The notes under the pieces were generated by a model. The model saw only the letters and a program-made list of their open reading frames with translations, was not told where the DNA came from and did no database searches. Source: a virus (Duplodnaviria > Caudoviricetes). From it: a stretch of 64,000 nucleotides of DNA. Where the stretch lies: IMG/VR virus record IMGVR_UViG_3300035208_002115. One strand, given 5' to 3'. Positions within the stretch are counted from its first letter, which is position 1. Each line of letters opens with the position of its first letter. The translations under genes and the position numbers were made by a program. This document shows positions 1 to 64,000 of this stretch, one piece after another.

Positions 1-63
1 ATCATCTGGTGAATTTTATTTGAAATCTATAAATCTGTAAACAATAAAATAATATCCAAAACC

Positions 64-327
64 TTGGAATATTGGACAGACAAATTAATAAATAATATAA
101 TTAATATTTTAATAAAAAGACGTGAAAAAGTCTTTGGATATATTATTATATCTAAAAAAAATATTTTAGAAACATTAGAATGGACTATGTTCTTTTTGTA
201 TTGGATATCGTTTATATTTATAAATTATTTTTTCATCGATGGTCAATACATAAAAACGTTTATAACTATTGGGTGTACAGTTATTTTTGCTTGTTTATAT
301 TTTTTATTTCAAAGACTTAATAAGTAG
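64..327 (+). CDS. hypothetical membrane protein (start uncertain)
   Basis: ORF with two hydrophobic segments; abuts next ORF. Confidence 0.5.
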   Translation: MEYWTDKLINNIINILIKRREKVFGYIIISKKNILETLEWTMFFLYWISFIFINYFFIDGQYIKTFITIGCTVIFACLYFLFQRLNK

Positions 328-602
328 TGTTCAGATTATTAGATAATATGATAGCCGATTTTAGTCAAAAACGTGAATCTTTTTTTGAATTCCTCTGTGG
401 AGTATATTCTTTTATTAAAGAACATTTTTTTATTCTTCTACAAACATTTTTAACTTTATTTTTATTATTCATTCTTTCAGCTTTAGTGTATGTTCATATA
501 CACGGAATAGAAGAATATCATAAACTAATAACATTTACATTAATTATTTCTATTATAATATGGTTGATTGTTGTTATTGTTAATTTTATGAAAGAACTTT
601 AG
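327..602 (+). CDS. hypothetical membrane protein
   Basis: ORF with two hydrophobic helices. Confidence 0.55.
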   Translation: MFRLLDNMIADFSQKRESFFEFLCGVYSFIKEHFFILLQTFLTLFLLFILSALVYVHIHGIEEYHKLITFTLIISIIIWLIVVIVNFMKEL

Positions 603-643
603 TATTATAAATAAAAATCATTAAACTATCTTTAATTAAATTA

Positions 644-670
644 AAACAAATCTATTTTTATCATATATAA
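644..670 (+). promoter_or_regulatory. putative phage promoter AAAC-N18-TATAA
   Basis: Same spacing recurs upstream of at least 8 + strand genes in the window. Confidence 0.55.
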
Positions 671-692
671 TATCTAAAATTATGGTATTAGT

Positions 693-1121
693 ATGAAATT
701 TAGAGGTAAACCACTCCATTATAATGAATTTGTTTATGGGTTCTATGATAAAAAAATCATTAAAGAAAATATATTAAAATTAGAGTATCATACTATATCT
801 GTACCAGATGAACAAGTAGTTTACGAAATATCTCCTAATATTGTTGATGAATTCACTGGGTTGTATTATGTTGATGGTAAAGAATCTTATGAAAATGATA
901 TTTTCAAAGATGACAGAGGGCGTTTATATAGAATTTATAAAGTTAAAGGTGGGTTTTCAATAAGTTTACCTCAATTTCCATCAACCTTCACAGGTGAACA
1001 ACCATTTCCTTTGCAACCATTAGCTGATGAGCAAACCGTGTCATGGTTTGAAAGTCAGGCTGTTTATGTTGGAAATATACATGATAATAAAGATTTACTA
1101 AAAAAAATATTTAAACAATGA
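693..1121 (+). CDS. YopX family protein
   Basis: MKFRG start, EFTGL..DGKE.YE.DI and VGNIHDN.DLL motifs typical of YopX. Confidence 0.75.
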   Translation: MKFRGKPLHYNEFVYGFYDKKIIKENILKLEYHTISVPDEQVVYEISPNIVDEFTGLYYVDGKESYENDIFKDDRGRLYRIYKVKGGFSISLPQFPSTFTGEQPFPLQPLADEQTVSWFESQAVYVGNIHDNKDLLKKIFKQ

Positions 1122-1708
1122 TGGAAGAACTCGCATTAAGAATGTATTTTTTTGTTCCTTATAATATAAGTCCCATCCAGCAAGCTATACAATCTGGACA
1201 TGCAGCTTTAGAATATGCTCGCCTATATGGTAATACAAAATTATTTAAAGATTTTGTGGAAAAACATAAAACATGGATTATTTTAAACGGTGGTACAACC
1301 AATAATGATATCGATGTAAGACGTGGTTCTTTACAGTTGACGTGGGATTCTATTCGCACGTTTAATAATGAAGAAGGTTATGTTCGAAACAATCCATCTG
1401 GTATGATAAAGGCGAGTTATTTTAGTGAACCAGATTTAAATGATGCTATGACAGCGTTTTGTTTTATTTGCGATGAAAGGGTTTGGAATTATAAAGATTA
1501 CCCAGAATTCGTAGATTATATGATTAATGTAATTGAATGTGATACTAAACATTATCTTGCTAATTATGATTTTATTTCAATTAAAACAAAAAGTAAAGAA
1601 GAATTACAACAGATGTACCCAGAACAGTATAACATCTGGCTAAAAAACATAGGTGGTGAATCTAATTTATTTCTTAGAGAATTATTAAAAGGAAAAAAAT
1701 TAGCCTAA
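1118..1708 (+). CDS. peptidyl-tRNA hydrolase II (Pth2)-like protein
   Basis: MYFFV...IQSGHAALE, WIILNGG and F.EPDLNDAMTA motifs resemble phage Pth2-like proteins. Confidence 0.6.
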   Translation: MMEELALRMYFFVPYNISPIQQAIQSGHAALEYARLYGNTKLFKDFVEKHKTWIILNGGTTNNDIDVRRGSLQLTWDSIRTFNNEEGYVRNNPSGMIKASYFSEPDLNDAMTAFCFICDERVWNYKDYPEFVDYMINVIECDTKHYLANYDFISIKTKSKEELQQMYPEQYNIWLKNIGGESNLFLRELLKGKKLA

Positions 1709-1974
1709 TGGAAGTAGCTGGAAAATATGGTTGTTATTTTATTATGTGTAGATGTTGTAATAAAGGAAGGTGGACTATTACATATCTTAATGACGGTGTA
1801 GCAACTCTTTTTTGTAATCATATTGGAGATTTTACGACTTATAGTATTGGTGATATATTTGATTTAGACGAAGTAACTAATATGAAGATAATTAGTGAAG
1901 CTATGTCACCACCTGAAAATACAAGCGAAATAAGAAAACAAAAATTAGAAAAAATATTCAAAAATAAATTATAA
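1708..1974 (+). CDS. hypothetical protein with C-terminal RxxKLxxI tag
   Basis: Ends IRKQKLEKIFKNKL. Confidence 0.65.
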   Translation: MEVAGKYGCYFIMCRCCNKGRWTITYLNDGVATLFCNHIGDFTTYSIGDIFDLDEVTNMKIISEAMSPPENTSEIRKQKLEKIFKNKL

Positions 1975-1976
1975 AA

Positions 1977-2258
1977 ATGGCAACATTAAGAAGAATTTCT
2001 GATGGTAAAGGTGATTCTGGTGCAAGAGTAGAAGCTATTGCATGGGATGAAGACGGAAAAATTAAAGAAGTTGTATCAAATAGACCAACTGTTGGCTGTT
2101 CATTATTAGTTGGTAGTGTAACTGCTCGGTCATACAGTAAACAAGATTATTGGTTAACAACCGAGGTGACTGAAATTTTGGAAGAACGAATTGATGAAAA
2201 TAAAGTTTTGTATGTTAAATTCAAAACTGGAAATAGTATTTATGAATTTTGGGGTTAG
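1977..2258 (+). CDS. hypothetical phage protein
   Basis: ORF in tightly packed operon. Confidence 0.7.
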   Translation: MATLRRISDGKGDSGARVEAIAWDEDGKIKEVVSNRPTVGCSLLVGSVTARSYSKQDYWLTTEVTEILEERIDENKVLYVKFKTGNSIYEFWG

Positions 2259-2264
2259 GAAAAC

Positions 2265-2516
2265 ATGATTGAAATAAATATTAATATAAATGGTAGGCCA
2301 GTTTTACTTGATATAAGGAAATCTATACGTTGGGTACGATGTTTATTCACAAACACATGCCCGAAATGTAATGGGACTAATCATGTATTATGGCATGATA
2401 ATGGTTTAATAGGTGGAGCTACCTATGGTTATTGTAATAGGTGCTTTGGTGATGGTACTTTTTTCAGAAAAAAAAGAAAACCTACATTATTATTCAAAAA
2501 TAACCCTAAAATATAA
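2265..2516 (+). CDS. small zinc-ribbon protein
   Basis: CPKCNG...CNRCFGDG (DnaJ-type CxxCxGxG pairs). Confidence 0.6.
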   Translation: MIEINININGRPVLLDIRKSIRWVRCLFTNTCPKCNGTNHVLWHDNGLIGGATYGYCNRCFGDGTFFRKKRKPTLLFKNNPKI

Positions 2517-2526
2517 TAAAATACTT

Positions 2527-2557
2527 TTTGTTGATTAAAAAATTAGTTATACTTTTG
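2527..2557 (+). promoter_or_regulatory. Bacteroidota-type sigmaA promoter
   Basis: TTTG (2527-2530) - 19 nt - TACTTTTG (2550-2557), matching the -33/-7 consensus. Confidence 0.7.
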
Positions 2558-2591
2558 GTTCTCTCAAATAAAAAAAATAAATCTACATAAT

Positions 2592-3545
2592 ATGAAAAAA
2601 AATAATTTAGCCTCTACTGGTTTAAGCTTATCACAGGCACAGTCAATTTCCAATTTGTGTAACCAAGCTGCAAAAGAAATTGAAAGAACAATTGATGAAA
2701 TAAATAATTGTTCTAAAACGATAAAGGTTAATTCAAAAGACCACACACTATTAGAATCACATCCACTACCTGAAAATATTATTGAACTTATTGAAAAGAA
2801 AGGTAGACTTCATGCTTGTCAGGCTTTTCTTATGGAAAATATTCGTGCCAAAGATAGTCTTTTAAATGAAGCTAAGATGGAATTACCTGATATTTCAGGT
2901 ATTGAAAAACCAAAACAACCAGAATATAAAGTAGCCAATATTATACCAAATGTTACTGACGACTGGGGTTGGTCTCAACTTTCTGCAACGGAAGTTAATG
3001 AATATACTGAGGCCGAGGCTATGGCTTCTCATATTGGTTTGTTTATCCATAAAGGTTCTAAATTAGATTTACTTCGTAGAGAGTTGTCGGTTATACCTTC
3101 TATCGAATGGTTCAATGTTGAAGATGGTAAAAAAACACCTGTCGAGATAAAAAAACACCACAACGCAGAAAAGTTGTTAAAACTACATGAAGAACTGGCT
3201 GCAAAACACCGAGATTATGAAAAACGTGTTAACTATTATAAGGCTAAAGTTAAGAACTTAAATACACAGGAGAATGCAGGTATCGCAAAAGTTAATGCAG
3301 ATGCTCAAACAGAGGTTGAAAAATACAATTCGGAACTTTCAGCAGAATACACCAATTTTCAAAAAATATATAGTGAAAAGGTTAAAACTGTTAAATCTGA
3401 GTTTGAAATAAAACGTCAGAATAATATTAAAAATATCGTTTCACTTCGTATTCAGGTTGACCTGCGCTTTCAGAAAACCGTTGATGAATTTCTGAAGAAC
3501 CTTGGTAAAGAAGAAGAAAAAAACGAAGAAAAAAACGAAGAATAA
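2592..3545 (+). CDS. hypothetical coiled-coil protein (317 aa)
   Basis: Long helical E/K/A-rich ORF with own promoter; followed by structured intergenic region. Confidence 0.8.
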   Translation: MKKNNLASTGLSLSQAQSISNLCNQAAKEIERTIDEINNCSKTIKVNSKDHTLLESHPLPENIIELIEKKGRLHACQAFLMENIRAKDSLLNEAKMELPDISGIEKPKQPEYKVANIIPNVTDDWGWSQLSATEVNEYTEAEAMASHIGLFIHKGSKLDLLRRELSVIPSIEWFNVEDGKKTPVEIKKHHNAEKLLKLHEELAAKHRDYEKRVNYYKAKVKNLNTQENAGIAKVNADAQTEVEKYNSELSAEYTNFQKIYSEKVKTVKSEFEIKRQNNIKNIVSLRIQVDLRFQKTVDEFLKNLGKEEEKNEEKNEE

Positions 3546-3550
3546 GACAT

Positions 3551-3906
3551 TGGGTGGTTAACAAAGGAAGTATAAACCTACTTTGTTAATCTTTGTGCTT
3601 AGTGAGGGGGTTCTAAAATATATATGCTTTAAAACAGCAATACATTTAAGAATGGTATCTTAAAACAGAAATTATCCGCTTCGGTGGATAAAAACCGCCC
3701 CTTCTGCAAATTAAAAATTAAGTTTTTTTGGATTTCTTTTACAAAAAAGACCAAGATGTAAAACAGATTGCACGTATACGTGAGAACTGGTTTACAAAAA
3801 AAGACTTAATCTTTGTCATTGCCTTTGAGTGGAAGGGGGTCTTTGATTTTGATATTGTATTTAGCATTAGCTATATACCTTCTTCACTAAGCAACCATTT
3901 TTTTTT
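3551..3906 (+). ncRNA. candidate structured ncRNA (unknown family)
   Basis: Long-range stem 3596-3611/3877-3893, inner stem 3698-3707/3829-3838, C(UUCG)G hairpin 3672-3691, hexamer repeats 3811-3870, ends in U-tract. Confidence 0.55.
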
Positions 3907-3930
3907 AATAACTAAACAAACTATATATGC

Positions 3931-3967
3931 AAGAATCCAGAACATGATGTTTTGGATTCTTTTTTTT
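3931..3967 (+). terminator. intrinsic terminator
   Basis: AAGAATCCAGAACA/TGTTTTGGATTCTT stem followed by T run. Confidence 0.65.
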
Positions 3968-4011
3968 AAACAAAACACGTTCTTTTAGATATAATTCTAA
4001 AAGGATTTGTT

Positions 4012-4302
4012 ATGTATTCAGACCATATTTTTACTATACTATATACAATGTGTGACATAGCTGATGTAGATTATTATTCAATAGATTTTCAGTCTGATGG
4101 GTGGTATTCTAAACATACATGGTCTAAAAATGAAGAATATGATTTTAAAGTGTGGTTTTATGAATACCTCAGAGATAATAAAGAGGCCAGAAAAGAAATA
4201 ATGAATTACCCGTCTACAAAATCAAAAAATATAGAAGAAGCGGTCAGTTTTTTTGTTAGTATGTATGGGTTTGTAACACGCAAAGATGACGAGAATAAAT
4301 AA
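4012..4302 (+). CDS. hypothetical protein
   Basis: ORF downstream of AAAC-N18-TATAA motif (3968-3994). Confidence 0.7.
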   Translation: MYSDHIFTILYTMCDIADVDYYSIDFQSDGWYSKHTWSKNEEYDFKVWFYEYLRDNKEARKEIMNYPSTKSKNIEEAVSFFVSMYGFVTRKDDENK

Positions 4303-4340
4303 TTATCGTTTTATCATAAATTATTTCTATTTTTGTTTAT

Positions 4341-4757
4341 ATGATAACTTTTGAAGAAATATTATTATTAACCAGAAACCAAGAACTGGAATTTAATCCT
4401 GTTTACGATTTTATGGTAAGTAAAATTATTATTGATGGGTTTTCTGTATGTTTTACCAATATTATTAGTACTGGGGTTGTATCATCAACTAATTCAAATA
4501 TTCATAGATATAAAATAATATCTAATGATAAGAATATTTTGATTGATGTATCTAAACAAAGACAGTCGGATGTGTTGATGAGATTCTTTTTCCCTACTTC
4601 TGATATTTCTCAAAAGATGACTTATAATGTGGAGTTTACATCATTTTTGGCTAATAACGATATAGATTTAATATGTAGTGATTGGTTGTTGAGTCAATTA
4701 TGTTCTAAAAAATTTCTTAGAAAAAGAAAAATAGAAGAATTAAACATTTTTATGTAA
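4341..4757 (+). CDS. hypothetical protein with C-terminal RxxKIxxL tag
   Basis: Ends LRKRKIEELNIFM. Confidence 0.65.
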   Translation: MITFEEILLLTRNQELEFNPVYDFMVSKIIIDGFSVCFTNIISTGVVSSTNSNIHRYKIISNDKNILIDVSKQRQSDVLMRFFFPTSDISQKMTYNVEFTSFLANNDIDLICSDWLLSQLCSKKFLRKRKIEELNIFM

Positions 4758-4815
4758 CAAGAATATCTGTTTAACTATTTTTTTATTATCTTAGTCAAAA
4801 CTTTCTAACAAAATC

Positions 4816-5100
4816 ATGGAGTTATTCAATACCGTTCAAAGTGTTCACGATATTATATCGACCTATAAAAAACAATATGTGGTTATAACGTTATATAAGA
4901 GTGTGATAAATAATAGATGGGTGATACATTTTGAAGGTAAGTATGTTAATAATTCAATATATATTTATAAAGCTGTCGCAAAGGAACTTCTTAAAAATAA
5001 ATATTTTATTATATCAGTTCATTCTATTAATAATGATATAGAGTATAATTATAATCCAATAAAGTTGAGACGGGAAAAAATACGGGTTTTACAGTATTAA
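4816..5100 (+). CDS. hypothetical protein with C-terminal RxxKIxxL tag
   Basis: Ends LRREKIRVLQY. Confidence 0.6.
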   Translation: MELFNTVQSVHDIISTYKKQYVVITLYKSVINNRWVIHFEGKYVNNSIYIYKAVAKELLKNKYFIISVHSINNDIEYNYNPIKLRREKIRVLQY

Positions 5101-5390
5101 ACATCGAGTTCGATGTTCCACTCCACGTTTAAAGGTTCATCTTCAACTATACCAAAATCTTTTCCAGCTAATATTTCTTCGGCTATTTTTTGACGAACTT
5201 CAGGTTTTATTTCATTTTCAGACATTCGACCTTCATGATTAAAACATTCTATTTCGAAACTATGTTCTAAATTCTCGTGATAATCTGCACTGGCTGTTAA
5301 ATCACCAGCCAGTACAGCATCTGAAATAATTTGTCTTTGTATATCATCCAACGAGTTATGAAATTCTTCAAATAATTTAACGTGTTTCAT
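5097..5390 (-). CDS. acidic protein with capsid-targeting-like N-terminus
   Basis: Starts MKHVKLFEEF. Confidence 0.7.
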   Translation of the reverse strand: MKHVKLFEEFHNSLDDIQRQIISDAVLAGDLTASADYHENLEHSFEIECFNHEGRMSENEIKPEVRQKIAEEILAGKDFGIVEDEPLNVEWNIELDV

Positions 5391-5406
5391 TCGTAATTTT
5401 ATATTT

Positions 5407-5832
5407 TTATTCTAAATAAAGTTTTCCATCATCACCTATTACAACTCTTAATTCTCTGAATTCGTGACATATTTTCGATATTTTATCACCGATTTCATAT
5501 CCAATTTCTTTTCTATCCCAGAAACCTGCACCGTGATGATTACGTGTTAACCAGAAATCATGGCCAATCATATCATTAGTAACATTGGTCAAATATTGCC
5601 CTGCTTTTTCCATAAATTGCTCTATTTCTTCTTTAGCTCTGACTCTTGTTTCATCGCTAAAATCGAATATTGTAAAAGCTTTAGCAGAATCATCTCCAAC
5701 TTCTTCAGCCATACGGTCTTCATCTGTCCATAATGCAGTTTCAAAATATGAATTTAATATTTCATCAACATCATGTTCTATTGGTGACGGTTCGGATTGT
5801 GAAAATTCTTCGAATAATTTAAGATGTATCAT
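5407..5832 (-). CDS. hypothetical protein with capsid-targeting-like N-terminus
   Basis: Starts MIHLKLFEEF; conserved-looking GHDFWLTRNHHGAGFWDR core. Confidence 0.75.
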   Translation of the reverse strand: MIHLKLFEEFSQSEPSPIEHDVDEILNSYFETALWTDEDRMAEEVGDDSAKAFTIFDFSDETRVRAKEEIEQFMEKAGQYLTNVTNDMIGHDFWLTRNHHGAGFWDRKEIGYEIGDKISKICHEFRELRVVIGDDGKLYLE

Positions 5833-6140
5833 TATTTACCTTCTTTTTTTTGTTTCTTTAAAATAGCGTCTTGTAATGCCTTCGGTAATTTTTTCTGACC
5901 TGCGGTTAAACCTTCTTTTTTATCATCTTTATCGTCTTTGTCATTATCTTTTTTACCCTTTTCTGTTTTTTCACTCTTTTCCTTTTTATCCTTTTCATCG
6001 TCATCATCCTTTTCAGGTTTTAGACCTTGTTTCTTTAGAATAGCATCTCGTAAAGGTTTGGGTAATTTTTTCTGACCTGCGGTTAAACCTTTACCTTCTT
6101 TTTTTGACTCGTTAAATTCATTCCATTTTAATATACTCAT
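5832..6140 (-). CDS. K/D-rich protein with internal repeat
   Basis: GLTAGQKKLPK.L.DAILKKQ occurs twice; starts MSILKWNEFNES. Confidence 0.7.
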   Translation of the reverse strand: MSILKWNEFNESKKEGKGLTAGQKKLPKPLRDAILKKQGLKPEKDDDDEKDKKEKSEKTEKGKKDNDKDDKDDKKEGLTAGQKKLPKALQDAILKKQKKEGK

Positions 6141-6201
6141 TGTAGTGGGATTATTTTTTATATTTTTTATATTCTATATATTAGAAAATTATATTATATT
6201 T

Positions 6202-6906
6202 TTATTTTTTAAACAGTCCTTCATCTTCCAACTCTTTAAATATTTTCTTCATTTCTTGGTTCGTTTTATCAGTTTCTTCTTTCCATTTTTCTTCACCTAA
6301 ATCAAGCATTCGCTTTAATATTTTTTCATCGTATGGGTAAGAACTTCTGTTTAACATTTTTTCTATTTCAATATTATTTTTTCTCCATTCTATATGTTCA
6401 TCCCAAGTTAATTCTTTATCCGTTCTTTTTTCTGCCGAAGCAATTGCCCAACGATGATATTTTCTATGTAATGTCCAAGTATCGACAATATATTTAATCC
6501 ATTCATTTAAATCAGGGTAAGAACGAATTTTATCAGCTATTATTTCCAGATAATTTGGGTATAATTGAAAATTCTCTTTCTTATGTTCATCTTCTATATA
6601 TTGAAGTTCACCTCTTTCTTCCCATATTACTGAAAAATCCCATCTTGTACCATTTAAATCATCTGGTCTCTCATTATATACAATCCAAAATCCCAAGTGT
6701 TTGTCATATTCATTAACATCCAAATAATTTAAATAAAATTTTCCAGACGCACATGTTCCTATTTCAAGTGGTTCTTTCATATAAAAATGAAATTTCTCTG
6801 TACCACGACATTTCTTAACAATCGATACTATATATTTATAATTTGGGTTACTAAGCATCTGATTATTTTCATTAAGAAAATTTTGAAAATCTTTTAGTTT
6901 TGACAT
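6202..6906 (-). CDS. hypothetical protein with capsid-targeting-like N-terminus
   Basis: Starts MSKLKDFQNFLNE; TTTATATATA upstream. Confidence 0.7.
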   Translation of the reverse strand: MSKLKDFQNFLNENNQMLSNPNYKYIVSIVKKCRGTEKFHFYMKEPLEIGTCASGKFYLNYLDVNEYDKHLGFWIVYNERPDDLNGTRWDFSVIWEERGELQYIEDEHKKENFQLYPNYLEIIADKIRSYPDLNEWIKYIVDTWTLHRKYHRWAIASAEKRTDKELTWDEHIEWRKNNIEIEKMLNRSSYPYDEKILKRMLDLGEEKWKEETDKTNQEMKKIFKELEDEGLFKK

Positions 6907-6959
6907 ATTAAAAAGTTATATTTGTATTATATATAAAAATAAACATTTTTATTTTCAAA

Positions 6960-7577
6960 ATGAAAGAAATAAAAGAAACTTGCTACAAAGGTACACGAAT
7001 ATTAATCGGTAATGAAAAAAGATGTATCGTAAATAAAATGGCTGAATATCTTATTATTAATAATTATGAAGAAATTTCTATACCAATAATTCAAATGCAA
7101 AATATTTTTGAAAATAAAGTGGGGGTAGAAAATAGAAATTTAATGTTCACATTTACTGATAGAGGCAGCCGAGAAATATGTTTAGCACCTGAATATACTG
7201 CGATAATTCAAAAATTGTCTAAAACTACATATAAATTTCAAAAAGATGTTAAACTATTTTATATACAAGAGTGTTTCCGAGGTGAGAAACCACAACAGGG
7301 AAGATTCAGACAGTTCACCCAATTTGGAGTTGAGGTGATAAATCCATCTAAGAATTATATGGAAGAATTAATTAATATTGCATCTGATTTAATAAAATTC
7401 TTTAATATCAATTTTTTTGAAGTTAATAAAGATGTAACAAGGGGTTTGGATTATTATAAAGATGGTAAAGGATTTGAAATAACTTATGATAAATTAGGTA
7501 GTTCTAAACAAATTTGTGGTGGTGGTGAGTATGATGGTGGTATAGGATTCGCCATTGGTGTTGATAGACTGTTATAA
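6960..7577 (+). CDS. minimal histidyl-tRNA synthetase catalytic core (HisRS/HisZ-like, no anticodon-binding domain)
   Basis: LAPEYTA, motif 2 FRGEKPQQGRFRQFTQFGVE, RGLDYY, GGGEYD, motif 3 GFAIGVDRL; only 205 aa. Confidence 0.8.
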   Translation: MKEIKETCYKGTRILIGNEKRCIVNKMAEYLIINNYEEISIPIIQMQNIFENKVGVENRNLMFTFTDRGSREICLAPEYTAIIQKLSKTTYKFQKDVKLFYIQECFRGEKPQQGRFRQFTQFGVEVINPSKNYMEELINIASDLIKFFNINFFEVNKDVTRGLDYYKDGKGFEITYDKLGSSKQICGGGEYDGGIGFAIGVDRLL

Positions 7578-7604
7578 TTTTTTATTAAAAATATCTTACT
7601 TATT

Positions 7605-7613
7605 TAATATATA
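7605..7613 (+). promoter_or_regulatory. putative late promoter TAATATATA
   Basis: Motif recurs about 20-35 nt upstream of genes with the N-terminal targeting peptide. Confidence 0.55.
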
Positions 7614-7634
7614 AACAAAAAATATTTTTATTGG

Positions 7635-9059
7635 ATGAAGTTTATCAAATTGTTCGAAGAATTTTCTTTAAATGAGTCTCTAACTGATATTGAATATCAT
7701 TTCACATTTGTACGTTCACTTTATAATATACTAACAACAAATCAAATAAATTTAACTCCTGTTTTTGGTAATAAATCAGACAACGAAATCAATAAAGAAA
7801 AGTTATTTGCTTTGTCATTAACGACTTCAAGAAGTAGTGAATTAGGTTACGGTGCATCTTTACCAAAAACTGAGTTGGTCAGATTAACTTTGGATGGTAG
7901 AGAGTTAAACTATGATTTTAAATCAATTCGTGTTGATTATTGGAAACACCCAAAAGACCCAAATGACCCATTGTATACACCACATCCTGATAAAAAAGAA
8001 TTTACCAGAGATTTTTATAGGAATGTGTCTCGACAAAATGAACTGGAAGACCGAATAATATCAGATAAAAATGTGATAAAACCAGCCAATAAATATATCA
8101 AAAAAGTTGAAATTCTTAATGTCGATAAAGAAAAAGCAGAGGTGTTATTATGGCTGGCTAATAAATTAAATATACCACTTTATATCTATGATGAACTAAA
8201 ATATTTCGATGCAGCTTATAAAGAAAAATCACTTGACATTAATCCAAAAGAAGGTAAACTCGAATACAGTGAGTCTAATGCATTCATGTATATAGACCAA
8301 GTATTAGCTATGTTAGTATATAAAGACCCAGAATTGAAAGAGAAAATATACAAAAAACTTGAAGATTTTGATATTGAGTTAAATAAACTTAAAGATAGTG
8401 TAGAAGTAATTACTCGTGAAAGATTTAAACCGTATATTTCTTATCCAAATGAGTTTTATGAAAAGGATAGAGCTTTGTCAGTTGAGAGTGATATTTTTAA
8501 CGCTAAACGTCATTCTAACGAATTATTTAGATATGTAATACATCAATTTGGTTTAGATATGAAAAAACATAATACTAATACAATTAAAGATTATATTCAT
8601 TATAAAGTTTGGAAAGGTAAGAAAACACAGCAAGAATACAATAAAGAATTCAATGCTAAAATTATAAAATTAATAGATAAAACATATAATAATTATTTAA
8701 ACGAATGGCCTACATCATACTATGATAAAGATGGTAATTATCATGAAAATATTTTTGAATATAAACCAGTTATGGATTTATTAAATTCTTATATAAATAA
8801 AATAAAAAAATATTGTTCTGATTATATATTGAAAAATAATGATAAATACCAATATAGTTATATTTTATCATCAAGAGAAATTAACGAAAATTTGAATTTA
8901 AAGGAAAAAGATTTCGAAAATGTTGTTGATGGGTTTGAAAAGGTTGATTCAAAGACCCTATTTCAAGTTATAGAATCGGTAATATGGGGAATAGACAATT
9001 TCTATTATAATGAAGTTAAACGACTTCAAGAAGAATTCGATAATCAATGGAATTCTTAA
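7635..9059 (+). CDS. hypothetical protein, possible N-terminal ADP-ribosyltransferase-like fold; capsid-targeting-like N-terminus
   Basis: Starts MKFIKLFEEFSLNES; YHFT...LSLTTS...ELEDRI pattern. Confidence 0.6.
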   Translation: MKFIKLFEEFSLNESLTDIEYHFTFVRSLYNILTTNQINLTPVFGNKSDNEINKEKLFALSLTTSRSSELGYGASLPKTELVRLTLDGRELNYDFKSIRVDYWKHPKDPNDPLYTPHPDKKEFTRDFYRNVSRQNELEDRIISDKNVIKPANKYIKKVEILNVDKEKAEVLLWLANKLNIPLYIYDELKYFDAAYKEKSLDINPKEGKLEYSESNAFMYIDQVLAMLVYKDPELKEKIYKKLEDFDIELNKLKDSVEVITRERFKPYISYPNEFYEKDRALSVESDIFNAKRHSNELFRYVIHQFGLDMKKHNTNTIKDYIHYKVWKGKKTQQEYNKEFNAKIIKLIDKTYNNYLNEWPTSYYDKDGNYHENIFEYKPVMDLLNSYINKIKKYCSDYILKNNDKYQYSYILSSREINENLNLKEKDFENVVDGFEKVDSKTLFQVIESVIWGIDNFYYNEVKRLQEEFDNQWNS

Positions 9060-9202
9060 TTCTCTGTATAATTCGGTAAACAAACATATGTCTTTATACC
9101 AGCTTTCTGTGCAGCGTTTATGAGTTTCCAAATATGTTCAGCTTTTTGTTCAAGGGTCGAGTCTGTATTCTCCGTGATTTGATTAAATGATATTAGTTTC
9201 AT
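9056..9202 (-). CDS. small protein (48 aa) with capsid-targeting-like N-terminus
   Basis: Hand-translated MKLISFNQITENTDSTLEQK...; below ORF track cutoff. Confidence 0.45.
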   Translation of the reverse strand: MKLISFNQITENTDSTLEQKAEHIWKLINAAQKAGIKTYVCLPNYTEN

Positions 9203-9319
9203 ACTTTTTTATTTTTGATTTAATCAAATGTAGAATATTTATATGAGATAAAAAAATCCTATAATCTTATTATTTTTCCAATTAAATAATAAAATATTTA
9301 TTTATATTAAACAATTTTA

Positions 9320-10327
9320 TTATATTTTCTGAACTTCTTTCTTCCCGTACCACGCTTCTTCTATTTCAGGTAATAGATAATTCTTCCGACAGATAGCAGG
9401 GGTGTGGCCTATTTCTTCGGCAACCTTTCTTAACACGTCATTAAACATTCTTTTAATTTCACCATCGGTTTCTGGCTTTTTTAATTTTCTTAATTTCTCG
9501 GACATTAGCTTATTTACTTTGAACCCTCTCAAATCTTTACTGGTAATGTCAAAATTACTCAGATAATTATTTACTTGCACGTTCTTTATCGATAAACCAG
9601 ATGATGTGACAAATACTTCACCACTATTGTTCGTCATAAATTCCTTTAAATTTCTTGCTACTTTACTATCTGAGAAAGATACCGTATGGTTTACACCAGA
9701 CTTACCTATATATGATAACTTAATTTCATTACCATCTATTCTAATATGTTTTTTCATAAAATGTGCTACGCCAAAATGCCCATCTGAAGATGAAAATTCA
9801 TTACCGACTCTTTCACCAGTAATATCTATTATACGGACAATAGTAGCAACCATTTTTATTTTTTCATCTTCCGAATCCATGTCAATGCTAACCTTTCTTC
9901 TGAGTTTTTGAATATTATCCTGAAGATTTAAAACAGCAGAACGCTTTTTATCCCAACGTTTTTTTAAATCTGCTTCTGATATTTCTAATTTTTCTTTTAT
10001 ACTATATCTTTTCTTTGGCGGGTCAGGTCTTTCAAAATCATCTGGTGAATTCAATAATTCATCTTCAAAAACATCATATTCAAACCCATCACTAAATCTA
10101 ACTCTATATGTTCTTGGTTCTCCGTTCTCACCACGTTCTAATGGTGTATCACCACCACCTTCAGTTTCTATTTTAAGTACTAATACTTTTTGATGAGACC
10201 GATACCAAACTTCAGCATCGGCAGACGCTGGGCTTTCAAAACAATGATATTCAAACCAAAATTCTTTACCAACTTTATCGTCAATTAATGCAGCTTCAAA
10301 TAATTTAAATGATAATAAGTGTTTCAT
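9320..10327 (-). CDS. DNA topoisomerase IB-like protein
   Basis: RVGNE, YIGKSGV, SKDLR, IGHTPAICRKNY carry the R-K-R-H-Y catalytic pentad. Confidence 0.8.
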   Translation of the reverse strand: MKHLLSFKLFEAALIDDKVGKEFWFEYHCFESPASADAEVWYRSHQKVLVLKIETEGGGDTPLERGENGEPRTYRVRFSDGFEYDVFEDELLNSPDDFERPDPPKKRYSIKEKLEISEADLKKRWDKKRSAVLNLQDNIQKLRRKVSIDMDSEDEKIKMVATIVRIIDITGERVGNEFSSSDGHFGVAHFMKKHIRIDGNEIKLSYIGKSGVNHTVSFSDSKVARNLKEFMTNNSGEVFVTSSGLSIKNVQVNNYLSNFDITSKDLRGFKVNKLMSEKLRKLKKPETDGEIKRMFNDVLRKVAEEIGHTPAICRKNYLLPEIEEAWYGKKEVQKI

Positions 10328-10863
10328 TAATTAAAATTTATTTGTAATTCCTTATTTACTTCATCCTCAGTTAACATTTTTGAAAATTTATCTGGTGTGA
10401 TATTATCATTATATATTAATTGTTCACATAAATACAATGAATGTCTATAATCAAGACTTTCCCATATCATTTTTTGGTTTCCTCGTGTTTCATCAATACC
10501 AAAATAATCTAATACATAAGTATATGTATCATCAATTAAATCAAATAACTCATAATCGTCTGGGTACATTTTTTCTATATTTAAATTTTTAAATGGAATT
10601 TCAATAATATACCAATCTTTTTTTTCACCATCCAAATAACGATAATTTGAAGCAACATATAAACTATCTGTTAAATAAATACCTTCTATGAAATGGTGAC
10701 TTTTTGATTTATTAATTAATAAACCATCTGTTTTAACACTTGGATTGTTTGTTAAATGATATAATTTTTCAGGGTCTTTGTAAAAATTAAAATTATCAGG
10801 AAATACGGAATTAATACCATTATTTAATCCTTCAAATAATTTAAATGTTAATAAGTGTTTCAT
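10327..10863 (-). CDS. putative ADP-ribosyltransferase-fold protein
   Basis: LYHLT...DGL...GIYLTDS pattern; starts MKHLLTFKLFE. Confidence 0.55.
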   Translation of the reverse strand: MKHLLTFKLFEGLNNGINSVFPDNFNFYKDPEKLYHLTNNPSVKTDGLLINKSKSHHFIEGIYLTDSLYVASNYRYLDGEKKDWYIIEIPFKNLNIEKMYPDDYELFDLIDDTYTYVLDYFGIDETRGNQKMIWESLDYRHSLYLCEQLIYNDNITPDKFSKMLTEDEVNKELQINFN

Positions 10864-10909
10864 TAATAAACTATGTCTTTATATTATATATAAAAAATAA
10901 AAATATAAA

Positions 10910-11362
10910 TTGAAAAGGGTCTTTTTTCTATTGATACTAACTATTCTAATCTCGTGTTCTTCAACTAAATATACTTTTTATTATGAAAAAAAAGTGCAGT
11001 TGATAGAGAATAAAGGGATGCACTTTATGAAAACTTATATTAATGGTAAACCATTTTATTTATTAATTGACACTGGTGCAAGTAAATCCCTTTTAGATAT
11101 TACACAAAATAAAGATGTTGGTTTTGGGTATATGTTATTAGCCAAAAACAAGTATGTTGGGATTGGTGGGGTCACTGATATTTATGTAATATTCGATTAT
11201 AAAATGGATGATTTATTTATAACCTTCATGGGTTGTGACTTATCAGAAGTTATCTCTTATTTTGATAAAGATGGAATGCATATTGTTGGTGTTTTAGGTG
11301 CGGATTTCTTCGATACATATAAAGCTAAAATAGATTTCACTACGAATATTTTGTATTATTAA
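10910..11362 (+). CDS. retropepsin-like aspartic protease, putative lipoprotein
   Basis: LIDTGAS and GVLGADF motifs; signal peptide with lipobox-like LISC. Confidence 0.75.
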   Translation: MKRVFFLLILTILISCSSTKYTFYYEKKVQLIENKGMHFMKTYINGKPFYLLIDTGASKSLLDITQNKDVGFGYMLLAKNKYVGIGGVTDIYVIFDYKMDDLFITFMGCDLSEVISYFDKDGMHIVGVLGADFFDTYKAKIDFTTNILYY

Positions 11363-11381
11363 TATGAACTAAAAATATATT

Positions 11382-11741
11382 TTATATTTTCGAATTAGTA
11401 TAAACTTTATCATCGTGTAGTTCAAGCCAATTCTTAACATCTACTTTAGTTGAAGCAGACCACGACCCTTTACCAGTTGCATAATTATAATTACTAAATG
11501 AAACATCAGTTGGATATCTCAACTGTTTTTCAGTGCGTTTGATATTATACTTTTTCTCAATTTCATCATTTATTTCAATATTTTTTTTAGAAAGATTATC
11601 ACCTAATGACATCCATTCATCATGACTTATTGAATTTAATGCTGTGATTGTATAATATTTACCAGTCCAAGATAGTTTTATTTCCACTTCACATTTATTT
11701 CCTGAAGATTCGAATATTTTAAAATTTAGAATATGTTTCAT
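11382..11741 (-). CDS. hypothetical protein with capsid-targeting-like N-terminus
   Basis: Starts MKHILNFKIFES. Confidence 0.7.
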   Translation of the reverse strand: MKHILNFKIFESSGNKCEVEIKLSWTGKYYTITALNSISHDEWMSLGDNLSKKNIEINDEIEKKYNIKRTEKQLRYPTDVSFSNYNYATGKGSWSASTKVDVKNWLELHDDKVYTNSKI

Positions 11742-11747
11742 AATTTT

Positions 11748-11987
11748 TTATTTAAGTGTTCCAGATATTTCAACTTCTTCGCCATCAATGGTCACTTTAA
11801 ATGAATATCTGCCGTATCCTCTATTAAAAGATTTAATTGTACCACCAACGGCTCTAACCAAATTTTCGAGTTCATTGGTACTTATCAAATCATCAAAATA
11901 CATATTAAGTAATGTATTTAGTTTTTTATAATTCTTATTTTCCTTTTTATTTTCCTCGAATAAATTAAAGGATAAAAATGTGTTCAT
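11748..11987 (-). CDS. hypothetical protein with capsid-targeting-like N-terminus
   Basis: Starts MNTFLSFNLFEE. Confidence 0.65.
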   Translation of the reverse strand: MNTFLSFNLFEENKKENKNYKKLNTLLNMYFDDLISTNELENLVRAVGGTIKSFNRGYGRYSFKVTIDGEEVEISGTLK

Positions 11988-11989
11988 AT

Positions 11990-12349
11990 TTATTCACCAA
12001 TTTCTATTTTCCACCAACCACGAGATTCTTCATCACTATCAGCTTTTGCTATTACTAATTCTCCCTCGGTCATTCCATTTTCTACCTGAGATGCTACATA
12101 ATCATAGTCAGCATCACCCATTTCAAAACCATCTTCAAATATTTCATAATTTATAGTCCAATATGGGTGATATCCAGATGTATATTCTTGTCTGATTAAA
12201 GAAGCAATATGAGCTAATTTATCTTCTTCATTTACATCTTCCTGTGATTGAATATCGTCATTATTATCATCTGGTTGGGTTTGACCCTGTAATTCATCTT
12301 GTATTTCATCTTCTTGTGAATATGATTCGAATGTTTTTAAGTATTTCAT
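11990..12349 (-). CDS. acidic protein with capsid-targeting-like N-terminus
   Basis: Starts MKYLKTFESY; resembles 5097-5390 in composition and C-terminus. Confidence 0.7.
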   Translation of the reverse strand: MKYLKTFESYSQEDEIQDELQGQTQPDDNNDDIQSQEDVNEEDKLAHIASLIRQEYTSGYHPYWTINYEIFEDGFEMGDADYDYVASQVENGMTEGELVIAKADSDEESRGWWKIEIGE

Positions 12350-12480
12350 TTTTATATTTTTATTTTTTAATAAACTATTTTTCTAATAGCGTCTTTTACT
12401 TGTTCTGCTGTTGTAATTTTATCCCAATCTTTTAATATTTTACCTTGAATATTTTTGATATATCATATTCTTCAAAGGTT

Positions 12481-12882
12481 CTAACGAATTTCATCTTTTC
12501 TATTAGTTATTTTTTCATAATATTCCCTTTCATAACGGGATTTATCATCTTTATGTATAATTTCATTACCATCTAAATCGAAATAATTTTTGTATTTATT
12601 CTTAGTACCAGAGTAAGTCATATATCTAACATCCATTATAGCTGAACCATCTTTCATAACATATAATTTACCTTTATACAATTGTGAATTTGGCTTATTG
12701 GTTACTTCATATTTTTCTTTAACGTATTCTTTATACTTATCTTCAATTTCCACTTTTTCAGCAATAAATGAAGATGTCGAAGATAAATATTTAATTTTGA
12801 AATTATTCCCAATACGTATATCTTTCGGCATTTCATTTTTATTTTCTAATAAAAAGATATCAAAATTATTAATGTGTATCAT
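12481..12882 (-). CDS. hypothetical protein with capsid-targeting-like N-terminus
   Basis: Starts MIHINNFDIFLLE; TAATATATA on minus strand at 12905-12913. Confidence 0.65.
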   Translation of the reverse strand: MIHINNFDIFLLENKNEMPKDIRIGNNFKIKYLSSTSSFIAEKVEIEDKYKEYVKEKYEVTNKPNSQLYKGKLYVMKDGSAIMDVRYMTYSGTKNKYKNYFDLDGNEIIHKDDKSRYEREYYEKITNRKDEIR

Positions 12883-12954
12883 TTTAAATTATTTAATTTT
12901 ATATTATATATTAAAAAAATATATTAAATTTACACCTTACATAAATATTTTGTC

Positions 12955-13215
12955 ATGAAACCTATTTTGATTGATGATTTGATTAAGGACAATCTACCAC
13001 AGTCCGAACACACCGTTATTGTAAAAGGTATAAAAATGAAAGGATGGCAAGTTGCCAAACCTCTTAATTATGAACTTCAACATATATCATTAAGAAACAG
13101 AATTGTTATGGCTTTTTACGTATTAATAGGAAAAGCTATCGCTGTTAGATATTTTTGTGATATGAGTGATTCTGAACAATCAAAATACGTTGAAAACAAA
13201 ATTAAAAATAAATAA
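12955..13215 (+). CDS. hypothetical protein
   Basis: ORF at start of + strand run. Confidence 0.65.
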   Translation: MKPILIDDLIKDNLPQSEHTVIVKGIKMKGWQVAKPLNYELQHISLRNRIVMAFYVLIGKAIAVRYFCDMSDSEQSKYVENKIKNK

Positions 13216-13223
13216 TTTGTTTT

Positions 13224-13430
13224 ATGAAAGCCACAAATCTACATCACTTTTGTAGTAGCCCTGCACCTGCTGAATGGCGTGAAATCCCAGAGATAAAAGC
13301 ACAATATCCAAAACAAATCAACTGTGAAAAATCTTTACAAAAAATAGATAAATTGAATATCTGTGTGTGGATGATTGGTTGGGGTGGTGTCTGGAAACCA
13401 GCCAGTGATTTTTTTCATGTAACAAAATAA
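13224..13430 (+). CDS. hypothetical protein
   Basis: Packed ORF. Confidence 0.6.
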   Translation: MKATNLHHFCSSPAPAEWREIPEIKAQYPKQINCEKSLQKIDKLNICVWMIGWGGVWKPASDFFHVTK

Positions 13431-13432
13431 TA

Positions 13433-13747
13433 ATGGAAGCAAGAATATTAGACCTATTAAAGTCCATAGAATCTTTGGTCGAAAAAAGTATTCATACTAC
13501 TATGACAGAAGAAAAGGCTACGGATATATACGCCATTACTAATGAACTCATGTGTTTGTTAATAGGGAAAAATGATACCGAGACAATAGAGTTTGAATTG
13601 AAAAGTAAATCATTACATGAAATAATACAAAAATGTCAATCGTTGGATATTGACCCCAAAAAGACTAAAATTACATATAAAATTTTTGAAGATATTTCAT
13701 ACCCTGATGAATATTATGCTAAACTTTATTTAAAATATAAAAAGTAA
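13433..13747 (+). CDS. hypothetical protein
   Basis: Packed ORF. Confidence 0.65.
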   Translation: MEARILDLLKSIESLVEKSIHTTMTEEKATDIYAITNELMCLLIGKNDTETIEFELKSKSLHEIIQKCQSLDIDPKKTKITYKIFEDISYPDEYYAKLYLKYKK

Positions 13748-14250
13748 TGTCAACTGATGATTTAAAACAAATATATTTAGTTGTATTTAATCAATATACG
13801 AATATAGTCACAGTCACATCAAACTTTGAAAAAAGACTTCATTATTTTATTGGATTATTCAGTTTATATCTTTCAACTGTTACTATTATTTCAATACAAA
13901 TATTTTTGAATACTGACCGTTTCGTATCTTATTATAAAACCAGTTGGCTTACTTATGTTTCTATTATTGGTTTTATATCATTCATCATTATCGACCTTAT
14001 TATATTCACATATTTTTATAAATCTAAAAGAAGATATACAACGAATTTAGGTGATGTCATTGAAATATGTGAATCGCAGAATTTAGATAATGCTCTTACA
14101 TTACATATAGATGAAATGAAATTTTGTATTGAACAAAATTTTAAAAAATATGATATACGCTCAAATCTTTTTAATTTATCTAAAAAGCTATTTTTTATTT
14201 TGATTAATTTTATAGTTTTGGGATTAATAATATTAATAATTTTCACTTAA
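13747..14250 (+). CDS. hypothetical membrane protein
   Basis: Three hydrophobic segments. Confidence 0.65.
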   Translation: MSTDDLKQIYLVVFNQYTNIVTVTSNFEKRLHYFIGLFSLYLSTVTIISIQIFLNTDRFVSYYKTSWLTYVSIIGFISFIIIDLIIFTYFYKSKRRYTTNLGDVIEICESQNLDNALTLHIDEMKFCIEQNFKKYDIRSNLFNLSKKLFFILINFIVLGLIILIIFT

Positions 14251-14607
14251 ATGGTATATAGTCCATGCTAAAAGAAGTCAATTATAAAGAGTTGTGTCAT
14301 ATTTTTAAAAAGCTTGAAATATCAAGTCCATTATGTCAAAATTGTGAAAATTACATAAACCATAAACTTATTAAAGACGAACATGGTAGAATTCATTCAC
14401 TACTAATTGAATGTAAATCTTTTAATTTTGTCTAACTAAAAATATATTTATGATACAAATAGGTAATTATATTTATGAATTATGTATAACTGGTGATTGG
14501 GTTCGCTGTGGTAAAATTATAAATGGGGTTGATACGGATTATATAGAATGGTTTGTTTAATAAAATAAACAAATTATCTATAATATACTATAAAAAATAA
14601 AAATTAA

Positions 14608-14868
14608 ATGGAAACTGAAAACCCAAAGATTAATACCTGCTCTACATGTAAACATTGGGGTGGTCAGGGTGTAATTGGTGTAGTACAAGTATTCTCTGGT
14701 GATAATAGAACTTGTATGGCTTATCTGTTTGGTGACATGGATAATGATGATTTTCGACCTATGCCAGATTGGGTTGTAACATTTGGGACTCTGGGTGGTG
14801 CAAAAGGTGTTCTCAAAGTTCATAAAGACTTTGGATGTATAAACCACAATAACAAATTCGAAATATAG
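14608..14868 (+). CDS. small Cys-rich protein
   Basis: CSTCKHW...C...DFGCINH; AAAC-N18-TATAA upstream (14567-14593). Confidence 0.65.
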   Translation: METENPKINTCSTCKHWGGQGVIGVVQVFSGDNRTCMAYLFGDMDNDDFRPMPDWVVTFGTLGGAKGVLKVHKDFGCINHNNKFEI

Positions 14869-15414
14869 ATATTTTGGACAGGTTAATTTTATGAATATAA
14901 TATTTGTAAATCGGAAATATATTGTTGGTGGTAAATGGTTGCGATTCGAGAAAATGAAAGGTATAAAATTAATAGGTTTTAAAATTGCAATCGGAAAATT
15001 TGAAGTTAGAATATATTTAATTAGAATAGGTTTAAATAATGATTAATGATTATGTGAATTTAAAACGAGAATGGATGATTCGAACATTTGAAACAATATG
15101 GGGGGTGTTTAAGCTATCTGTTAATTATTAACATTATTATTTTGAAAATAAACAAAAATTCAATATCATACTATAAGAATAATTGGAAATTATTTCTTCA
15201 TTTATTATTAAGAACCAAACGATTTGGTGTCAATAATAAATGGTGGAATGATTTTGATTCATTATTTGGATTGCCATTTGTGATAATAATATGGAGAATA
15301 CTAATTGTCAAACCATTAATTATTGAGTGGTCAAAGATTAAGTTTAGAATAGTTGCATGTCATTTTATTTCAGATAAAGAAAAAAATATAATTGGTATTA
15401 CTAAAATGTAAATT

Positions 15415-15840
15415 ATGTCGAAATATAAATTTAATCCATTAAAACATGGATATGAACCTATCTCAACACACCCAGAATTGAGTTATCGATTTCCATTAAT
15501 GGATGATGTTTGGTTTATAAAAATAATTGCATATGATGATTTAAGTGGTTTGGTTTATTGGTATTCTGCTTTATCTGTTTCAGTTGGATTACCACCTGAT
15601 GATAGAGTACATATAGTATCTGGTACACATGATTTCAGAAGACCAGCCAAATATGAAAAACAAAGTAAAATACATACTAATTATACTGGTTTAATTTCAT
15701 CGGACGAATTTGCCAAGGAACTTCTGAAACATTTGTTTGGCACTACTAAGAATGAAAGTGTTGAAAAGGAAGGTATCGAAAGATATAGTACCAATATAGG
15801 TAAGGAAATGCGTTTAAAATTTAATCACTTGATATCATGA
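15415..15840 (+). CDS. hypothetical protein
   Basis: ORF with ATGA overlap to next gene. Confidence 0.7.
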   Translation: MSKYKFNPLKHGYEPISTHPELSYRFPLMDDVWFIKIIAYDDLSGLVYWYSALSVSVGLPPDDRVHIVSGTHDFRRPAKYEKQSKIHTNYTGLISSDEFAKELLKHLFGTTKNESVEKEGIERYSTNIGKEMRLKFNHLIS

Positions 15841-16037
15841 AAATGTCAGTTCAATTGAGTAAAGGTTTTAAAACCGATATGACTGGATTAGAGGTGAAAG
15901 TCGATGATAAGGTTGTCGGAGAAGTACTCGATTATGATTCGGAAACAGGAATGGCAAATATAAAATTGGATAAAGAAAAGTGTGATGCAATAGGTTTTAA
16001 CCCTCTTGCTGGTAGAAATATAGGATTAATTTTATAG
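15837..16037 (+). CDS. hypothetical protein
   Basis: Packed ORF. Confidence 0.6.
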   Translation: MKMSVQLSKGFKTDMTGLEVKVDDKVVGEVLDYDSETGMANIKLDKEKCDAIGFNPLAGRNIGLIL

Positions 16038-16046
16038 ATTATAATC

Positions 16047-16367
16047 ATGATTGAAATAAATGGTAAACAATTTCCTTTATGGAGTCAATTTATCGAAAGA
16101 AAGAGTGAATGGATGGGTGGTACACTACAAGACATGGGTGATGATATGGATGTTTTACTTGGTTTGGGGTCTATGACAACAAAAATAACAGATATTGATT
16201 TAAGAGCTAATGGCGATGATTCTGCATATTTTAGTGTAGATGGGGAAAACTTCGGGTGTGGATTTGATGTTCAATATGGTGGTATAATAGCTGGTGCTGC
16301 GGGGTGGATAACATTCAGTGGTTACGGTGGTCATACTTGGAGAATAAAAATGAAAAATGAAAAATGA
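16047..16367 (+). CDS. hypothetical protein
   Basis: Gly-rich packed ORF. Confidence 0.7.
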   Translation: MIEINGKQFPLWSQFIERKSEWMGGTLQDMGDDMDVLLGLGSMTTKITDIDLRANGDDSAYFSVDGENFGCGFDVQYGGIIAGAAGWITFSGYGGHTWRIKMKNEK

Positions 16368-16567
16368 AAACTAAAATTATTAGTATTAGAACTGTTCTTG
16401 GAAATGAACGAGTGTTCACGGTTAATGGGGCTTGTCCTGTTACAAATAAAGTTATATCAAGTATAATATTTTATGATAGGTGGGCGTATAGAATGTACGA
16501 TGCTGATGATAACTTGATTTCCGAAGTTGTTAATACACCATGTATTATTGTTTATGGACATGAATAA
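16364..16567 (+). CDS. hypothetical protein
   Basis: ATGA overlap. Confidence 0.6.
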   Translation: MKTKIISIRTVLGNERVFTVNGACPVTNKVISSIIFYDRWAYRMYDADDNLISEVVNTPCIIVYGHE

Positions 16568-16949
16568 TTCTGATAACATACCAATTAATTTCTGGGATGA
16601 TTTTTACGATGATGATTTTGTACCAGAAGGTAAAATTCAAGAAACATATGCATATATTGAAGAACGCAATTATCCCCTCGAAAAACAAAAAGACTGTTTA
16701 TATTTACTTCTTAGTTATATTAATGAAAATATAAAATTAGAAGGTGTTAAAATATGGATTGAATTTTACGATTCAAAGAAGGAATATCCAGACCTCATCG
16801 GAACTGAGAATGAGTGGTGTTTATTTGAAAGGTGGGAAATAAAAATTGAAAATATAACACATGTTCAACTTGAATATTTGATTGAAGAACTAAATAGTGT
16901 CACTTTGATGTTTGATAATTTACAACTTAATATATATTCTGAATCATGA
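16560..16949 (+). CDS. hypothetical protein
   Basis: Start moved to ATG at 16560 (MNNSDN). Confidence 0.65.
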   Translation: MNNSDNIPINFWDDFYDDDFVPEGKIQETYAYIEERNYPLEKQKDCLYLLLSYINENIKLEGVKIWIEFYDSKKEYPDLIGTENEWCLFERWEIKIENITHVQLEYLIEELNSVTLMFDNLQLNIYSES

Positions 16950-17173
16950 AAAAGCCAACACACAAAAGAGAAAATGGGTTACAGTTTACTCATGTTAAAA
17001 TAAAACCAATAGTTAAAAACAGACATTATATATCTTTATTTTCTTATAGTTTTAACGATATTGAACCAATGATGGATACCACAATTGGTGGTGAATCTGC
17101 TGAAGAATGCCTTAAAAAGACCGAAAAGTTTTTACAAACTAATTTAAAACCATCTGAATATACATTTTTTTAA
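16946..17173 (+). CDS. hypothetical protein
   Basis: ATGA overlap. Confidence 0.6.
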   Translation: MKKPTHKRENGLQFTHVKIKPIVKNRHYISLFSYSFNDIEPMMDTTIGGESAEECLKKTEKFLQTNLKPSEYTFF

Positions 17174-17191
17174 TGAAATCAATCAATAAAA

Positions 17192-17539
17192 ATGTTGAAT
17201 AATTTACCATCAATATTATTAGGCATTAATCGGAGTTTTATTAGTTGTGGACATAGAAGTATATTATTTGACTTTGCTTGGTACTTTCGATTATTTGACT
17301 ATATACGTGTGTTTGTTAAAAAATATATTCTAACTAAATTAAGATTAAGAGATAAACAAAGTTGTAGACATTGTGGTAGAGACCAGAGTGTAGTATGGTC
17401 TTGTGAAGATGTTTTATGGCTTAGATTACCAAAACGATGGCACAATACCGCATTATGTTTAGAATGTTTCGTAGCTTTACACCCAGATAAATTAAATACA
17501 GAAGATATTAAAATATTGGGTTATATAGAGTCAAGATAA
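17192..17539 (+). CDS. hypothetical zinc-binding protein
   Basis: CRHC...CLEC. Confidence 0.6.
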   Translation: MLNNLPSILLGINRSFISCGHRSILFDFAWYFRLFDYIRVFVKKYILTKLRLRDKQSCRHCGRDQSVVWSCEDVLWLRLPKRWHNTALCLECFVALHPDKLNTEDIKILGYIESR

Positions 17540-18223
17540 TATTTCTTCTAATTTATGTTTTCTTAATTTAGCTATACTTTCATTTAATGTTTTTCTATAA
17601 TGTTTTACCTCTGATTCCATCAAAGTGTTAAACACCCGTTTATCTTTTAATAATAATTCAAAAATATTTTTATGGCCAAACTCAGCCGATTTTTTAATCG
17701 CTTTATTAAATGTGAAAGTAGGGTCAACATTTTTATCTTGTAATAATCTTTCTACTACTTTGTAATTCCCTATTCGTGAGGATTCTATAATAGCTTGATG
17801 ATTGTCGAATGCTGGATGAAATCTATCTTGGGGGTCTTTCAATAAAAAATCAACCATATCCAATCTTCCTTCACTGGCAGAAACAGTTAATAAAGAACGA
17901 TTTTCATAATCATACCCAATCCAATTATTATCAACCAAAAATTTTAAAATATTAAATTTATTATACATGATTGCTGTTATACCAGCTCTAACACCAACAT
18001 GGGGTTTACTAATTTTATCGTGGTTTAATGTGAATATAACTGATAACAGATTACCAGACTTTATAGCATAATCCAATATAATATCAGGACTCATCCCTAA
18101 ATTCAAAGCTAATTTAATTTTCTTTAATGAACCGTTTTTTATATAATCGAATAATATTGCATCGGATTTCCATTTAGGTAATCTTCTCAATTCATTTTTG
18201 TTTAATGATTTATGAATAGTCAT
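17531..18223 (-). CDS. ankyrin-repeat protein with C-terminal RxxKLxxI tag
   Basis: Repeats such as ASEGRLDMVDFLL, SSRIGNYKVVERLL, SAEFGHKNIFELLL; ends LRKHKLEEILS. Confidence 0.75.
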   Translation of the reverse strand: MTIHKSLNKNELRRLPKWKSDAILFDYIKNGSLKKIKLALNLGMSPDIILDYAIKSGNLLSVIFTLNHDKISKPHVGVRAGITAIMYNKFNILKFLVDNNWIGYDYENRSLLTVSASEGRLDMVDFLLKDPQDRFHPAFDNHQAIIESSRIGNYKVVERLLQDKNVDPTFTFNKAIKKSAEFGHKNIFELLLKDKRVFNTLMESEVKHYRKTLNESIAKLRKHKLEEILS

Positions 18224-18507
18224 ATTATTCTTTGTTCTAAATGTCTTTTTTAATGTCTATAATTTCATCAGATTGTTGATTCATTATTTGGTTAAAAAGT
18301 TCTTCTCTTATTTTATAATTATAACCAAATATATTCATATCACTTCTATCAGCTATTCTCAATGACCCTTCCAATACACGAATCATAATAATGAGTTGTT
18401 TTTCGGTAACTTTCATATTTAAATTATTAATTTATACACAAAAATAATATTAAATAATTAATTAATTGGAATAAATTAATAAATTTGTAAGGCTTAAATA
18501 AAATACC

Positions 18508-18795
18508 ATGAAAGTGAAAATAATACTATTATTATCCATATTTTTTATTTTTCTTTCTTCTTGTTCTAAATGTAGAGAATGTAAAAAAGAAGAATGGGTA
18601 GTTAAAAAAATTGAGGTGGAATTAATAACTGGAACAAAAAAAATTGTTTATTTCAAAATTCCACCGTATTCCGATGTAACTATATCCAGTACTAACGGTT
18701 CATATCGAATGAGTGCATGGGTATATGATGCGATTTGTATAAAAAATGAGATAACACTAATGTACGGAGTAGTGTATTGTAAAGTATTAAACTGA
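18508..18795 (+). CDS. putative lipoprotein
   Basis: Signal peptide ending LSSC. Confidence 0.6.
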   Translation: MKVKIILLLSIFFIFLSSCSKCRECKKEEWVVKKIEVELITGTKKIVYFKIPPYSDVTISSTNGSYRMSAWVYDAICIKNEITLMYGVVYCKVLN

Positions 18796-18953
18796 TGATA
18801 AAAAAAATTAAAAATCCAGTTAAAGTAATACTTACTAAAGAGATATCAAAAGTAACTGGGTTACAAAAATGCACTAAATGTGATAGCCCAAAGAATGGTT
18901 GGAGTTCGCATTGTAAATTTTGTGGTATGCCCATTGTTTATTAAATTAATAAC

Positions 18954-19172
18954 ATGAAAGTAGGTGATATAGTAAAACCAACAAAAGAAAGCGGATTCAT
19001 ATTATGTTGTGGTTCAGGATGGTATGAAGACGCAGTGGTTGTTTCTATGTCACCATTTATGCTTAAATCAAGAGAAGCTGATATGACGTGGATTAGTACT
19101 ATTAAAGAAGAATATTTTTATGTGGTCGGTGAAATAGACCATGAAACGTATATAAATTATTATTGTCGATGA
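18954..19172 (+). CDS. hypothetical protein
   Basis: MKVGDIV start typical of small phage SH3/KOW-like proteins. Confidence 0.6.
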   Translation: MKVGDIVKPTKESGFILCCGSGWYEDAVVVSMSPFMLKSREADMTWISTIKEEYFYVVGEIDHETYINYYCR

Positions 19173-20542
19173 ATATGAAAATGGTCGATATCATAGAAGA
19201 AGATGTAACTGCTGTTATAAAAAAATTCACAACCAGAGATGGTTCTGTATTTATATCAGAAGGTCATCAAGATTGGCAGATAAAAAAGGCTAAAGAAGCT
19301 GCTGAATTTCGTAATCTCGAATATGATTTCTTACATTTCAAAGTAGATGAAAATCTCTTAAAAACTTATAAAAGTGAAAATTGGCTACATTTTAAATGGT
19401 TTATCTACCAACGTGGCTTGATATGTAATAAGATTAATAGACAATTTGGTGATGATATTTACGAGCCATACCGTAATATCAAAGAATTTAATAATATAAC
19501 AGAACAAGAATTTCGTTTTTTTGTGAAAAAAATGTTATTTAAGAAAACATCACAAAATGTTGTAGTTATAAAACCAAGCTTTCTGAAAGATAAAACATTT
19601 TTTGACCTTATATTTTTCTCTGGTCTTATAGATTTTAATGATAATAAAGGTATCATTAAAATGTATATGTTAAATGACGGTGTGAAAGAAGAAAATTTTG
19701 ATGATGTTTATCCAGAGGTTGAAAAATATTATCTCGATAGAATGAACGATGCTATATTTGGGGTTGTAGCATTAACTGAAAATACTAATTATTTAGAAGA
19801 AGTTATTAAAGCTGGTATACTAAAACCAACATTAGAACATTTGTCTCGTATTGGATACTATCGTTTTAATGGAAAAAATAAAATATTAAAGGGTACAAAA
19901 TTAAACGTAGTAAAATATGATATAACATATAAATTTGAATTTCCCTCTGATGATAAATCAGAAGAATATTTCAAAAAATATATGAGTTTATGTCCAAACA
20001 CACAAAAAGAAATTTTATATAAAATATTATTTAATCACAATTATTATTTATTCATTCAGTCTAATTATGGAATGTTGTGTATGTATTATCAGTACTTTCA
20101 TAATATGACTGAATTAGAGTCATTTAAAAAAGCTGAAGAAATTCATTCAGCATTTCTACTAATTGCACATAATAAAAATTATTCTTGCTTACAACCTTAT
20201 GCTAAATTCGATGAAGATTTATATGATATTATAATTAATGTTCCATTTTTTACGATGGACGCTTATAGCTATAATAAAACATTTATTCCAATCGCTTATA
20301 GATATTTAATTGATAATTTTCCAGATAGAAAAGCAGAAATAGACATTTATGCTGTCTGGTCTTCTGAGGGTAGTTTTATTCCAGAAATTTATAAATCAAA
20401 TAAAACGTTTGTAGATATTAAGTTTTATATTAAATTGGAAAAATTAGTAATAGATAAATCCAAAACAAAATATAATATTAGATATACTTTCAGTGAATTT
20501 AAGAAAAAAATATCTAACATGGCTATTGATTTTGTAATTTAA
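19169..20542 (+). CDS. hypothetical protein (~457 aa)
   Basis: Long ORF; ATGA overlap at 19169. Confidence 0.75.
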   Translation: MNMKMVDIIEEDVTAVIKKFTTRDGSVFISEGHQDWQIKKAKEAAEFRNLEYDFLHFKVDENLLKTYKSENWLHFKWFIYQRGLICNKINRQFGDDIYEPYRNIKEFNNITEQEFRFFVKKMLFKKTSQNVVVIKPSFLKDKTFFDLIFFSGLIDFNDNKGIIKMYMLNDGVKEENFDDVYPEVEKYYLDRMNDAIFGVVALTENTNYLEEVIKAGILKPTLEHLSRIGYYRFNGKNKILKGTKLNVVKYDITYKFEFPSDDKSEEYFKKYMSLCPNTQKEILYKILFNHNYYLFIQSNYGMLCMYYQYFHNMTELESFKKAEEIHSAFLLIAHNKNYSCLQPYAKFDEDLYDIIINVPFFTMDAYSYNKTFIPIAYRYLIDNFPDRKAEIDIYAVWSSEGSFIPEIYKSNKTFVDIKFYIKLEKLVIDKSKTKYNIRYTFSEFKKKISNMAIDFVI

Positions 20543-20548
20543 CTAAAA

Positions 20549-20914
20549 ATGAACGAAATAGATTTTTTAACACATTATCTAAAGACCACTGATTTAACAA
20601 TTATTGAATTGGTAGATAGAAATGCACTTAGCGCAATTTGTCAGGCTATGAGAGCATATAAGATGGAAGACGCTCCAGAAGAAATGTTAACTGTAACTGA
20701 AAAATTGAAACGTTTGCATAAGAAAGCTAACGATATATACAATCATACTTTTTTAACATGGGAAGAAAAATATGGTCAGATTTTTTCGGAAGATGTTTCT
20801 AAAAAAGTGTTTGAACTCATACATCTGGATTATTATGACCCAGACACTGATTACGATGAAGATGTTAAAGCTTTTATGGATGCCTTTAACGAACGAATGA
20901 AAGAAATAATATGA
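20549..20914 (+). CDS. hypothetical protein
   Basis: Packed ORF; DYYDPDTDYDEDV motif. Confidence 0.7.
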   Translation: MNEIDFLTHYLKTTDLTIIELVDRNALSAICQAMRAYKMEDAPEEMLTVTEKLKRLHKKANDIYNHTFLTWEEKYGQIFSEDVSKKVFELIHLDYYDPDTDYDEDVKAFMDAFNERMKEII

Positions 20915-20926
20915 AAAACAAATAGT

Positions 20927-21184
20927 ATGAAAAAAATAAAAACATTTTTAATTTTATTATCAATTGTTTTATTATCATCTTGTGTAATACATGATAATAT
21001 ACAAGACTCTGATTATCAGTATGTCATAACATTAAAGTCTGGTGAGAAAATAAAAGTATGGACTACTAATGTGTGTGATGCTGGATTGGTAGTTTATGAA
21101 ACCCACACATCGAATTATTACATATTATCAACGGACGCTTTTATAAAATGTGAATATGTTGGATTAAAACATAGAAATGAATAA
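20927..21184 (+). CDS. putative lipoprotein
   Basis: Signal peptide ending LSSC. Confidence 0.6.
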   Translation: MKKIKTFLILLSIVLLSSCVIHDNIQDSDYQYVITLKSGEKIKVWTTNVCDAGLVVYETHTSNYYILSTDAFIKCEYVGLKHRNE

Positions 21185-21358
21185 TATGCTAAACCTACTG
21201 ATAAAAACAGGGAGTGCTATTTTAATAGGAATTATTTGGTTATTGGTAATTCCAAATTTTGTTTTAATTTTCCCGTTTACTGGAAGATTTTTACATGAGT
21301 ATGATTTTACTGATTTTCCATATGAGTGGTACTGTAACACAAAAAATAAAATATTATA

Positions 21359-21697
21359 ATGGAACACGAAAATTTTGATGTTGTAAAAAAGACCGAGGAA
21401 CTATATGAACACCTTGGTGATGATTTAAGTCTTGAAAAATTAATTTCATACAAACTGGATATTAACATAATATCCAACGAGTGTAAGAAACATACTATAT
21501 TTATTGATTCTAAAGATAAATATGATAAATTTGTAACTGAATTAGAAGATGAAGTAACGGATAACAATAAAAAATTGATAGCAGCTTGGAATCATATGGA
21601 TAATAGACTATCGGAATCCCCAACCAGTCTTCATTTTATGGGGTCTGTAATATTGACAATACCAGTTATTGATTACGTTCTTCAAAAATATTTTTAA
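21359..21697 (+). CDS. hypothetical protein
   Basis: Packed ORF. Confidence 0.65.
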   Translation: MEHENFDVVKKTEELYEHLGDDLSLEKLISYKLDINIISNECKKHTIFIDSKDKYDKFVTELEDEVTDNNKKLIAAWNHMDNRLSESPTSLHFMGSVILTIPVIDYVLQKYF

Positions 21698-21698
21698 T

Positions 21699-21881
21699 AT
21701 GTACGCAGATTTAGCTGGTGCTTTAGAAAAAATAAATAAAAGTTACAAGGTTTTCGAACATAGAGGTAAGTCTTTGTCCAAAGACCAAGTAAGAAAAATC
21801 CTTAAATATGGTCTCTCAAAAGGATATAAAACAACTAACGATTTCACTGATGAAGAAGTTGATGAAATCTTAAATAATTAA
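21699..21881 (+). CDS. hypothetical protein
   Basis: Start moved to ATG at 21699. Confidence 0.6.
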   Translation: MYADLAGALEKINKSYKVFEHRGKSLSKDQVRKILKYGLSKGYKTTNDFTDEEVDEILNN

Positions 21882-22035
21882 TTTACATGATTGTAAAAGT
21901 AGTTGACCCAACAAGCCTATTAGACGGTGGTGAATATGAAGTTATTGAAGAATTTGATAATGGTTATTTCATCCGTTGTCACAGTGAAAATTGTAGAGAA
22001 TTTGTTTTAAAAGAACATACAATTATACAATAATT

Positions 22036-22236
22036 ATGGGATTATATACAATAGAAGAAGAACAAAGACGTAAAGATTATATACCTATAATCAGAAAAAG
22101 AATACTTGAACGCATTGAGGATTTAAAATCCAAAATAGAAAATAATGAGAATTTTCCTCATGGTGAACAAGATATAGACGCTTTAATGCAAATTGATGAT
22201 AACATAGAAGCATGTCTAAACAACTGGTATTATTGA
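22036..22236 (+). CDS. hypothetical protein
   Basis: Packed ORF. Confidence 0.6.
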   Translation: MGLYTIEEEQRRKDYIPIIRKRILERIEDLKSKIENNENFPHGEQDIDALMQIDDNIEACLNNWYY

Positions 22237-22266
22237 AATTATTAAAAACTTTAAAACTTTAAATAT

Positions 22267-22485
22267 ATGACAACAGCATTAATAATTTTAGGAGTTATTG
22301 TTTATCTTTTTATTGGTAGAGTGATAATATATCTATGTGCAATAAATTATACCTTCGGTATTGATGCAAACGATGTAGAATATCTTTTATGGATATTTTC
22401 AATATTATTTCCATTGGTTATTTTTTGGGGATTACTTACATTAGCAGCCGATACTCTTGCAGTAAAAATTAATAAAATAATATAA
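22267..22485 (+). CDS. small membrane protein
   Basis: Two hydrophobic helices. Confidence 0.6.
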   Translation: MTTALIILGVIVYLFIGRVIIYLCAINYTFGIDANDVEYLLWIFSILFPLVIFWGLLTLAADTLAVKINKII

Positions 22486-22497
22486 TCAATATATAAT

Positions 22498-22728
22498 ATG
22501 GAAAAAGATTTTTATAAAGTCGAAATTAAAATCAATAAATCAATGGATTCTGAAAAGGCCAGAGATGCTTTACAAAGAGCAGTTTATGATGCTACGGTTG
22601 TTTTTTATGAAACTATTGGTGAAGGTGGAAGGTTAACAGACGGAAAAAGACTCATTGGTAATGGTCATCATATGGCTCAAAATATGGCTGAACAAGCTTG
22701 TAAATTGTGGGATGAACGTTTAAAATAA
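22498..22728 (+). CDS. hypothetical protein
   Basis: Packed ORF. Confidence 0.65.
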   Translation: MEKDFYKVEIKINKSMDSEKARDALQRAVYDATVVFYETIGEGGRLTDGKRLIGNGHHMAQNMAEQACKLWDERLK

Positions 22729-22735
22729 TAATATT

Positions 22736-22948
22736 ATGTCACACACAACTAAATGTAAAAATAACACGGTATTTATCCACAATTCGGATATGTCTGGAGA
22801 TGTTACTATTGTAACTGGAAAAGGGGAACTTGATGTGAATGGTCATGATATTATCGAGTTTGTCCTACAACGTCTCCCTGAGAATAAAATTGAAGATTTC
22901 AAAAATAAGATGGTTGATGAAATGATGAGTTGGTTTTCAAAGGATTGA
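22736..22948 (+). CDS. hypothetical protein
   Basis: Packed ORF. Confidence 0.6.
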   Translation: MSHTTKCKNNTVFIHNSDMSGDVTIVTGKGELDVNGHDIIEFVLQRLPENKIEDFKNKMVDEMMSWFSKD

Positions 22949-23094
22949 TATGGAAGAATTAATGATTGGACTTGTTCTATTAGTAATCGCATTATTTATA
23001 TTTGCTAAAGTTAAAGATTGTGGTAGTAACCCAGAATATGAAGCTTGGGTCACACAAGATAAGGCCAAATATCCTGAATTTTATACTGATTAAC

Positions 23095-23322
23095 ATGAAC
23101 GAAACTTTAAAATCCGCAGCAAAAGAAATCTTAAAGGGTTTATTAGCTGAATGTACCGAAGGTCAACAGATGATGTTTAAAAGGATGTATTCCCATAATA
23201 ATTTGGAACTTCCTATAAATGAAGTTGTTGATAAATTACCTGATAGTAAAATAGACTGGGCAATTTCCCAGTGTGAAAACACAGTCAACAAAAATAAAAT
23301 TAAAAACAATGAAAGTCTTTAA
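23095..23322 (+). CDS. hypothetical protein
   Basis: Start moved to ATG at 23095 (MNETLK). Confidence 0.65.
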   Translation: MNETLKSAAKEILKGLLAECTEGQQMMFKRMYSHNNLELPINEVVDKLPDSKIDWAISQCENTVNKNKIKNNESL

Positions 23323-23560
23323 TTTTTTTAAATCTATATACACAAATTTTAAAAAGAATCGTGAGACCAAAAAAACAAGGCCACCAAAGCACCGTCATAA
23401 AAAAGAATGGAAACGGGTTGAATATTTGGTTGGAACTAACCATTATATCGATGGAAAAGAAATTCAGAAAAAGGTATATCGGTATGATATAGTTTGTACC
23501 GAGTGTCACAAGACTATTGACATTGGAGATGTGTATGATTTGGAATCTTGGATGAGATAA
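23309..23560 (+). CDS. hypothetical protein
   Basis: Start moved to ATG at 23309; CTEC motif. Confidence 0.6.
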   Translation: MKVFNFFKSIYTNFKKNRETKKTRPPKHRHKKEWKRVEYLVGTNHYIDGKEIQKKVYRYDIVCTECHKTIDIGDVYDLESWMR

Positions 23561-23562
23561 AT

Positions 23563-23943
23563 ATGAAATGGGTAAAGGCGACTGAACGTTTACCACTATT
23601 AGGTGGTATAGAAAATAAAGTTATTATTCGAGGTAAAGATTTTGTAACCTACGGGTTTAAAAATTTTAACAGAGAAAACCCTCAAATGTATTTTGTTCTT
23701 CGTAACGAATCATTTTTAACAAATGATGTTGAATGGTTGGATGAATCAGAACATTTGTTCGAGAATGAAAAAATAGTAGGGAAATATTTTATAATAGAAA
23801 ATATTTCATTTAATGATTATATGAAAGATGAACATGGTAAAATAAAATTATACGATACGTTAGAAGAAGCTGCTGAAGTATGTGGTATTTATGAATTTCC
23901 AAATGTATTGGTTTGTAAAATAAAATATAATCATGTAGAATAA
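23563..23943 (+). CDS. hypothetical protein (DUF551-like start)
   Basis: MKWVKATERLP start. Confidence 0.6.
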   Translation: MKWVKATERLPLLGGIENKVIIRGKDFVTYGFKNFNRENPQMYFVLRNESFLTNDVEWLDESEHLFENEKIVGKYFIIENISFNDYMKDEHGKIKLYDTLEEAAEVCGIYEFPNVLVCKIKYNHVE

Positions 23944-24221
23944 TGGAAAAAATAACAAAAGAACAAATACGAAAAATACTCTGGAATACAGCTCATAAAA
24001 ATGTTTCTGAAAAAAGATTAAAAAAAGAAACAATTTTTGATGGCGAAGCGGAAGCTATTTTCAGTTTTATTAGAGGTTTACACACTAATGACCTTATTCA
24101 ACCAATAATAGAACACCATAAAAAAAGAGAAGGAATACAATTGAATGAGCCTATAACTCAAAGAGAAGCTAATCTTATTGTTTTATGTCTGGAACAGTTT
24201 GATACAATGCTTGGGAAATAA
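23943..24221 (+). CDS. hypothetical protein
   Basis: Packed ORF. Confidence 0.6.
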   Translation: MEKITKEQIRKILWNTAHKNVSEKRLKKETIFDGEAEAIFSFIRGLHTNDLIQPIIEHHKKREGIQLNEPITQREANLIVLCLEQFDTMLGK

Positions 24222-24222
24222 T

Positions 24223-24438
24223 ATGAGTATAATTATTAAAGAAATAAATATGGAATTTTGTTGCGAACAAATGAGAATTAACGTGGAACATAAATGTAAA
24301 ACACATAAAAACCCGTTTGACTGTCCAGATAACCTTATCTATTATTCACCAAATAAAGTATATGGTTTAATTGTACATGATGGTAGCTCATCATATGTTA
24401 TTATTGATTATTGTCCATTTTGTGGTAAAAAATTATAA
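24223..24438 (+). CDS. small Cys-rich zinc-binding protein
   Basis: CCEQM...CPD...YCPFCGKKL. Confidence 0.65.
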   Translation: MSIIIKEINMEFCCEQMRINVEHKCKTHKNPFDCPDNLIYYSPNKVYGLIVHDGSSSYVIIDYCPFCGKKL

Positions 24439-24440
24439 TT

Positions 24441-25010
24441 ATGAATCTTAGAAAATATTTTAACAAACCGAATGCTAATCAAAAGGCGATAATAGCCAAA
24501 CAATTAGATGAAATATTTCAAATGGCTGAAAAAGATAAAGACAGCCACAATCATAAAGAATATAATTCCCAACATATTTCAGATTCAACTTGTCCAAGAT
24601 GTAAAGGCACTCAGGTTGTTGATAGAATAGCCCAAGTAATTGGTAAAGGTAGTGTTAGCGGTTCGTTTTCTTTGGGGTATGGCAGTGTTTATGGTAGTTC
24701 TAAAATAGACACAAATGAAATTAATCATTGTTCAATTTGTGGACATGAATGGAAAAAATATAAAAATAATTATAAATGGGCATCTGATATTATTACAGAT
24801 TATTTAAATAACTTAAAATCACATTTCGAAGGAAAATATGATTTTTATGAGCATATATACAATAAATTAAAACCGTATTATGCAGAAACTATTTACAAAC
24901 TCCTATTGGAAAAAGGTGGCGATTGTTATTTCACAACACAACGAGAATTAACATTGGAGTTATTAAGAAATAAATTCGATTCAGTATTTGATGAAAAATC
25001 TAATAAATGA
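24441..25010 (+). CDS. zinc-ribbon protein
   Basis: CPRC...CSICGHEW. Confidence 0.7.
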   Translation: MNLRKYFNKPNANQKAIIAKQLDEIFQMAEKDKDSHNHKEYNSQHISDSTCPRCKGTQVVDRIAQVIGKGSVSGSFSLGYGSVYGSSKIDTNEINHCSICGHEWKKYKNNYKWASDIITDYLNNLKSHFEGKYDFYEHIYNKLKPYYAETIYKLLLEKGGDCYFTTQRELTLELLRNKFDSVFDEKSNK

Positions 25011-25342
25011 GACCATTTATAGAATTGCATATAGAAAGACCAACCAACGATAGTTTGTTTTTTAACGAACCGTCTGATACCAATTTAATAAATGTTTTGA
25101 AAACTGTTTGTTTTGACCTGAACACTTACATAGGGGATTTATCAATGCAAAGAGAAAGAGTTCTCGCATTAAATTACGCTATAAAAACCACATTAAAACA
25201 TTATTGTTATAACAATCCAAATTATACTATAAATAGTTTTAAATATTTTATTCGAATTGTGGATACAAGCATGTCCAATTTTAATATCCAAGTCCAGTTA
25301 TTGTTAAATAACAAACTAACTACATTCACTTTAATAAAGTGA
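25007..25342 (+). CDS. hypothetical protein
   Basis: ATGA overlap. Confidence 0.6.
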   Translation: MRPFIELHIERPTNDSLFFNEPSDTNLINVLKTVCFDLNTYIGDLSMQRERVLALNYAIKTTLKHYCYNNPNYTINSFKYFIRIVDTSMSNFNIQVQLLLNNKLTTFTLIK

Positions 25343-25393
25343 AATTTCAAATATGATTTTTTATTTTTAATATATAAAAAGAAAAAATCATCC

Positions 25394-26146
25394 ATGAAAA
25401 TCAATAAAAGTTATTCTGAGTTTGTCGAAGGTTTGAATGGTAGAAGCCTTTTTGAAAGTATGACAGAAGAAGAATATAAAAAATTCGGAACTATAAAATA
25501 TGTTAAAAAAGATGCCGATGGTCTTGGTATGTTTAGAGACATAGCTAAAAAGGTAAAAAATCCAGAAGAATTTATTTCTAAATCCAGAGAAATAAAAGAT
25601 GTTCCAACCAAAATTGCCAACCTGTTTTCTAAAAAATATGGTAAAAACAATACATTAAACATGGAACAAACAGCTCAAAACTTTTTAGATGCTGTTAAAA
25701 CCGAAACGGTTAAAGAATCAATAAATGAATCTAATAAAAAGTCTGATAAAAAAGGATACCACGTCAATATAGAAAAAGCCACTATCGATAATGAAGATTT
25801 TAGAAAAGTCTTATACACAGGCGAGCATACACAACTTGTACTGATGTCTTTAAAACCAGACGAAGAAATAGGTTTTGAAACGCACCCAGATATTGACCAA
25901 TTTTTTAGAGTTGACGCTGGTAATGGAAAAGCAATTATCAATGGTAATGAATACACTTTAAAAAATGGTGACTGTGTTATTGTCCCTTCTGGTTCTAAAC
26001 ATAATATCATAAATACTGGTAAAGAACCATTAAAACTTTACACTCTTTATTCTCCACCTCATCACAAAGATGGAATCATATTTAAAACTAAAAAAGATGC
26101 CGAATCGAGTAAAGAAAAATTTGATGGAAAACCAACCGAAGAATAA
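25394..26146 (+). CDS. cupin domain protein with capsid-targeting-like N-terminus
   Basis: FRKVLYTG...EIG.E.H..DQFF...VP.G.KHNIINTG cupin motifs; starts MKINKSYSEFVE; TAATATATA at 25368-25376. Confidence 0.8.
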   Translation: MKINKSYSEFVEGLNGRSLFESMTEEEYKKFGTIKYVKKDADGLGMFRDIAKKVKNPEEFISKSREIKDVPTKIANLFSKKYGKNNTLNMEQTAQNFLDAVKTETVKESINESNKKSDKKGYHVNIEKATIDNEDFRKVLYTGEHTQLVLMSLKPDEEIGFETHPDIDQFFRVDAGNGKAIINGNEYTLKNGDCVIVPSGSKHNIINTGKEPLKLYTLYSPPHHKDGIIFKTKKDAESSKEKFDGKPTEE

Positions 26147-26160
26147 AATATAAATATTTT

Positions 26161-26515
26161 TAAAACAAAAGGTTTCTTGATGTATATAATTCAAGAAACC
26201 TTTTTTAATAACTATGATTTTGTTTTTTATAAAACAATTTATACAAATTGTTATGTTTGTAATCATGATTGAAATTCTGTGCTGGATTATATGGCACGTA
26301 TTAAATTCTGATTCTTCATTTGAAATTATCACCATAAAGGAAATTAAAAAAACATTATATTATCTATTCTTTAAATATTTTCCTATATTATTTTTCATCA
26401 ACTTGATATTATATTTACATTTTGGTGAATCATTTTTGAAATAATCTAAAAATTTAAAATTCTCAATATTTTTAAAACAAAAGGTTTCTTGAAGTATATA
26501 AACAAAGAAACTTTT
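26161..26515 (+). repeat. duplicated palindromic promoter element
   Basis: TAAAACAAAAGGTTTCTTGA..TATATAA..AAGAAAC.TTTT at 26161 and 26473. Confidence 0.65.
26214..26444 (+). CDS. small membrane protein
   Basis: Two hydrophobic helices; lies between the duplicated elements. Confidence 0.55.
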   Translation: MILFFIKQFIQIVMFVIMIEILCWIIWHVLNSDSSFEIITIKEIKKTLYYLFFKYFPILFFINLILYLHFGESFLK

Positions 26516-26521
26516 TGTTTT

Positions 26522-27415
26522 ATGAAGTACATAGATAAAATTGCATCAAAAACTGATAATGCATTAAAATATATCTTTAAAACCGAAGATAATAAAATTA
26601 TTGAGTTTACCTATATAAACAAAGACGATGGTAAAGATATTATTTGCACTCCATCACAGACAATGTGTAACCTCGGATGTAAATTTTGCCACACTACTGA
26701 ATATATTGGTAAAATAAAGTGTCGAAACTTAAATACGTTCGAATTATACCACCCACTGGAATATATTGTTAAAGATTTAAATCTTTCTGAAAATCAAAGA
26801 ACATTATTAATATCTGTAATGGGTTGCGGTGAGCCAGTTTTCAATGTTGACCATATTATAGAAATGATGGTTGACTTTAAAAAAACTGCTGAAAGTGACT
26901 GGAATATTCCTTTTGTTAGGTATGCAATCGCAACCAGTATACCCAAAAGTAAATGGGAAGAATTCTTCCATTTAACATCTAAAATAAAAGAACATAATTT
27001 ACCTGTTAAATTACATTTATCACTACACTATACTTTTGATTTGATTCGAAAAGAGTGGATGCCAGCATCTCTGGATATCATACCTTCTATTTCAGCCGTT
27101 GATTTTTATAAAAAAATAACTGGTAACGCAGTTGAAATACATTACACTTTAATCGAAGGTGTGAATGATACTGAACAGGACGCTATTCTTTTGAGTTCAT
27201 TCTTGAAAGGTAAAGACATTAATGTGAAGTTTTTACATTATAATGAAAAAGAATCAATGAATTATCATGCGTCAAATAAAGATAAATTAAAAATATTCAG
27301 AAAACATTTGGATGTGAATAATATATCACATGAATATTATACACCACCCGCAAGTGATATCGGTTCGAGCTGTGGTGCGTTTTTATTAGAAACATATTTG
27401 AAATATCAAGATTAA
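26522..27415 (+). CDS. RlmN/Cfr-like radical SAM RNA methyltransferase
   Basis: CNLGCKFC, MGCGEP, LSLH, YTLIEGVND and C-terminal DIGSSCG; start moved to ATG at 26522. Confidence 0.75.
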   Translation: MKYIDKIASKTDNALKYIFKTEDNKIIEFTYINKDDGKDIICTPSQTMCNLGCKFCHTTEYIGKIKCRNLNTFELYHPLEYIVKDLNLSENQRTLLISVMGCGEPVFNVDHIIEMMVDFKKTAESDWNIPFVRYAIATSIPKSKWEEFFHLTSKIKEHNLPVKLHLSLHYTFDLIRKEWMPASLDIIPSISAVDFYKKITGNAVEIHYTLIEGVNDTEQDAILLSSFLKGKDINVKFLHYNEKESMNYHASNKDKLKIFRKHLDVNNISHEYYTPPASDIGSSCGAFLLETYLKYQD

Positions 27416-27434
27416 AAAATAAAAATATAAAATT

Positions 27435-27782
27435 ATGGAATTCGTAGAACACATTGGTGATAGAATGAAAGCTGGTGAGATTGCTGAAAGTTGTCTAACA
27501 ATTACAGACGATGATATACCAACTTATATTAACGCAGCATTTAATACATTTATTAAAGAATATGAAATATCATTTTCTAAATTAGCAGATAGGTTTAGAG
27601 CATATTGGTTATTGACTCATATTAAAAAAGAAGCTTCATCATTTGATTCAAATTCTAAAATGTTGATGTTGAATGATAGAAACATTCAGAAAGTGAAAAT
27701 AATTCAAGAATATATCGAATATGTTATTTTGAAATATCAGAAGACTGGACTTATATTAGATGAGGAAACACAACACATATAA
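27435..27782 (+). CDS. hypothetical protein
   Basis: Packed ORF. Confidence 0.65.
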   Translation: MEFVEHIGDRMKAGEIAESCLTITDDDIPTYINAAFNTFIKEYEISFSKLADRFRAYWLLTHIKKEASSFDSNSKMLMLNDRNIQKVKIIQEYIEYVILKYQKTGLILDEETQHI

Positions 27783-27792
27783 GTTCATAATT

Positions 27793-28149
27793 ATGGAATT
27801 ATATCGTTCAAATTACTATAAAGATGAAGTATCTGAAGCCGACTTAAATATAATTGTTAATAAAATTGAAGAATTATTTTCCGAGTTGAAAAATAGAATT
27901 TTGAATGCTGATGAATTGAAAAATATAATAGAATCTGATAAGTATTCTTTTACTTACACAATTTCATCCAGATTCATTTTAAATATTTTCTTTTATAACA
28001 ATTATAAAATAGATAAAACCATCAGGTATACCATTGAGGTGTGGGCTAAAGATTATAAGAAACTAACGTATTTTGGGGGTTCATCAGAAACGATAAATAT
28101 ACCGTACCAGTTAAGAAAGAAAAAAATTGAAGAAATATTTTTAGATTAA
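27793..28149 (+). CDS. hypothetical protein with C-terminal RxxKIxxI tag
   Basis: Ends LRKKKIEEIFLD; start moved to 27793. Confidence 0.65.
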   Translation: MELYRSNYYKDEVSEADLNIIVNKIEELFSELKNRILNADELKNIIESDKYSFTYTISSRFILNIFFYNNYKIDKTIRYTIEVWAKDYKKLTYFGGSSETINIPYQLRKKKIEEIFLD

Positions 28150-28348
28150 ATGGGAAAGACACGATTAAAATTTTTAAGAAAATTTGGTTGGAAAGGCACT
28201 GAAAAAGAGTGGGATGAGATAATAACACTCGAATATGTATTGACTTGGGGGTATGAAAATGAAGGTGATGAAGAAAGATATAAATTTCTTCGATTAAGAG
28301 GCGATGGTGTATTATAAAAATAATAAATTTGAATAAAAATTATTTTAT

Positions 28349-28672
28349 ATGGATACAAATTATATTTTAAACGGTGGAAAATCATTTCCAGTGTTGGTTT
28401 TTTGTGAAGAAAACAATATAAAATGTACTTGGGACTTCTCTAAATCTGACGGAGCAGAATGGACTGAAATTTTTATTGATGACACATTGGTTATGCAATT
28501 TCAAAGTACAACCACAGTTAAACAATTCATAGAAGCTATTCAACGAACTGAAAAGGATTTTAATGATAAATGTAGTGATACAGAAGGTGATGATTTCTGG
28601 TTTGTTATTGATAAGAAAAAATATTTTGATGCATTTATTAAAAAACATGGACATCTATTTAAATCATTATGA
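28349..28672 (+). CDS. hypothetical protein
   Basis: Packed ORF. Confidence 0.65.
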   Translation: MDTNYILNGGKSFPVLVFCEENNIKCTWDFSKSDGAEWTEIFIDDTLVMQFQSTTTVKQFIEAIQRTEKDFNDKCSDTEGDDFWFVIDKKKYFDAFIKKHGHLFKSL

Positions 28673-28878
28673 GTACAAGAACAACACACCGATGTGAAGA
28701 ACTTTCAGGTCTTGGGTTAATATTCTCTTTTAAAGAGAATGCATACATTGGGAAGGATGATAATTCAAAAGATTTCTATATTCCCTCTATCGATATACAA
28801 TTCATCGAGGATGACGCTTGGAATGTCCTTATTGAAAAATTAAAAACTGAAATTAGTAATAGACATGAGTCGTTTTAA
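28669..28878 (+). CDS. hypothetical protein
   Basis: ATGA overlap. Confidence 0.6.
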   Translation: MSTRTTHRCEELSGLGLIFSFKENAYIGKDDNSKDFYIPSIDIQFIEDDAWNVLIEKLKTEISNRHESF

Positions 28879-29182
28879 TACATCACTTATTATATTTGGA
28901 GCTGTCGAAATAATGAAAACTTCTTTCGGTGGAACTGATGTTAAAATAATAAGTCAAGAAATGTATCGGAATCAATCTGATAATACAACACTAATTGGTA
29001 TACTTGGAGTTGATATCGAAATAGAAGGATATAAAGTGTTTTTATCATATTCTATCGCTGAAGATATGTGTTTATACGGACAACATGTAGCAGATAATTT
29101 TGTGTTTAATATACTTAAAGGTGATTATAAAAGAAAAATTAGGAAAGAAAAAATAAAGGAAATTCACCCAGATATAAAATGA
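28865..29182 (+). CDS. hypothetical protein with C-terminal RxxKIxxI tag
   Basis: Ends IRKEKIKEIHPDIK. Confidence 0.65.
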   Translation: MSRFNTSLIIFGAVEIMKTSFGGTDVKIISQEMYRNQSDNTTLIGILGVDIEIEGYKVFLSYSIAEDMCLYGQHVADNFVFNILKGDYKRKIRKEKIKEIHPDIK

Positions 29183-29192
29183 AAAATATTTT

Positions 29193-29414
29193 ATGAAAAA
29201 TAAAAATATAAAAGATGTCGCAATGGATTGGTGGAATAGTTTACCAATCCAAAATTTAGTAGACATGGATGATAGTTGGGTTGGATATGTTCATAAGTAT
29301 TTACCAAACAGAGGTGGTATTTATGCATTATCTGATGCCGAGATTTTATATATCTGGAAAAAAGAACATAGTACATCTTTTGTAGAAATAATGATTAAAA
29401 AAATCTTTTGTTAA
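29193..29414 (+). CDS. hypothetical protein
   Basis: Packed ORF. Confidence 0.6.
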   Translation: MKNKNIKDVAMDWWNSLPIQNLVDMDDSWVGYVHKYLPNRGGIYALSDAEILYIWKKEHSTSFVEIMIKKIFC

Positions 29415-29415
29415 T

Positions 29416-29691
29416 ATGAGTGAACAAATTCAAGAAATGTTTGAAACATTTAGAACGTATGACGACATATATATACAACTTTTAACAGAAGGTGTTGAAA
29501 CATGTCAATACTTATTAGATTCGGATTGTATCTGGAAGCGGTTAGAACTACAATGGATGTCTGAATACTTTTTACAAAAAGAAGAATATGAAAAATGTGC
29601 AGTATTAAAAGAATATATTAATAACTATTTTATTGCACCAAATGAGAAACAGGTTGAATTTAACAGTAAATTACAATTTATAAAACAATGA
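29416..29691 (+). CDS. hypothetical protein with UVR-like motif
   Basis: EEYEKCAVLKE resembles UvrB/C coiled motif. Confidence 0.6.
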   Translation: MSEQIQEMFETFRTYDDIYIQLLTEGVETCQYLLDSDCIWKRLELQWMSEYFLQKEEYEKCAVLKEYINNYFIAPNEKQVEFNSKLQFIKQ

Positions 29692-30032
29692 ATTTTTACC
29701 GATACGAAACAGTTGAATATGCGTCTATTGGTTGGGACGGTGAATACACCCGTTCGAAATATCCTAACCCTAAATTGGAACTAAGAACCTTTGATTTGAT
29801 TAGTGAAACACTAAAAGGTTATTGGATTGGTTATAGTGGACTTAGGCCACTTAAATTTAAATGGATATCTAAGACATCTAAAAAACGATATGCTTATCCA
29901 ACTAAAGAAGAAGCTTTAAATGGTTACATTTCAAGAACAAAAAGACGATTGGATATATTAAATTATCAACTTTCTTCTTGTAAAATAGGTATAGATTTAG
30001 CCGAAATGGAAAAAAAGAAAGTGTTAACATGA
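29688..30032 (+). CDS. hypothetical phage protein
   Basis: ET.KGYWI...KRYAYPTKEEAL pattern. Confidence 0.7.
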   Translation: MNFYRYETVEYASIGWDGEYTRSKYPNPKLELRTFDLISETLKGYWIGYSGLRPLKFKWISKTSKKRYAYPTKEEALNGYISRTKRRLDILNYQLSSCKIGIDLAEMEKKKVLT

Positions 30033-30232
30033 AAAAAGAATTGGAACTATTAAAAGAAGCCAATGAAATTATAAAGTCTTTTAATAGTGTTATTGAAAGA
30101 AGGGGTGAAGAAACAAACTGGGACGCTCTTGAACAAAGAGTAAAAGAAATTTTAATTAAACAAAAGGTGTTTTTTAAATTAACTAAGTGTCTCCCGTTGG
30201 TAAATATAATTATTATTATATTTGCCTTATAA
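30029..30232 (+). CDS. hypothetical protein
   Basis: ATGA overlap. Confidence 0.5.
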   Translation: MKKELELLKEANEIIKSFNSVIERRGEETNWDALEQRVKEILIKQKVFFKLTKCLPLVNIIIIIFAL

Positions 30233-30241
30233 TTTTAGACT

Positions 30242-30985
30242 ATGCATATTGTTAGTGAAGAATTAAAAAATATCTACGAAGATACGGTCGCTCAATTAGA
30301 TAAAACACCTACAAAAAGCGAAACTAAACTTTATTCTTATAATCATTTACCATTCACAGTAAATATTGGTAATTATGACACCCAAATAGTATCTGTGATA
30401 CCTAAAGACACAATTTCATGTGCATTGGACTTCAGAGGAAACGGTAAAACCGCTATCCTTAATATGGCTTCTAACCGTAGAGCTGGTGGTGGTGTTATAA
30501 ATGGTGCTAAAGCACAGGAAGAATGTTTGTTCCGTTGCACCGACTTATATAAAACTATGACAATGGATTTTTATCCATTAAAACTTGCACATGGTTTATA
30601 TACAACAGATACTTTGATATTTAAAGATGCTCGTTATAATATATTGGAAGAACCAATGTATGTCGATACTATTTCCGTACCAGCGATTAATCTTAATAAA
30701 TTGAGTATGGAAAGAGATGTTTATGAAATAATTACCGAAGATAAAATAAATTTCATCTATAATCTCGCAGCAGCACACCATGTTGATAACCTGATACTGG
30801 GTTCTTGGGGCTGTGGTGTGTATAAAAATGACCCAGACTTCATATCCAAATTGTTTCTTAAAGTGTTACAAGAAAAGGGATACAAATTCAAAAAAGTGGT
30901 ATTTGGTGTCATCAATGACCATAATTCTGTTGGAAATAATTATGAGATATTTAAGAAAAATATTGATGTATCCATACCACAATAA
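30242..30985 (+). CDS. microbial-type PARG macrodomain (TIGR02452/DUF2263 family)
   Basis: LNMAS...GGGVINGAKAQEE and LILGSWGCGVYKN signatures. Confidence 0.85.
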   Translation: MHIVSEELKNIYEDTVAQLDKTPTKSETKLYSYNHLPFTVNIGNYDTQIVSVIPKDTISCALDFRGNGKTAILNMASNRRAGGGVINGAKAQEECLFRCTDLYKTMTMDFYPLKLAHGLYTTDTLIFKDARYNILEEPMYVDTISVPAINLNKLSMERDVYEIITEDKINFIYNLAAAHHVDNLILGSWGCGVYKNDPDFISKLFLKVLQEKGYKFKKVVFGVINDHNSVGNNYEIFKKNIDVSIPQ

Positions 30986-31148
30986 AATAAAACAAAGAAT
31001 TAAATCTGGAGAATTGATAAGATTTGAATACGTAAAAAGATATAAAAATATATCACCTTGTCTATTATTACATTTTGAAACTGAACCTAAAGTCAGGCCA
31101 ATAAGAGAACATCGGTTTAAAGAATATGATGATATACTTATTCGATAA
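30966..31148 (+). CDS. hypothetical protein
   Basis: Start moved to ATG at 30966 (MYPYHNK). Confidence 0.55.
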   Translation: MYPYHNKIKQRIKSGELIRFEYVKRYKNISPCLLLHFETEPKVRPIREHRFKEYDDILIR

Positions 31149-31899
31149 ATTTTTTAATTACTGCTGGTACATCTTTCCCATTCTTCACATGTAATATAAC
31201 AAATTCATCATGATACCCACCAAACACACCCAGATAATCCATTTTTAAATTATTCAATGACCAAAATTCATTCGTGGTATCAGCATCAGGTACACAAGCA
31301 TAAAACAACATCTTATACTTCTCAGGTAAATCCGAGGGGGATTCTATAAACTCTGACAAATCAATATCTTTATATTTCACTTCACCAACTATATCTGGTA
31401 CATCTTTAGCTGTCTTCTCATAAAAAAACTTCTGTATTTCCCTGTACTGTTTTATATCCAATGCCTCTATCCATTCACCCAAATTAAAATCTTCTCCATA
31501 TTTTTCTCCATTAATAACAGGACACCTATCTAACATTTCTTTTAAATTAACAGTTTCTATATCATCAGAAGAATCATTTTTTAAATCAACCCCATATAAA
31601 TATAGTTCTTCCCCACCGTCTTCTGGTAAAGCATGTAAACACATTTTTATAGATGGTGCAATTGATACCCTCGGTGTAAAATCATCTTCTATGATATTCA
31701 TATCATCATCAGTAAATGGTCGATTTGGTATTCTTGTAGTAAAAGTGAACGTTTTGTTATTATCACCTTCTATTAAATAATCCTCAGATATATGAAAATA
31801 TTTATACATATTCTCTAAATCTACCATCGGTATTTTATAAATTGTAGTATTACCAGCCTTTTTGATGCTAAACTTTTCAAAAGTTTTTAAATATCTCAT
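31138..31899 (-). CDS. hypothetical protein, possible ART-like fold; capsid-targeting-like N-terminus
   Basis: Starts MRYLKTFEKF; YFHIS...RVSIAPS...NEFW pattern. Confidence 0.65.
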   Translation of the reverse strand: MRYLKTFEKFSIKKAGNTTIYKIPMVDLENMYKYFHISEDYLIEGDNNKTFTFTTRIPNRPFTDDDMNIIEDDFTPRVSIAPSIKMCLHALPEDGGEELYLYGVDLKNDSSDDIETVNLKEMLDRCPVINGEKYGEDFNLGEWIEALDIKQYREIQKFFYEKTAKDVPDIVGEVKYKDIDLSEFIESPSDLPEKYKMLFYACVPDADTTNEFWSLNNLKMDYLGVFGGYHDEFVILHVKNGKDVPAVIKKFIE

Positions 31900-31912
31900 T
31901 TTAAAAATAATA

Positions 31913-32731
31913 TTATTTCTTATTTAACAGATTTATCATATAATCCTGTTCTTTTCTATATTGAGGATATGGTTTATTATATTTTTTCGCTCTTTTTGCT
32001 AATGTTTCTTCTGAAGGAGTTTGACTACTTTTTATATCTTCCAATTCATCTTGTTTCTTCCAATATTCTATCGTGAATTCATAAAGTTCTTCATCAGTGA
32101 GGTCTTTCTTCTCCCTGTGCTTATCTAACTGATATTGTAATTTATGAACTTCTCTTTCTAATTTTTCAATATCTTTTGTTAATTTCAAAGCATTTGGACT
32201 TTTAATATAATCTATTATTTCAGGTAATTTATCCTGTGGTAATTCCTGTATGTAACAATAAGTAAAATCTGGTATATATGGATTCAATTCTTTTTCTTTA
32301 TTAAGAAGTTTTTCAAATTCATCATCAATAGCGTCAGTCCACTGGTCATTCGGTATGTTTTTAAATTCATCCATCTTCTTTTTTATTTCTAAATATTCTT
32401 CTAATCGGGGATTCTCAACTTCAAATTTTAACCAAAATGCTAATTCTTCACTCGAATTAACATCAACCCTATCCAAATAGACGTTTGAATATTTTAACAC
32501 ATCACCTAAAAATATAGTTGGCCTAACATATACATCATATCCTACACCCAGTCCTTGTGGATAATTAGTTTTTATAAAAGAAACCATTTCTTTATACATA
32601 GGATGTTTTGTCGATTCATCAAACCGCTTCATTGAGTCTTCAAATGACCTTTCTTTTGCCATAGAATGTTTAGCATTAAATTGCTTCCAATTTAACATAC
32701 TTTCTTGATTGTTCTCTTTTATAAATCTCAT
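31913..32731 (-). CDS. hypothetical helical protein
   Basis: Start moved to MRFIKEN at 32731. Confidence 0.7.
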   Translation of the reverse strand: MRFIKENNQESMLNWKQFNAKHSMAKERSFEDSMKRFDESTKHPMYKEMVSFIKTNYPQGLGVGYDVYVRPTIFLGDVLKYSNVYLDRVDVNSSEELAFWLKFEVENPRLEEYLEIKKKMDEFKNIPNDQWTDAIDDEFEKLLNKEKELNPYIPDFTYCYIQELPQDKLPEIIDYIKSPNALKLTKDIEKLEREVHKLQYQLDKHREKKDLTDEELYEFTIEYWKKQDELEDIKSSQTPSEETLAKRAKKYNKPYPQYRKEQDYMINLLNKK

Positions 32732-32748
32732 TATAATATAATAATTTT

Positions 32749-33393
32749 TTATTTTAATAAATGTCTCCAATAAACCAAAGGTGACCCGTGATAAAATATT
32801 GGTTCTTCGTCTTCATCCTCATCATAATCACTACCACCAACAATTTCCTTTATCAACTCACCGTCCTCATATATTTCAACTTTAATAATATCATTAAATT
32901 CAATCGACTTGACCCCTATCTCCGAATAACCCATATCATTTTCCTGTATGTAAGACCAATCATCTGGTGACATCATCGATAAATCATTCTTTTCAAATAG
33001 ATTTAAAACATATTCAATTTGACTAATATCTATGTCATTAACACCAATTCCACAAGCTTCCAATATTTCTCTCACAGAACTACTCACATCATATTCTTTA
33101 TCATTCTTTAAATTAGTAAGTTCTTCAATAACTTCATCCCGATAGCCACTTAACCAAACATCACCACCATAATGAGATGTGTTATCTTTTAAATGAACAT
33201 AAAATAAAACACCATCTTTTATTGGAAATTTATAAGCATGTGCTGACGAGGTTTGGCCATTGGCATATGCTATTGCATATGATTTATCTACACTCAAATA
33301 AACTAAAGGTGTGGATAAACCAGTACTTCTGGATTTATTAGGAAGTACCTGTAATAATGAATTATATTCTTCAAAAAGTTTTAGATGTTTCAT
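32749..33393 (-). CDS. hypothetical protein, possible permuted ART fold; capsid-targeting-like N-terminus
   Basis: Starts MKHLKLFEEY; VYLSVDKSYAIAYA near N-terminus, FYHGS at C-terminus. Confidence 0.6.
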   Translation of the reverse strand: MKHLKLFEEYNSLLQVLPNKSRSTGLSTPLVYLSVDKSYAIAYANGQTSSAHAYKFPIKDGVLFYVHLKDNTSHYGGDVWLSGYRDEVIEELTNLKNDKEYDVSSSVREILEACGIGVNDIDISQIEYVLNLFEKNDLSMMSPDDWSYIQENDMGYSEIGVKSIEFNDIIKVEIYEDGELIKEIVGGSDYDEDEDEEPIFYHGSPLVYWRHLLK

Positions 33394-33968
33394 TTAGTTT
33401 TAATAGAATTTTTATCGAAAATAACATATGAATTTTTATCCCCCAACCCAACATCTTCTAAATCTTCTATCTCAGTAGTCGAATATTTTAATCCAACATA
33501 ACCCATTTTGTTTAAAGCCATGTTGATTACCGAACATACATTTGCATATGAATTAAAATTATTATAAATTAAATCATTCTTTTTAAGAACATCATAAAAT
33601 TCTGACCTTGAATCTAATGCCCAACTAAGACGAATATAATCAATATCAGTGTCCTTTGGTAGCTTTCCATCATTATAATCAATAACCTCTTGTAAATACT
33701 TAGAACATATGTTTGTTTTTAAAATATTATCTATATTAAAAAGAATTTTTCTGAATTCAGATGAGGTAAACGGTTTAGTCGTGTCGTATATTTTCCCTTC
33801 AATAACATATTCTCTTATCGTATCTCCGTAAAATTTAGCCACACCTAAATCATCAGTTAAATATAAACCCTTCCCAAATAAATCAACGTTACCACTATTA
33901 TTTTTACCTTCACCCCTTATAAGAGTTAATGGACTATTATATTCTTCAAAAAGTTTAATATATTTCAT
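33390..33968 (-). CDS. putative ADP-ribosyltransferase-fold protein; capsid-targeting-like N-terminus
   Basis: LIRGE...FGKGLYLTDDLGVAKFYG...GYVGL...YVIFD; starts MKYIKLFEEY. Confidence 0.65.
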   Translation of the reverse strand: MKYIKLFEEYNSPLTLIRGEGKNNSGNVDLFGKGLYLTDDLGVAKFYGDTIREYVIEGKIYDTTKPFTSSEFRKILFNIDNILKTNICSKYLQEVIDYNDGKLPKDTDIDYIRLSWALDSRSEFYDVLKKNDLIYNNFNSYANVCSVINMALNKMGYVGLKYSTTEIEDLEDVGLGDKNSYVIFDKNSIKTK

Positions 33969-34034
33969 ACCTGATATATATTAAAAATATAAAACTTTTT
34001 TAGATTTTAAAAATATATTAATAAAAGTATACCG

Positions 34035-34733
34035 ATGTCGTTTGATATAAAAAAATATATTTATAAAACTAAACCTGTGTTTAATAAACACCTTTTATTT
34101 CATCACACATATAATTACGCCTTACAAAAAATATTAAATACAGATACTTTACTGGTCAAACGTACATGTGATAAAGTCACTTCAATTTCTTTCACGAGAT
34201 GTTCATATTATTCAGATGAAAATGATGAAAGAATTGTATTAGATTATAATTTATTGAAAATAGATGGGTATAATACAACACCATATGATGAAGTCGCCAT
34301 TAATTGCAGACGATTTTTGAATAAAGATTCTTTTGAATCTAAAATGAAAGGATATTCTAAAGCTAACCCAGCAACAATCGGAAGATATATAAATAATAAA
34401 TTAAACACAAAAGTACCTAATAAAATGAAATCTGACCCATTGGAGTGGGAATACGAAGAACGCATTTTTAAAGACATAAAAAACCTTGGCAAATATATAA
34501 TCAGTATCGATATAAATATTAATGATTTAAAAGATTCCTCACATTTTATTAAAGATTACATTGATAAATATCCACACATTGAAATCACTATATTCGATGA
34601 ATCAAAACCTTACGATAGAAGATATAAAGTGGATTTTAATGAAATGTATAGTGATTATATTGAATATAGGAACTATATTAAAAAAATGGTAAGTGAAGAT
34701 TTGTTCATACGGTTAATTGTTGATGGTTCATAA
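34035..34733 (+). CDS. hypothetical protein, possible ART-like fold (related pattern to 7635)
   Basis: LFHHT...ISFTR...RIVLD...EYEERI. Confidence 0.6.
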   Translation: MSFDIKKYIYKTKPVFNKHLLFHHTYNYALQKILNTDTLLVKRTCDKVTSISFTRCSYYSDENDERIVLDYNLLKIDGYNTTPYDEVAINCRRFLNKDSFESKMKGYSKANPATIGRYINNKLNTKVPNKMKSDPLEWEYEERIFKDIKNLGKYIISIDININDLKDSSHFIKDYIDKYPHIEITIFDESKPYDRRYKVDFNEMYSDYIEYRNYIKKMVSEDLFIRLIVDGS

Positions 34734-34758
34734 AAGGGCTATGTTATAGGTAATTGTT

Positions 34759-34793
34759 TGTCCAGTTTTTATTATTAAAAACTGGACATTTTT
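34759..34793 (+). terminator. intrinsic terminator
   Basis: TGTCCAGTTTTT/AAAAACTGGACA stem plus T run. Confidence 0.6.
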
Positions 34794-34852
34794 ATTTTAA
34801 AAATACCAACTTTTCAATCACACCAGAATATATTGAGAAATAGAATTTTCAA

Positions 34853-35281
34853 ATGGCTATACTCAATTACACCACTTCAATAAAATGTGAAAAGACATTA
34901 ATGGAAATACAACAATGTCTGGTTAAACACGGTGCAACTAAAATTGTAACCGATTATAATAATCAAATACCAATAGCTGTCACGTTTTGTCTTACAATAA
35001 ATGATAAACTGATAGCTTATTCACTACCAGCTAATTATAAAGGTGTCCTGAATTCTATGAAAAAAGACCATAAAGTCCCTCGGAAATTAGTAACAGATGA
35101 ACAAGCTCTCCGAGTTAGCTGGAGAATTATAAAGGATTGGGTAGAAGCTCAATGTGCAATAGTAGATGCTCAACTGGCTGACGTGGCCGAAGTATTCCTA
35201 CCATACGCTGTTGCAAAAAGTGGTAAAACTCTTTATAATGAGATTAAAGATGGTGGAATGAAAATGTTGATGGAAGGGTAG
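34853..35281 (+). CDS. conserved hypothetical protein
   Basis: NYTTSI...QALRVSWRIIKDWVEAQ...EVFLPY. Confidence 0.75.
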   Translation: MAILNYTTSIKCEKTLMEIQQCLVKHGATKIVTDYNNQIPIAVTFCLTINDKLIAYSLPANYKGVLNSMKKDHKVPRKLVTDEQALRVSWRIIKDWVEAQCAIVDAQLADVAEVFLPYAVAKSGKTLYNEIKDGGMKMLMEG

Positions 35282-35306
35282 ATTTTTTTATTTAATATTT
35301 TTTATT

Positions 35307-35314
35307 TACTTTCG
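35307..35314 (+). promoter_or_regulatory. possible Bacteroidota -7 element for iscB
   Basis: TACTTTCG 25 nt upstream of ATG; one mismatch to TAnnTTTG. Confidence 0.4.
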
Positions 35315-35339
35315 TATATTATTTTTTATTTAATTTTAT

Positions 35340-36929
35340 ATGAAGAACAACCCAATTTATGTTATAGATTTCAACGGGCAACCATTAATGCCAACATTCA
35401 GATATGGTAAGGTTCGTCATATGCTTAAAAATAACCAAGCAAAAATAATAAAAAGAGACCCATTCTTTACTATTCAATTATTAACAAACACATCGTCATA
35501 TATACAGTATATTATTGGTGGTATAGATATTGGTGAAACCGTTGGAATATCGGTAATAAACCCAAAAAATAATACTGAAATATTGTCTGCCGAATTAAAA
35601 ACACGTAGTAAAGATATTCCAGATAAACTTAAAGAAAAAACTCAATATAGAAGAACCCGAAGAAATCATTTAAGATATAGAACAAAAAGATTTGAGAATA
35701 GGAAATCTTCATTAGGTAAATGTAAAGTGTGTGGTGGTAATACTAAAAGTGGAAAAGAATTTTGCTCAACATGCTTAGATACAGTTAATGGTAATCATAA
35801 TGCTTATAAAGATATTTCTAAAACTACATCACAAAAAAGACTTGCACCAAGCGTAAATCATTTAATTGATGCCAATCATAAAATTATAAATAAAATAAAT
35901 GAAATATTACCTATTAAAGAAGAAAATTGGATATACGAAAAAGTTAAATTCGATATACAGAAAATAGAAAATATTGATATATCAGGTGTTGGATATCAGC
36001 AAGGTGATATGTTTGGTTTTTCAAGTTTGAGAGAATATATATTAGAAAGAGATGAACATACATGTCAAAACCCCAACTGTAAACATAAGAATATTAAAAA
36101 CCTAAAAAAAGGTGAAAATGTTTATTTGAAAAATAATATTACATTAGTAACACATCATATAATATTCAGACATCTTGGTGGCACAGATAAACCAAGTAAT
36201 TATATTACGTTGTGTACTGATTGTCATATACCAACAAATCATCTAAAGGGTTATTTTTTATATGATTGGTGTATAAAAAAGAAAAAAGTTAAAAGTGATT
36301 ATAAAGCTGCTACTAAAATGAATGTGGTCGCTTCTTCTTTTGATGAAAAAAAGAATTTTATACCCACGTTTGGTTCTGAAACAAAAAGAAAAAGACAATT
36401 GATTGGTTTAGATAAAACCCATTCGAATGATGCCCTTTCTATTTGTATAGATAAAAATAATTTTGATTTGATTGATGATTCTGGAAAAAAGAAAGTTGTT
36501 TTAAAACGAGATTTCAATTTAAAAAAAATAGAACATCCTGATTATCTTATTCAAACAAATGGTCGTTCTAATGGTAGACGAGCATTAAGTACATTTCAGG
36601 ATTCTAAATATATTGATATCAGAGATGGAAAAGAAAAATCAGGAAAAGAGTTATCAAAAGAAATGGATAAACGAACACTTATAAATAATAATAGAATTTA
36701 TAGGGGAAAGAAAACAAGTAAAGGTTCTTTTGTTAAAAGAACTGGTATAAGTGAATTTCCAAATAATTCAATTATCGAATTTACATATAATGGTAAACAT
36801 TTTATTAAAGTGTGTGGTGGTGTAACTGGATATAATGTATATGTTAAAGATTTCGAGAAAAAAACAGTTGCAATAAAAAAATGTAATGTAAAAATAATCT
36901 GTAAAAGAAAAGGTGTTATTAAAAAATAA
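35340..36929 (+). CDS. iscB: IscB RNA-guided endonuclease (CRISPR-associated), 529 aa
   Basis: PLMP (15-18), RuvC-I GID63, bridge helix RRTRR..RYR..RF, RuvC-II E200, HNH HH272-273/N287/H296, RuvC-III H361/D364. Confidence 0.92.
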   Translation: MKNNPIYVIDFNGQPLMPTFRYGKVRHMLKNNQAKIIKRDPFFTIQLLTNTSSYIQYIIGGIDIGETVGISVINPKNNTEILSAELKTRSKDIPDKLKEKTQYRRTRRNHLRYRTKRFENRKSSLGKCKVCGGNTKSGKEFCSTCLDTVNGNHNAYKDISKTTSQKRLAPSVNHLIDANHKIINKINEILPIKEENWIYEKVKFDIQKIENIDISGVGYQQGDMFGFSSLREYILERDEHTCQNPNCKHKNIKNLKKGENVYLKNNITLVTHHIIFRHLGGTDKPSNYITLCTDCHIPTNHLKGYFLYDWCIKKKKVKSDYKAATKMNVVASSFDEKKNFIPTFGSETKRKRQLIGLDKTHSNDALSICIDKNNFDLIDDSGKKKVVLKRDFNLKKIEHPDYLIQTNGRSNGRRALSTFQDSKYIDIRDGKEKSGKELSKEMDKRTLINNNRIYRGKKTSKGSFVKRTGISEFPNNSIIEFTYNGKHFIKVCGGVTGYNVYVKDFEKKTVAIKKCNVKIICKRKGVIKK

Positions 36930-36967
36930 TTTTTTTATATCATTATTTTTTTTATTTTTACATTTAA

Positions 36968-36976
36968 GTTCTTTGA
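36968..36976 (+). promoter_or_regulatory. boxA-like antitermination site upstream of array
   Basis: GTTCTTTGA, also at 38232 and 38585 in the tRNA cluster. Confidence 0.45.
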
Positions 36977-37032
36977 AATTTTGTTAAATATCGATTAAGC
37001 AGTCACACCTTAAAAATGCGACTTTGTAACTT

Positions 37033-37504
37033 GTTGTGTATTGCTTTCAATTAATTAAGTAATTCAGTTATATAGTTGTGTATTGCTTTCAATTGATTGG
37101 GTAACTCAGTGGAGCAATATTTATATTAAATCAAAGCAGGGTTGTGTATTGCTTTCAATTGATTGGGTAACTCAGTATAAAATAATAGAATTAGAAAAGC
37201 GGTTAAGTTGTGTATTGCTTTCAATTGATTGGGTAACTCAGTGGTTGCTATTGATGGCATCGTGTTAGCTTTGTTGTGTATTGCTTTCAATTGATTGGGT
37301 AACTCAGTTTCTTCTTAGCAAGTTTAGTCGCATTCAGTGTTGTGTATTGCTTTCAATTGATTGGGTAACTCAGTTTATATCAGGTTTTACAAATGTGGCA
37401 ACGTTGTGTATTGCTTTCAATTGATTGGGTAACTCAGTAAGATATCTATGGTGATGAACCTTGGGATAGTTGTGTATTGCTTTCAATTGATTGGGTAACT
37501 CAGT
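37033..37504 (+). CRISPR. CRISPR array: 7 identical + 1 degenerate 36-bp repeats, 6 spacers of 28-30 bp
   Basis: GTTGTGTATTGCTTTCAATTGATTGGGTAACTCAGT at 37075, 37141, 37207, 37273, 37339, 37403, 37469; 4-mismatch copy at 37033. Confidence 0.97.
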
Positions 37505-37790
37505 ATAGCAATAAACAAATCGTTGTTAATCAATCATTTGAAACTAAAATCCGATGTAAAAAATCGAATTTTTTGAACACATTTAGACTAAGAGAAAGGA
37601 TTTTTCCAATCCTAATATCTACGTTATGTTAGAATGTGGATTAAACCACAAATAGGTACGTTAGTGTGATTCCCAAGCACTATCTTCTACGGTTGTTTTT
37701 TAAACATCTCTGTGCAATAGGAGAAGTGAAAACAACAATAAACCTAACAATAACTTTGTCAAAGGGAACTAACAGGATTTATTCCTGATT
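37505..37790 (+). ncRNA. omegaRNA/HEARO-like scaffold with anti-repeat (tracr-like)
   Basis: Anti-repeat segments 37507-37518 and 37525-37543; HEARO-like blocks TAGACTAAG, CTACGTTAT, ATAGGTAC, CTACGG, TTAAACA, AAACC, ATAAC; pseudoknot TTCCC/GGGAA. Confidence 0.8.
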
Positions 37791-37818
37791 TATTGATATT
37801 TAACAATTTCAAAGAAAT

Positions 37819-37857
37819 AATAAAAGCAGATGATTTATTTATCTGCTTTTATTTTTT
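37819..37857 (+). terminator. intrinsic terminator ending the CRISPR/omegaRNA unit
   Basis: AATAAAAGCAGAT/ATCTGCTTTTATT stem plus T run. Confidence 0.7.
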
Positions 37858-37877
37858 AAAAATAATTGCAACAAAAA

Positions 37878-37908
37878 TTTGTTTATATCGTAATAAGTAT
37901 TACATTTG
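37878..37908 (+). promoter_or_regulatory. Bacteroidota-type sigmaA promoter for tRNA cluster
   Basis: TTTG - 19 nt - TACATTTG; second motif TAATATATA at 37944-37952. Confidence 0.7.
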
Positions 37909-37984
37909 CAAAGTCAAAATGGAAAAAAGTGACCTTTTTGACTTAATATATAAGAAAACAAAAACAAATTTAAAATAACGCAAA

Positions 37985-38071
37985 ATGCTACTTTGTAATT
38001 TATATAATATGTATCTTAATAACTTAGAGAATGATAAAACTCTGGGCAGGGATATACTATGTATAAGTTAA
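37985..38071 (+). CDS. putative attenuator leader peptide (28 aa)
   Basis: MLLCNLYNMYLNNLENDKTLGRDILCIS; overlaps antiterminator strand 38041-38051. Confidence 0.6.
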   Translation: MLLCNLYNMYLNNLENDKTLGRDILCIS

Positions 38072-38100
38072 AAGCGGTAAAGCATTAAAATATACAACGG

Positions 38101-38130
38101 AAACCCTGCCAGATTTGGCAGGGTTTTTTT
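38101..38130 (+). terminator. attenuator terminator hairpin
   Basis: AAACCCTGCCA-GATT-TGGCAGGGTTT plus T run, 10 nt before first tRNA. Confidence 0.8.
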
Positions 38131-38139
38131 GTTTTATAC

Positions 38140-38220
38140 GGCTTCATGGTGGAATGGCAGACACGTTAGTCTTAGGAACTAATACCGAAAGGCGTGAGGG
38201 TTCAAGTCCCTCTGAAGTCA
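38140..38220 (+). tRNA. tRNA-Leu(TAG)
   Basis: Cloverleaf; TTAGT-CT TAG GA-ACTAA; long variable arm. Confidence 0.9.
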
Positions 38221-38365
38221 CTAAAAAAAGAGTTCTTTGAAGAAATAAGGTTAGTAATCTGGACGCTTAACCAGCAGAAGGGTGAAGTTTCCTTGGAAGA
38301 AATTGATACAAACAGGCTTTGGTGGTTCTTAGCAATGTGTTGATAAAGTGACCGAAAACATAAAT

Positions 38366-38438
38366 GGAGCGTGTGGCGTAATTGGTAACGTGTATCCCTG
38401 TCACGGATAAGTTCGGGGTTCGAGTCCCCCACGCTCCG
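38366..38438 (+). tRNA. tRNA-Asp(GTC)
   Basis: GGAGCGT/ACGCTCC acceptor; TATCC-CT GTC AC-GGATA. Confidence 0.85.
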
Positions 38439-38446
38439 CTTAATTT

Positions 38447-38521
38447 GGTGCATTGGGCTTCGAGAAGGAGAACATGGTTGTCACCCATGTAAAATTAACG
38501 GATTGTCACCGTTATGCACCG
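38447..38521 (+). ncRNA. aberrant tRNA-Asp(GTC)-like RNA
   Basis: Perfect acceptor GGTGCAT/ATGCACC and GTC anticodon arm, but T-loop ATTGTCA instead of TTCRA. Confidence 0.6.
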
Positions 38522-38650
38522 CTTAAAATTCACAAAATGTGATTTACAAATTGTGAATTCTCGATTTGCTAATTGCGAATCGATGTTCTTTGACGTATTG
38601 GGAAAAGGTATTTAAAATACGCCAGTGTGGATAGGTTCACACTGGTAAAT

Positions 38651-38724
38651 GGGGGTGTAGCGTAGTTGGTTAGCGCAACTGACTGTTAATCAGTAGGTCG
38701 TAGGTTCAAGTCCTACCACCCCCG
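38651..38724 (+). tRNA. tRNA-Asn(GTT)
   Basis: Canonical cloverleaf; ACTGA-CT GTT AA-TCAGT. Confidence 0.9.
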
Positions 38725-38732
38725 CATAAAAT

Positions 38733-38817
38733 TTCGTTGTGGCAGAGTGGTCAATTGCAACAGGCTCATATCCTGTGGTTAGAAATAACTTCGTGGGTTC
38801 GAATCCCACTGACGAGA
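38733..38817 (+). tRNA. tRNA-Met/Ile2(CAT) with long variable arm
   Basis: ACAGG-CT CAT AT-CCTGT; GTGGG-TTCGAAT-CCCAC T arm. Confidence 0.75.
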
Positions 38818-38824
38818 CAATAAT

Positions 38825-38896
38825 GGACATGTAGCTCAGAGGCAGAGCGACACCCTGTTAAGGTGAGGGTCGGGATTTCGATATTCTCCTTGTCCG
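38825..38896 (+). tRNA. tRNA-Asn(GTT)
   Basis: CACC-CT GTT AA-GGTG; acceptor GGACATG/CTTGTCC. Confidence 0.8.
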
Positions 38897-38910
38897 CTTT
38901 TTAAAATATA

Positions 38911-38998
38911 TGCGAGGTGGTGTAACTGTTAACACGCTTGGCTCATAACCAAGAGACATCAAATGCTTGTGTGGGTTAGAATCCCACCTTCGCTCCCA
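38911..38998 (+). tRNA. tRNA-Met/Ile2(CAT), long variable region, encoded CCA
   Basis: CTTGG-CT CAT AA-CCAAG; T-loop TTAGAAT. Confidence 0.7.
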
Positions 38999-39095
38999 TT
39001 AACAATTTTTGTCGTAGTGGACGACAACCATTCAGGTAAGCTGGGTATCAAAATTTAACCATCAAGAAAGTGAGAGGCTTTCATTAAAAATATAT

Positions 39096-39169
39096 CGCAG
39101 GGTAGAGCAGTTGGTAGCTCGTCAGACTCATAATCTGAAGGTCGTGGCGTTCAAATCCCACCCCTGCAA
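39096..39169 (+). tRNA. tRNA-fMet(CAT)-like
   Basis: C1:A72 mismatch; TCAGA-CT CAT AA-TCTGA. Confidence 0.8.
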
Positions 39170-39175
39170 CTAAAT

Positions 39176-39247
39176 GCTCGGTTCGTATAGTGGTTAGTAC
39201 ACAACACCTTCAATGTTGTTACAGGGGTTCAATTCCCCTACCGAGTA
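39176..39247 (+). tRNA. tRNA-Glu(TTC)
   Basis: CAACA-CC TTC AA-TGTTG (C at position 33). Confidence 0.75.
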
Positions 39248-39255
39248 CAAAATTT

Positions 39256-39338
39256 GGATAGGTAGCGAAGTGGTCAAACGCAATTGACTGTAAATCAATC
39301 ACTTACGAGTTTCGCAGGTTCGAATCCTGCCCTGTCCA
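39256..39338 (+). tRNA. tRNA-Tyr(GTA)
   Basis: ATTGA-CT GTA AA-TCAAT; long variable arm. Confidence 0.9.
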
Positions 39339-39349
39339 CTTACTTAAAT

Positions 39350-39424
39350 GTTCGGTTCGTCTAACGGTCAAGGACGGCAGGTTTTCATCCTGTTAATAGG
39401 GGGGTTCGATTCCCCTACCGAATA
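39350..39424 (+). tRNA. tRNA-Glu(TTC)
   Basis: GCAGG-TT TTC AT-CCTGT. Confidence 0.85.
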
Positions 39425-39427
39425 CTA

Positions 39428-39763
39428 TTATCTCTCAGTATTAATCCAATAAGATTTGATATTTTCCTTGGCATCTTCGTCATATTCGATATATACTTCG
39501 CCTAAAGTTCTACCGTATTTTGCTAACCAAATACGTTTTTCATCGGCTAAACGATACCTGTTTTTCTTATCATATTCGACCGTTTCTATTCTATCGAGTT
39601 TACTATATAATTGTTTCTCGAATTCTTCTTTGGATATATGTTTAAATTGATTGTCTTTATGTTGTTCAACATAGGTTAAATATATAGCACGGTCAAAACG
39701 TTGTTGGTGTGTTTCACCGAAATCTTCATTTAAGAATTGGGAAAAGGATTGAACATTTTTCAT
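39428..39763 (-). CDS. hypothetical protein with capsid-targeting-like N-terminus
   Basis: Starts MKNVQSFSQFLNE; TAATATATA on minus strand at 39786-39794. Confidence 0.7.
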   Translation of the reverse strand: MKNVQSFSQFLNEDFGETHQQRFDRAIYLTYVEQHKDNQFKHISKEEFEKQLYSKLDRIETVEYDKKNRYRLADEKRIWLAKYGRTLGEVYIEYDEDAKENIKSYWINTER

Positions 39764-39842
39764 GATAAATAAAAATATTTTTTATTATATATTAAACATC
39801 TTACCATAATTTGACTATTTATAGAAAAATATTTTAATTAAT

Positions 39843-40025
39843 ATGATGGATGTTTCAGAATATAAAAGAAGAAGAAGACGTGCTTTAAAAGCAGTAAAGG
39901 CTCATACAAAATATAACAAACAAGAAGTGAAAGAATATTATGCTACTTGTAAATCCTATAAACAAACAATGGAACATTTTGGGATGACAAGTAAAGGCAC
40001 ACTTCATTGGAATTTAAATAATTAG
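39843..40025 (+). CDS. small basic HTH-like protein
   Basis: SYKQTMEHFGMTSKGTLHW resembles a helix-turn-helix. Confidence 0.55.
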   Translation: MMDVSEYKRRRRRALKAVKAHTKYNKQEVKEYYATCKSYKQTMEHFGMTSKGTLHWNLNN

Positions 40026-40108
40026 CCCTCATGTCGAAAGTTTGGTAGCCGAAGCAGTTTCAAACACTGTTGCTGAAAGGCGTGTAGGTTCGAGTCCTAC
40101 TGGGGGTA
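40025..40108 (+). tRNA. tRNA-Leu(CAA)
   Basis: GCAGT-TT CAA AC-ACTGT; long variable arm. Confidence 0.85.
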
Positions 40109-40140
40109 CATACTATATTGATAAAAAATAATAATTTTAT

Positions 40141-40995
40141 GTGATTAAAAAATGTGAGAATTATGATAAAGAAACATTAGATAAAATAATACAAAAATGT
40201 TTTTCAATAGCTGGAGTTTGTAGAGAATTAAATATAAAAGCAATTGGTGGTAATTATAAAACTATAAAATATTATATCAATGCTTATAATCTTGATATAT
40301 CACATTTTACTGGTAAAGGCTGGAATATAGGTGAAAGATATAATAACGTTAAAAATAAAATCCCTTTAAGTGAAATATTAGTTGAGAATTCCACATATAC
40401 AAATACACATTTATTAAAGAAAAGACTTGTTAAAGAAGGTTATTTTGAATATAAATGTAATGAATGTGGATTAACTGAATGGTGTAATAAACCAATTTCC
40501 TTGCATTTAGACCATATTAATGGCGATAATTTAGACCATAGAATAGAGAACCTAAGATTATTATGTCCGAATTGTCATAGTCAAACAGAAACTTACTGTT
40601 CTAAAAATAAAAAAAGTTCAAAAAATACATTAAGAATACATAATTTTATTGAAAATAAAGATTTCTTAATCAATAGAGAATCAAAGAAACAAAAACATTA
40701 TTGTGAATGTGGTAAAGAAATAGAAAAAAGGGCTAAAAAATGCAGAGAATGTTATAAAAAAGATAGAACTGAAAGTGTTAAACAAAAAAATCATTGTGCA
40801 TGTGGTAAAGTGATTAAAAATGAATCAGTGATGTGTTTGGATTGTTTACATAAACATAACAGAAAAGTGGAAAGACCATCATATGAACAATTAATTTTAG
40901 AAATTAATGAATCTTCTTATACCTCAGTGGGTAAAAAATATAATGTTGCAGCTAAAACCATTAAAAAATGGAAATTAGCTTATGAAAGAATTTAA
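40141..40995 (+). CDS. free-standing HNH (homing) endonuclease with zinc ribbons
   Basis: CNECG...LHLDHING...NLRLLCPNCHSQT; C-terminal CxCG repeats and HTH-like end. Confidence 0.85.
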   Translation: MIKKCENYDKETLDKIIQKCFSIAGVCRELNIKAIGGNYKTIKYYINAYNLDISHFTGKGWNIGERYNNVKNKIPLSEILVENSTYTNTHLLKKRLVKEGYFEYKCNECGLTEWCNKPISLHLDHINGDNLDHRIENLRLLCPNCHSQTETYCSKNKKSSKNTLRIHNFIENKDFLINRESKKQKHYCECGKEIEKRAKKCRECYKKDRTESVKQKNHCACGKVIKNESVMCLDCLHKHNRKVERPSYEQLILEINESSYTSVGKKYNVAAKTIKKWKLAYERI

Positions 40996-40999
40996 AAAC

Positions 41000-41295
41000 G
41001 CTCCTATGGTGGAATGGCAGACACGATGGACTTATACAATTTGAGTGCTTATAGAGAAATCTGTAAAGTAGAACTTGTCAAATTCGATGAAACCTATAAA
41101 ATGGTAATATCGAGCCAACCCATCTTTTTTTAGATGGAAGTGTGTAGAGAGTAGACGGCAAGCACCTAAGTCGAAAGATATGGTGAAGGTGTATTCCAGA
41201 CCACAAAATCAATTTGATGCGATGAAAGTCGTAGTGGTAAGAAAATCCATTGGGCAGTAATGTTCGTATCGGTTCAAGTCCGATTAGGAGTACCA
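41000..41295 (+). tRNA. tRNA-Leu(TAA) interrupted by a group I intron
   Basis: Exons 41000-41033 and 41242-41295 join to ATGGA-CT TAA AA-TCCAT; encoded CCA. Confidence 0.85.
41034..41241 (+). ncRNA. group I intron (208 nt, no ORF)
   Basis: U-G pair in P1 (ACTT/GAGT), R/S-like GTAGAGAGTAGACGG and AAGGTGTATTCC, terminal G; insertion after U34. Confidence 0.8.
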
Positions 41296-41361
41296 AAAAA
41301 CAGGATAACAAATGGGTTATCCTGTTTTAAAACAAAACATTTTATTTTCACTATATTAATA

Positions 41362-41706
41362 ATGCAAAACATTGATGTTTTAATTTTCATAAAAAGTATA
41401 AGAGAATCCTTTAGTAGTTCAGTAACTGTTTATACATATGGTAATTGCTACCAATTTTATGAAATATTAAAAACAATATATCCAGAAGCCGAAGCTTATT
41501 ATGATGGCAGTCATGTCTGGACAAAAATAGGTGATAAATATTATGATATAACAGGTGAATTAAAGCTTGAAGGTAAGTTTGAAAACATAAATTTAAGACC
41601 AATTGTAGATAATGAACAAATTGCATCATTATCTAAGAATAAATGGTCAGATGAAAGAAGAAAAGATTATTGTCAAGAATACAAAAACAAATTATTAAAT
41701 AAATGA
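41362..41706 (+). CDS. hypothetical phage protein
   Basis: GNCYQF...HVWTKIGDKYYDITG; start moved to 41362. Confidence 0.7.
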   Translation: MQNIDVLIFIKSIRESFSSSVTVYTYGNCYQFYEILKTIYPEAEAYYDGSHVWTKIGDKYYDITGELKLEGKFENINLRPIVDNEQIASLSKNKWSDERRKDYCQEYKNKLLNK

Positions 41707-41918
41707 AAAGAGGTACGATAGAGCAACAAGAAAGATTTTCTAAATTAGATATACAGAAAATGTATCCAAATGAATGTGAAAATTATGATATTGTAGCACT
41801 TATGGAAATGTGGCATTTATATAATAGTGAACCGAAACGTGGTGATTGGATTGATGGTAAAATAATTGAAGAAGTGACGAATGATGGGACAGCATACTTC
41901 ATCTTATTAAAGAAATAG
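41703..41918 (+). CDS. hypothetical protein
   Basis: ATGA overlap. Confidence 0.6.
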   Translation: MKRGTIEQQERFSKLDIQKMYPNECENYDIVALMEMWHLYNSEPKRGDWIDGKIIEEVTNDGTAYFILLKK

Positions 41919-41953
41919 ACAATATTTATAAAATATACTTGCAAGTCAAAGTG

Positions 41954-42069
41954 AAATACCCCAACCGAAAGACAAGTAGGTTACTGGTGCAGAGGTGGTT
42001 CGAGTCCCCGAACAGACCAAGGTCGTGCTTGGCTTGTGCAGGTTCGCAAAAAACAGTTTGGGGGTATTT
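41954..42069 (+). ncRNA. candidate structured ncRNA
   Basis: Closing stem AAATACCCCAA/TTGGGGGTATTT; internal T-loop-like GGTTCGAGTCC; GC-rich. Confidence 0.4.
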
Positions 42070-42074
42070 TTAAT

Positions 42075-42149
42075 AGTGCGTTAGTTCAGTGGTAGAATAC
42101 AAGTTTGTCACACTTGGGGTCAGGGGTTCAAATCCCCTACGCACTGCCA
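42075..42149 (+). tRNA. tRNA-Asp(GTC)
   Basis: CAAGT-TT GTC AC-ACTTG; encoded CCA. Confidence 0.9.
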
Positions 42150-42334
42150 ATGAAAGCTGATAATAAAAACAACCCTTGAATAGGTTGTAAAGGTTGCTAA
42201 ATAATGGATGAATTGCAATCTAAAACAAGAATCGACTATTTCCATTATTATTTTCAGCTTTTATTTAAAACAAAATATTTATTTTTGTATATAAATAATA
42301 AATTTTTTTAGTTTAATTAATTAAGTAATAATTT

Positions 42335-42643
42335 ATGGCACAAATACCAAATGAAGTAATTGATGTTGTTAGAAAAAAACACAACGCTCAGATAACAACA
42401 ATTGAAAATGAATTTGATAATTATATATGGAGATTATCAGCAATAATTACAGGGAGTGCTAACAGAGCTGATAGTTCAAAAATAGCCACCGAAGTATCTA
42501 AATATTTGCAATTAGTTAAAAAAGAGTTTATTCTTAATTGGTGCAATGTTGAATTCTTAGAAGCTGTTTCTCAGCATCAAAGTGATTTTTTAGATAAAAA
42601 TGGGTTTGACTCTGAAGAAGTTGTTAAAGAATTTAAATATTAA
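42335..42643 (+). CDS. hypothetical protein
   Basis: ORF downstream of AAAC-N18-TATAA (42268-42294). Confidence 0.7.
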   Translation: MAQIPNEVIDVVRKKHNAQITTIENEFDNYIWRLSAIITGSANRADSSKIATEVSKYLQLVKKEFILNWCNVEFLEAVSQHQSDFLDKNGFDSEEVVKEFKY

Positions 42644-42780
42644 AATTTATAACGGACTTTTGTTATTTCATTTTATAAATAAAAACGTTCTTTCAAATAA
42701 TCATTTCTAAAAAGTAGATTGGCCATACGAGTTAGTCGTGTCCCTTGGAGTTTCTTAGGTAAACAAAAAACACGAAACTT

Positions 42781-43170
42781 ATGGAAACAAACTATTTATT
42801 TTTAAATGATTACGCAGGGTTCACTTATGAAGCGGTTGTTGAGGACATAGTTGCCAACTATCAGGTGTCACAATCTTTTGTTGATAACTATCGTATCTTG
42901 GTGGCACATCTTTCTGGTGATGGTGGGTACGAAGAATCTTCTTATTTCTTATTGGTTGAGAAATCTACTGGTAATTTATTTGAAGTTTCTGGTGGTCACT
43001 GTTCCTGTTATGGTTTCGAAGGCCAGTTTGAGCCAGAGATTACTTCGATAGAGTATCTTATTTCAGAACAGTCCTACTTCGGTAGAGACCCTGAAGTAAA
43101 GAAACAAATCGAGATTTGTTTGGTGAAATGGATTCGTTACTTGAAATTGAAAGAAATATTCGAGTTCTAA
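42781..43170 (+). CDS. hypothetical protein with C-terminal RxxKLxxI tag
   Basis: GGHCSCYGFEGQ core; ends IRYLKLKEIFEF. Confidence 0.7.
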   Translation: METNYLFLNDYAGFTYEAVVEDIVANYQVSQSFVDNYRILVAHLSGDGGYEESSYFLLVEKSTGNLFEVSGGHCSCYGFEGQFEPEITSIEYLISEQSYFGRDPEVKKQIEICLVKWIRYLKLKEIFEF

Positions 43171-43222
43171 ATGAAAGTTTAGGACTCGATTTTTTATATA
43201 TAAAAAGAAAACAACATATTAA

Positions 43223-43780
43223 ATGATTTTTAGTTATATATCATTTATCAAAGAAAACATAAAACATCAATATAAATTTTATAAAAATATTGATAATATT
43301 GTTGATGGTGAACCATTAGTTTATTATAATGTTCCATTTGAATTAGGCGAAAAAGGTATAGGTTTTAGTGATACAGAAGATTGGAAACATTATTTAGGTA
43401 ACCAATATGTTTATGATTATATTAAAGACATTGATATAAAAGAAGCTTTAAAAGAAGACTTATCTAATATAAATATATCTGTTGATTGGACTTCTATAAA
43501 AGAAGATGATATAATAAACAATATATCAGCATATCAAAATAAAAATAAACATTCTTTAAGAATTGCCAAATTAGTTAAAGAGATGTTAGATAACAAACCA
43601 ATAAGACCAGTTTCAATGTTTTTTGATGCGATGTCGTATAATTACGATATAAAGAATAACATTGAAGATGGAAATCATAGAATAAGAGCATTACAATATT
43701 TAAAATATGATGGGTTTCCAGCTTACATATATGGTGGACATTCAAAATATCTTATTGAATATTTAAATCAAAATATTTAG
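43223..43780 (+). CDS. ParB/Srx-like domain protein; capsid-targeting-like N-terminus
   Basis: IEDGNHRIRAL motif; TTTATATATA upstream. Confidence 0.65.
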   Translation: MIFSYISFIKENIKHQYKFYKNIDNIVDGEPLVYYNVPFELGEKGIGFSDTEDWKHYLGNQYVYDYIKDIDIKEALKEDLSNINISVDWTSIKEDDIINNISAYQNKNKHSLRIAKLVKEMLDNKPIRPVSMFFDAMSYNYDIKNNIEDGNHRIRALQYLKYDGFPAYIYGGHSKYLIEYLNQNI

Positions 43781-43891
43781 ATGGGTTTTTTATCAATCTA
43801 AGCATCTATATTTATTATAGAATTTTTTTTATAATATTTTTCATATTATTTTTGGTTCATTATTTTTACTACAAACCAAAAATTTACTACT

Positions 43892-44155
43892 ATGTTTGAG
43901 AACGTGATACTTGCAGAAATAGAAGGTGTTAAATATATACTTTCTGAAGATATAAAATATGGTGATAAAGTTGTTGGGTATTTTGAAGTTGGTAAATATT
44001 GGTTAACTGATTGTATAGCGAAGAACAACTTTGATGAAGGTGACATCAAAAACCAGTTTTTGATTTTCAAAGATGGTATTAGTTGTGGTGTAGCCAACAA
44101 TCCATTCAAACACCAAAGATGGTTCAAGGTAATAGGAACTCTTAAAGAAGTATGA
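43892..44155 (+). CDS. hypothetical protein
   Basis: ORF downstream of TATTTTTG -7 element (43847). Confidence 0.65.
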   Translation: MFENVILAEIEGVKYILSEDIKYGDKVVGYFEVGKYWLTDCIAKNNFDEGDIKNQFLIFKDGISCGVANNPFKHQRWFKVIGTLKEV

Positions 44156-44210
44156 TGGTACTAATAAAATATTAGACTTCTTTTTATATATAGAAATAAA
44201 AATATTTTTT

Positions 44211-44966
44211 ATGGGGTATATTAAAAAATACGATGAAGTGGTTAATGAGCATAAATCCTCATTCAAGGTTTGTATAAAATGGGCGCATGGTGATGATGAT
44301 TTCTTCACCGATAAAATATATTATTTTTCTACTGAAGAAATGATGAGGAAGTATTTGGATTTTATTTTTGATGTTCGAAAATTTATACCAAACAGAGGTT
44401 ATAAAAATCTTGGTTATTTTGAAGATGGATACCACGAAGGAAAAGGAGAATGGGTTCGAAAAATAGCTGAAAAACACAATCCAGAATTTATTGATTATAT
44501 GGAGATTGACGGGTCTGGCCCAAGTGACCATTATGCAAATATTGAAGACATTTATGTTAAAATAGGTAATAAAAGAAAATTTATCGTCTGGTCAGAAGCA
44601 TTAAATACTAACATTATAAGTTTACCAGAAAAAGGTTCTATAATAGATACCAATTCTGGACAAATATGTGGACATGGTAAATACACATTTGGTGGTAAAA
44701 CCAGTGACTATTTATACCATTGGGATTTGAAAAAAATATATGATGAGAAAAAAGAAGGTAAATATACCCCAATGAAACTTGAAATATTAGATATTAAGAT
44801 AGCTAATTATAGCAATTATATTAAAGATTATGACGCTTTTAAATACGAGGTGTTGTGTAAGATACCAGAAGGATTAGTAACAACCGAAATTGATGGATAC
44901 GACCCAGATTTTGAGAAAAAGTATAATAAAGAAAAGTGGGATGGTATGTCACTATATTTAGTTTAG
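44211..44966 (+). CDS. hypothetical protein with capsid-targeting-like N-terminus
   Basis: Starts MGYIKKYDEVVNE; TTTATATATA at 44183-44192. Confidence 0.7.
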   Translation: MGYIKKYDEVVNEHKSSFKVCIKWAHGDDDFFTDKIYYFSTEEMMRKYLDFIFDVRKFIPNRGYKNLGYFEDGYHEGKGEWVRKIAEKHNPEFIDYMEIDGSGPSDHYANIEDIYVKIGNKRKFIVWSEALNTNIISLPEKGSIIDTNSGQICGHGKYTFGGKTSDYLYHWDLKKIYDEKKEGKYTPMKLEILDIKIANYSNYIKDYDAFKYEVLCKIPEGLVTTEIDGYDPDFEKKYNKEKWDGMSLYLV

Positions 44967-45082
44967 CGCATATTTTTGATTATATCATATTCAGCGCATA
45001 TTTTTATCATAGGATTTTTTTTACAGAACATTTCTTAATATTTTTGGTATGTTAATTTTATTACAAACCAAAAAGTTCTGAT

Positions 45083-45274
45083 ATGAAAAGGATTAGAAAA
45101 TTTAAAGTTACTTCGACCTTAAAAAGTGGTAAGACAGTAAGTCAGCCGTCTTTTGGTAGAAAAGATTTAAATGTTGTAATTTCAGCTTTAATATCAGATG
45201 TGGATGTAGAATCAGTGAACATTTCCAAGGAAGGTTTTGCCGATGCATCAGATATTAAGATTTGGAATTTATAA
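45083..45274 (+). CDS. hypothetical protein
   Basis: ORF downstream of TATTTTTG (45039). Confidence 0.6.
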   Translation: MKRIRKFKVTSTLKSGKTVSQPSFGRKDLNVVISALISDVDVESVNISKEGFADASDIKIWNL

Positions 45275-45291
45275 TTTAAAAATATACTGAT

Positions 45292-45513
45292 ATGAAAACA
45301 CCGTTGAAATTCTACATTGGTGAAAGGAGTAATCCACAGTTAAAAAAGTCTTATTTTGTTACCTATGGCAGGTTAACAAAAAAGGATGCTCAGAAAAAGG
45401 AAGATTGTCTTTACGGCAGTATGTCTTTAACCCCGTATGAAACCGAGGAAGAATATAACACTGCAATATCAAAACTGGAAGAAGAAGGGTTTAATATTAA
45501 AAATAGTGTTTGA
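45292..45513 (+). CDS. hypothetical protein
   Basis: Packed ORF. Confidence 0.65.
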   Translation: MKTPLKFYIGERSNPQLKKSYFVTYGRLTKKDAQKKEDCLYGSMSLTPYETEEEYNTAISKLEEEGFNIKNSV

Positions 45514-45516
45514 GTC

Positions 45517-45804
45517 ATGAAAAAAGTAAGACTAATGAAACGGGTTATGAAATGTTTGATGATTTTTGTAGTATTGTCAATAGTTTCTATGATGTACATT
45601 GCTTTTAACTTCGAAGCGTATAGAGGTATTACGTTTTTACTATCGAGTTTATCGATTTTAACTACTGCTGTTATATTTTACACTTTTTATCTGGTTGTAA
45701 AATATGTCTTGAATCTTGACCAAGATACAGAAAAATCGGAAGATGTTGGTAATATATTAATGTCTTTTGTTTACAACGGGAAGAAACATATTAAAATTGT
45801 TTAA
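45517..45804 (+). CDS. small membrane protein
   Basis: Two hydrophobic helices. Confidence 0.6.
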   Translation: MKKVRLMKRVMKCLMIFVVLSIVSMMYIAFNFEAYRGITFLLSSLSILTTAVIFYTFYLVVKYVLNLDQDTEKSEDVGNILMSFVYNGKKHIKIV

Positions 45805-45806
45805 CT

Positions 45807-45998
45807 ATGAATATATTTAATTTTTTCAAAAGAAATTCATCATTTGAAATAGGTGAATATGTTCGCTTAGATAAAGGAAAAAGTAGTGACCAATTGGTTA
45901 AATTGACTGAAATATATGATGGTGGTAAGGTTTGTTATATTGAAGGACACTATTGGTCTGGTACAGTGGATATGAAACGAATAAGTAAAGAGGTATGA
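45807..45998 (+). CDS. hypothetical protein
   Basis: Packed ORF. Confidence 0.6.
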   Translation: MNIFNFFKRNSSFEIGEYVRLDKGKSSDQLVKLTEIYDGGKVCYIEGHYWSGTVDMKRISKEV

Positions 45999-46297
45999 AA
46001 AAATTAAAAGATATCAAGTACGAAATACTTAATGATATACTTATTGTAGTATTCATTTTAAGCCAAGTAATACCCATTGTGTGGATGGGTGTATATTTGT
46101 ATAAGAATAGTGATAGGGTAGAGGAATATTACACAGTTACAGTCTCCAATATTGATGCTGACCATGTTATAATGAATAAGAGATTAGATGGTTATGAATT
46201 AATAGGTCGGGATTATTGTCAAAATGGTGAGCCAAATGAATTATATTCTGGTGATAATATGGTTACTATTTCGATGATTAAATTGAAAAACCCATAA
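45995..46297 (+). CDS. hypothetical membrane-anchored protein
   Basis: One hydrophobic helix. Confidence 0.6.
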   Translation: MKKLKDIKYEILNDILIVVFILSQVIPIVWMGVYLYKNSDRVEEYYTVTVSNIDADHVIMNKRLDGYELIGRDYCQNGEPNELYSGDNMVTISMIKLKNP

Positions 46298-46304
46298 CAA
46301 AAAC

Positions 46305-46385
46305 GGTGGAATGCCTGAGTGGTTGAAGGGGGCGGTCTGCAAAACCGCTACGAAAGTCTCGTGGGTTCGAATCCCACTTCCACCT
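46305..46385 (+). tRNA. tRNA-Cys(GCA) with extended variable arm
   Basis: GCGGT-CT GCA AA-ACCGC; U73 discriminator. Confidence 0.85.
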
Positions 46386-46404
46386 CAAAACAAAAATTAT
46401 CAAT

Positions 46405-46659
46405 ATGACACCAGAAGATGTTCTAAAAAATTGCATTAAATTCGAGGTTAAAGATTTTGAACGAATCTTTATAGAATCTGGATATAAAAGTTCTGATAGT
46501 GTAATAAGTTTAGAGGATGCTATGTCAGCTATAAAAGAATATATGGAATATGCTGATAATGTTGCTCTACATTGTATCCAGTTGGCGACAAATTTAAACT
46601 ATGGTAGTAGATGCTCACTGGAATATTTGCAGAAAGCAAAAGATAAAATGAAAAAGTAA
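46405..46659 (+). CDS. hypothetical protein
   Basis: ORF. Confidence 0.6.
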   Translation: MTPEDVLKNCIKFEVKDFERIFIESGYKSSDSVISLEDAMSAIKEYMEYADNVALHCIQLATNLNYGSRCSLEYLQKAKDKMKK

Positions 46660-46757
46660 AAAGAAAGGAGAATACAAATTATGATTGATTTTAGTTAGAT
46701 ACTCACCTACGTGGTGAGTTTTTTATTACGTATTATTAAAAAATTAAATACTAAAAA

Positions 46758-47408
46758 ATGAAACAATATCCACACATAGAGTATTGGAATCAATGTAAGT
46801 TTGGTTCTACCATCTGGGGATTTGATAAATTAGATGGCTCTAATATCCGAGCCGAGTGGAGAAAAAAAAGAGGGTTTTATAAATTCGGGACTAAACAACA
46901 AATGATTGATACCCGACACCCACAATTCGGTGAAGCTGTCACACTATTTCTAAACAAGTATAATGAAGGGTTATCTAAAATATTCACTGATGATAAGTAT
47001 TACAGAAACGTTCAAAACTTTGTAGTATTTTCAGAATATTTTGGTGAAAATTCATTTGCTGGATATCATATACCAGAAGATAAAAAAGACATTTTACTTT
47101 TCGATATCAGCCTTTATAAAAAAGGTTGGGTTAAACCAAAAGACTTTATAAACGATTTTGAGCATCTTGGGATACCAAGACTAATATATCATGGTAATTA
47201 TAATAAAAAGCTTATACGTGATGTAAAAGAAGGTATTTTTGATGTAAAAGAAGGTATAGTCGTTAAAGGTTTAAGACAAACAAAAGGTGACGAACTGGTT
47301 TGGTTAACTAAAATAAAGACCAATGAATGGTTAAAAAGATTGAAGAACAAATTCGGTGAGAAGTATCTTTTGAAAGAAGTAAATTACGATAAAGAATTGT
47401 TAGATTAA
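46758..47408 (+). CDS. RNA ligase-like nucleotidyltransferase
   Basis: Motif I KLDGSN, EYFG, FDI, EGIVVK, KIKT. Confidence 0.75.
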   Translation: MKQYPHIEYWNQCKFGSTIWGFDKLDGSNIRAEWRKKRGFYKFGTKQQMIDTRHPQFGEAVTLFLNKYNEGLSKIFTDDKYYRNVQNFVVFSEYFGENSFAGYHIPEDKKDILLFDISLYKKGWVKPKDFINDFEHLGIPRLIYHGNYNKKLIRDVKEGIFDVKEGIVVKGLRQTKGDELVWLTKIKTNEWLKRLKNKFGEKYLLKEVNYDKELLD

Positions 47409-47438
47409 TATGGGTGGGCTTTATGCCCACTCAAATAT

Positions 47439-47524
47439 GGATAGGTAGCAAAGTGGTTAAATGCGCTTGACTGTAAATCAAGTCCCTTCGGGGTTCGTAG
47501 GTTCGAATCCTACCCTGTCCACCA
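47439..47524 (+). tRNA. tRNA-Tyr(GTA)
   Basis: CTTGA-CT GTA AA-TCAAG; encoded CCA. Confidence 0.9.
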
Positions 47525-47528
47525 ATAT

Positions 47529-47611
47529 GAGTAGGTATGCAAATGGCGAAGCAAGCGGTCTGTAAAACCGTGACGTAAGAGACACTGGGGGTTCAAATCC
47601 CTCTCTACTCA
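47529..47611 (+). tRNA. tRNA-Tyr(GTA)
   Basis: GCGGT-CT GTA AA-ACCGT. Confidence 0.85.
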
Positions 47612-47708
47612 CTTTTAAATATCCTTTTACCCATACATGTCAATTATATCCCATAAAAATATTATTTCTTAATATATTTTTTCATATTTTTGTTTAATAA
47701 AACATGAT

Positions 47709-48080
47709 ATGGAATATATTACTATTACTGAGTATAGGGATGAAAAAATAGACAGGACTATCAGTAAGTCTTTGAATGATTATGTAGACTCATCAATAAA
47801 AAAATTAAAAGATGAGCTTATAGCCAATGAGTTCTCGATAAAATGTAAAAGAATAAATTCAAATTTATATCATTCTATTGGTGTTTGGGGTGTTTGGGGT
47901 GTATATGGTGATTTGAATTACAAAATAAAAAATTCAAAAATTTATTATGTTCAAATATCGTGGCGGGTATCGCATCAAATGAAATTGTATGTATTTACAC
48001 AATATAAAAAATTTGACACATATATAAATTCACTGGAAAGAGAGAGGGTTTTGAAAATAGAAGAATTAGAAATACTATGA
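47709..48080 (+). CDS. paralog-array protein with C-terminal tag
   Basis: Ends ERVLKIEELEIL. Confidence 0.7.
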   Translation: MEYITITEYRDEKIDRTISKSLNDYVDSSIKKLKDELIANEFSIKCKRINSNLYHSIGVWGVWGVYGDLNYKIKNSKIYYVQISWRVSHQMKLYVFTQYKKFDTYINSLERERVLKIEELEIL

Positions 48081-48439
48081 CAAATATTGATTATATAGAT
48101 GATGTTGATATAAGAAATCATATAATAGTTTATATTGAGGTTACTTGTAAAATAATACAAAAATTTATCAGTGAACCGAGTTCTAAAGATGTAATAGAAA
48201 TGATGAAATTTATAGATGGTATTGAAACTTATAAATACAAAAATTATCGAGTAGTCTTGGTGTTAAATGATTATAGGGATACACCTAAAATATATAAAGT
48301 GGGATTAGAATTCAGTATAATTAAAGATGGTGATTGGAAAGATTGGAAGAATAGTGATGTAATACATATAATAAATCGTAAAGTGTATACCATATCAAAA
48401 GAAAGAATGATAAAGATTGAAAGATTGAAATTGTTATGA
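48077..48439 (+). CDS. paralog-array protein with C-terminal tag
   Basis: Ends ERMIKIERLKLL. Confidence 0.7.
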   Translation: MTNIDYIDDVDIRNHIIVYIEVTCKIIQKFISEPSSKDVIEMMKFIDGIETYKYKNYRVVLVLNDYRDTPKIYKVGLEFSIIKDGDWKDWKNSDVIHIINRKVYTISKERMIKIERLKLL

Positions 48440-48801
48440 TTAAAATAGATTTATATAGTGCCACGACTAATAAGCGTATAGAGAATATTTTGAATTACAA
48501 ATTCAAAAGCTATTTATATACTTTGCATAAAAAATTATTAGATTGTAATTTTACGAGAGCTGGTATGATTACTGCGTTAGTATCAGATGATATAGATTAT
48601 CAGTATGATGGATATAATATTGTAATAAAAAAGAAATTTAATTCTTATGGTGAAAGTATTGATAGTGTTCAGGTTTTTTGTATTTTATATAAAATTGAAA
48701 ATGATAATTTAAAATATAAAAGATTACAATCTTTTAGTGTTGAAATACTCTCTCCGACCAGAGAAAGAAAGTTAAAAATTGAAAAACTTGGATTGGTATG
48801 A
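48436..48801 (+). CDS. paralog-array protein with C-terminal tag
   Basis: Ends ERKLKIEKLGLV. Confidence 0.7.
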   Translation: MIKIDLYSATTNKRIENILNYKFKSYLYTLHKKLLDCNFTRAGMITALVSDDIDYQYDGYNIVIKKKFNSYGESIDSVQVFCILYKIENDNLKYKRLQSFSVEILSPTRERKLKIEKLGLV

Positions 48802-49160
48802 TTAAAATAACTGAATACAGTAAAAAGGTAAATTCTTTTATTGAAAACGAGTTCAATAATGCTATTGAAAAACAAGTAGATATTTTAGAACAATATTTCA
48901 AGAAAAATAATTATTCAAGTAAGGTTATATCAGCAAGGGCTAATTATATTGTAAATTTTTCATTATATGATTATCATCTTAGGGAAAGTATGCTTATAAA
49001 TTCAACAGAAGAATATCTGGAAGTAATCCATGTATCTTTTTCTTTGTATAGAAATAATTTTGATGGTATGGGTGAGACTATGGTGGATAGAATTACGTAT
49101 GATTTTTTATCTACAACCAAGAAACGGAAATTAAAAATTGAAAAATTAGGATTGGTATGA
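48798..49160 (+). CDS. paralog-array protein with C-terminal tag
   Basis: Ends KRKLKIEKLGLV. Confidence 0.7.
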   Translation: MIKITEYSKKVNSFIENEFNNAIEKQVDILEQYFKKNNYSSKVISARANYIVNFSLYDYHLRESMLINSTEEYLEVIHVSFSLYRNNFDGMGETMVDRITYDFLSTTKKRKLKIEKLGLV

Positions 49161-49549
49161 CAGTTCACGATTACGATAAAGAGATTAAAATTCATATTTG
49201 TGGTTATGAATATGAAAAAAATAAAATAATAGAAAATGCTTTTGTTTATCATATTAAAAAAGAAATTTATAATTTCAGGCTTCGTCTTATAAAAACAAAT
49301 TACGCTGTTAAAACAGTTACAGATTATAATAAAAATCGATTTAATTATGATGAATATTATTTAGATATGTTTGCAACGGCCATTTGTGGTTATGAATTAT
49401 CACTGGAATATGTGTTATTTAGCTTTGAACTGCATAAAAGGACTCGAATCCATATACCAGTTGATATACGTGTGACTGATTTCTCCATTAAAATATATCC
49501 ACCGAATATGGAGCGAAAATTGAAGATAAAACAATTAGGGTTGATATGA
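49157..49549 (+). CDS. paralog-array protein with C-terminal tag
   Basis: Ends ERKLKIKQLGLI. Confidence 0.7.
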   Translation: MTVHDYDKEIKIHICGYEYEKNKIIENAFVYHIKKEIYNFRLRLIKTNYAVKTVTDYNKNRFNYDEYYLDMFATAICGYELSLEYVLFSFELHKRTRIHIPVDIRVTDFSIKIYPPNMERKLKIKQLGLI

Positions 49550-49911
49550 TTACAATTTATAATCGGGTACGAATTTCGGTTGAGGACGAGTCAAAAATAA
49601 ACAATAAAATAAAAAATATTGTTGAAGAATTAAAATCATTTCTCATCAGAAACAAATTTTACACAGAATCGTTAAAAGATGTTATAATAAATAGTGTGAT
49701 TGATAATGATGATTTACAATTAAAAGTCGATATATATTACAAAAATGAAGATTTTGTAGATGAAGTGGGGTTGATTTTTAGTTTATTTTGGATGAAAAAT
49801 TTTTGGTTAAATGATGATGGTGTTAAACAATTGATAGGTAAAGAAGAAGTAATTATTTACACCAAAAAGAAAGAAAGAATGGTTAAGATTGAGAAACTTG
49901 GTTTGGTTTAA
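49546..49911 (+). CDS. paralog-array protein with C-terminal tag
   Basis: Ends ERMVKIEKLGLV. Confidence 0.7.
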   Translation: MITIYNRVRISVEDESKINNKIKNIVEELKSFLIRNKFYTESLKDVIINSVIDNDDLQLKVDIYYKNEDFVDEVGLIFSLFWMKNFWLNDDGVKQLIGKEEVIIYTKKKERMVKIEKLGLV

Positions 49912-49912
49912 T

Positions 49913-50290
49913 ATGGAATATATTACAGCAAATATTCACAGAAAAGATTTGGAACTTATTAACAATCAAATTGATGGTTGGATTAAAGAAATATCAAAAA
50001 TGCTTGTTGAAGGTAAAATTGACAAAATAAATAATAAATATTGTACTTTTCAATATGGGAGATATGTTTTAGAGGGTTGGTCTCGTGGTTTTTTATTTTC
50101 TATACAAGAAAGATTTGAAAGAAAAAGAATAACCTCACGGTTTGGTTACTGCTTCAAATTAAAACATTATCCAGAATATATGAAAAGTAGGTATGAAGGT
50201 GTGTATGTTATTATTGCTGAATATAAACATGTATTTAATCTGATACACGAAGAACGAAAATATAAATTGGAACATCTCGGTATTATATAA
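49913..50290 (+). CDS. paralog-array protein with C-terminal tag
   Basis: Ends ERKYKLEHLGII; start moved to 49913. Confidence 0.7.
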   Translation: MEYITANIHRKDLELINNQIDGWIKEISKMLVEGKIDKINNKYCTFQYGRYVLEGWSRGFLFSIQERFERKRITSRFGYCFKLKHYPEYMKSRYEGVYVIIAEYKHVFNLIHEERKYKLEHLGII

Positions 50291-50493
50291 TGATTTTATT
50301 ATAATATATTTTTTTATATTTTTATTTTGTTTATTTTTGAAAAAACTAAAGACATGGAAAAGAAAGAAACTGAAAGTAATTTATTAGCTTTAGCAGTTTT
50401 TATATTTGGGTATATTGGTGTGATTTTTTCTTTATGTCTCGGTTACGAGGTTGATATTAAAGTTGTTAAAAAGAATATGAATACAACTTCCAA

Positions 50494-50814
50494 ATGATAT
50501 ATTTCGAATACAATATTGAACCAACGAGTGCAATAACCATAAACCAATGGATTGAAGATTATATCGAAAAAACCATTATTAATATCATTGGTGATAAGAA
50601 GCATGTGTTTATGCCTGTTCAGGAAATCTTTGAATTATTAGATTTTTATAAAGTAAACGCACATCGTATGTTTGATATAAATAGTGAATATTTGTTTATA
50701 TATTTTGATTTGTTCATCATGGAAGGAAAAACTGCTATATATGTAGATAGGTATATTCATGAATTAAATGTTCTTCATGAGCGCAGAAAATTGAAAATTA
50801 GAGATTTAGAATAG
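50494..50814 (+). CDS. paralog-array protein with C-terminal tag
   Basis: Ends RRKLKIRDLE. Confidence 0.7.
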   Translation: MIYFEYNIEPTSAITINQWIEDYIEKTIINIIGDKKHVFMPVQEIFELLDFYKVNAHRMFDINSEYLFIYFDLFIMEGKTAIYVDRYIHELNVLHERRKLKIRDLE

Positions 50815-50819
50815 AATTA

Positions 50820-51170
50820 ATGATGGAAAATGATTATAGGATAAAGTTATATTTGTTGCCACATTTAATGGATAAGGTTTCGTACATTAAAAAAGTATTG
50901 AAACAATCAAAATGTACTTCTAAATTTATTGAAAACATTGAACTACCAAATTATGATGAATTAAATATTTTTAGGATACGATATGATTTAATATATTCTT
51001 CAACAAATGAAAAATTAACAGAAGCTAATTTAATTTGTCATGTTGAAGTTCGAACAAATTGTCATATATGTGAATCGGTTACATATAAACATTTAGAAAA
51101 TTTCAAATACAACATATATTCTATTCGTGAAGAAAGAAAACAAAAAATTAAGAAATTGAATTTAATATAA
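50820..51170 (+). CDS. paralog-array protein with C-terminal tag
   Basis: Ends ERKQKIKKLNLI. Confidence 0.7.
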   Translation: MMENDYRIKLYLLPHLMDKVSYIKKVLKQSKCTSKFIENIELPNYDELNIFRIRYDLIYSSTNEKLTEANLICHVEVRTNCHICESVTYKHLENFKYNIYSIREERKQKIKKLNLI

Positions 51171-51174
51171 ATAT

Positions 51175-51522
51175 ATGAGCTGGTTTGCATACGGTAAAGA
51201 TTTGAATAATTCTTCATCTTTTCACAGAAAACGAAAAGGTGTTTGGTTAAGATATCATAGTAATCCAGATATTGTAAAGGCGGTCAAGAAAAATGGTAAC
51301 AAACGACTGTTTGAAACTGTTGTCAGAGTTGTTGTGGATGAGTATGATAAGAAAGAAGATAAAATCTGGTTAGAGGTCTGGTGTCAAAATATATTTGACC
51401 CGATTCGAAGGAAACACAGATATAATGTTTTTTATATCTTTGTATCTCCAGATGAAAGCTGGGTATGTGAAGGTGACTTGGGAAAAGGTTTAGAAAATTA
51501 TAAAGATAATAAAGTGTTATGA
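51175..51522 (+). CDS. hypothetical protein
   Basis: Packed ORF without the tag. Confidence 0.65.
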   Translation: MSWFAYGKDLNNSSSFHRKRKGVWLRYHSNPDIVKAVKKNGNKRLFETVVRVVVDEYDKKEDKIWLEVWCQNIFDPIRRKHRYNVFYIFVSPDESWVCEGDLGKGLENYKDNKVL

Positions 51523-51881
51523 AATATTTCGATGAGAAATTCACAAGAGCTGAGTATCGAGAGATTCATCAAATATTACAGCAAAATTTCAAATACATTG
51601 AAAATAAAATTATCAAGGGGTATAATTTTAACAATTATCAAAAAAGTATTAGATTCTCAAATAAGAAATATATCATTTTGATTCTTAATGCTTTTGATGA
51701 ATACAATATTGATAATGATAATTATTTTACTCTTGAATTACAATTGTTTACTATTAACTATGAAAGTAAAAGAATAGAAGATTTTTGGAAATTTATAGAA
51801 AATGATTACTATGATATACCTTTAATACCAATACGTAGAAGAATGAAAATTAAGAAATTGGGTTTATTAAAAGATAATTGA
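51519..51881 (+). CDS. paralog-array protein with C-terminal tag
   Basis: Ends RRRMKIKKLGLLKDN. Confidence 0.7.
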   Translation: MKYFDEKFTRAEYREIHQILQQNFKYIENKIIKGYNFNNYQKSIRFSNKKYIILILNAFDEYNIDNDNYFTLELQLFTINYESKRIEDFWKFIENDYYDIPLIPIRRRMKIKKLGLLKDN

Positions 51882-51887
51882 TATAAT

Positions 51888-52616
51888 ATGAAAGTTTTAG
51901 ATGTCATCGATTTGTCGGTGTACAGAGGCAACAATAAAATTTTAAAATATGTTTCACTTGAAGTATATTCAAATGAAATAGTTGCTATTGTTGGTGCTAA
52001 TGGTTGTGGGAAAACTACATTATTTAATTCGATATCTGGTTTTTTAAGACCTGCCACTGGTAAAATTTTCATCAATGGAGTTGATACAACTTATTTAAAA
52101 CCTCATCAAATAGCAAAACTCGGTGTTAGTAGAACTTTCCAAGATAGGGGCATATTTGAAAATATGTCTATTATGGACGCAACTGAAATAACAGAAACAA
52201 GAAATAATAATTTATTAAAAGATATTTTTAATTTTAAATTAAGAAAAATAGTTAAAAGTAAAGCACTACATAAGTTGAACAAGTTTCTCCCCAATGTTGA
52301 TTATTCAAAAAATTGTGATGAGTTATCGACTGGGCAACAGGCCAAATTAAAATTAGCATCTTTATACACAGAATCCAAACTATTGTTATTAGATGAACCA
52401 ACGGCTGGTGTTGATAAAAATAGTAAGAAAGTTTTATTACAACACATTCAAGATATTTCAAAAAATTGTGCTGTATTGTTGATAGAACATGATATGAATT
52501 TTGTTAAAAAATGTGCTGACAGAATTCTTTATATGGACGATGGTAAATTTATTAGAGAAGTAAAACAGGTGAATAATATAAGAAAAAGGAAAATCGAGAA
52601 TATGGGGGTTTTATGA
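51888..52616 (+). CDS. ABC ATPase (LivG/UrtD-like), no permease nearby
   Basis: Walker A GANGCGKT, RTFQ, signature LSTGQ, Walker B LLLLDEP, IEHD. Confidence 0.85.
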   Translation: MKVLDVIDLSVYRGNNKILKYVSLEVYSNEIVAIVGANGCGKTTLFNSISGFLRPATGKIFINGVDTTYLKPHQIAKLGVSRTFQDRGIFENMSIMDATEITETRNNNLLKDIFNFKLRKIVKSKALHKLNKFLPNVDYSKNCDELSTGQQAKLKLASLYTESKLLLLDEPTAGVDKNSKKVLLQHIQDISKNCAVLLIEHDMNFVKKCADRILYMDDGKFIREVKQVNNIRKRKIENMGVL

Positions 52617-52945
52617 ATTTTTTTAATATTGATATTGACAAAAATGTTTTAGATTGGGTAAATAATATTGTCAGACATTATATTGTTGAAATAACAAATG
52701 ATGTTCGGGAAAATAATTTTGAGGCTATGTCAATACAATCTTGTGGTTATAATGATAAATTTCTTGGTTATGAAATAATGGTTGACTTTTATATACCAGA
52801 GGCAATAAGCCCAGATGGTACGTATTTTATAACATTCATTTTATATAAGATTAATGAATTTAATGAAACTTATGTTCATCCAATTATACCATTAAGCGAA
52901 GAAAGAAAACAAAAAATTGAAAAATTAGGAATAGATGTTAGTTAA
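52613..52945 (+). CDS. paralog-array protein with C-terminal tag
   Basis: Ends ERKQKIEKLGIDVS. Confidence 0.7.
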   Translation: MNFFNIDIDKNVLDWVNNIVRHYIVEITNDVRENNFEAMSIQSCGYNDKFLGYEIMVDFYIPEAISPDGTYFITFILYKINEFNETYVHPIIPLSEERKQKIEKLGIDVS

Positions 52946-53093
52946 AATTGTAAAAACCTCAATAATATTAAATGATGAAAAAGAGGGTAAAAAGTATTTA
53001 TGGGCTTTTGTTGATGAATATGATAGGACTATGGTTCAAATCTATTCCGAGAAATATCCAAAGGAATTGGAAGAATTTTTAAAACGTTAATTT

Positions 53094-53333
53094 ATGAAAA
53101 CATTTTATTCAAGAATAGAAGTCAAAAAAAGAAAAGGTAAAACATATTACCAACCACAACTAAAGAGAAAGGGTTTCTGGTTTATTCTTAATCAATGGGG
53201 TGGTTTAAGTATGTTAATTGTTAAACAAAATTCGTATGATTTAAAGATTTGGACTCTTAAAAAAGAGGAAGCTGAAGAAGAATTGAAACGTTTTGAATAC
53301 TTACATAAAGTCACTCTTATACCAATCGAATAA
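53094..53333 (+). CDS. hypothetical protein
   Basis: Packed ORF. Confidence 0.6.
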   Translation: MKTFYSRIEVKKRKGKTYYQPQLKRKGFWFILNQWGGLSMLIVKQNSYDLKIWTLKKEEAEEELKRFEYLHKVTLIPIE

Positions 53334-53660
53334 ATGAATGTAAAGGATAGACAGGTTATTTTAAGAGAATATGCTAAATATTTATGTGAAAAAATACTCA
53401 TTATTAACTCTGAGTATGAGAACGGGTCAATATATTTAGAATTAAAACATTTTTATGAAACTGGTGAAATGTCTTGTTTATTAAGCATACACCAATTCAT
53501 TTCAGCTCATATATCGAATATTCATGTTTTTTATAACGATATTAAAAAACTTCAGAAAGATTTTAACAAAGATTTGTACATTCAGTCTTATGATATATTC
53601 GAAAAAAATTACATTCGAATACTAAAACTAAAACAATTAGAAATAAATAAACTATTATGA
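53334..53660 (+). CDS. hypothetical protein with C-terminal tag
   Basis: Ends IRILKLKQLEINKLL. Confidence 0.65.
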   Translation: MNVKDRQVILREYAKYLCEKILIINSEYENGSIYLELKHFYETGEMSCLLSIHQFISAHISNIHVFYNDIKKLQKDFNKDLYIQSYDIFEKNYIRILKLKQLEINKLL

Positions 53661-54052
53661 CAATACAAGAACAAATTCGTGGTGATATGATATCAGCCAT
53701 GAAAAGCAAAGAAACAGAAAAATTAACTCTATTAAGAGTTATAATTGGAGAATTCAGTAGAATCGGTAAGGATTTAAGTGATACCGAAGCCAGTAAGATT
53801 ATTCGAAAAATGTATGATAATGCCAAGGAACTTTCCAATACGTATGAAATGGGCGTACTTGATACGTATTTACCCAAAATGTTGAATACGGAACAGACAC
53901 GGAAAATTGTTTCTGATTTGATACAGACTGGTGGTTATAGTGGTATGAAAGATATGGGTAAAGTAATGGGGGATATTAAAAATAATCCACAATTTTCTCA
54001 AATAGATGGCAAAATATCCAGTCAGATAGTAAAAGAATTACTAAGTGTGTAA
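53657..54052 (+). CDS. GatB/YqeY domain protein
   Basis: DMISAMKSK...LR, YLPKML, MKDMGKVMG, DGK.SS.IVK..L. Confidence 0.85.
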   Translation: MTIQEQIRGDMISAMKSKETEKLTLLRVIIGEFSRIGKDLSDTEASKIIRKMYDNAKELSNTYEMGVLDTYLPKMLNTEQTRKIVSDLIQTGGYSGMKDMGKVMGDIKNNPQFSQIDGKISSQIVKELLSV

Positions 54053-54098
54053 AAATATATTTTTATTTTTTATATATAATAAAAAATAAATTATTGTT

Positions 54099-54515
54099 AT
54101 GAATCACTTAAAAGATTATGATAGTTTTCACCTAAATGAAAATGCTGGCGGTAATGTTGAACATTACAGATATTTAGATATAGAAAAAGTTGAGGACGGG
54201 TTGAAGATTTCCTTAAATGAAGCTGGTAAACAGAACGTTGAGGATGAAGGTGGAATAGAAGAAAGTAAATTCTATGACTATTTCGAAGATGTTCGTGGTA
54301 ATTCTGAATATATTTACTTCGAAGATATGGGTGATGCTGGTTTTGGTTTGACTTCAGCACCAGGTATTACGGATGGCTACGAATATAATGATGATGGTGA
54401 ATTAACAGATGAAGGTCATACTGATAGTGAAGTATATTGGTTTCCAAATTATATGATTAGAGACTTCACCCAAGATATGTTGGAAGATGGATATGTGATT
54501 TTCACAAAAGCATAA
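54099..54515 (+). CDS. acidic protein with capsid-targeting-like N-terminus
   Basis: Starts MNHLKDYDSFHLNE; TTTATATATA at 54069-54078. Confidence 0.7.
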   Translation: MNHLKDYDSFHLNENAGGNVEHYRYLDIEKVEDGLKISLNEAGKQNVEDEGGIEESKFYDYFEDVRGNSEYIYFEDMGDAGFGLTSAPGITDGYEYNDDGELTDEGHTDSEVYWFPNYMIRDFTQDMLEDGYVIFTKA

Positions 54516-54532
54516 AAAATAAAACACATGAT

Positions 54533-54772
54533 ATGGATTTTATAAAAACATTTGAGGATTTCGATAACATAATAAACGAAAAGAAAGAAACCATGAGTCT
54601 TGAAGATATAAAAAAACTGGATGGTGAAGAAGTGTCTGCAAAGCAATGGGAAGAAATAAGACATCATAAGAATACTAAAAAAGTTAGTATGTTGGGAAAA
54701 TCTAATAAAAACAAAAAAACAGAACATAGTGTTATCTTTGATGACAAAAGTTCAATCACGGTTTATGTGTAA
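54533..54772 (+). CDS. hypothetical protein with capsid-targeting-like N-terminus
   Basis: Starts MDFIKTFEDFDNIINE. Confidence 0.65.
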   Translation: MDFIKTFEDFDNIINEKKETMSLEDIKKLDGEEVSAKQWEEIRHHKNTKKVSMLGKSNKNKKTEHSVIFDDKSSITVYV

Positions 54773-54796
54773 TAACTTTTGATTAATAAAATAATG

Positions 54797-54826
54797 AATC
54801 CGATGAAATATTTTATCGGATTTTTT
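54797..54826 (+). terminator. intrinsic terminator
   Basis: AATCCGATGAAA/TTTTATCGGATT stem plus T run. Confidence 0.55.
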
Positions 54827-54853
54827 ATTTATATTTGTTCTAAATATTTTATT

Positions 54854-55657
54854 ATGAAATTAGATAATCTTGGAGACTGGTGTAAGTGGCTGGAACGAAA
54901 TTTTTCCCCTGAAATTATGATACCAACTTTACCTGTTATTATTCGTCTGGATGGTCAGAATTTTAGCACTTGGACTAATGGTTTGGTTAAACCCTTTGAT
55001 GAGAATCTGACTGATTTAATGGTGGAATTAACAAAATTTTTGGTTAAAGAAACAAATGCTATTATCGGATACACTCAAAGTGATGAAATTACATTGATTC
55101 TATACACTGACGATAGAGATATACCATTATACAATGATGGTAAGAAACATAAGATATTATCAAAGTTAACTGGTAAATGTGTTACTTTTTTTAATACTAA
55201 GCGTGAGAAATACTTACCAAATCACAATAAATTTGCAAATTTTGATTGTAGGGTTTTTCAGACACCCACTTTAAATGACGCATGTCTCCAGTTATTATGG
55301 AGAGAAAATGATGCAGCTCGAAACAGTATTTCAATGCTTAGTTATAGTTTATTTTCTCACAATTCATTGCAAAATATGAACAGTGATGAGAAACAAGAAA
55401 AGATGATGACTGAAAGAGGTATCAACTGGAATGATTTACCAATTAAATTTAAACGGGGTACATATGTAAGACGTATTAAAACGTCAAAACCATTTACTCC
55501 AGAAGAATTGAGTAAACTCCCACCAAAACACAATGCTCACAAAAACCCAAACTTAATCATAGAAAGAAATGATATTTCGGTTCTGGAATTACCCATATTT
55601 AATAAAATAAAAAATAAAGTGGGTGTTGTATTTAACGGGGAAGATGTGATTATTTAA
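54854..55657 (+). CDS. tRNA(His) guanylyltransferase Thg1-like protein
   Basis: IIRLDGQNF, YTQSDEI, FDCRVF, WRE.DA.RNS, GINWN, FKRGT; start moved to 54854. Confidence 0.9.
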   Translation: MKLDNLGDWCKWLERNFSPEIMIPTLPVIIRLDGQNFSTWTNGLVKPFDENLTDLMVELTKFLVKETNAIIGYTQSDEITLILYTDDRDIPLYNDGKKHKILSKLTGKCVTFFNTKREKYLPNHNKFANFDCRVFQTPTLNDACLQLLWRENDAARNSISMLSYSLFSHNSLQNMNSDEKQEKMMTERGINWNDLPIKFKRGTYVRRIKTSKPFTPEELSKLPPKHNAHKNPNLIIERNDISVLELPIFNKIKNKVGVVFNGEDVII

Positions 55658-55742
55658 AAAATAGGATGATTATCGGATTATTATCAAAAGAAATATAAAA
55701 CTTTCGGTAGATTATCGGATAAATAATAAAAAAGAAAATGTT

Positions 55743-55940
55743 ATGACAGGGATTTTAATTTCATCAATAATAGTTTCAGTTTTGGTAGTATTAATAAAAA
55801 CACCCATTCTTATTAAATATATCAAAGAGAGTACACCAGACCCTAATGGATGGGAAAAACCAACTATAACTGGCATATTATTAATAATAGGGTTTTCGAT
55901 ATTATTAGGTGCTTCCACTACTATGCTCTTACTTTTATGA
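55743..55940 (+). CDS. small membrane protein
   Basis: Two hydrophobic helices. Confidence 0.55.
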   Translation: MTGILISSIIVSVLVVLIKTPILIKYIKESTPDPNGWEKPTITGILLIIGFSILLGASTTMLLLL

Positions 55941-56930
55941 TAACTGGCATTGATAGAGCCGAACTATTAAGAGGTTGTATATTAAGCATGACTAATATGG
56001 GTGCTGAGTATGTGAAGTGTGACGGATTTGATATATGTTTTAATATCCCCATACACAGGGAGATAAATGACATTGAAAAGTTAAGACGGTTAAGAGATTT
56101 ATTCTTCAAGGAATTTGGCCTCACATTAAAAGTAAAAAGAATTAAAATAACTTCATTTTAGAATTATAAATTAAATATGAAAAAAGAGAATATACCAGAT
56201 GATAGATTTAGCAATAAAATACGATTGAAATTCAAAGCTATTATTGATATTATTAAAAGTAAAAAATTTTATCTAATTACATTTACAGATAATGATGAAG
56301 TAAACTGGCGAACTCAATATAATATTAATGCTGATGATATTCATGATAAAATTTAATATTAAAATAGCATGAATTACTCATCACCTGAAATACAATATAA
56401 AAGATATATTGCCGAGGTCAATAGACAACTAAAACTTGCTAAACGTCAAGTTGAAAGAATACCAGAACTGAAAAAAATGAGTCAAATGTCATTTGATGAT
56501 TGGTTAACACAAAACAACAAAAAATAATATACAATGGAAGTACAGAAGTCAGACCTTAAATGGTTAATGGATAAAGTAGATTCATGTTCTCAGAGATATG
56601 TTGAATCTGAAAATTTCTTATTGGATATACTCGAAATGAATTTTTTCCAACGATTGTTCGTAAGAAGAAAAGCTTTAAGGTTTTTGAGGGAAAGAAAAAA
56701 ATATAATTTCTAAAATGATAGTAATAGTTGAGTTTAATCCGTTTGAATTTAGTATAGAACCAGATAAAAAACTCTGGGATGAAGCAAATTCTGAATCAAG
56801 AGAAATTTACATTAAAAACCAATTAACTGAATATTTAGAAAATAATATTGATGAATTGGTTAATTATTCGATTAAACGAATTACTATATAAATCATGAAA
56901 TTATATTACGAAAAGCACTAAAAATATAAA

Positions 56931-57161
56931 ATGAAAAAATTCGGAATAAAAATTCTAAATGAAAATATAGATAATTTTCATTCAGTTATTGTTGGTTTAA
57001 AAAAATTGGAGATTCGATTTCATGTTGATGGAGAATTTATATGGGTTTTTGAAAACGAATTAGATAAATTATCTACCGATAAAACTAATTATTTTTTATC
57101 TATGGATGATGGCTCAGTGTTCAGTTTCCATCAAATAGAAAATGATGATTTGAAATTATAA
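56931..57161 (+). CDS. hypothetical protein
   Basis: ORF. Confidence 0.6.
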   Translation: MKKFGIKILNENIDNFHSVIVGLKKLEIRFHVDGEFIWVFENELDKLSTDKTNYFLSMDDGSVFSFHQIENDDLKL

Positions 57162-57208
57162 CCAGTTATTCATTAAATGATAATGGTTTAAAAAATTATT
57201 CACATAAT

Positions 57209-57712
57209 ATGACAGAGCATGAAAAGTATTTATACTGTTTAGATTATATTAAAAAATACGAAGAAAAACATATTAGAAAACTTATACGAAATGAAAATCA
57301 CACAAAGCAACTTATATCATTTGAAGGTTTAAATGTTGGTGATATGTACCCAACTGATATAGACGGGGCTTTAGAGTATGATGATATATATTTAATCCTT
57401 TTTGAAGTTAAACATAATAATAAAGAAATACCAACTGGGCAAAAAAAATTATTAAAAAGAATTGCTGATAGTTGGGTTGAATCTGGTTTATATACTGGTA
57501 TTGAAAAAAAATCGATTATTTTTAAAGTTTCACACAATACACCACTTGGTGAGTCAATAAAGTTAGCCGAAGGAATGGTGATTGATTATTATTATGATGG
57601 AAATTGGTTAAAAAAAGACAAACCAATAACTGCATTACAGGCTATCTATGATATAGCCAAAGAATGGAAAATTAACAAATTAAAATCTTGGTATTTACTT
57701 AATACCATTTGA
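57209..57712 (+). CDS. PD-(D/E)XK nuclease-like protein
   Basis: PTDIDG...LFEVK...GQ pattern. Confidence 0.55.
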   Translation: MTEHEKYLYCLDYIKKYEEKHIRKLIRNENHTKQLISFEGLNVGDMYPTDIDGALEYDDIYLILFEVKHNNKEIPTGQKKLLKRIADSWVESGLYTGIEKKSIIFKVSHNTPLGESIKLAEGMVIDYYYDGNWLKKDKPITALQAIYDIAKEWKINKLKSWYLLNTI

Positions 57713-57757
57713 CTTATTATAAAAACGTATTAAATTAATATTAATATTGTAATAGAG

Positions 57758-58072
57758 ATGGATACAGGAGAATACATGGCTGGTCAAATGGATAGATTAA
57801 TTGAAGCAAGCCAATATCAAATGGAACAAGAATATGATGAAATGTGTGAATGCATCGAATCGTATATAAAGGAATGTAATTATACTTGGACGGTTGAAAA
57901 AATAATTGAACAATATCATAAACGTATGCATGGTGAATATATAAGTCACACAGCTAAAGATGTGGTAATCAAGTTTGAAAATGAGCTTAATAAATTTTAT
58001 AATAGAAAATATTATATATCATCCAATGAACAAACAACAACCACACCTGTTATAATAAAAAATAAAGTATAA
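57758..58072 (+). CDS. hypothetical protein
   Basis: ORF. Confidence 0.6.
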   Translation: MDTGEYMAGQMDRLIEASQYQMEQEYDEMCECIESYIKECNYTWTVEKIIEQYHKRMHGEYISHTAKDVVIKFENELNKFYNRKYYISSNEQTTTTPVIIKNKV

Positions 58073-58082
58073 AGAATATTAT

Positions 58083-58915
58083 ATGAGAAATCTCCGTGAA
58101 ATGATTATTATGCAGATTGATGTCACTAATCATTGCAATAAAGAATGTTCTAATTGTACAAGACTTATAGGACATTATAGGAAAGACCAGTTGTATTTCA
58201 TGGATGTTGATTATTTCGAAAAAGCTGTTATTTCATTAAAATCTTTTAATGGTGTAATTGGTGTAATGGGTGGACAGCCTACTTTACATCCACAATTTCC
58301 AGAATTATGTAGAATTATAAAAAAACACATAACCCCTCAATCTCGTAGAGGATTGTGGTCAAATTATTTTAAACATGAAGAATATGCTGATATTATCAGG
58401 GAAACCTTTGGATATTTTTGTCTAAATGACCACATTTCAAGTATTTATCATACTCCTATGTTAGTGTCCAGTAAGTCAATTATTGAAGACGAGGATAAAC
58501 GTCAAAAATATATTGATAATTGTTGGGTTCAAAATACATGGTCTGGTACAATTAATCCCAAAGGTGGGTTCTTTTGCGAGGTAGCTGGGCATTATCAATG
58601 TTATTAGATGGTATAAAAGGATTTGATATAGAAAATGAACCACACTGGTGGAAAAGGCCGATTGGTGATTTTTCCGACCAGAGAAAATGGGCTTGCGATA
58701 AATGTGGTGCTGCAATACCTTTAAAACCAAGACGTTCAAATCTTGAAATAGATGACATCTCACTTGATAATTATGAATTACTGAAAGAGCAGTCTGGTAA
58801 AATAAAGAGAGAAAAATATAAAATATTCACAGGGGATATCGACACCAAACAAGAAAGAAATGCATGTTGGTATAGATATTATGGTCAGAATGCAGTTGTT
58901 AAAGTTAAGCCTTAA
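58083..58915 (+). pseudogene. radical SAM protein split by a frameshift near 58587
   Basis: CNKECSNC and MGGQP; frames join as FFCEVAG-ALSMLLDG if one base is added at GGG 58587-58589. Confidence 0.7.
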
Positions 58916-59783
58916 CCACTAATGGTTTTTTAAGTGTTATACCTTCATCACTACCATATTTTACAATCTTATATATAAGAACTGGCGCACTATGTTCGAC
59001 TTCAATCTCTTTTTCATAGTTTAAATTCCAAGCTGATTTATAAACAGTTGCATTCCAATTTATATCTTCGGGTTTAACTTTTCCGTATAATATATAACAA
59101 TCTTCTCTTGAACCGCTATGTGGTTCTGCACCTTCTTCTTCATAAGACCAAAATAACCCTACACCGTTGAAAGTTTTAAACTGTGTATATGCGTCTACGA
59201 AACTACCTTTACTATATGATACAGCTCTGTAAATAGGTATTAATCCATTTTCATCCTGTTCATCAATTAGAATATCCAAGACGTTGTTTTCATGTAATTT
59301 TTCATAAAAAATATCATTCTTTATATCATTATCAATTTTTTCTAAATCTGGATTATCTTTAATAAGAAAATCTTGTAAGTCGTATAATAATTTAAATTCT
59401 TCTGTAATGTCACGAAGTGAACAATTCGGATTTTCTTTTATATAATTTTTTATTTCGTCATTATAATATTCTGGTTTATTTAGTGGACTATATCTATCTA
59501 AGAATACTGAATTAAATTGATATTGGATTGATTCACTGTCTATATCGCCATCTTTAAAAGATGTGAAAGCGTTATTTTCTTCATTTTCCCAAGCTTTTAT
59601 TATATCCTGTCTATCCCAATCAGAGGTGAAAGTTTCTGATTTAATTTTCAACTCATTAGATAATTCTTCCAATCTGTCTATAATGTGTACATGAGTTGGT
59701 TTATCATGTATAGGATGTTGACCTTTTAAAAAAGGTATTTCAAGTTGATTTCTAAATTCATTTAATGACAAAATATGTCTCAT
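58905..59783 (-). CDS. hypothetical protein with C-terminal ART-like pattern; capsid-targeting-like N-terminus
   Basis: Starts MRHILSLNEF; IYRAV...GLFWS...EKEI. Confidence 0.65.
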   Translation of the reverse strand: MRHILSLNEFRNQLEIPFLKGQHPIHDKPTHVHIIDRLEELSNELKIKSETFTSDWDRQDIIKAWENEENNAFTSFKDGDIDSESIQYQFNSVFLDRYSPLNKPEYYNDEIKNYIKENPNCSLRDITEEFKLLYDLQDFLIKDNPDLEKIDNDIKNDIFYEKLHENNVLDILIDEQDENGLIPIYRAVSYSKGSFVDAYTQFKTFNGVGLFWSYEEEGAEPHSGSREDCYILYGKVKPEDINWNATVYKSAWNLNYEKEIEVEHSAPVLIYKIVKYGSDEGITLKKPLVVKA

Positions 59784-59865
59784 TAGTCTTATAAATATAT
59801 TTTAATGTATATATAATTTTTTTCTGTGGAAAACCTTTTATATTTTTGTTAATTAAATTTATTAT

Positions 59866-60642
59866 ATGAACCCTGACATTATTGGCACATTGGTGGAATT
59901 TAAAATGGGTAATATCTCAATAGAAGAAGCCCATGATAGAATAAATAATAATAATTCTCTAAAATTAACAATTGATAAATTTTTAAATACTGATATAAGT
60001 TCAATATACTTACTGGGAAAAAGGTCGATTCGTGATTATAAAAAACTTTTTTCTATAATACTAAGATTGGAAGATGACATGCCTGAATTGAGAATAGAAC
60101 CAATAGAATACCAAATTTTTGCATACGAATTTCAACGAATGTTAATACCAAACCCAGCTTATCGGGAAATGATTAACAATGGTGACTCTTTTTTTAAATT
60201 AGGGTTTAAGGATTACGATGATGATACAATTATAAAAATATGTGAAAATTATGTTAAACTGACATTAAAAGAATATGAGAAGGTTGATACTAATGAAATC
60301 TCGCATATGTCAGTATTAATGAATATACTCGGATTCATTTTTGATGACGGTGATGGGTTTGAAAATGCTTTCCTTTATTTAATTAAAAAAATAAATTCTT
60401 TTCAATTTGGAACACAGTTTAATATATCTGATATTCTTTCATTTGATTTAAATTGGAAACACTTATTTCACAACTATATGGTAGATTTCACTAAGATTGG
60501 GTTTATGGTTAATAACCCGATTGGTATTTATACAAAACAGTATAATATACCAGAAAATTTATATTTTACAGATTTAGATACAGATGAAAAAATAATAAAA
60601 TTACGGAGAAAACTTAAACTTGAAGAAATATTAGAATACTAA
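59866..60642 (+). CDS. hypothetical protein with C-terminal tag
   Basis: Ends RRKLKLEEILEY. Confidence 0.7.
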   Translation: MNPDIIGTLVEFKMGNISIEEAHDRINNNNSLKLTIDKFLNTDISSIYLLGKRSIRDYKKLFSIILRLEDDMPELRIEPIEYQIFAYEFQRMLIPNPAYREMINNGDSFFKLGFKDYDDDTIIKICENYVKLTLKEYEKVDTNEISHMSVLMNILGFIFDDGDGFENAFLYLIKKINSFQFGTQFNISDILSFDLNWKHLFHNYMVDFTKIGFMVNNPIGIYTKQYNIPENLYFTDLDTDEKIIKLRRKLKLEEILEY

Positions 60643-60652
60643 TAACTTTTTT

Positions 60653-61105
60653 ATGAACTTATTACACAACATAGATGAAGATTTAAACAAACTTTTGAGT
60701 AAATTATATGAATACATAATTTGTAGTAGTAGATATACATCTGGTCAATTTACAGTTTCATATGAAGCTAATGTCAAAAAAAAGATGAACCTGTATTTTT
60801 TTGGAAAAGGTTATAATACTAAACAATTAGTATTTGATATGTTTAATGATTGTAGAATAGGTGGTAAAATAATACCACAAAAAATAATACCATCAATTGT
60901 TTATGATATAAATAAGACATCCATAACTGGTTATCTTTCTTTTTTAGTTCGCTGTGGTTATATAACAAAATGTGACAATAAAACAGGAGAATATAAATTA
61001 AATTGTCGCATACCTGCCAATTTGAAATTAACAGATATTAAAGATAAAGACAATTTGAAAAAAATACAAAGGTCTGTAAAAATTAAAACACTTGGTATAA
61101 AATAA
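60653..61105 (+). CDS. hypothetical protein (possible winged helix) with C-terminal tag
   Basis: YLSFLVRCGYITK; ends QRSVKIKTLGIK. Confidence 0.65.
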   Translation: MNLLHNIDEDLNKLLSKLYEYIICSSRYTSGQFTVSYEANVKKKMNLYFFGKGYNTKQLVFDMFNDCRIGGKIIPQKIIPSIVYDINKTSITGYLSFLVRCGYITKCDNKTGEYKLNCRIPANLKLTDIKDKDNLKKIQRSVKIKTLGIK

Positions 61106-61112
61106 TATTAAA

Positions 61113-61445
61113 ATGAATCATGATTTTGAAATGCCATTAAATTATTCTTTAAGATTCGAACAGAATTTAAAAGAATACAAATCGTTGAATGAATTTATAA
61201 CTTCAATGGAAAATTCTATGATGTCTATCGGTTCACTGATAGAATCTATACGGGTGGTGTGTGGTGGTTTTAAAACTGATGAAAGAATATATGTTATTAT
61301 AAGGAATTTAAAAGAAGGAAAAGTTATAGATTTTGAAGGGAATGTAGAAGATGTTGATAGGAATCAATCAGTGCTTATTTACCCATCAACCAGTTTGAAA
61401 CGCTTGGTTAAACTTGATGAAATATTTGGAGATGGACTTAAATGA
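61113..61445 (+). CDS. hypothetical protein with C-terminal tag
   Basis: Ends KRLVKLDEIFGDGLK. Confidence 0.65.
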   Translation: MNHDFEMPLNYSLRFEQNLKEYKSLNEFITSMENSMMSIGSLIESIRVVCGGFKTDERIYVIIRNLKEGKVIDFEGNVEDVDRNQSVLIYPSTSLKRLVKLDEIFGDGLK

Positions 61446-61723
61446 AAAATAGTTCCAGAAATATTAATACATTGGCTAATATTTTAGCCATCTATTCAGA
61501 TGATAATGGAATCATTAGCTTCTCTAAACTACATGAGGTTATATCCAATACCATTAAAATATCCGAATCTGAAATACAATCATTCATACAACTATTAGAA
61601 GAAAAGAACATAATAACTCTTATAACTAATAATATGGTTGTTGGTGATATAAATTTTAAAGTCAAAACAATAAAAGAAATAAGACAACTAAAGATAAACG
61701 AAATTTTTGATATTAATGAGTGA
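61442..61723 (+). CDS. hypothetical protein (possible winged helix) with C-terminal tag
   Basis: Ends IRQLKINEIFDINE. Confidence 0.65.
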   Translation: MKNSSRNINTLANILAIYSDDNGIISFSKLHEVISNTIKISESEIQSFIQLLEEKNIITLITNNMVVGDINFKVKTIKEIRQLKINEIFDINE

Positions 61724-62750
61724 TATTCAATATATAACCAGAGATGAATTTAGAGAAAGTGTCTTAAAAAGAGATTCATATAAATGTGTTGTCTGTGGAC
61801 AACCAGCAAAAGACGCACATCACATTTTAGAACGAAAGCTTTTCGGTGAATCGGGTGGATATTTTCTTGATAACGGAGCATCACTTTGTGGAAAACATCA
61901 TATTGAAGCCGAACAAACTATTATCACTTGTGATTTTTTGAGGGAAAAATGTCAAATTAAAAATATTATTTTACCAGAACATTTCGAAAACGAATATAAA
62001 TATGATAAGTGGGGTAATGTCTTACTACCTAATGGTAATAGATTAAAAGGTGAATTATTTTTTGATGAATCTGTTCAAAAGATACTTGGAGAAGCTGGTA
62101 TTCTTAACACTTTTCAGAAGTATATAAAATATCCTCGGACATATCATGTTCACTGGAGTAATTTATCATCAGACGACAAAATGCTTAAAGATGATAGTAT
62201 TTTTATTGATAAAAATGTAGTATGCAGTCTTAAAATGGATGGGGAGAACACTACATGTTATAACGATTATATTCATGCTCGTTCTTTAGATTCAAATAAT
62301 CATGAAAGCCGTAATTGGGTGAAAGGAATGTTGGCTAAAGTGTCTTATCTACTGGATGATAATATGCGAATATGTGGAGAAAACTTATATGCAGTTCATA
62401 CAGTTCGATATAATATTCTTAAAAGCTATTTCTACATGTTTTCTTTCTGGATTGATAATAAGTGCTTGTCATGGGAAGAAACTGTTCAATACGCTTCTAT
62501 TTTAGATTTAGAAACAGTTCCTGTGTTTTATGATGGTATATATGATAAAGAAAAGATTATAGCTGCCTTTTCTCCATATGAAAAAGAAAATGAGGGATAT
62601 GTTATAAGACTTTCGGATGAATTTGATTATATCAATTTCCGAAAATCTGTCGCCAAATATGTTCGGCCAGAATTCCGAAACACATTGAATGAAAAGGATG
62701 AACATTGGATAACCAAAAAAGTAGAAAAGAATAATTTAATTATAATATGA
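61716..62750 (+). CDS. HNH domain - RNA ligase fusion protein
   Basis: RDSYKCVVC...DAHHI...NGASLCGKHH, then KYPRTYH, KMDGEN, GENLYA, EGYVIR, AKYVR. Confidence 0.8.
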   Translation: MSDIQYITRDEFRESVLKRDSYKCVVCGQPAKDAHHILERKLFGESGGYFLDNGASLCGKHHIEAEQTIITCDFLREKCQIKNIILPEHFENEYKYDKWGNVLLPNGNRLKGELFFDESVQKILGEAGILNTFQKYIKYPRTYHVHWSNLSSDDKMLKDDSIFIDKNVVCSLKMDGENTTCYNDYIHARSLDSNNHESRNWVKGMLAKVSYLLDDNMRICGENLYAVHTVRYNILKSYFYMFSFWIDNKCLSWEETVQYASILDLETVPVFYDGIYDKEKIIAAFSPYEKENEGYVIRLSDEFDYINFRKSVAKYVRPEFRNTLNEKDEHWITKKVEKNNLIII

Positions 62751-62962
62751 GACCGAATTGGAAAGATGGTGATAAATGTTTAGTTTTCGATTATAAAACT
62801 TGGCAAAAAACTGGTGATATAGGAAACAACGAACAGTTCTTTAAAGAGGCCACTATTGAAAAGGTATATTTTTTAAAAGGTGAATATGTAGCAGATATAT
62901 TCTGGACTCATGCCAATGAGATGAGCAAAGGACATTTTTTAAAATGTATAAAACCTTTCTAA
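62747..62962 (+). CDS. hypothetical protein
   Basis: ATGA overlap. Confidence 0.6.
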   Translation: MRPNWKDGDKCLVFDYKTWQKTGDIGNNEQFFKEATIEKVYFLKGEYVADIFWTHANEMSKGHFLKCIKPF

Positions 62963-63391
62963 ATAATTAAAACTTTTTTATTTTTTCATTCTATAAGAAT
63001 AAAAATAATGGAGTTTTTATGAAAACATTAAAGAAAAACGATGAAATTATCAGAGTTACAGAAGAAAAAGTTAAGAATTATTTAAACATGGGTTACAACT
63101 ACTGCCCGAAAGACGAATGGAAAAAGAACGTTCGTGATGTGGATAGAAAACCCAAAAATGACAACCCTAAAACGGGAAATAAAAAATAATAATCATAAAG
63201 TGAAAAGAAAGCATATATTTTTTGGATTATTAATTTTAGTATTTAGCATTGCATTAATATTAATAAATAGTTTTCTCCCTGCTTATACTGAAGCCTGTGC
63301 ATATGTTTTTTCATTTACAGCCTTATTTTTAGGATTTATTAAATGGCTTCCAAGATTGAACACTTGGTTTGAACATATGGTATTATAAATT

Positions 63392-63754
63392 ATGAAATTA
63401 ATATTATTTGGATTTTTATTTGGCTTATTTTCAGCACTATACTTCAGTTATCTGACGTATAGTGCTATTTTTTTTACTATTAAAAAATTTTTCATAATGT
63501 TATTTAGTATTAGATATCTTTTTAAAATATTTAAAAAGAAAAATAATAAAAAAATCGCAAAGGTCGGTGATTGTATACAATGGACGATGCCTGATAATTG
63601 TGGCAGACTATCAAATAAGGTATATGAAAGTGAAGTTGTGATGGTTGATTTAAAAGAACAACATTATGGGGTATACGCAGAATATGGTCAGGATTTAATA
63701 CCATTTGAGTCTGCGGTGAATATTGATGTTATTCACCGCAAATTTTGCGGTTAA
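63392..63754 (+). CDS. hypothetical membrane-anchored protein
   Basis: Hydrophobic N-terminus, soluble C-terminus. Confidence 0.55.
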   Translation: MKLILFGFLFGLFSALYFSYLTYSAIFFTIKKFFIMLFSIRYLFKIFKKKNNKKIAKVGDCIQWTMPDNCGRLSNKVYESEVVMVDLKEQHYGVYAEYGQDLIPFESAVNIDVIHRKFCG

Positions 63755-63806
63755 TAAGTGAAGAAGTTGGGTTTAAAATAAAAATATATATAATAAAAAT
63801 ATTATT

Positions 63807-64000
63807 ATGAGATATAAAACCCCACTTCAAAAAGAATATAATACTAAGGATTATCATTTTATCCGAAATAATATGATGTTAGGTCATAGTTATATATGGG
63901 ATAACTCTGGTGGTTGTGGTGAAGGTGATGCATTGTGGAGAACTGGTTGGGCATACATTACATATGGTGATAAGTGTTTTAAAGACGGTATACTTTCTTG
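63807..64000 (+). CDS. hypothetical protein, truncated by window end
   Basis: MRYKTPLQKEY...GEGDALWRTG open to the end; ATATATA motif upstream. Confidence 0.5.
   Translation, partial: MRYKTPLQKEYNTKDYHFIRNNMMLGHSYIWDNSGGCGEGDALWRTGWAYITYGDKCFKDGILS

Follow-up and report, generated by a model that had tools for sequence, protein, structure and literature searches.

The DNA analyzed here, hereafter the window, is a stretch of 64,000 nucleotides from the genome of a 675-kb megaphage that probably infects Bacteroidota. It carries the gene of a 317-aa protein, preceded by a promoter motif of the Bacteroidota type and followed directly by a structured RNA of approximately 345 nt (positions 3553-3897, + strand; Table 1). 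A preliminary description of the region had reported a structured element with hexamer repeats downstream of this gene, and our analysis confirms that this observation is real and far beyond chance. The RNA represents a structured non-coding RNA family that had not been described before. It was found in approximately 158 viral contigs (at least 150), from phages of about 114 kb up to megaphages of 640-675 kb, and family members are about 265 to 375 nt long. A genome-wide search of the 675-kb genome revealed no second copy, and cultured phages gave no DNA or protein match among 50,697 GenBank phage records. The earlier remark that the element resembles no recognised RNA family is borne out by Rfam 15, in which no family reached the gathering threshold for the RNA and only tRNAs passed within the window. 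The best hit of a permissive Rfam scan of positions 3400-4100 was VrrA (E = 0.03, 26.4 bits against a cut-off of 50), which we rejected as a weak alignment that is best over the terminator hairpin at 3931-3961 and the T-rich stretch before it. Literature searches turned up no description of the RNA. A catalogue of viral candidate RNAs from 2023, whose motifs are all 30-151 nt long, may contain fragments of it (PMC10690425).

Table 1 Features of the 317-aa protein gene and the downstream RNA (positions in the window)
Feature	Position	Strand	Remarks
Bacteroidota-type promoter motif TAnnTTTG (TACTTTTG)	near 2553-2560		upstream of the 317-aa protein gene
317-aa protein gene	2592-3545	+	ORF; no known function or fold; directly upstream of the RNA
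P0 5' strand (GGU)	3553-3555	+	within conserved A-G-G-U just past the stop codon; nearly invariant columns
H1 hairpin	3556-3591	+	10-bp stem 3556-3565/3582-3591
P1 5' strand	3596-3610	+	long-range closing helix; pairs with 3879-3893
Variable region VR1	3611-3691	+	about 25 to 140 nt in relatives, from alignments
C(UUCG)G hairpin	3673-3690	+	in VR1, a region variable in sequence and length among relatives
P2 5' strand	3698-3704	+	conserved C-G-C and pyrimidine run; pairs with 3831-3838
Inner domain (P3, P4, P5, P6, P6b)	3718-3809	+
P3	3718-3727/3800-3809	+	forms in the window sequence; covariation weak
P4 hairpin	3728-3731/3751-3754	+
P5	3758-3762/3791-3795	+	covaries (96 sequences)
P6	3764-3766/3787-3789	+	covaries (96 sequences)
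P6b	3771-3774/3779-3782	+	covaries (96 sequences)
Hexamer block 1	3810-3828	+	three tandem hexamers, UCUUUG UCAUUG CCUUUG; 3' side between P3 and P2
P2 3' strand	3831-3838	+	then nearly invariant G-G-U-C (3838-3841)
Hexamer block 2	3842-3871	+	five tandem hexamers, UUUGAU UUUGAU AUUGUA UUUAGC AUUAGC
U-A-Y-A-Y-A element	3872-3877	+	conserved, (nearly) invariant columns; in register with block 2, before the P1 3' strand
P1 3' strand and conserved R-A-C-Y tail	3879-3897	+	P1 3879-3893; P0 3' strand 3894-3896
Run of nine T	3898-3906	+	past the RNA; likely 3' end or weak terminator
Canonical intrinsic terminator, hairpin and T-run	3931-3970	+	hairpin 3931-3961; separate from the conserved RNA

The RNA folds as a rod-like scaffold in which P0, H1, the 15-bp P1 and P2 surround an inner multi-helix domain. 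The fold of the + strand is far more stable than that of shuffled sequences (z = -5.2), and the - strand also folds well (z = -6.1). Together, H1, P1 and P2 show compensatory changes in 33 of 38 base pairs. Changes on both sides affect all 10 stem pairs of H1 (99.4% of cells paired) and all 15 pairs of P1 (98.1%), and all seven pairs of P2 covary, with 97-100% of cells paired in 96 sequences. Paired cells amounted to 96.5%, against 42-55% when the partners were slid, and none of 500 shuffles reached the observed pairing and covariation values. The three helices contain about 100 G·U cells on the + strand versus about 25 non-standard cells, which assigns the RNA to the + strand. Structure is thus conserved and covarying downstream of the protein homologs, where the preliminary description allowed that it might prove absent, and the two outer stems that it had drawn (3596-3611/3877-3893 and 3698-3707/3829-3838) correspond, with slightly trimmed ends, to the covariation-supported P1 and P2. 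Beyond its 10-bp stem, H1 continues with a purine-rich internal loop, two more base pairs and an A-N-A-A tetraloop. The GGU of P0 can pair with A-C-Y at 3894-3896; 87% of the cells are compatible with this pairing and compensatory changes amount to zero, and in the distant relative L050 P0 is a helix of 7 bp (AAGGUGG/CCACCUU). The A and C of the R-A-C-Y tail are invariant in 31 sequences. The 3' ACCA was rejected as a tRNA-like end because it is not conserved, its third position being C in 5 and U in 25 of the 31 sequences.

Inside the outer helices conservation is uneven. VR1 contains lineage-specific hairpins, one of which is the C(UUCG)G hairpin noticed from the beginning. P6 has a conserved internal loop, (G/A)UUA(C/U) / GAUAA. 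A third stem of the preliminary description, 3718-3730/3795-3809, stood only in part: the P3 pairing is possible in the window, but its covariation is weak and P3/P4 are missing from about two thirds of the relatives. The terminal U-tract also seen at the outset is the run of nine T; a T-run of at least four T follows the RNA in 47 of 80 relatives and none does in the other 33. Only 3931-3970 has the make-up of an intrinsic terminator, with a 14-pair stem, a 3-nt loop and a T-run. A promoter motif lies before the RNA in just 4 of 80 relatives, which indicates that the RNA depends on the transcript of the gene, and no promoter of its own was found among the relatives scanned.

On the 3' side of the RNA, the hexamers read as first written for positions 3811-3870. 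The hexamer consensus is W-U-U-R-N-Y ("UUUGAC"), and in 84 sequences position 2 is U in 97%, position 3 is U in 87%, position 4 is a purine in 99% and position 6 is never G. About 78% of the hexamers have the core U-U-G and a minority UAG, and the period is strictly 6 nt. Block 1 comprises 3-6 hexamers in relatives and block 2 comprises 4-5. All 84 distinct close relatives have a block 2 of exactly 30 nt, and in distant relatives it measures 24 or 30 nt, indicating that its length changes by whole hexamers; the hexamer phase downstream of homologs, whose loss had been envisaged, is therefore kept in this block. The single register proposed for all the hexamers holds within the window but not across relatives, since the blocks lie 15, 16 or 17 nt apart, and each block is periodic on its own. 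The hexamers are the best-conserved segment (70-78% nucleotide identity versus about 50% for the neighbouring protein) and are retained in L174, a relative with 50% GC in the RNA region. Comparable periodic NTT[G/A] arrays occur at only eight places on both strands of the 675-kb genome, and the hexamer array is the sole TTG-rich one among them. Arrays with four of five strict hexamers start at 9-12 positions per strand in the real genome versus 2-3 in Markov controls.

Neither hexamer block has a conserved pairing partner. Complementarity of block 2 to VR1 was not above that to shuffled VR1 (mean z -0.22). The predicted unpaired probability averages 0.53 in block 1 versus 0.34 in the rest of the RNA. 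For block 2 it is 0.38, so that thermodynamic folding gives this block a pairing about like that of the rest, which speaks against displayed single strands; the predicted pairing itself is not conserved. As to targets in trans, the conserved AGGUCUUUGAC had only scattered near-complements with one mismatch in the genome, and no cluster or array of them. Overall, conserved structure and periodicity support the earlier suggestion of a non-coding RNA with periodic single-stranded sites.

The protein encoded upstream belongs to a family of 794 clusters, collected by HMM search and without annotation, and it has no Pfam or PHROG family. The AlphaFold2 model (pLDDT 85.6) shows long helices and two beta-hairpins and no plain coiled coil, contrary to what had been read from the sequence. 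A PDB sequence search, Foldseek against PDB and VIA-align wide were uninformative as to function, and comparison with the ESM Atlas, by structure and by features, gave nothing informative. Matches to ClyA, BipD and GPCR-like proteins were discarded as weak, generic helical-bundle resemblance. The invariant residues of the family are mostly polar (S, Q, N, H, R, K), and conserved motifs include GLSLSQAQSISNLCNQ and HIGxFIHK. The protein is slightly acidic (pI about 5.6-7.2), and neither the model nor the structure searches revealed a recognisable RNA-binding fold; both features count against it as an RNA binder.

Linkage of the RNA to this gene, as first supposed, is strict across relatives. 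All 39 loci found via the protein contain the RNA, including L003, which is cut after the 5' half of the RNA. Conversely, the protein gene lies directly upstream and on the same strand in 72 of the 72 RNA-pattern matches listed that have enough upstream DNA, and 149 of 158 RNA loci have the gene, that is, all those with enough upstream sequence; among the 80 pattern matches listed, the five RNA loci without the gene have less than 200 nt of upstream sequence. Eight distant homologs of the protein (E 1e-29 to 1e-48 against the family profile) share the arrangement, and a covariance model recovered the RNA at seven of these eight loci. The RNA begins at most about 20 nt from the stop codon in most loci among the matches listed. 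In L036, a gene for a 468-aa protein lies between the two and the RNA is still intact.

We rejected the proposal that recoding gives access to a cryptic segment, coding or template. A small protein or an extension made by recoding, either the 86-aa ORF at 3728-3988 or the FVIAFEWKGVFDFDIVFSISY frame, has in our judgement a negligible chance of being real. Through block 2, 33 of 35 relatives keep the NTT-RNY frame open, but this is an automatic outcome of the hexamer pattern, and in about half of the relatives a stop lies 3-13 codons upstream of block 2 (median about 13, one only 3). The same pattern cannot spell ATG, GTG or TTG, and consequently block 2 can hold no start codon in this frame; the lack of a convincing start noted in the window is matched by the lack of a conserved start codon among relatives. 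Moreover, the 15-17 nt between the blocks break any shared reading frame, and the hexamers vary least at positions 2-4 and most at position 5, unlike codons. The 86-aa ORF crosses both the nine-T run and the terminator hairpin; a covariance model for the family would stop spurious annotation of ORFs of this kind. Frame, spacing and conservation tests thus rule out a plain translated ORF as an explanation of the region, and alternative codes (TAG = Q and TGA = W, table 4) opened no new convincing ORF. A retron msr/msd or other RT-templated RNA was dismissed since no RT domain was found in the neighbouring ORFs of the window or in conserved neighbour clusters. A tmRNA was dismissed as well: ARAGORN found none, no Rfam tmRNA model matched and no conserved in-frame stop ends the repeat frame.

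We tentatively propose that the RNA is a co-transcribed, multivalent scaffold whose 6-nt docking sites would be occupied by a single-strand RNA-binding protein, with the co-encoded protein as first-choice partner, and we rate the chance that this is correct as a little short of even. Forming the 3' portion of the transcript from a conserved phage gene for a protein of about 300 aa, the scaffold would display two hexamer strands on its 3' side. Each hexamer would be one docking unit for the putative binding protein, with a footprint of about 6 nt, and the RNA might assemble or sequester approximately eight protomers side by side. With the co-encoded protein as partner, the pair would form a two-part RNP module. 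In a more specific form, which we consider possible but rather unlikely, gene and RNA would constitute a two-part phage RNP with protomers on the hexamer arrays at one per six bases, the RNA acting as assembly ruler or template for an oligomer of defined size (about 4-5 plus 3-6 units). If so, large phages of Bacteroidota-like hosts would commonly carry this type of two-part RNP, which would have no described counterpart. Large structured RNAs with comparable covariation are rare, and the finding of the OLE, GOLLD, ROOL, 6S and omega RNAs led to new biology in each case. The rows of whole hexamers are a concrete and cheap handle for binding tests: an adjacent protein as partner would mean a new RNP architecture, and a host RNA chaperone would mean a phage RNA sponge for a global regulator.

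The proposed scaffold has parallels among known systems. Like CsrB/RsmZ, it would be an RNA with many short single-stranded motif copies holding several copies of one protein, a likeness in mechanism only. In CsrB the motif is GGA in hairpin loops at irregular spacing, whereas the phage RNA has W-U-U-R-N-Y head-to-tail in asymmetric internal loops; it is also phage-encoded, comes from a 3' UTR and has arrays of fixed length. Membership of CsrB/RsmZ was excluded, the repeats containing no GGA and Rfam giving no match. Tandem repeats with a fixed period of 5-7 nt and one protomer each also characterize the TRAP site of the Bacillus trp leader and the HutP site. In contrast to the (G/U)AG triplets and 2-3 nt spacers of TRAP, which occupy a 5' leader and switch a terminator, the phage RNA has a UUG core, a strict 6-nt period and two blocks in a large scaffold downstream of a gene; core and period led us to exclude a TRAP-type site. 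The operator of T4 gene 32 mRNA is a 5' leader with a pseudoknot that controls translation of the binder's own gene. It too combines a folded nucleation element with adjoining unstructured repeats and possible cooperative binding, but the phage RNA lies 3' of its gene and the 317-aa protein has no OB fold. TnpB omega RNA, OLE RNA with OapA and Y RNA with Ro60 share with our RNA the maintenance of a large structured RNA beside one particular protein gene, an arrangement that implies an RNP. They differ in that the 317-aa protein has no RuvC, Ro60 or OapA family match and the phage RNA no variable 3' guide. An omega RNA of TnpB/IscB was rejected, the protein having no Pfam family and both ends of the RNA being conserved and paired.

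The identity of the partner is where the main rival enters. The hexamer consensus stays nearly constant among protein homologs that diverge strongly, a pattern that a universal host reader would explain no worse than a phage protein co-evolving with the RNA. The RNA could act as a sponge for, or a recruiter of, a host protein that binds single-stranded RNA through a cold-shock domain (OB-fold type), which we regard as unlikely. To our knowledge there is no natural tandem Csp-site RNA of a comparable kind. Read as overlapping heptamers, the repeats give G-W-C-N-U-U-G, which matches the B. subtilis CspB consensus 5'-GTCTTTG/T-3' (PMC1904285) at the G, C and UUG positions. Exact GUCUUUG occurs in the consensus of block 1 and also where block 2 begins, with GGUCUUUG nearly invariant, and hexamer position 6, which is heptamer position 3, favours C or U where CspB strongly prefers C. 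Cold-shock domains have six conserved base-binding subsites, in keeping with the 6-nt period, and bind DNA and RNA similarly (PMC7825780), so that about eight hexamers would titrate or concentrate about eight Csp molecules. The motif is stable over very divergent phage clades, the relative with 50% GC included, and the phage genome encodes no CSD or RRM protein whereas Bacteroides has CSD proteins. Against this, cold-shock domains show limited discrimination between sequences and have an affinity for RNA about 10-fold below that for DNA (PMC7825780), the repeats more often have A than U at heptamer position 2, and the constant placement behind one gene would go unexplained. The resemblance itself compares the phage RNA, by sequence alone, with the in-vitro ssDNA preference of one Bacillus protein, from one study (PMC1904285).

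Strict linkage is open to another reading, as it could be explained simply by reliance of the RNA on the promoter of the gene. An improbable extension of this is that the RNA acts only in cis, as a 3'-UTR element that protects against 3' exonucleases, sets the 3' end together with the T-run or couples termination at the stop codon to P0/H1 folding. Absolute linkage, the short distance to the stop codon in most of the matches listed, the lack of an own promoter and the T-run in 47 of 80 relatives agree with such a role, but a 300-nt multi-helix RNA with length-quantised conserved repeats exceeds the needs of a stabiliser or terminator, the RNA of L036 is intact despite the intervening gene, and 33 relatives have no T-run. 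Very unlikely, in our estimation, is a role as decoy for a host enzyme recognizing single-stranded U-rich sequence, either RNase E or, as a 6S-RNA-like mimic, the Bacteroidota sigma factor/RNA polymerase. RNase E cleaves at RN|WUU, and the hexamer junction R-N-W-U-U (positions 5-6-1-2-3) has R in 62%, N, W in 94%, U in 97% and U in 87%; yet the most conserved purine, at position 4, falls outside this motif. Bacteroidota promoters have the motifs TTTG and TAnnTTTG, and a 3.5-fold enrichment of TAnnTTTG upstream of phage ORFs indicates that the host uses TTTG-type promoters; however, the repeats do not conserve the TA half of the -7 motif and Rfam gave no 6S family match. Both decoy ideas consist of resemblance alone. 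Still less credible is a DNA-level element (a promoter for downstream genes, an origin or an iteron array) with incidental RNA structure. Its TTGAC consensus, 17-nt spacer and TATATA resemble a sigma-70 promoter and both strands fold well, but compensatory changes and abundant G·U pairs on one strand show that selection acts on RNA. In addition, the -35-like hexamer is no better conserved than adjoining hexamers, a consensus promoter scan found zero sites in the hexamer blocks, and host promoters are apparently of the Bacteroidota and not the sigma-70 type.

The conserved genes near the gene and RNA encode small proteins without annotation, an HNH endonuclease and an SF2 helicase about 5 kb downstream. 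Ter genes, which are absent from the 675-kb genome, flank two of the distant homologs.

The 365 nt after the stop codon of the 317-aa gene fold more stably than expected on either strand (z = -5.2 on the + strand and -6.1 on the - strand). We scanned viral contigs with the 317-aa protein and obtained 39 loci with 49-87% protein identity, in all of which (39/39) the DNA 3' of the stop codon could be aligned and the RNA was found. RNAalifold run on the relatives' alignment predicted three helices, the 5' hairpin H1, the long-range helix P1 and helix P2, with compensatory changes in 33 of their 35 pairs. When pairs were counted on the same alignment with the proposed closing helix P0 added, 96.5% of the cells were paired, against 42-55% for slid partners, and none of 500 shuffles reached the observed pairing values. 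On the + strand H1, P1 and P2 contain about 100 G·U cells and only about 25 non-standard ones, which indicates that the transcript is the + strand, as for the gene. P0 (GGU/ACY) is compatible with pairing and lacks compensatory support in close relatives; in one distant relative it is a 7-bp helix, AAGGUGG/CCACCUU. The stems, the C(UUCG)G hairpin, the T-run and the hexamers all lie where the preliminary description, made by inspection of the sequence, had placed them. The alignment downstream of protein homologs that it proposed revealed conserved structure and hexamers in the relatives, and its reading as a structured non-coding RNA is borne out by the compensatory changes and by conservation at all 39 loci.

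Coordinates of the features discussed in the text (window positions)
Feature	Position	Strand	Remark
TAnnTTTG-type promoter motif	~2553-2560		TACTTTTG, ahead of the 317-aa ORF
317-aa ORF	2592-3545		
Structured RNA	3553-3897	+	~345 nt
P0	3553-3555/3894-3896		proposed closing helix
H1	3556-3591		5' hairpin
Apical part of H1	3566-3581		
P1	3596-3610/3879-3893		long-range helix
Variable region	3611-3691		opposite block 2
P2	3698-3704/3831-3838		
Inner domain	3718-3809		P3, P4, P5, P6, P6b
86-aa ORF	3728-3988	+	TTG start; spurious
Block 1	3810-3828		hexamers
Block 2	3842-3871		hexamers
Terminator hairpin	3931-3961		separate from the RNA
tRNA genes	38140-47612		16 genes

A covariance model covering the inner domain (R1, the inner 180 positions rather than the full-length RNA) found a single copy in each of 97 sources out of 98, the exception being the distant locus L050, and recovered 7 of the 8 distant relatives. 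In the model-based alignment, which is fitted to the model and hence biased towards it, P2, P5 and P6 are 95-100% paired and P6b 68%, all four covarying; P4 is well paired where present and P3 is weak, the P3/P4 arm being absent from about two thirds of the sequences. In the apical part of H1, which is capped by an A-N-A-A tetraloop, an internal-loop A·C covaries with G·U beside conserved purines (A-A/G-A-G ... C/U-G-A). This covariation suggests a tandem sheared-purine or kink-like motif for protein binding or docking.

The tandem hexamers, with consensus W-U-U-R-N-Y, occupy two strands, both on the 3' side of the rod. On one side of block 2 stands the nearly invariant GGUC at the end of P2, on the other a conserved UAYAYA element. 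Its length is exactly 30 nt in all 84 distinct close relatives and 24 or 30 nt in eight distant ones, so that it changes by whole hexamers; block 1 contains three hexamers in the window and three to six in relatives. Pooled over block 2, position 1 is U/A (94%), positions 2 and 3 are U (97% and 87%), position 4 is G (78%) or A (21%) and never C, position 5 is any base (A 46%), and position 6 is C (50%) or U (28%) and never G. The single register proposed for all the hexamers stood in part: the 6-nt period is kept within the blocks, while the spacing between them is 15, 16 or 17 nt in relatives. The hexamer region retains 70-78% nucleotide identity among the 39 protein-found loci even at only ~50% protein identity, and the repeats are kept in the relative L174, whose RNA region is 50% GC. 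Periodic NTT[G/A] arrays of such quality occur at only 8 places on both strands of the whole genome, and that of the window is the only TTG-rich one. Thermodynamic folding gave block 2 an unpaired probability of 0.38, compared with 0.34 for the remaining RNA. The variable region opposite it ranges from ~25 to 140 nt and is no more complementary to block 2 than its shuffled versions (mean z -0.22). The predicted pairing of block 2 is therefore an effect of base composition and is not conserved.

We also considered whether the region is a cryptic coding segment, the other reading offered in the preliminary description. The NTT-RNY frame is open through block 2 because of the hexamer pattern itself, and in about half of the relatives it meets a stop 3-13 codons upstream. 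The pattern allows no start codon within the block, and the variable spacing leaves the two blocks without a common frame. Positions 2-4 of the hexamer are the most conserved and position 5 the least, the reverse of what codons would give, and alternative genetic codes did not help. On these grounds coding was rejected. The 86-aa ORF overlapping the 3' half of the RNA spans a nine-T run, a further T-run and the terminator hairpin. The hexamer pattern produces this ORF as an artefact, and annotating it as a gene would be wrong. As the preliminary description had supposed, the RNA falls outside known families, with no match in a scan of Rfam 15. The best permissive hit, VrrA (E = 0.03; 26.4 bits against a cut-off of 50), aligns best over the terminator hairpin and the T-rich stretch preceding it.

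Linkage of RNA and gene was then assessed from the RNA side. A DNA pattern from block 2 alone matched at least 118 viral-contig stretches, and 77 of the 80 listed carry the RNA. The protein gene lies directly upstream on the same strand in 72 of the 72 listed matches with enough upstream sequence; the listed RNA loci without it have less than 200 nt upstream. Overall, the gene is present at 149 of 158 RNA loci. The protein family comprises 794 clusters at E <= 1e-3 in a library of 1.8 billion proteins. The same RNA architecture was seen behind all eight members examined at the far end of the listed matches (family-profile E 1e-29 to 1e-48), each of which is followed by a gene-free gap of 233-495 nt. 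Of 80 relatives, only 4 have a promoter motif ahead of the RNA and 47 have a T-run behind it, from which we infer that the RNA, present once in the 675-kb genome, is produced as the 3' tail of the gene transcript. At locus L036 a 468-aa protein with YD/RHS-like repeats (YTYDERGN...; 4014-5420) is inserted between the conserved gene and the RNA, which starts exactly at the TAA stop codon of the inserted gene; downstream of the RNA lies a peptide deformylase carrying a SEC-C-like motif at its C terminus. Ter-system genes adjoin two distant homologs of the module (L050:4687-5978 and L170:1-1199), TerD, HAD and PRTase at one and vWA-TerF-like and TerC at the other; neither TerD nor TerC was found in the window's own genome.

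The rigid, covarying scaffold, the two conserved strands without a conserved partner, the strict 6-nt period, the whole-hexamer lengths and the survival of the motif under changed composition together point to hexamers read as units by a factor with a 6-nt footprint, most simply a protein. Because of the absolute gene linkage, the co-encoded 317-aa protein is the first candidate, and would form an RNP module with the RNA. Its AlphaFold2 model is confident (pLDDT 85.6) and consists of long helices and two beta-hairpins, roughly a duplicated helix-hairpin-helix unit. The protein gave no informative fold match in the PDB (Foldseek or VIA-align) or the ESM Atlas, could be assigned to no Pfam or PHROG family and has no homolog among cultured phages; in the species-genome collection only metagenome-assembled contigs carry it. 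The invariant residues are largely polar. Other features instead suggest a host reader, which may be of the cold-shock-domain type. The motif is near-constant across very divergent protein homologs, and the co-encoded protein is mildly acidic (pI ~5.6-7.2). Read as overlapping heptamers G-W-C-N-U-U-G, the repeats resemble the B. subtilis CspB consensus GTCTTTG/T, in which C is strongly preferred at position 3 (PMC1904285), and cold-shock domains, with their six base-binding subsites, bind RNA and DNA in much the same way (PMC7825780). CSD and RRM proteins are absent from the phage genome and both present in Bacteroides. A purely cis-acting 3'-UTR role, a decoy for RNase E or a sigma factor, and a DNA-level element are weaker explanations.

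There is a substantial chance that this is a new type of RNP. In its working the RNA would be most like multivalent protein-binding RNAs such as CsrB/RsmZ, the repeat sites of TRAP and HutP and the T4 gene 32 operator, but it lacks the defining features of these and of every Rfam family. It differs from gene-linked guide RNAs as well, since both its ends are conserved and paired. We rate it as a new RNA family whose way of displaying repeats is also new.

The source record is a 675,678-bp IMG/VR virus of ~27% GC, of which the window covers bases 93,370-157,369, and ORFs neighbouring the 317-aa gene match phage families (e.g. YopX, PHROG hydrolase). Across the whole genome 107 of 771 ORFs have the Bacteroidota promoter motif TAnnTTTG in the 80 nt upstream, compared with 31 of 771 random 80-mers (~3.5-fold), with a maximum 20-40 nt ahead of the start codon. 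This enrichment suggests that the host is probably a member of Bacteroidota. The module also occurs in JBAZIW010000001.1 (362,763 bp), filed as a Candidatus Paceibacterota MAG and probably a phage genome that ended up in a bacterial bin; the IMG/VR jumbo-phage contig IMGVR_UViG_3300029288_000055 has the same size. Most of the tRNA genes in the window, which include three each for Met, Asp and Tyr, form a single array at 38.1-39.4 kb that accounts for a local rise in GC to 0.39.

Follow-up and report, generated by a model that had tools for sequence, protein, structure and literature searches.

A T4-like megaphage genome of 675,678 bp carries an iscB gene that is followed, on the same strand, by a CRISPR array, an anti-repeat and an omegaRNA-type scaffold. 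We consider it likely that this locus is a phage-encoded CRISPR-associated IscB system, in which the array was probably captured from a host and the spacers would guide IscB through the anti-repeat-bearing scaffold. CRISPR-associated IscB itself is already known; what is new here is the downstream layout of the guide locus and the identity of its repeat. The locus lies within a 64,000-nucleotide stretch of the phage genome (hereafter the window), and its parts are as follows.

35282-35339, gap of 58 bp 5' of iscB
35340-36929, plus strand, iscB (529 aa), with a PLMP motif, an RRXRR bridge helix, RuvC I-III and HNH
within iscB at the position of the REC insert, zinc ribbon CxxC...CxxC
within 35340-36929, plus strand, IscB C-terminal domain, which aligns with its TbaIscB counterpart
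36930-37032, plus strand, gene-to-array leader, with a near-match to the Bacteroidota -7 box at 36959-36966
37033-37074, plus strand, degenerate first repeat (37033-37068) and a 6-nt stub, the old end of the array
37075-37504, plus strand, CRISPR array in which seven perfect 36-nt repeats alternate with six spacers
37075, 37141, 37207, 37273, 37339, 37403 and 37469, plus strand, starts of the perfect repeats
37111-37140, 37177-37206, 37243-37272, 37309-37338, 37375-37402 and 37439-37468, plus strand, spacers
37505-37574, plus strand, linker (37505-37523), anti-repeat (37524-37556) and a small hairpin
37575-37790, plus strand, omegaRNA (HEARO) scaffold core, from an Rfam match and the fold
37815-37863 (hairpin and T-run also placed at 37815-37857), plus strand, A+T-rich hairpin followed by a T-run, likely terminator

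Components of the iscB locus

Judged by its sequence, the phage protein is an ordinary IscB. It matches Pfam RRXRR (E 5e-42) and NCBIfam guided_IscB (240 bits, cut-off 175), and its closest relatives with a solved structure are TbaIscB and OgeuIscB. It has the PLMP/RRXRR N-terminus and the HNH-interrupted, split RuvC of the IscB family, with the catalytic residues intact; among 15 members of its clade, no variation is seen at D63, E200, H361, D364, H272/H273 or the four zinc cysteines. The REC lobe of a Cas9 effector is absent, and the Cas9 and Cas9d NCBIfam models show no match to the protein at E <= 1. A profile of the clade scores 52 bits on a II-D Cas9 structure (YnpsCas9) versus 205 bits on IscBs.

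The seven perfect repeats are base-for-base identical, and the six spacers are all unique and 28-30 nt long. Of the 29 spacers of five arrays, the present one included, nearly all measure 30 +/- 1 nt, the exception being one 28-nt spacer. The 36-nt repeat, the 30-nt spacers and the kinship of the repeat to those of cas9-cas1-cas2 loci give the array a type II architecture, and, as in CRISPR-associated IscBs, it adjoins iscB and its anti-repeat sits on the scaffold RNA. No terminator was found between iscB and the array (leader, 36930-37032), and the 11-nt leader motif AAGTTCTTTGA (36966-36976) also occurs in the leaders of two relatives. In Logan contigs from a groundwater run, position 37071 is joined to 37466 and the spacers are skipped, while contigs from a landfill run break at the array; the array of L018 is collapsed relative to that of L017 in the same manner as in the groundwater contigs. 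We treat all of these as assembly effects, which cannot be distinguished from real variants.

The anti-repeat forms 26 pairs with repeat positions 1-32 and replaces the usual 5' stem of an omegaRNA scaffold. The first bases of the scaffold (37577-37581) pair with the 5' end of the repeat, and a hairpin at 37773-37787 closes its 3' side. A search with the Rfam HEARO model (RF02033), which the preliminary description had proposed for 37505-37790, gave a match at 37575-37773 with 67 bits and E 1.6e-12, which is below the gathering score of 83 and covers the full model length. This match is the only one of its kind in the phage genome, and it places an omegaRNA scaffold beside the gene, as is typical of IscB. 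A covariance model of our own recovers a matching scaffold element in relatives, with 15 pairs in the structure showing compensatory changes, and the fold of the complete guide RNA beats all 100 shuffles (z -2.6). No separate promoter was found for the scaffold.

Searches of the whole 675,678-bp phage genome returned no match to cas1 or cas2, the adaptation genes of type II CRISPR-Cas systems, none to the Y1 transposase TnpA, and none to RNase III. The setting is also not that of an IS200/IS605 element, given the lack of TnpA, the gap of only 58 bp upstream and the position of the scaffold 3' of the gene. A Bacteroidota promoter motif (TTTG-N18-20-TAnnTTTG) is not enriched genome-wide (26 observed versus 21.9 in shuffles) and was therefore not used to assign a host. 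The parts list of the preliminary description thus stands: the 529-aa IscB with intact RuvC and HNH residues, the 58 bp separating it from the upstream gene, the same-strand array with six distinct spacers, the anti-repeat, the HEARO-like scaffold 3' of the array, the terminator, and the lack of cas1/cas2 and of a transposase are all recovered, with its eight repeats resolving into one degenerate and seven perfect copies. Its term "domesticated" is apt in the sense that no transposase accompanies the gene.

Conservation of the layout and kinship of the repeats

Five protein lineages with 43-62% identity share the arrangement in which the gene is followed by array, anti-repeat and scaffold (P0002 on L009, L010 and L011; P0008 on L025; P0011 on L017; P0013 on L021; and the window). 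In a FastTree tree limited to the window IscB and its relatives, all gene-first loci fall into one clade (SH-like support 99), and the IscBs that surround this clade have the ordinary scaffold position upstream of the gene. The gene-first layout put forward in the preliminary description is therefore real and conserved. The scaffold lies immediately 5' of iscB in about 110 other, more distant relatives, and those of the more distant relatives that bear an array have it upstream. One clade member, L012, has no array or scaffold within 1.4 kb. The gene-first clade is probably phage-borne; a single-protein scan of IMG/VR found no close relatives of the window IscB.

Repeats differ among the five gene-first lineages, and each is accompanied by a matching anti-repeat (23-33 pairs). 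For all five repeats the cognate duplex is the best or tied-best in its row, although some non-cognate pairs score equal to the cognate one, and the duplexes are A+U-rich with modest energies (z -1.9 to -4.4). Arrays of 3 to 11 repeats have been kept in these five diverged lineages. The coupling of IscB to a multi-spacer array, as originally proposed, is supported, and the link is the anti-repeat on the omegaRNA scaffold.

The phage repeat is a recent-looking relative of Bacteroidota type II-C repeats. It is identical at 28 of 36 positions (78%) to the 47-nt repeats of Chitinophagaceae cas9-cas1-cas2 loci, where the related arrays adjoin these genes. A scan with a repeat motif returned 120 arrays, 104 of them from Bacteroidota, and outside the searched motif the window repeat still matches at 18 of 24 positions (shuffled best: mean 11.9, maximum 16). 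Polarity is shared as well: read in the crRNA sense, both kinds of array carry their degenerate repeat at the 5' end. In three of the five lineages the repeat is, beyond its first 12-18 nt, no closer to the sampled host repeats than shuffled controls are. In other IscB lineages the array repeats fall into quite different classes, II-A-like in L129 and L134 and others in L028 and L140.

The array was probably captured from a type II-C host, given that it shares with the arrays of such hosts its repeat family, its spacer length and the placement of its degenerate repeat. The kinship argues for capture of, or dependence on, a host type II-C adaptation system, and since the repeats belong to the family used with Bacteroidota Cas9, the loading of new guides may depend on host machinery. 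A host integrase may use the phage repeat, although the closest host repeat shares only 78% identity with it and has 47 rather than 36 nt.

Guide model and alternative readings

We infer the transcription, processing and trans-pairing of the guides as follows. Transcription of the unit would run from iscB or a leader promoter as far as the hairpin at 37815-37857. A complete single-guide omegaRNA would form in cis, by folding of the final spacer and repeat together with the linker, anti-repeat and scaffold, and the internal spacer-repeat units would pair in trans with anti-repeat-scaffold molecules, much as crRNA pairs with tracrRNA. The trans-paired guides would then be trimmed by host RNases, a step assigned to the host because the phage encodes no RNase III. 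IscB would cut DNA that matches the repeat-proximal part of the spacer beside a TAM. The array's probable source is a Bacteroidota host with type II-C cas9-cas1-cas2, and host Cas1-Cas2 would probably insert new spacers in trans.

The system likely serves in conflicts with phages or other mobile elements that share its host. The comparison of spacers with phage and Bacteroidota sequences proposed in the preliminary description yielded no convincing target, and the searches run found no protospacer for any window spacer. Even with as many as 5 mismatches allowed, no spacer occurs a second time in the phage genome. The array gave only a 39-nt, 87% match spanning a spacer-repeat border among 50,697 phage records, and the exact 3' 20-mers of four window and two L017 spacers had no match in IMG/VR, nor did the spacers match PLSDB plasmids. 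The 29 spacers of the five arrays matched none of the fetched loci, and 1,798 spacers of bacterial II-C arrays produced only partial or low-complexity matches to the phage. Because no target was found, we can only infer that IscB is used against competing phages, mobile elements or the host. One candidate, a 24/28 match of spacer 5 in a LigB-type dioxygenase gene (401 Chitinophagaceae-family genomes), is at chance level, lacks mobile-element context and was rejected.

Each transcript would hold six spacers but one scaffold, the cis fold of the last unit is complete, and the scaffold has no promoter of its own that we could find. These observations would also suit an IscB that uses only the last spacer, with the upstream units as inert leftovers of a duplication or of a captured array, and two Logan contigs encoding the same proteins have a single repeat at the locus. 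We regard such a fossil array as unlikely: its seven repeats would hardly be identical to the base, nor its spacers all different and uniform in length, and arrays would hardly persist in five diverged lineages. The single-repeat contigs are weak evidence, since k-mer assembly yields them on repeats longer than k. The resemblance of the repeat to the Bacteroidota type II-C family, and the existence of homologous arrays beside cas9, raise another option, namely that the array serves the host Cas9 instead of IscB, with crRNA-like RNAs that would either redirect Cas9 towards rivals or sequester it in the manner of an RNA anti-CRISPR. This is improbable, as each array of the clade adjoins iscB and has behind it an anti-repeat, fused to the IscB scaffold, that fits the array's own repeat, and as the phage repeat is truncated (36 versus 47 nt) and differs by 22% from the closest host repeat. 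The preliminary description had held that homologous arrays occurring independently of iscB would count against IscB using the array. Such arrays do exist in bacteria, but they do not refute IscB use, because each phage scaffold has an anti-repeat matching its own array. A role of the array with host Cas9 and one with IscB can both hold.

The preliminary description had also cast the locus as an IscB-to-Cas9 intermediate, in which case array, anti-repeat and gene-first order would descend from the ancestral line of type II systems and the likeness of the repeats would reflect common descent. TbaIscB, which has been termed a link to Cas9 (PMC13180657, PMC13622844), does align with the phage protein at the zinc-ribbon insert in the REC position and over the C-terminal domain, and the layout and the 36/30-nt array metrics are type II-like. 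This claim is nevertheless weakened, and we hold such a relic to be quite improbable. The protein is an ordinary IscB without a match to Cas9 models and with a clade profile far better suited to IscBs than to II-D Cas9; its clade is nested among IscBs with the usual upstream scaffold; so old a split should have left less than the 78% repeat identity seen with one modern bacterial family; and other IscB lineages carry II-A-like or unrelated repeats. Given the poor Cas9 scores, the recent-looking repeat and the varied repeat classes, repeated secondary coupling to host-type arrays fits better than a relic of Cas9 origin.

A bolder version of the CRISPR-associated IscB reading, which we offer tentatively and rather doubt, is a hybrid immune weapon in which the IscB of a giant phage is wired to the host's CRISPR memory. 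The scaffold would accept crRNAs with II-C repeats, host Cas1-Cas2 would write new spacers into the array of the phage during infection, and the rewiring would recur with whatever array type the host carries, II-C-like here and of the II-A-like or other classes in the lineages named above. If this were true, tracrRNA-style split guides would arise easily and repeatedly, and phages would be a natural workshop for Cas9-like systems.

Relation to known systems

CRISPR-associated IscBs were reportedly already described by Altae-Tran et al. 2021 (Science 374:57). Members of this kind are experimentally active (PMC12660989, PMC10734277), and the association with CRISPR has evolved independently in several small IscB branches (PMC10734277). 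Like DelIscB, whose cleavage activity has been demonstrated (Zhang et al. 2025, PMC12660989), the phage system has a small IscB without cas1/cas2 and a guide RNA that combines an omegaRNA-type scaffold with repeats, spacers and an anti-repeat. The array and ncRNA of DelIscB lie upstream of the ORF, whereas those of the phage loci lie downstream in an order fixed within the clade. In addition, the phage locus resides on a 675-kb phage, has a repeat of the Bacteroidota type II-C family and, in contrast to DelIscB, encodes a predicted rather than a demonstrated nuclease. With it the few known CRISPR-associated IscBs gain a coherent clade; it also indicates that the guide locus can sit 3' of iscB, and it ties the array of an IscB to one particular family of Cas9 arrays in bacteria.

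With the canonical OMEGA IscBs of IS200/IS605 elements (OgeuIscB; HEARO RF02033) the phage locus shares the protein family, the catalytic residues and the scaffold core, but it has no TnpA or transposon ends, its scaffold is downstream of the gene, its first stem is split into repeat and anti-repeat, and it holds six guides instead of one. It would thus represent a natural omegaRNA divided into crRNA-like and tracrRNA-like parts, which bears on the origin of tracrRNA. With its 529-aa nuclease and natural multi-guide array, it is also a candidate compact multiplex editor.

Bacteroidota type II-C loci (cas9-cas1-cas2-array; L208, L221 and L281) have the same repeat family, starting GTTGTG...TTTCAA, the same 30-nt spacers, a 5' degenerate repeat in the crRNA sense and the same logic of crRNA:anti-repeat pairing. 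They differ in that the phage effector is a 529-aa IscB lacking a REC lobe, its locus has no adaptation module, its scaffold is of HEARO type rather than a short tracrRNA, and its repeat has 36 nt versus mostly 46-47 nt in the host arrays. This kinship gives concrete form to a so far vague idea, that host adaptation is borrowed by phage arrays lacking cas1/cas2, which becomes testable as a pairing between the phage repeat and a host type II-C integrase. Cas12r-CRISPR of the Thermus Lalka phages (bioRxiv 10.64898/2026.04.20.719267) is likewise a compact phage nuclease of transposon ancestry with its own array. Cas12r, unlike the phage IscB, belongs to the TnpB/Cas12 lineage, and its function and targets are established by experiment: it interferes with plasmids as well as phages, and its targets are rival integrative elements (bioRxiv 10.64898/2026.04.20.719267).

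The iscB gene and its downstream guide locus

We examined the iscB locus within its whole record, an IMG/VR virus of 675,678 bp with a uniform G+C content of 26-29% and a T4-type Gp23 capsid gene (88 bits). The 529-aa IscB matches Pfam RRXRR (5e-42) and the NCBIfam guided_IscB model (240 bits; cut-off 175), and its closest relatives of solved structure are TbaIscB (8e-36) and OgeuIscB (8e-31). The catalytic residues named in the preliminary description, D63, E200, H361 and D364, are unchanged across an alignment of 15 members of its clade, as are HNH H272/H273 and four zinc cysteines. Only 58 bp separate iscB from its upstream neighbour, and both the array and the guide scaffold lie downstream of the gene on the same strand. 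Cas1, Cas2, Y1 transposase and RNase III are all absent from the 675,678-bp genome. The locus as first described (ORF, array, scaffold, missing cas1/cas2/transposase) was thus borne out throughout.

Features of the iscB locus (window coordinates)
35340-36929, + strand: iscB, ORF of 529 aa
37033-37068, + strand: degenerate repeat, 5' of the seven identical repeats
37524-37556, + strand: anti-repeat, 26 pairs with repeat positions 1-32
37575-37773, + strand: HEARO scaffold, full-length Rfam match, 67 bits against a gathering score of 83, E 1.6e-12
37773-37787 and 37815-37857, + strand: hairpins

The array consists of seven identical 36-nt repeats and six spacers, all different, of 28-30 nt, and a 19-nt linker joins it to the anti-repeat. 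No terminator was found in the iscB-array interval. A HEARO-like scaffold had been proposed, and a search with the Rfam HEARO model recovered it at full length but below the gathering score; this match is the sole one in the phage genome. The predicted fold of the last spacer through to the end of the scaffold beats 100/100 shuffles (z -2.6), with 37577-37581 predicted to pair with the first bases of the repeat and the anti-repeat taking the remainder.

Two small features of the array were also seen. The 14-mer ATGCNACTTTGTAA has just two copies in the 675-kb genome, one (37016-37029) 4 nt before the degenerate first repeat and the other (37985-37998) before the tRNA cluster, and may act as a start or processing signal common to both. 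Spacer 1 opens with nine bases (37111-37119) that are near-identical to the linker after the last repeat (37505-37513), which could be explained if the array arose from an early duplication of a repeat together with its linker.

Relatives and the position of the guide locus

We sought relatives among 5.8 billion proteins and fetched the contigs (L-numbers) of the matches. The window IscB has a tight group of relatives, 42-63% identical to it, beyond which come ordinary IscBs at no more than 40%. The gene-first order (iscB, array, anti-repeat, scaffold) is present in the window and in four relatives.

Relatives with the gene-first order
P0002: contigs L009, L010 and L011
P0008: contig L025
P0011: contig L017
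P0013: contig L021

The L017 array has eleven 45-nt repeats. In another clade member, L013, the contig stops within an array whose period is 66 nt, and several relatives' contigs break off just past iscB, as expected where repeats break an assembly. On L012, which encodes the close clade member P0003 (1603-3279; 58% identical) directly 3' of a tRNA gene, no array or scaffold was found in the 1.4 kb 3' of iscB; this member may have lost its guide locus or carry it elsewhere.

Repeats vary among lineages, and every scaffold is preceded by its own matching anti-repeat (23-33 pairs). The cognate repeat:anti-repeat duplex is the best or tied-best of its row for 5/5 gene-first repeats, the modest duplex energies reflecting A+U-rich sequences, and the scaffold alignment contains compensatory changes at 15 pairs. 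We applied a covariance model made from four scaffolds to about 135 other loci, drawn from metagenomes and IMG/VR; in essentially all of these the scaffold lies directly upstream of iscB. The gene-first loci all fall in one clade (FastTree, 109 proteins; SH-like support 99), nested within a 22-member group that also includes the IscB of a 248-kb viral contig (L057/L116). The array of this IscB lies upstream, and its repeat is 78% identical, by our own count, to that of L009. Judging from these sequences, IscB therefore probably became associated with an array before its guide locus came to lie 3' of the gene.

Repeat families and the origin of the system

We looked for arrays with repeats beginning GTTGTGNNTTRC across prokaryotes, taking a single genome from each species. 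Among the arrays listed (at least 120 loci), 104/120 belong to Bacteroidota; most have repeats of 46-47 nt and spacers of 30 nt, and at least 12 have 36-nt repeats. The window repeat is identical to Chitinophagaceae repeats (L212, L197) at 28/36 positions and, excluding the bases fixed by the search, matches at 18/24, where the best matches of 500 shuffled versions averaged 11.9 and reached at most 16. The nearest host repeat among the arrays listed is only 78% identical, and beyond the first 12-18 nt the L025, L021 and L017 repeats resemble the sampled host repeats no more than shuffled controls do. The bacterial arrays examined adjoin cas9, type II cas1 and cas2 (L208, L221 (47-nt repeats), L281 of Chryseotalea (36-nt)), with no IscB or HEARO scaffold nearby. 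In L221, the 5' end (crRNA sense) holds a degenerate repeat and the 3' end is cas2-proximal, a polarity shared by the phage arrays. Of 29 spacers in the phage clade, nearly all measure 30 +/- 1 nt, the exception being one of 28 nt, and such near-constant length characterises a ruler-type integrase. Two of these Bacteroidota II-C loci also carry a REP-associated tyrosine transposase-like gene between cas9 and cas1 (L221 4140-4913; L281 3992-4612).

Some other IscB lineages whose arrays lie upstream carry repeats of different classes. More distantly related phage IscBs on the IMG/VR contigs L129/L134 (92-175 kb; ~3018-3452) have 36-nt repeats, GTTTTAGAG...CAAAAC, that resemble those of type II-A Cas9. 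The repeats of L028 are 32 nt long with ATTGAAAC at the end, and L140 has a perfect anti-repeat to its 37-nt repeat. Several repeat classes are thus represented among phage IscB arrays.

The most economical account is that phage IscB lineages were repeatedly coupled to CRISPR arrays of a kind present in their hosts. In the gene-first clade, a type II-C-like array and its matching anti-repeat would have taken the place of the omegaRNA's first stem. The final unit of the transcript would be a ready-made single guide; internal units would need scaffold molecules to pair with in trans and host enzymes to trim them. Because the phage lacks adaptation genes, yet its array matches type II in metrics, polarity and repeat family, our leading hypothesis is that host Cas1-Cas2 would supply spacer uptake. 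Searches of the phage genome, phage records/IMG/VR, PLSDB plasmids, 401 Chitinophagaceae-family genomes and the fetched loci yielded no protospacers, and among the public runs listed no RNA run contains the locus.

The locus had been proposed as an intermediate on the path from IscB to Cas9. The window IscB does align with TbaIscB in two parts, its C-terminal domain and a zinc ribbon inserted at the REC position; TbaIscB has been termed a link to Cas9 (PMC13180657, PMC13622844). However, the protein matches no NCBIfam Cas9/Cas9d model, the clade profile scores 52 bits against a II-D Cas9 structure versus 205 bits against IscBs, and the clade sits among IscBs of ordinary layout, with the scaffold upstream (FastTree, 109 proteins). 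Deep ancestry is further disfavoured by a repeat too similar to one modern bacterial family, and on these grounds we rate the reading as a relic intermediate low.

A CRISPR-associated IscB is of a kind already known, such systems reportedly having been described by Altae-Tran et al. in 2021; particular to the window system are its clade-wide downstream layout, giant-phage carrier and repeat identity. One CRISPR-associated IscB, DelIscB, cleaves DNA (PMC12660989), and a review describes several small branches in which IscB and CRISPR became associated independently (PMC10734277). Of the HEARO/IscB contigs of Goltsman et al., ~16% were viral, and these authors termed HEARO systems not CRISPR-associated (PMC9755519). 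On the TnpB side, a functional analogue is Lalka-phage Cas12r, a phage-encoded compact nuclease whose array targets rival integrative elements (bioRxiv 10.64898/2026.04.20.719267).

Neighbouring elements of the phage genome

Past the terminator of the IscB unit, 37878-37908 holds a putative full Bacteroidota-type promoter motif (TTTG-N19-TACATTTG). About 190 nt farther on, a strong terminator hairpin (38099-38128) lies directly 5' of the first of the 16 tRNA genes in the window. Rfam gives only weak leader-like matches in this stretch (37878-38135), which is a possible leader or attenuator of the tRNA genes clustered there. A free-standing HNH endonuclease (40141-40995; phrog_10822, 5.8e-51) is located within the tRNA region, and a protein with a microbial-type PARG (poly-ADP-ribose glycohydrolase) domain is encoded 4 kb upstream of iscB (30242-30985).

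Follow-up and report, generated by a model that had tools for sequence, protein, structure and literature searches.

A phage-borne CRISPR-associated IscB with an omegaRNA-type scaffold whose guide adaptor probably takes its 5' strands from the CRISPR repeat

CRISPR-associated IscB, together with its ncRNA, was reportedly described by Altae-Tran et al. 2021 (Science 374:57). The locus analysed here shares with such systems a nuclease, an array and an anti-repeat-bearing omegaRNA-type scaffold on one strand, as well as a repeat/anti-repeat duplex in place of the 5' hairpin. In DelIscB, an engineered CRISPR-associated IscB, the ncRNA holds repeats and an anti-repeat, and its processing into crRNA-like and tracrRNA-like parts was left open (Zhang et al. 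2025, PMC12660989); PMC10734217 is a further source on CRISPR-associated IscB. The ncRNA and array of DelIscB lie upstream of the ORF, whereas array and scaffold follow the gene here, and the 457-aa nuclease of DelIscB contrasts with one of 529 aa, which is a member of a separate clade with 477-578 aa and is carried by a 676-kb phage. With the canonical HEARO omegaRNA (RF02033), our locus has in common all core helices, both pseudoknots and a guide placed 5' of the scaffold, but its 5' element is not a closed set of hairpins and receives its 5' strands from a CRISPR repeat; no IS200/IS605 TnpA was found in the 676-kb genome. The crRNA:tracrRNA pair of type II Cas9, including the compact type II-D Cas9d (PMC12339737), shows the same spacer-then-repeat polarity and the same pairing of anti-repeat with repeat. 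In contrast to Cas9, the effector here is an IscB lacking a REC lobe; it comes with a large omegaRNA scaffold that contains pseudoknots, a hairpin breaks up the anti-repeat, and no cas1 accompanies the locus. The same logic appears on another branch in TranC, transposon-CRISPR intermediates between TnpB and Cas12, some of them phage-borne, in which the transposon guide RNA is functionally split into array-borne crRNA and tracr-like scaffold; their TnpB/Cas12 nuclease family and RNA are unrelated to those of IscB, and their guide lies at the 3' end (TranC is mentioned in bioRxiv 10.64898/2026.03.27.714800).

The phage genome, an IMG/VR virus record, consists of one contig of 675,678 bp with 27% G+C and an estimated completeness of 98%, and it holds a single IscB/HEARO copy. 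Positions below refer to the window, that is, the whole stretch of 64,000 nucleotides that was analysed. The module lies on the + strand in the order iscB, conserved motif, CRISPR array, 20-nt linker, scaffold and terminator-like hairpin:

35340-36929, + strand: iscB, 529 aa, predicted RNA-guided nuclease (Pfam, NCBIfam, clade alignment)
36966-36979, + strand: conserved promoter-like motif 5' of the array, shared with relatives; putative promoter role
37033-37504, + strand: CRISPR array of eight 36-nt repeats with six spacers (repeat analysis)
37469-37504, + strand: last repeat, contiguous with the scaffold; gives the 5' strands of helices H1 and H2
37819-37858, + strand: hairpin resembling an intrinsic terminator, with a T run after it (fold of 37776-37870, -20.7 kcal/mol)

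By its sequence, the 529-aa ORF is an IscB, with the N-terminal PLMP/RRXRR region, an HNH domain inserted in a split RuvC and the catalytic residues all present. The Pfam RRXRR domain is matched at 5.4e-42, and the NCBIfam guided_IscB equivalog is passed with 240 bits against a cut-off of 175; the Pfam HNH match is marginal at 21.0 bits against a cut-off of 21.4. The RuvC and HNH residues D63, E200, H272/H273, H296, H361 and D364 are invariant in a clade alignment of 15 sequences. With IscB as the effector and no Cas1 (PF01867) anywhere in the 676-kb genome, the locus falls outside type II CRISPR-Cas, which is defined by Cas9 together with cas1/cas2. A cluster of at least 10 tRNA genes lies immediately 3' of the module (window 38140-39424).

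Seven of the eight repeats in the array are identical; the first one is degenerate and has just 6 nt behind it, a collapsed spacer. The six spacers measure 30/30/30/30/28/30 nt, so that the array displays the traits by which a CRISPR array is recognised, namely at least three near-identical direct repeats with unique spacers of constant length. The 12-14-nt motif upstream of it also precedes the arrays of L078, L079, L160, L162, L287, L289, L166 and L014, loci whose IscBs are merely 36-63% identical, and it occurs 16 times in the 676-kb genome against about 4 copies expected from a rough composition estimate. The motif may be a promoter or leader signal. None of the spacers has a second copy within the phage's own genome, and no spacer target emerged when the whole array was compared by BLAST with 50,697 phage records. 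The only matches, to Flavobacterium phages at E 0.04, span a spacer-repeat border and are therefore read as chance. Around the first full repeat and around the last one, stretches of 48 nt are 96% identical to each other, and the start of spacer 1 (37111-37119) resembles the sequence just after the array (37505-37513); spacer 1 may have come from the linker as a copy that then decayed, which might be a trace of the array's birth by duplication.

Two further array-like elements were seen in the same phage outside the window. One (L291:8187-10037, equivalent to G000:C1:513186-515036) has five 36-nt repeats with spacers of about 30 nt and lies 217 nt from a minus-strand ORF of 446 aa that is TnpB/Cas12f-like (Pfam Cas12f1-like TNB at 6.5e-15; NCBIfam guided_TnpB at 117 bits). 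Its repeat shares 22 of 36 positions with that of the IscB array, 16 of the first 20 among them, and a simple duplex test revealed no anti-repeat for this second array. The other is a run of four repeats (L290:7792-8019, equivalent to G000:C1:486791-487018) with no nuclease gene nearby, its neighbours encoding DUF6794, DnaJ-domain and KilA-N proteins; a 7-nt stretch of this repeat is the complement of a motif that has two copies in the interval separating the TnpB-like gene from the second array. Also outside the window (L291:2295-4703), an adenylosuccinate synthetase-like ORF of 802 aa is split by a LAGLIDADG intein according to Pfam.

Downstream of the array, the scaffold and its linker contain the following features:

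37507-37518, + strand: extra complement to repeat nt 2-13, specific to the window, inside the 20-nt linker
37525-37543, + strand: long anti-repeat, pairs with repeat nt 13-31 to form H2 (minimum-energy structure of the cofold, in trans and in cis)
37546-37572, + strand: hairpin H3, inserted in the three-way junction (folding; predicted at the same place in relatives)
37577-37581, + strand: short anti-repeat, pairs with repeat nt 3-7 to form H1, which closes the guide-adaptor stem beside the core
37583-37773, + strand: omegaRNA/HEARO-type core (covariance model, alignment of five loci, folding)
37623-37632/37744-37754, + strand: long-range stem of the core
37662-37667/37677-37682, 37692-37700/37728-37736 and 37704-37711/37720-37727, + strand: core stems
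37586-37590/37756-37760 and 37670-37674/37764-37768, + strand: core pseudoknots
37773-37787, + strand: terminal hairpin of the scaffold (hairpin at the same place in L078, L079, L160 and L287)

The earlier note had listed three complements to the repeat, and all of them are literally present. Against the reverse complement of repeat nt 2-13, the segment 37507-37518 agrees at 11 of 12 positions; 37525-37543 agrees with that of nt 13-31 at 16 of 19 (17 of 19 positions pair when G-U is counted, leaving two mismatches and one G-U in the 19 bp of H2), and ACACA at 37577-37581 complements nt 3-7 without a mismatch. At least 11 of 12 matches to the repeat were obtained with 21 of 20,000 random 20-mers of this genome (about 0.1%), and at least 16 of 19 with 3 of 5,000 random 78-mers.

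Co-folding of repeat and scaffold, a check that the note had named, gives one predicted architecture. When a crRNA (spacer plus repeat) is cofolded with the scaffold, the minimum-energy structure contains H1, H2 and H3, and the contiguous last repeat and scaffold fold into the same structure in cis, with repeat nt 8-12 unpaired at the predicted junction. The predicted cis ensemble assigns pair probabilities of 0.73-0.91 to H1 and 0.65-0.85 to the standard pairs of H2. The segments 37525-37543 and 37577-37581 are colinear with the repeat in the antiparallel sense. The anti-repeat is split, as had been proposed, but not in the way that the note had put it: the real parts are 37525-37543 and 37577-37581, arranged around a hairpin. 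The suggestion that ACACA closes the stem holds exactly, at the canonical closing point of the guide adaptor. The last repeat is contiguous with the scaffold and would therefore be able to fold as a natural single guide, as the note had envisaged and as the cis fold predicts.

The Rfam HEARO covariance model (RF02033) matches 37575-37773 with its 5' element deleted, at 67 bits and E 2.4e-12, a score below the curated gathering cut-off of 83 bits. The note had put forward a HEARO-type core and had named a lack of similarity to this model as the finding that would speak against it; at this E-value, the similarity is there. The core helices it had quoted and the TTCCC/GGGAA pseudoknot lie where they had been placed, and their covariation holds across five loci. 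In the scaffold alignment of these loci, 90% of the cells in the core helices and both pseudoknots are paired, compared with 40-52% in controls in which the partner was slid by 1-3 columns; 25 of the 46 core pairs change on both sides, and the pseudoknot 37670-37674/37764-37768 is 92% paired with two covarying pairs. Canonical, non-CRISPR relatives (L006, L012 and L097) score 129-147 bits against 67 here, and CRISPR-linked relatives 57-90. The former keep the 5' element, an outer stem enclosing two small hairpins, and the CRISPR-linked scaffolds are without it. In our locus the closed 5' guide-adaptor hairpin element is missing, with repeat:anti-repeat pairing in its place, and the shortfall of the HEARO score coincides with this missing element.

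The nearest IscB proteins are 42-63% identical, have 477-578 aa and were found solely on metagenome or virus contigs, with no relative above 39% identity among about 185,000 prokaryote genomes. In a tree of 185 proteins, the IscB of the window falls into a well-supported clade of 13-14 rows, within which iscB precedes first the array and then the scaffold on every contig long enough to tell, L157 excepted; in the sister L166, array and scaffold lie upstream of iscB. Besides the window, the loci read through were L077/L078, L079, L287, L160/L161 and L162, the contig of the last ending inside the core. The contigs of L158, L159, L164, L165 and L163 end right after iscB, and the comparison is therefore confined to six full loci. 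L157 (L157:1603-3800) encodes one of the closest relatives, an IscB that is 58% identical; its contig of 4.7 kb carries neither array nor omegaRNA core, and iscB is flanked there by a tRNA gene immediately upstream and by ordinary ORFs on the downstream side. In viral contigs, a 14-nt motif of the core occurred at more than 118 places; those that were inspected all failed to fit the core profile, and the occurrences were ascribed to chance.

The junction of H1, H2 and H3 is also predicted in L078, L079, L287, L160 and L162, each with its own, differing repeat and with the H3 hairpin at the equivalent site, and in the window and three of the other five loci, 77-78 nt separate the last repeat from the core. 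In a matrix of interaction energies for the six loci, cognate repeat-scaffold pairs reach -6 to -11 kcal/mol and most non-cognate pairs lie near 0, the exceptions being the row of the window repeat (-4 to -8 kcal/mol) and the L287 repeat with the L160 scaffold (-5.6 kcal/mol); the window repeat is weakly self-structured. Only 0-2 of 300 shuffled repeats reached the cognate duplex energy for L078, L079, L287 and L162, whereas the window, at 10 of 300, and L160, at 33 of 300, give a weaker signal. H1 is the most general feature: in 13 CRISPR-linked IscB loci, among them the array-upstream lineages L014, L027, L032, L082, L084, L091 and L166, the core is directly preceded by 5-8 nt that pair with nt 1/2-7 of the locus's own repeat, and the starts of these repeats are of seven different kinds. 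The comparison with related loci that the earlier note had called for thus shows covariation both in the core and in the pairing of anti-repeat with repeat. An anti-repeat that is complementary to its cognate repeat and co-evolves with it, as is asked of a tracrRNA, is found here. The same covariation rules out the note's own alternative that 37525-37543 belongs to a quasi-palindromic leader. In the more distant phage IscB loci L027 (3518-3800) and L032 (3580-3790), the array repeats start like typical type II repeats and a short anti-repeat lies just about 40 nt from the omegaRNA core.

We consider it likely that 37505-37790 is the guide scaffold of a phage-borne CRISPR-associated IscB in which the 5' strands of the guide adaptor come from the CRISPR repeat. 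The note's idea of a hybrid between tracrRNA and omegaRNA is supported. The canonical adaptor is a 5' three-way junction, and one of its inner hairpins would have come open at the loop. The 5' strands would now be supplied by repeat nt 3-7 (H1) and nt 13-31 (H2), with the 3' strands kept on the scaffold at 37577-37581 (H1) and 37525-37543 (H2) and with H3 (37546-37572) in between. Going by these positions, H1 would correspond to the canonical outer stem, H2 to the first inner hairpin, opened and lengthened, and H3 to the second. In L084/L091, merely a few nt separate the last repeat from the anti-repeat, and the two therefore still form a plain hairpin there. Read in this way, the guide adaptor of the omegaRNA itself has its 5' half in the CRISPR repeat, and the "tracrRNA" is the remainder.

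Array and scaffold would be made as one transcript running from the motif at 36966-36979 to the terminator near 37819-37858. The single anti-repeat could then pair with the last repeat next to it, which would yield a natural single guide, or else with any one of the identical repeats further upstream, whether these belong to its own transcript or to a different one; because the repeats are identical and lie on the same RNA, a strict choice between cis and trans is not forced. For Cas9 guides, a step by a double-strand RNase is established; here such an enzyme, for instance host RNase III, would together with trimming release a two-part guide. IscB, guided by the 3' part of the spacer, would cut matching DNA beside a target-adjacent motif. 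Of this scheme, the fitting anti-repeats, the conserved core, the catalytic residues and the identical repeats are seen in the sequences themselves.

How the one scaffold is shared among six spacers might be explained differently. If the scaffold were a separate tracrRNA in the manner of Cas9 dual RNAs, transcribed from a promoter of its own within or close to the linker and acting only in trans, the problem of one scaffold for six spacers would be solved, and a weak sigma-70-like site is present at 37523-37550 (9/12). However, a start at this site falls after the long anti-repeat, which would therefore be deleted from such an RNA; promoter-like sites show no excess (8 against 6.8 in shuffles), and no conserved promoter element ahead of the anti-repeat is common to the linkers of four relatives. 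We regard this arrangement as unlikely. The same lack of a conserved promoter 5' of the anti-repeat agrees with the opposite extreme, a natural single guide working only in cis, in which just the scaffold-adjacent spacer 37439-37468 is ever used, the units further upstream being kept as silent stock or left as debris. Last repeat and anti-repeat follow each other at a distance of 14-20 nt in four loci and of only a few nt in L084/L091, and the cis fold is the minimum-energy structure, both of which this explanation would account for. Against it, seven identical repeats and spacers constant at 30 nt, with up to 10-11 units in relatives, recur across the related loci and would therefore be hard to retain without use, and all repeats of one transcript are equally able to reach the single anti-repeat, so that exclusive use of the last spacer appears distinctly improbable. 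That array and scaffold are an inactive, decaying relic no longer used by IscB would agree with the missing targets in the phage records and the own genome, the lack of adaptation genes, and the degenerate first repeat with its collapsed spacer. We give this almost no chance, as the catalytic residues are intact, the repeats identical, repeat and anti-repeat mutually fitted in six loci and the core structure conserved.

The remaining alternatives concern the complement at 37507-37518. The earlier note had taken it and the other segments as two competing anti-repeat registers, suggestive of a switch or processing signal, and a riboswitch-like competition between 37507-37518 and 37577-37581 for repeat nt 2-13 might gate processing or the choice of guide. 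An 11/12 match with its low chance probability and a duplex of -10.4 kcal/mol favour such a device, as does the forced alternative: with the 37507-37518 pairing imposed in cis, the fold reaches -16.8 instead of -20.2 kcal/mol, just 3.4 kcal/mol above the minimum. The equivalent duplexes of five relatives, however, reach merely -1.4 to -4.2 kcal/mol, and the L078 repeat differs at one of the paired positions with no compensating change. The pairing takes a share of about 0.10 of the predicted ensemble, and the segment is out of order, since it stands 5' of 37525-37543, whose partner is the more 3' part of the repeat. By our reading of the topology, the pairing would cross H2 beyond what the loop lengths allow and therefore could not coexist with it; it would form only instead of H1 and H2, never alongside them. 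Specific to the window, out of order and confined to about 10% of the ensemble, the segment therefore leaves a conserved switch unsupported, and we hold the competition to be very improbable. There is a similarly slim chance that 37507-37518 is a working decoy, which holds the scaffold-proximal repeat in a hairpin and frees the single anti-repeat for upstream repeats; if true, this would even out spacer use where one scaffold is made per array transcript. Most likely, the segment is a lineage-specific leftover outside the mechanism.

Compared with known systems, the gene order, the clade and size of the IscB and the megaphage setting differ, and the principle is not new. With the CRISPR repeat as the probable source of the adaptor's 5' strands, the locus is a well-resolved natural example of how a tracrRNA can arise from an omegaRNA. 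The six loci suggest that the repeat supplies the 5' strands of the three-way junction and that the anti-repeat represents the retained 3' strands, split by a conserved hairpin. This gives a concrete rule for designing single guides in a clade of larger, possibly phage-borne IscBs, and it provides covarying pairs of repeat and scaffold that bear on the question raised by DelIscB, namely whether and how the RNA is processed so that all spacers are used.

Follow-up and report, generated by a model that had tools for sequence, protein, structure and literature searches.

What decides whether a phage tRNA array is transcribed? Phage tRNAs are usually viewed as constitutive cargo, making up for codon usage or standing in for tRNAs that host defences have cut, and to our knowledge essentially nothing is known about the control of their expression. 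The question is raised by a locus, termed here leader A, in a window of 64 kb (the whole stretch of DNA that was analysed), where a short open reading frame (ORF) and a strong terminator stand between a promoter and the first gene of a tRNA array, an arrangement that an earlier note had read as an attenuator. The window corresponds to bases 93370-157369 of its source virus record, a single contig of 675,678 bp with a G+C content of 27%. The genome encodes 40 tRNA genes that cover all 20 amino acids, together with one tRNA with the anticodon tta, and contains three tRNA arrays, each located behind its own leader (A, B, and D). Bacteroidota-type promoters are used, and the nearest named kin in which the same leader device is found is Prevotella phage Lak-B2. 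Sixteen of the tRNA genes lie within the window and represent seven specificities, namely Leu, Asp, Asn, Met, Glu, Tyr, and Cys.

Organization of the leader A region

The elements of the locus are as follows (positions in the window):

37822-37857, + strand: intrinsic terminator-like hairpin and T-run, read from the sequence, closing an upstream IscB/HEARO-like unit
37878-37908, + strand: Bacteroidota-type promoter (TTTG, 19-nt spacer, TACATTTG)
37921-37953, + strand: 5′ hairpin (GGAAAAAA..TTTTT), present in the minimum free energy fold, followed by AATATATAA
37985-38071, + strand: leader A ORF, 28 sense codons from the ATG at 37985, TAA at 38069-38071
37988-38035, + strand: polled (regulatory) codons 2-17, also region 1
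37996-38070, + strand: predicted region 1:2 hairpin (anti-antiterminator), codons 4-15 paired with codons 19-29
38041-38051, + strand: antiterminator strand (region 2), codons 19-23, with the core GGCAGGG at 38045-38051
38099-38137, + strand: intrinsic terminator, a 13-pair G+C-rich stem (38099-38128) and a T-run
38101-38126, + strand: parts of the terminator, 5′ arm 38101-38111 (region 3), loop 38112-38115, 3′ arm 38116-38126 (region 4)
38140-38221, + strand: tRNA-Leu(tag), first gene of the putatively regulated array, starting ~10 nt past the T-run
38232-38240, + strand: boxA-like element GTTCTTTGA, with a second copy at 38585-38593
38366-39425, + strand: contiguous tRNA array (Asp x2, Asn, Met, Asn, Met x2, Glu, Tyr, Glu)
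40025-47612, + strand: dispersed continuation of the array (Leu(caa) at 40025, Asp at 42075, Cys at 46305, Tyr x2 at 47439-47612)

The order of the elements at leader A, promoter, ORF, antiterminator, terminator, and tRNA, is that of a classical attenuator, and the ORF, the terminator, and the antiterminator strand were all located at the positions given in the earlier note. The ORF begins with ATG, is on the correct strand, and starts 155 nt ahead of the tRNA array; it is preceded by an A-rich stretch that lacks a Shine-Dalgarno sequence. A second TAA is found three codons past the stop codon, so that stop-codon read-through would alter little. The dispersed part of the array is interspersed with + strand ORFs, one of which encodes an HNH endonuclease, and the sole tRNA-Cys gene lies 8.3 kb downstream of leader A with several ORFs in between.

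Two promoters had been proposed for the locus. The one at 37878-37908 holds, and is the sole strict match to the Bacteroidota-type form on the + strand between 36900 and 48000, whereas the one at 37944-37952 has to be given up, since it belongs to the 5′ hairpin and AATATATAA. These constitute a conserved 5′-UTR module that is not specific to tRNA leaders, with four copies in the genome, one of which precedes a gene for a protein of ~500 amino acids. The terminator-like hairpin at 37822-37857 isolates the leader A promoter from the upstream unit. Transcription of the tRNA genes from a promoter downstream of the terminator had been named as an observation that would speak against attenuation; the interval searched contains no other strict promoter of the Bacteroidota form on this strand, and the 10 nt that separate the terminator from tRNA-Leu leave no room for one.

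These observations bear on the alternative that the unit from promoter to terminator is an independent gene for a small RNA or a small protein, and that the array is expressed from another promoter or by processing. The unit does possess its own promoter and a strong terminator, from which a stable RNA of ~220 nt would be expected, and attenuator RNAs have been found able to act in trans in other bacteria (PMC6614838). The closeness of the T-run to tRNA-Leu and the lack of another strict promoter nearby argue against independence, as does the evidence from related phages described below, and this alternative is considered very improbable.

Copies of GTTCTTTGA are concentrated in the tRNA arrays: with the arrays accounting for 1.5% of the strand space, eight of the 20 copies in the genome fall inside them in the sense orientation, and a similar boxA-like motif is present past the terminator in most of the related leaders. 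As judged from sequence, this distribution fits a long untranslated transcription unit that would start at the leader promoter. The element resembles the boxA of the boxA/Nus antitermination system of rRNA operons, and its copies cluster in untranslated arrays past a putative attenuator. The boxA of rRNA operons is not known to be combined with a leader-peptide attenuator, unlike the boxA-like element of the phage arrays.

Codon content of leader A and its array

The first 17 codons of leader A encode only Met, Leu, Cys, Asn, Tyr, Glu, and Asp, and, as originally noted, this restriction matches exactly the seven specificities of the 16 tRNA genes in the window. Polled codons 2-17 comprise five Leu, five Asn, and two Tyr codons, with Cys, Met, Glu, and Asp polled by a single codon each. 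Sixteen of 18 regulatory codons encode amino acids carried by tRNAs of the array, and for 12 of the 18 one of its anticodons is a strict-wobble reader; those without such a reader include TTA (twice) and CTT (twice). The broader claim that the leader polls exactly the tRNAs carried by the phage is correct with respect to its own array but not with respect to the phage, whose tRNAs serve all 20 amino acids; leader A thus polls its own array only.

Asn, Tyr, and Leu codons are frequent in DNA of 27% G+C, and the match could be viewed as a chance product of AT-rich sequence. However, codons for Lys, Ile, and Phe, which are just as AT-rich, are missing from the run. Moreover, when all six frames of the whole genome (∼1.35 million codon positions) were searched, the 17-codon run of leader A was the longest for its set of seven amino acids, the next-longest runs being of 13, 13, and 12 codons. 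Chance is further contradicted by leader B of the same genome, which is G+C-rich and obeys the same rule, and by the permutation of leader-array pairings (both described below), and the probability assigned to it is close to nil.

Leaders B and D

The two paralogous leaders are situated outside the window (positions in the genome):

About 608676, minus strand: leader B, with a 44-codon ORF
648092, minus strand: leader D, codons 3-24 forming the polled run

Leader B is built of a promoter, a 5′ hairpin with AATATATAA, a short ORF, and a terminator, followed by tRNA genes, and both leaders B and D are preceded by a promoter of the same build as that of leader A. The array behind leader B (608458-605885, minus strand) encodes Thr, Gly, Ala, Gln, Pro, Gln, Pro, Thr, Arg(cct), Arg(tct), and Gly tRNAs. 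Accordingly composed, 24 of the 28 regulatory codons of leader B specify Thr, Ala, Pro, Gln, Gly, or Arg, using G+C-rich codons despite the low G+C content of the genome, and Arg is spelled AGG or AGA, in keeping with the tRNA-Arg(cct, tct) genes of the array.

Codons 3-24 of leader D specify only Lys, Ser, Phe, His, Ile, Val, Arg, and Trp, for all of which matching tRNAs are present in its array, and this 22-codon run is likewise the genome-wide maximum for its amino-acid set. The array begins with a probable tRNA-Ser(tga), identified from an ARAGORN call at the homologous position of two relatives, together with a weak type-II tRNA match in the present genome, which is followed by an inserted HNH gene and then by tRNA genes for Trp, Ile, Val, His, Ser, Phe, Lys, Phe, Lys, Ile(tat), Arg(acg), and Ser(gct). 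The correspondence extends to individual codons, in that Arg is written as CGC in leader D, in keeping with Arg(acg), and Ile as both ATT and ATA, in keeping with Ile(gat, tat). When the three leaders were compared with the three arrays, the match was 0.86-0.89 on the diagonal vs. 0.06-0.14 off the diagonal, and the polled sets of leaders A, B, and D jointly span all 20 amino acids.

Co-variation of leaders and arrays in related phages

When the terminator, 5′ hairpin, and UTR served as exact-match queries against IMG/VR, one close relative only was recovered, and blastn comparison of the three leaders with GenBank phages gave no match in the leader parts. A scan of IMG/VR with a degenerate 5′ motif identified 99 stretches, most of which are not followed by tRNAs; the 20 non-redundant stretches with a same-strand tRNA array within 1 kb were taken as leaders. 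GenBank examples were located via their tRNAs. The match of each leader to its own array was computed over 23 leaders after truncated arrays had been extended.

All 23 leaders contain a short ORF starting with ATG and a terminator, and the ORF is also present in three huge phages from GenBank; the distance from stop codon to terminator is about 18-34 nt in 22 of the 23. The mean own-array match was 0.68 at the level of amino acids and 0.58 at the level of strict-wobble codons, compared with 0.31 and 0.26, respectively, for permuted pairings (z of 7.7 and 7.6). None of 20,000 permutations attained the observed match, although these leaders are related and the statistics hence overstate their independence. 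The co-variation of leader codons with tRNA content that the earlier note proposed to look for in related phages was thus found. A chance match between leader and array is rejected by this permutation test together with the genome-wide run maximum.

The partition of specificities among arrays differs between phages, and the leaders follow it. Val is grouped with Thr, Ala, and Gly in L011, L014, and L062 and with Lys, His, and Trp in the present genome. In L073 and L053, Ile joins the Asp/Asn/Tyr set; in L067, Gln joins Glu and Met; and Leu is a member of the acidic group only in the present genome; in each case the leader codons move along. On contig G004 one leader carries ATT ahead of Ile(gat) and another carries ATA ahead of Ile(tat).

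A 640-kb relative, G001, contains all three leaders. Its leader A retains exactly 28 codons, although ∼40% of the nucleotides differ and codons have been gained and lost in frame; divergence is seen in the regulatory region, whereas the 5′ UTR, the GGCAGGG core, and the terminator (100% identical) are invariant, and the flanks of the core have changed. In leader B, three of the four changes in the regulatory region relative to G001 are synonymous. These changes are indirect signatures of coding, and the pattern in G001 suggests, on sequence grounds, that selection acts on composition and frame rather than on the sequence of the peptide. The own-array match of G001 leader A is weaker (0.50), and no Asn, Tyr, or Cys tRNA was detected by ARAGORN within 9 kb, yet the leader keeps codons for these amino acids.

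The GenBank phages follow the rule with further groupings. LR745206.1 has an array for Asn, Arg, Leu, Val, Ile, Thr, and Met that reads 22 of the 24 codons at leader positions 2-25, and in LR756501.1, where the array is Leu-only (anticodons tag, gag, caa, and taa), all six Leu codons occur in the leader ahead of it. Prevotella phage Lak-B2 possesses one long mixed array, most of whose specificities are polled by its leader. In a crAss-like Bacteroides phage the promoter is found directly ahead of the first tRNA with no leader, indicating that the device is not general to phages of Bacteroidota. With regard to the alternative of an independent small RNA or small-protein gene, the conservation of peptide composition without that of peptide sequence is unfavorable to it, and independence would leave the co-variation of codons and tRNAs across 26 leaders unexplained.

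Alternative RNA pairings

The GGCAGGG core of region 2 and CCCTGCC (38104-38110), part of the 5′ arm of the terminator, are perfectly complementary, and the duplex formed between the antiterminator and this arm in leader A has a predicted stability of -15.9 kcal/mol vs. a cross-leader mean of -8.1 kcal/mol; the terminator hairpin alone is predicted at -18.0 kcal/mol. Across the leaders, pairing between each antiterminator and its own terminator averages -12.6 kcal/mol vs. -7.5 kcal/mol for cross pairings, though the stems differ between leader families. A segment within the last third of each ORF pairs best with its own terminator 5′ arm, ranking at or near the top when close homologues are set aside, and single compensatory differences can be detected, for example TTCGGGG/CCCCGAA vs. 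ATCGGGG/CCCCGAT. Mutual exclusion of antiterminator and terminator, as put forward in the earlier note, is therefore supported by an exact 7-nt complement, by the stability of the duplex, and by co-variation within the family.

A further pairing is predicted upstream. When the ORF of leader A is folded alone, the region 1:2 hairpin has a free energy of -23.5 kcal/mol (z of -3.0), and seven of nine antiterminator bases pair upstream in the predicted ribosome-free fold; the hairpin is predicted in 20 of the 23 leaders (mean z of -2.5). With this predicted pairing beside 2:3 and 3:4, all four regions of a classical attenuator would be present. The comparison with trp/his-type attenuation that had been drawn from the geometry of the locus gains support from the co-variation, the alternative pairings, and the order of the elements.

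The effect of a ribosome was modeled by masking a 30-nt footprint codon by codon and folding the transcript up to the loop of the terminator. Region 2 stayed free up to A-site codon 16 in leader A, 26 in leader B, and ∼22 in leader D, and in leader A it is covered from A-site codon 17 onward. The final polled codons are 17, 28, and 24, respectively, so that the runs stop where a stalled ribosome starts to cover region 2, which fits the view that a stall anywhere in the run gives read-through.

The same pairings could also serve a different logic, in which good decoding licenses read-through (positive feedback, or a commitment switch), or in which translation of the leader mainly shields the transcript from Rho. 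In equilibrium folding with the 3′ arm of the terminator withheld, the 2:3 pairing forms even without a ribosome, and a ribosome on the leader A stop codon has region 2 just behind it and not beneath it, so that efficient translation could antiterminate; the boxA-like elements, for their part, suggest that protection of an untranslated transcript matters. For these reasons termination as the default, or when charged tRNAs are replete, rests on kinetic and steric arguments. Against these readings, the polled runs end at the point from which a stalled ribosome would cover region 2, and the predicted region 1:2 pairing is conserved, as in classical stall-induced read-through; for a pure shield against Rho, codons matched to the array would be needless. 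Both variants are regarded as unlikely.

Proposed mechanism

Given its anatomy, the match of its codons to tRNAs, the co-variation across phages, and the co-varying alternative pairings, each of which was observed computationally, leader A is in all likelihood a ribosome-mediated (leader-peptide) transcription attenuator that gates the phage tRNA array; that the leader is translated, which way the switch works, and what triggers it physiologically are inferences. In the model proposed, transcription would start at the Bacteroidota-type promoter and the leader ORF would be translated while being made. Scarcity of charged tRNA for Leu, Asn, Tyr, Cys, Met, Glu, or Asp would slow the decoding of codons 2-17, and the ribosome would stall on region 1 and leave region 2 (GGCAGGG) free. 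Region 2 could then pair with the 5′ arm of the terminator, which would be blocked, allowing RNA polymerase to enter tRNA-Leu and the remainder of the array, perhaps aided in continued transcription by the boxA-like elements. When decoding proceeds smoothly, the ribosome would cover region 2, or region 2 would re-pair with region 1, and the terminator would form about 10 nt ahead of the first tRNA.

As the array supplies tRNAs that read the polled codons, the loop would be one of negative feedback. If the paralogous leaders B and D act likewise on the other two arrays, all 20 amino acids would be monitored in three channels, and each tRNA block is probably transcribed only when its codons are decoded slowly. 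A more tentative proposal, held with less than even confidence, is that the three leaders together watch over the entire decoding pool as a three-channel monitor carried by the phage, which fires a given array specifically when the matching host tRNAs are lost, serving as an inducible counter-defence or a self-tuning supply beyond housekeeping feedback. Possible causes of such loss include anticodon-nuclease defences (the trigger suggested in the earlier note), phage-induced degradation of host RNA, and a mismatch between host tRNAs and the AT-rich codons of the phage.

Comparison with known regulatory systems

The closest likeness in polling is to the leaders of ilvGMEDA (Leu/Val/Ile) and thr (Thr/Ile), where a short translated leader polls several amino acids, with 1:2, 2:3, and 3:4 pairings, a terminator just ahead of the genes, and read-through upon stalling; the phage leaders share these features or, for translation, the 1:2 pairing, and read-through upon stalling, are proposed to share them. 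Unlike these leaders, the phage device would regulate tRNA genes and not biosynthetic enzymes, polls six to eight specificities per leader with three paralogues partitioning the 20 amino acids, belongs to a phage of a Bacteroidota-type host (a host type without Shine-Dalgarno sequences), lacks a Shine-Dalgarno sequence itself, and has region 2 inside the ORF, 18-28 nt ahead of the stop codon. The four-region logic would also be shared with trpL and hisL, as is the use of regulatory codons cognate to the product of the operon. However, trpL and hisL poll one amino acid by tandem codons, have their stop codon ahead of region 2, and sense amino-acid supply via charged tRNA, whereas in the phage the operon itself supplies the tRNA.

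In Escherichia coli, leader-peptide attenuation of pheST, through the pheM leader, controls phenylalanyl-tRNA synthetase, and thus involves one synthetase and one amino acid. As proposed for the phage device, pheST attenuation controls a component of the decoding apparatus rather than a biosynthetic pathway, but no tRNA genes are involved. T-box riboswitches achieve the goal proposed for the phage device, the coupling of genes for translation supply to the state of tRNA through the choice between terminator and antiterminator, but bind uncharged tRNA directly and without a ribosome, by means of a specifier codon and the T-box sequence, whereas the codons in the phage leaders lie in a frame started by ATG. 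Rfam searches gave no match, to leader families, to the T-box, or otherwise, for 37880-38139 at E-values up to 1, and for leaders B and D no match at E-values up to 0.5 except a meaningless one to MicC (E of 0.41). Full-text literature searches yielded no account of tRNA genes, whether of phages or of cells, being controlled by attenuation; their coverage was incomplete, so that absence of a precedent is not proven.

Implications

If the proposed mechanism is correct, the phage would gauge the speed of decoding codon by codon and make only those tRNAs that are short, with the ribosome as the sensor in a closed loop. Classical attenuation would thereby be widened in three respects: its targets would include tRNA genes, its range Bacteroidota-type hosts, and a single leader could poll up to eight specificities. 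The device would represent a compact, programmable sensor of tRNA availability that follows a simple rule, whereby a codon swap should change specificity, and of which examples are available in Prevotella phage Lak-B2, LR745206.1, and LR756501.1.

Sequence modules of the leaders and arrays

The 5′ hairpin and AATATATAA that together form the 5′-UTR module ahead of the putative attenuator leader ORFs occur in a fourth copy elsewhere in the genome.

Genome 545013 (outside the window), minus strand: additional module copy (5′ hairpin with AATATATAA), ahead of a gene of ∼500 aa

Since this copy precedes a protein gene and has no host-type (Bacteroidota-type) promoter in front of it, the module looks like a general phage 5′-UTR or promoter module. 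The motif is borne by 99 stretches in IMG/VR. Two further elements lie in array A, the tRNA genes behind the window's leader (leader A).

Window 38232-38240 and 38585-38593, sense strand of the array: boxA-like motif GTTCTTTGA
Window 38222-38365: 145-nt spacer from tRNA-Leu to tRNA-Asp, kept in the 640-kb relative G001

When genome copies are counted, the boxA-like motif is enriched ∼27-fold on the sense strand within the three tRNA arrays, and it is found again 3′ of the terminators of related leaders. The spacer may, on sequence grounds, represent a decayed tRNA or other structured RNA, because its start resembles the tRNA-Ser(tga) located behind leader D, one of the minus-strand leaders. 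A separate tRNA, called by ARAGORN, would be expected from its predicted anticodon to read TAA.

Genome 37754-37827 (outside the window), minus strand: tRNA, anticodon tta

Insertions in and near the arrays, and an IscB-like ORF

Window 40141-40995, plus strand: HNH endonuclease ORF in array A
Genome ∼647700-647310, minus strand: HNH endonuclease ORF at the head of array D
G001, about 1100-1490 of the stretch with leader B (L004): inserted ORF of ∼130 codons, downstream of the host-type promoter and upstream of the 5′ hairpin
Window 35340-36929, plus strand: IscB-like ORF, 529 aa, with RRXRR and HNH domains
Window 37575-37773, plus strand: HEARO/omega-RNA-like match (Rfam, 67 bits, E 5e-12, below the cut-off of 83)

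HNH endonuclease ORFs are positioned within tRNA arrays or at the array head. Leader D and its first tRNA are set apart from the remaining array, at a distance of ∼0.8 kb, by such an HNH ORF, and the spread of array A over 9.5 kb is probably due to HNH-type insertions. The IscB-like ORF and RNA-like match, just 5′ of the leader promoter, may constitute an orphan or rearranged IscB element. The match lies on the downstream side of the ORF, ∼650 nt away, and is followed 3′ by a terminator and no nuclease gene.

An array without a leader

L120 7650-7772 (Bacteroides phage PhiCrAssBcn9): promoter-to-tRNA region, with a Bacteroidota-type promoter directly 5′ of the first tRNA

In the cultured crAss-like phage PhiCrAssBcn9, whose array comprises 23 tRNAs, neither a leader ORF nor a terminator is found between the promoter and the first tRNA. 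This array is a useful negative control for the leader-bearing arrays, and the host of PhiCrAssBcn9 might serve as a chassis in reporter assays.
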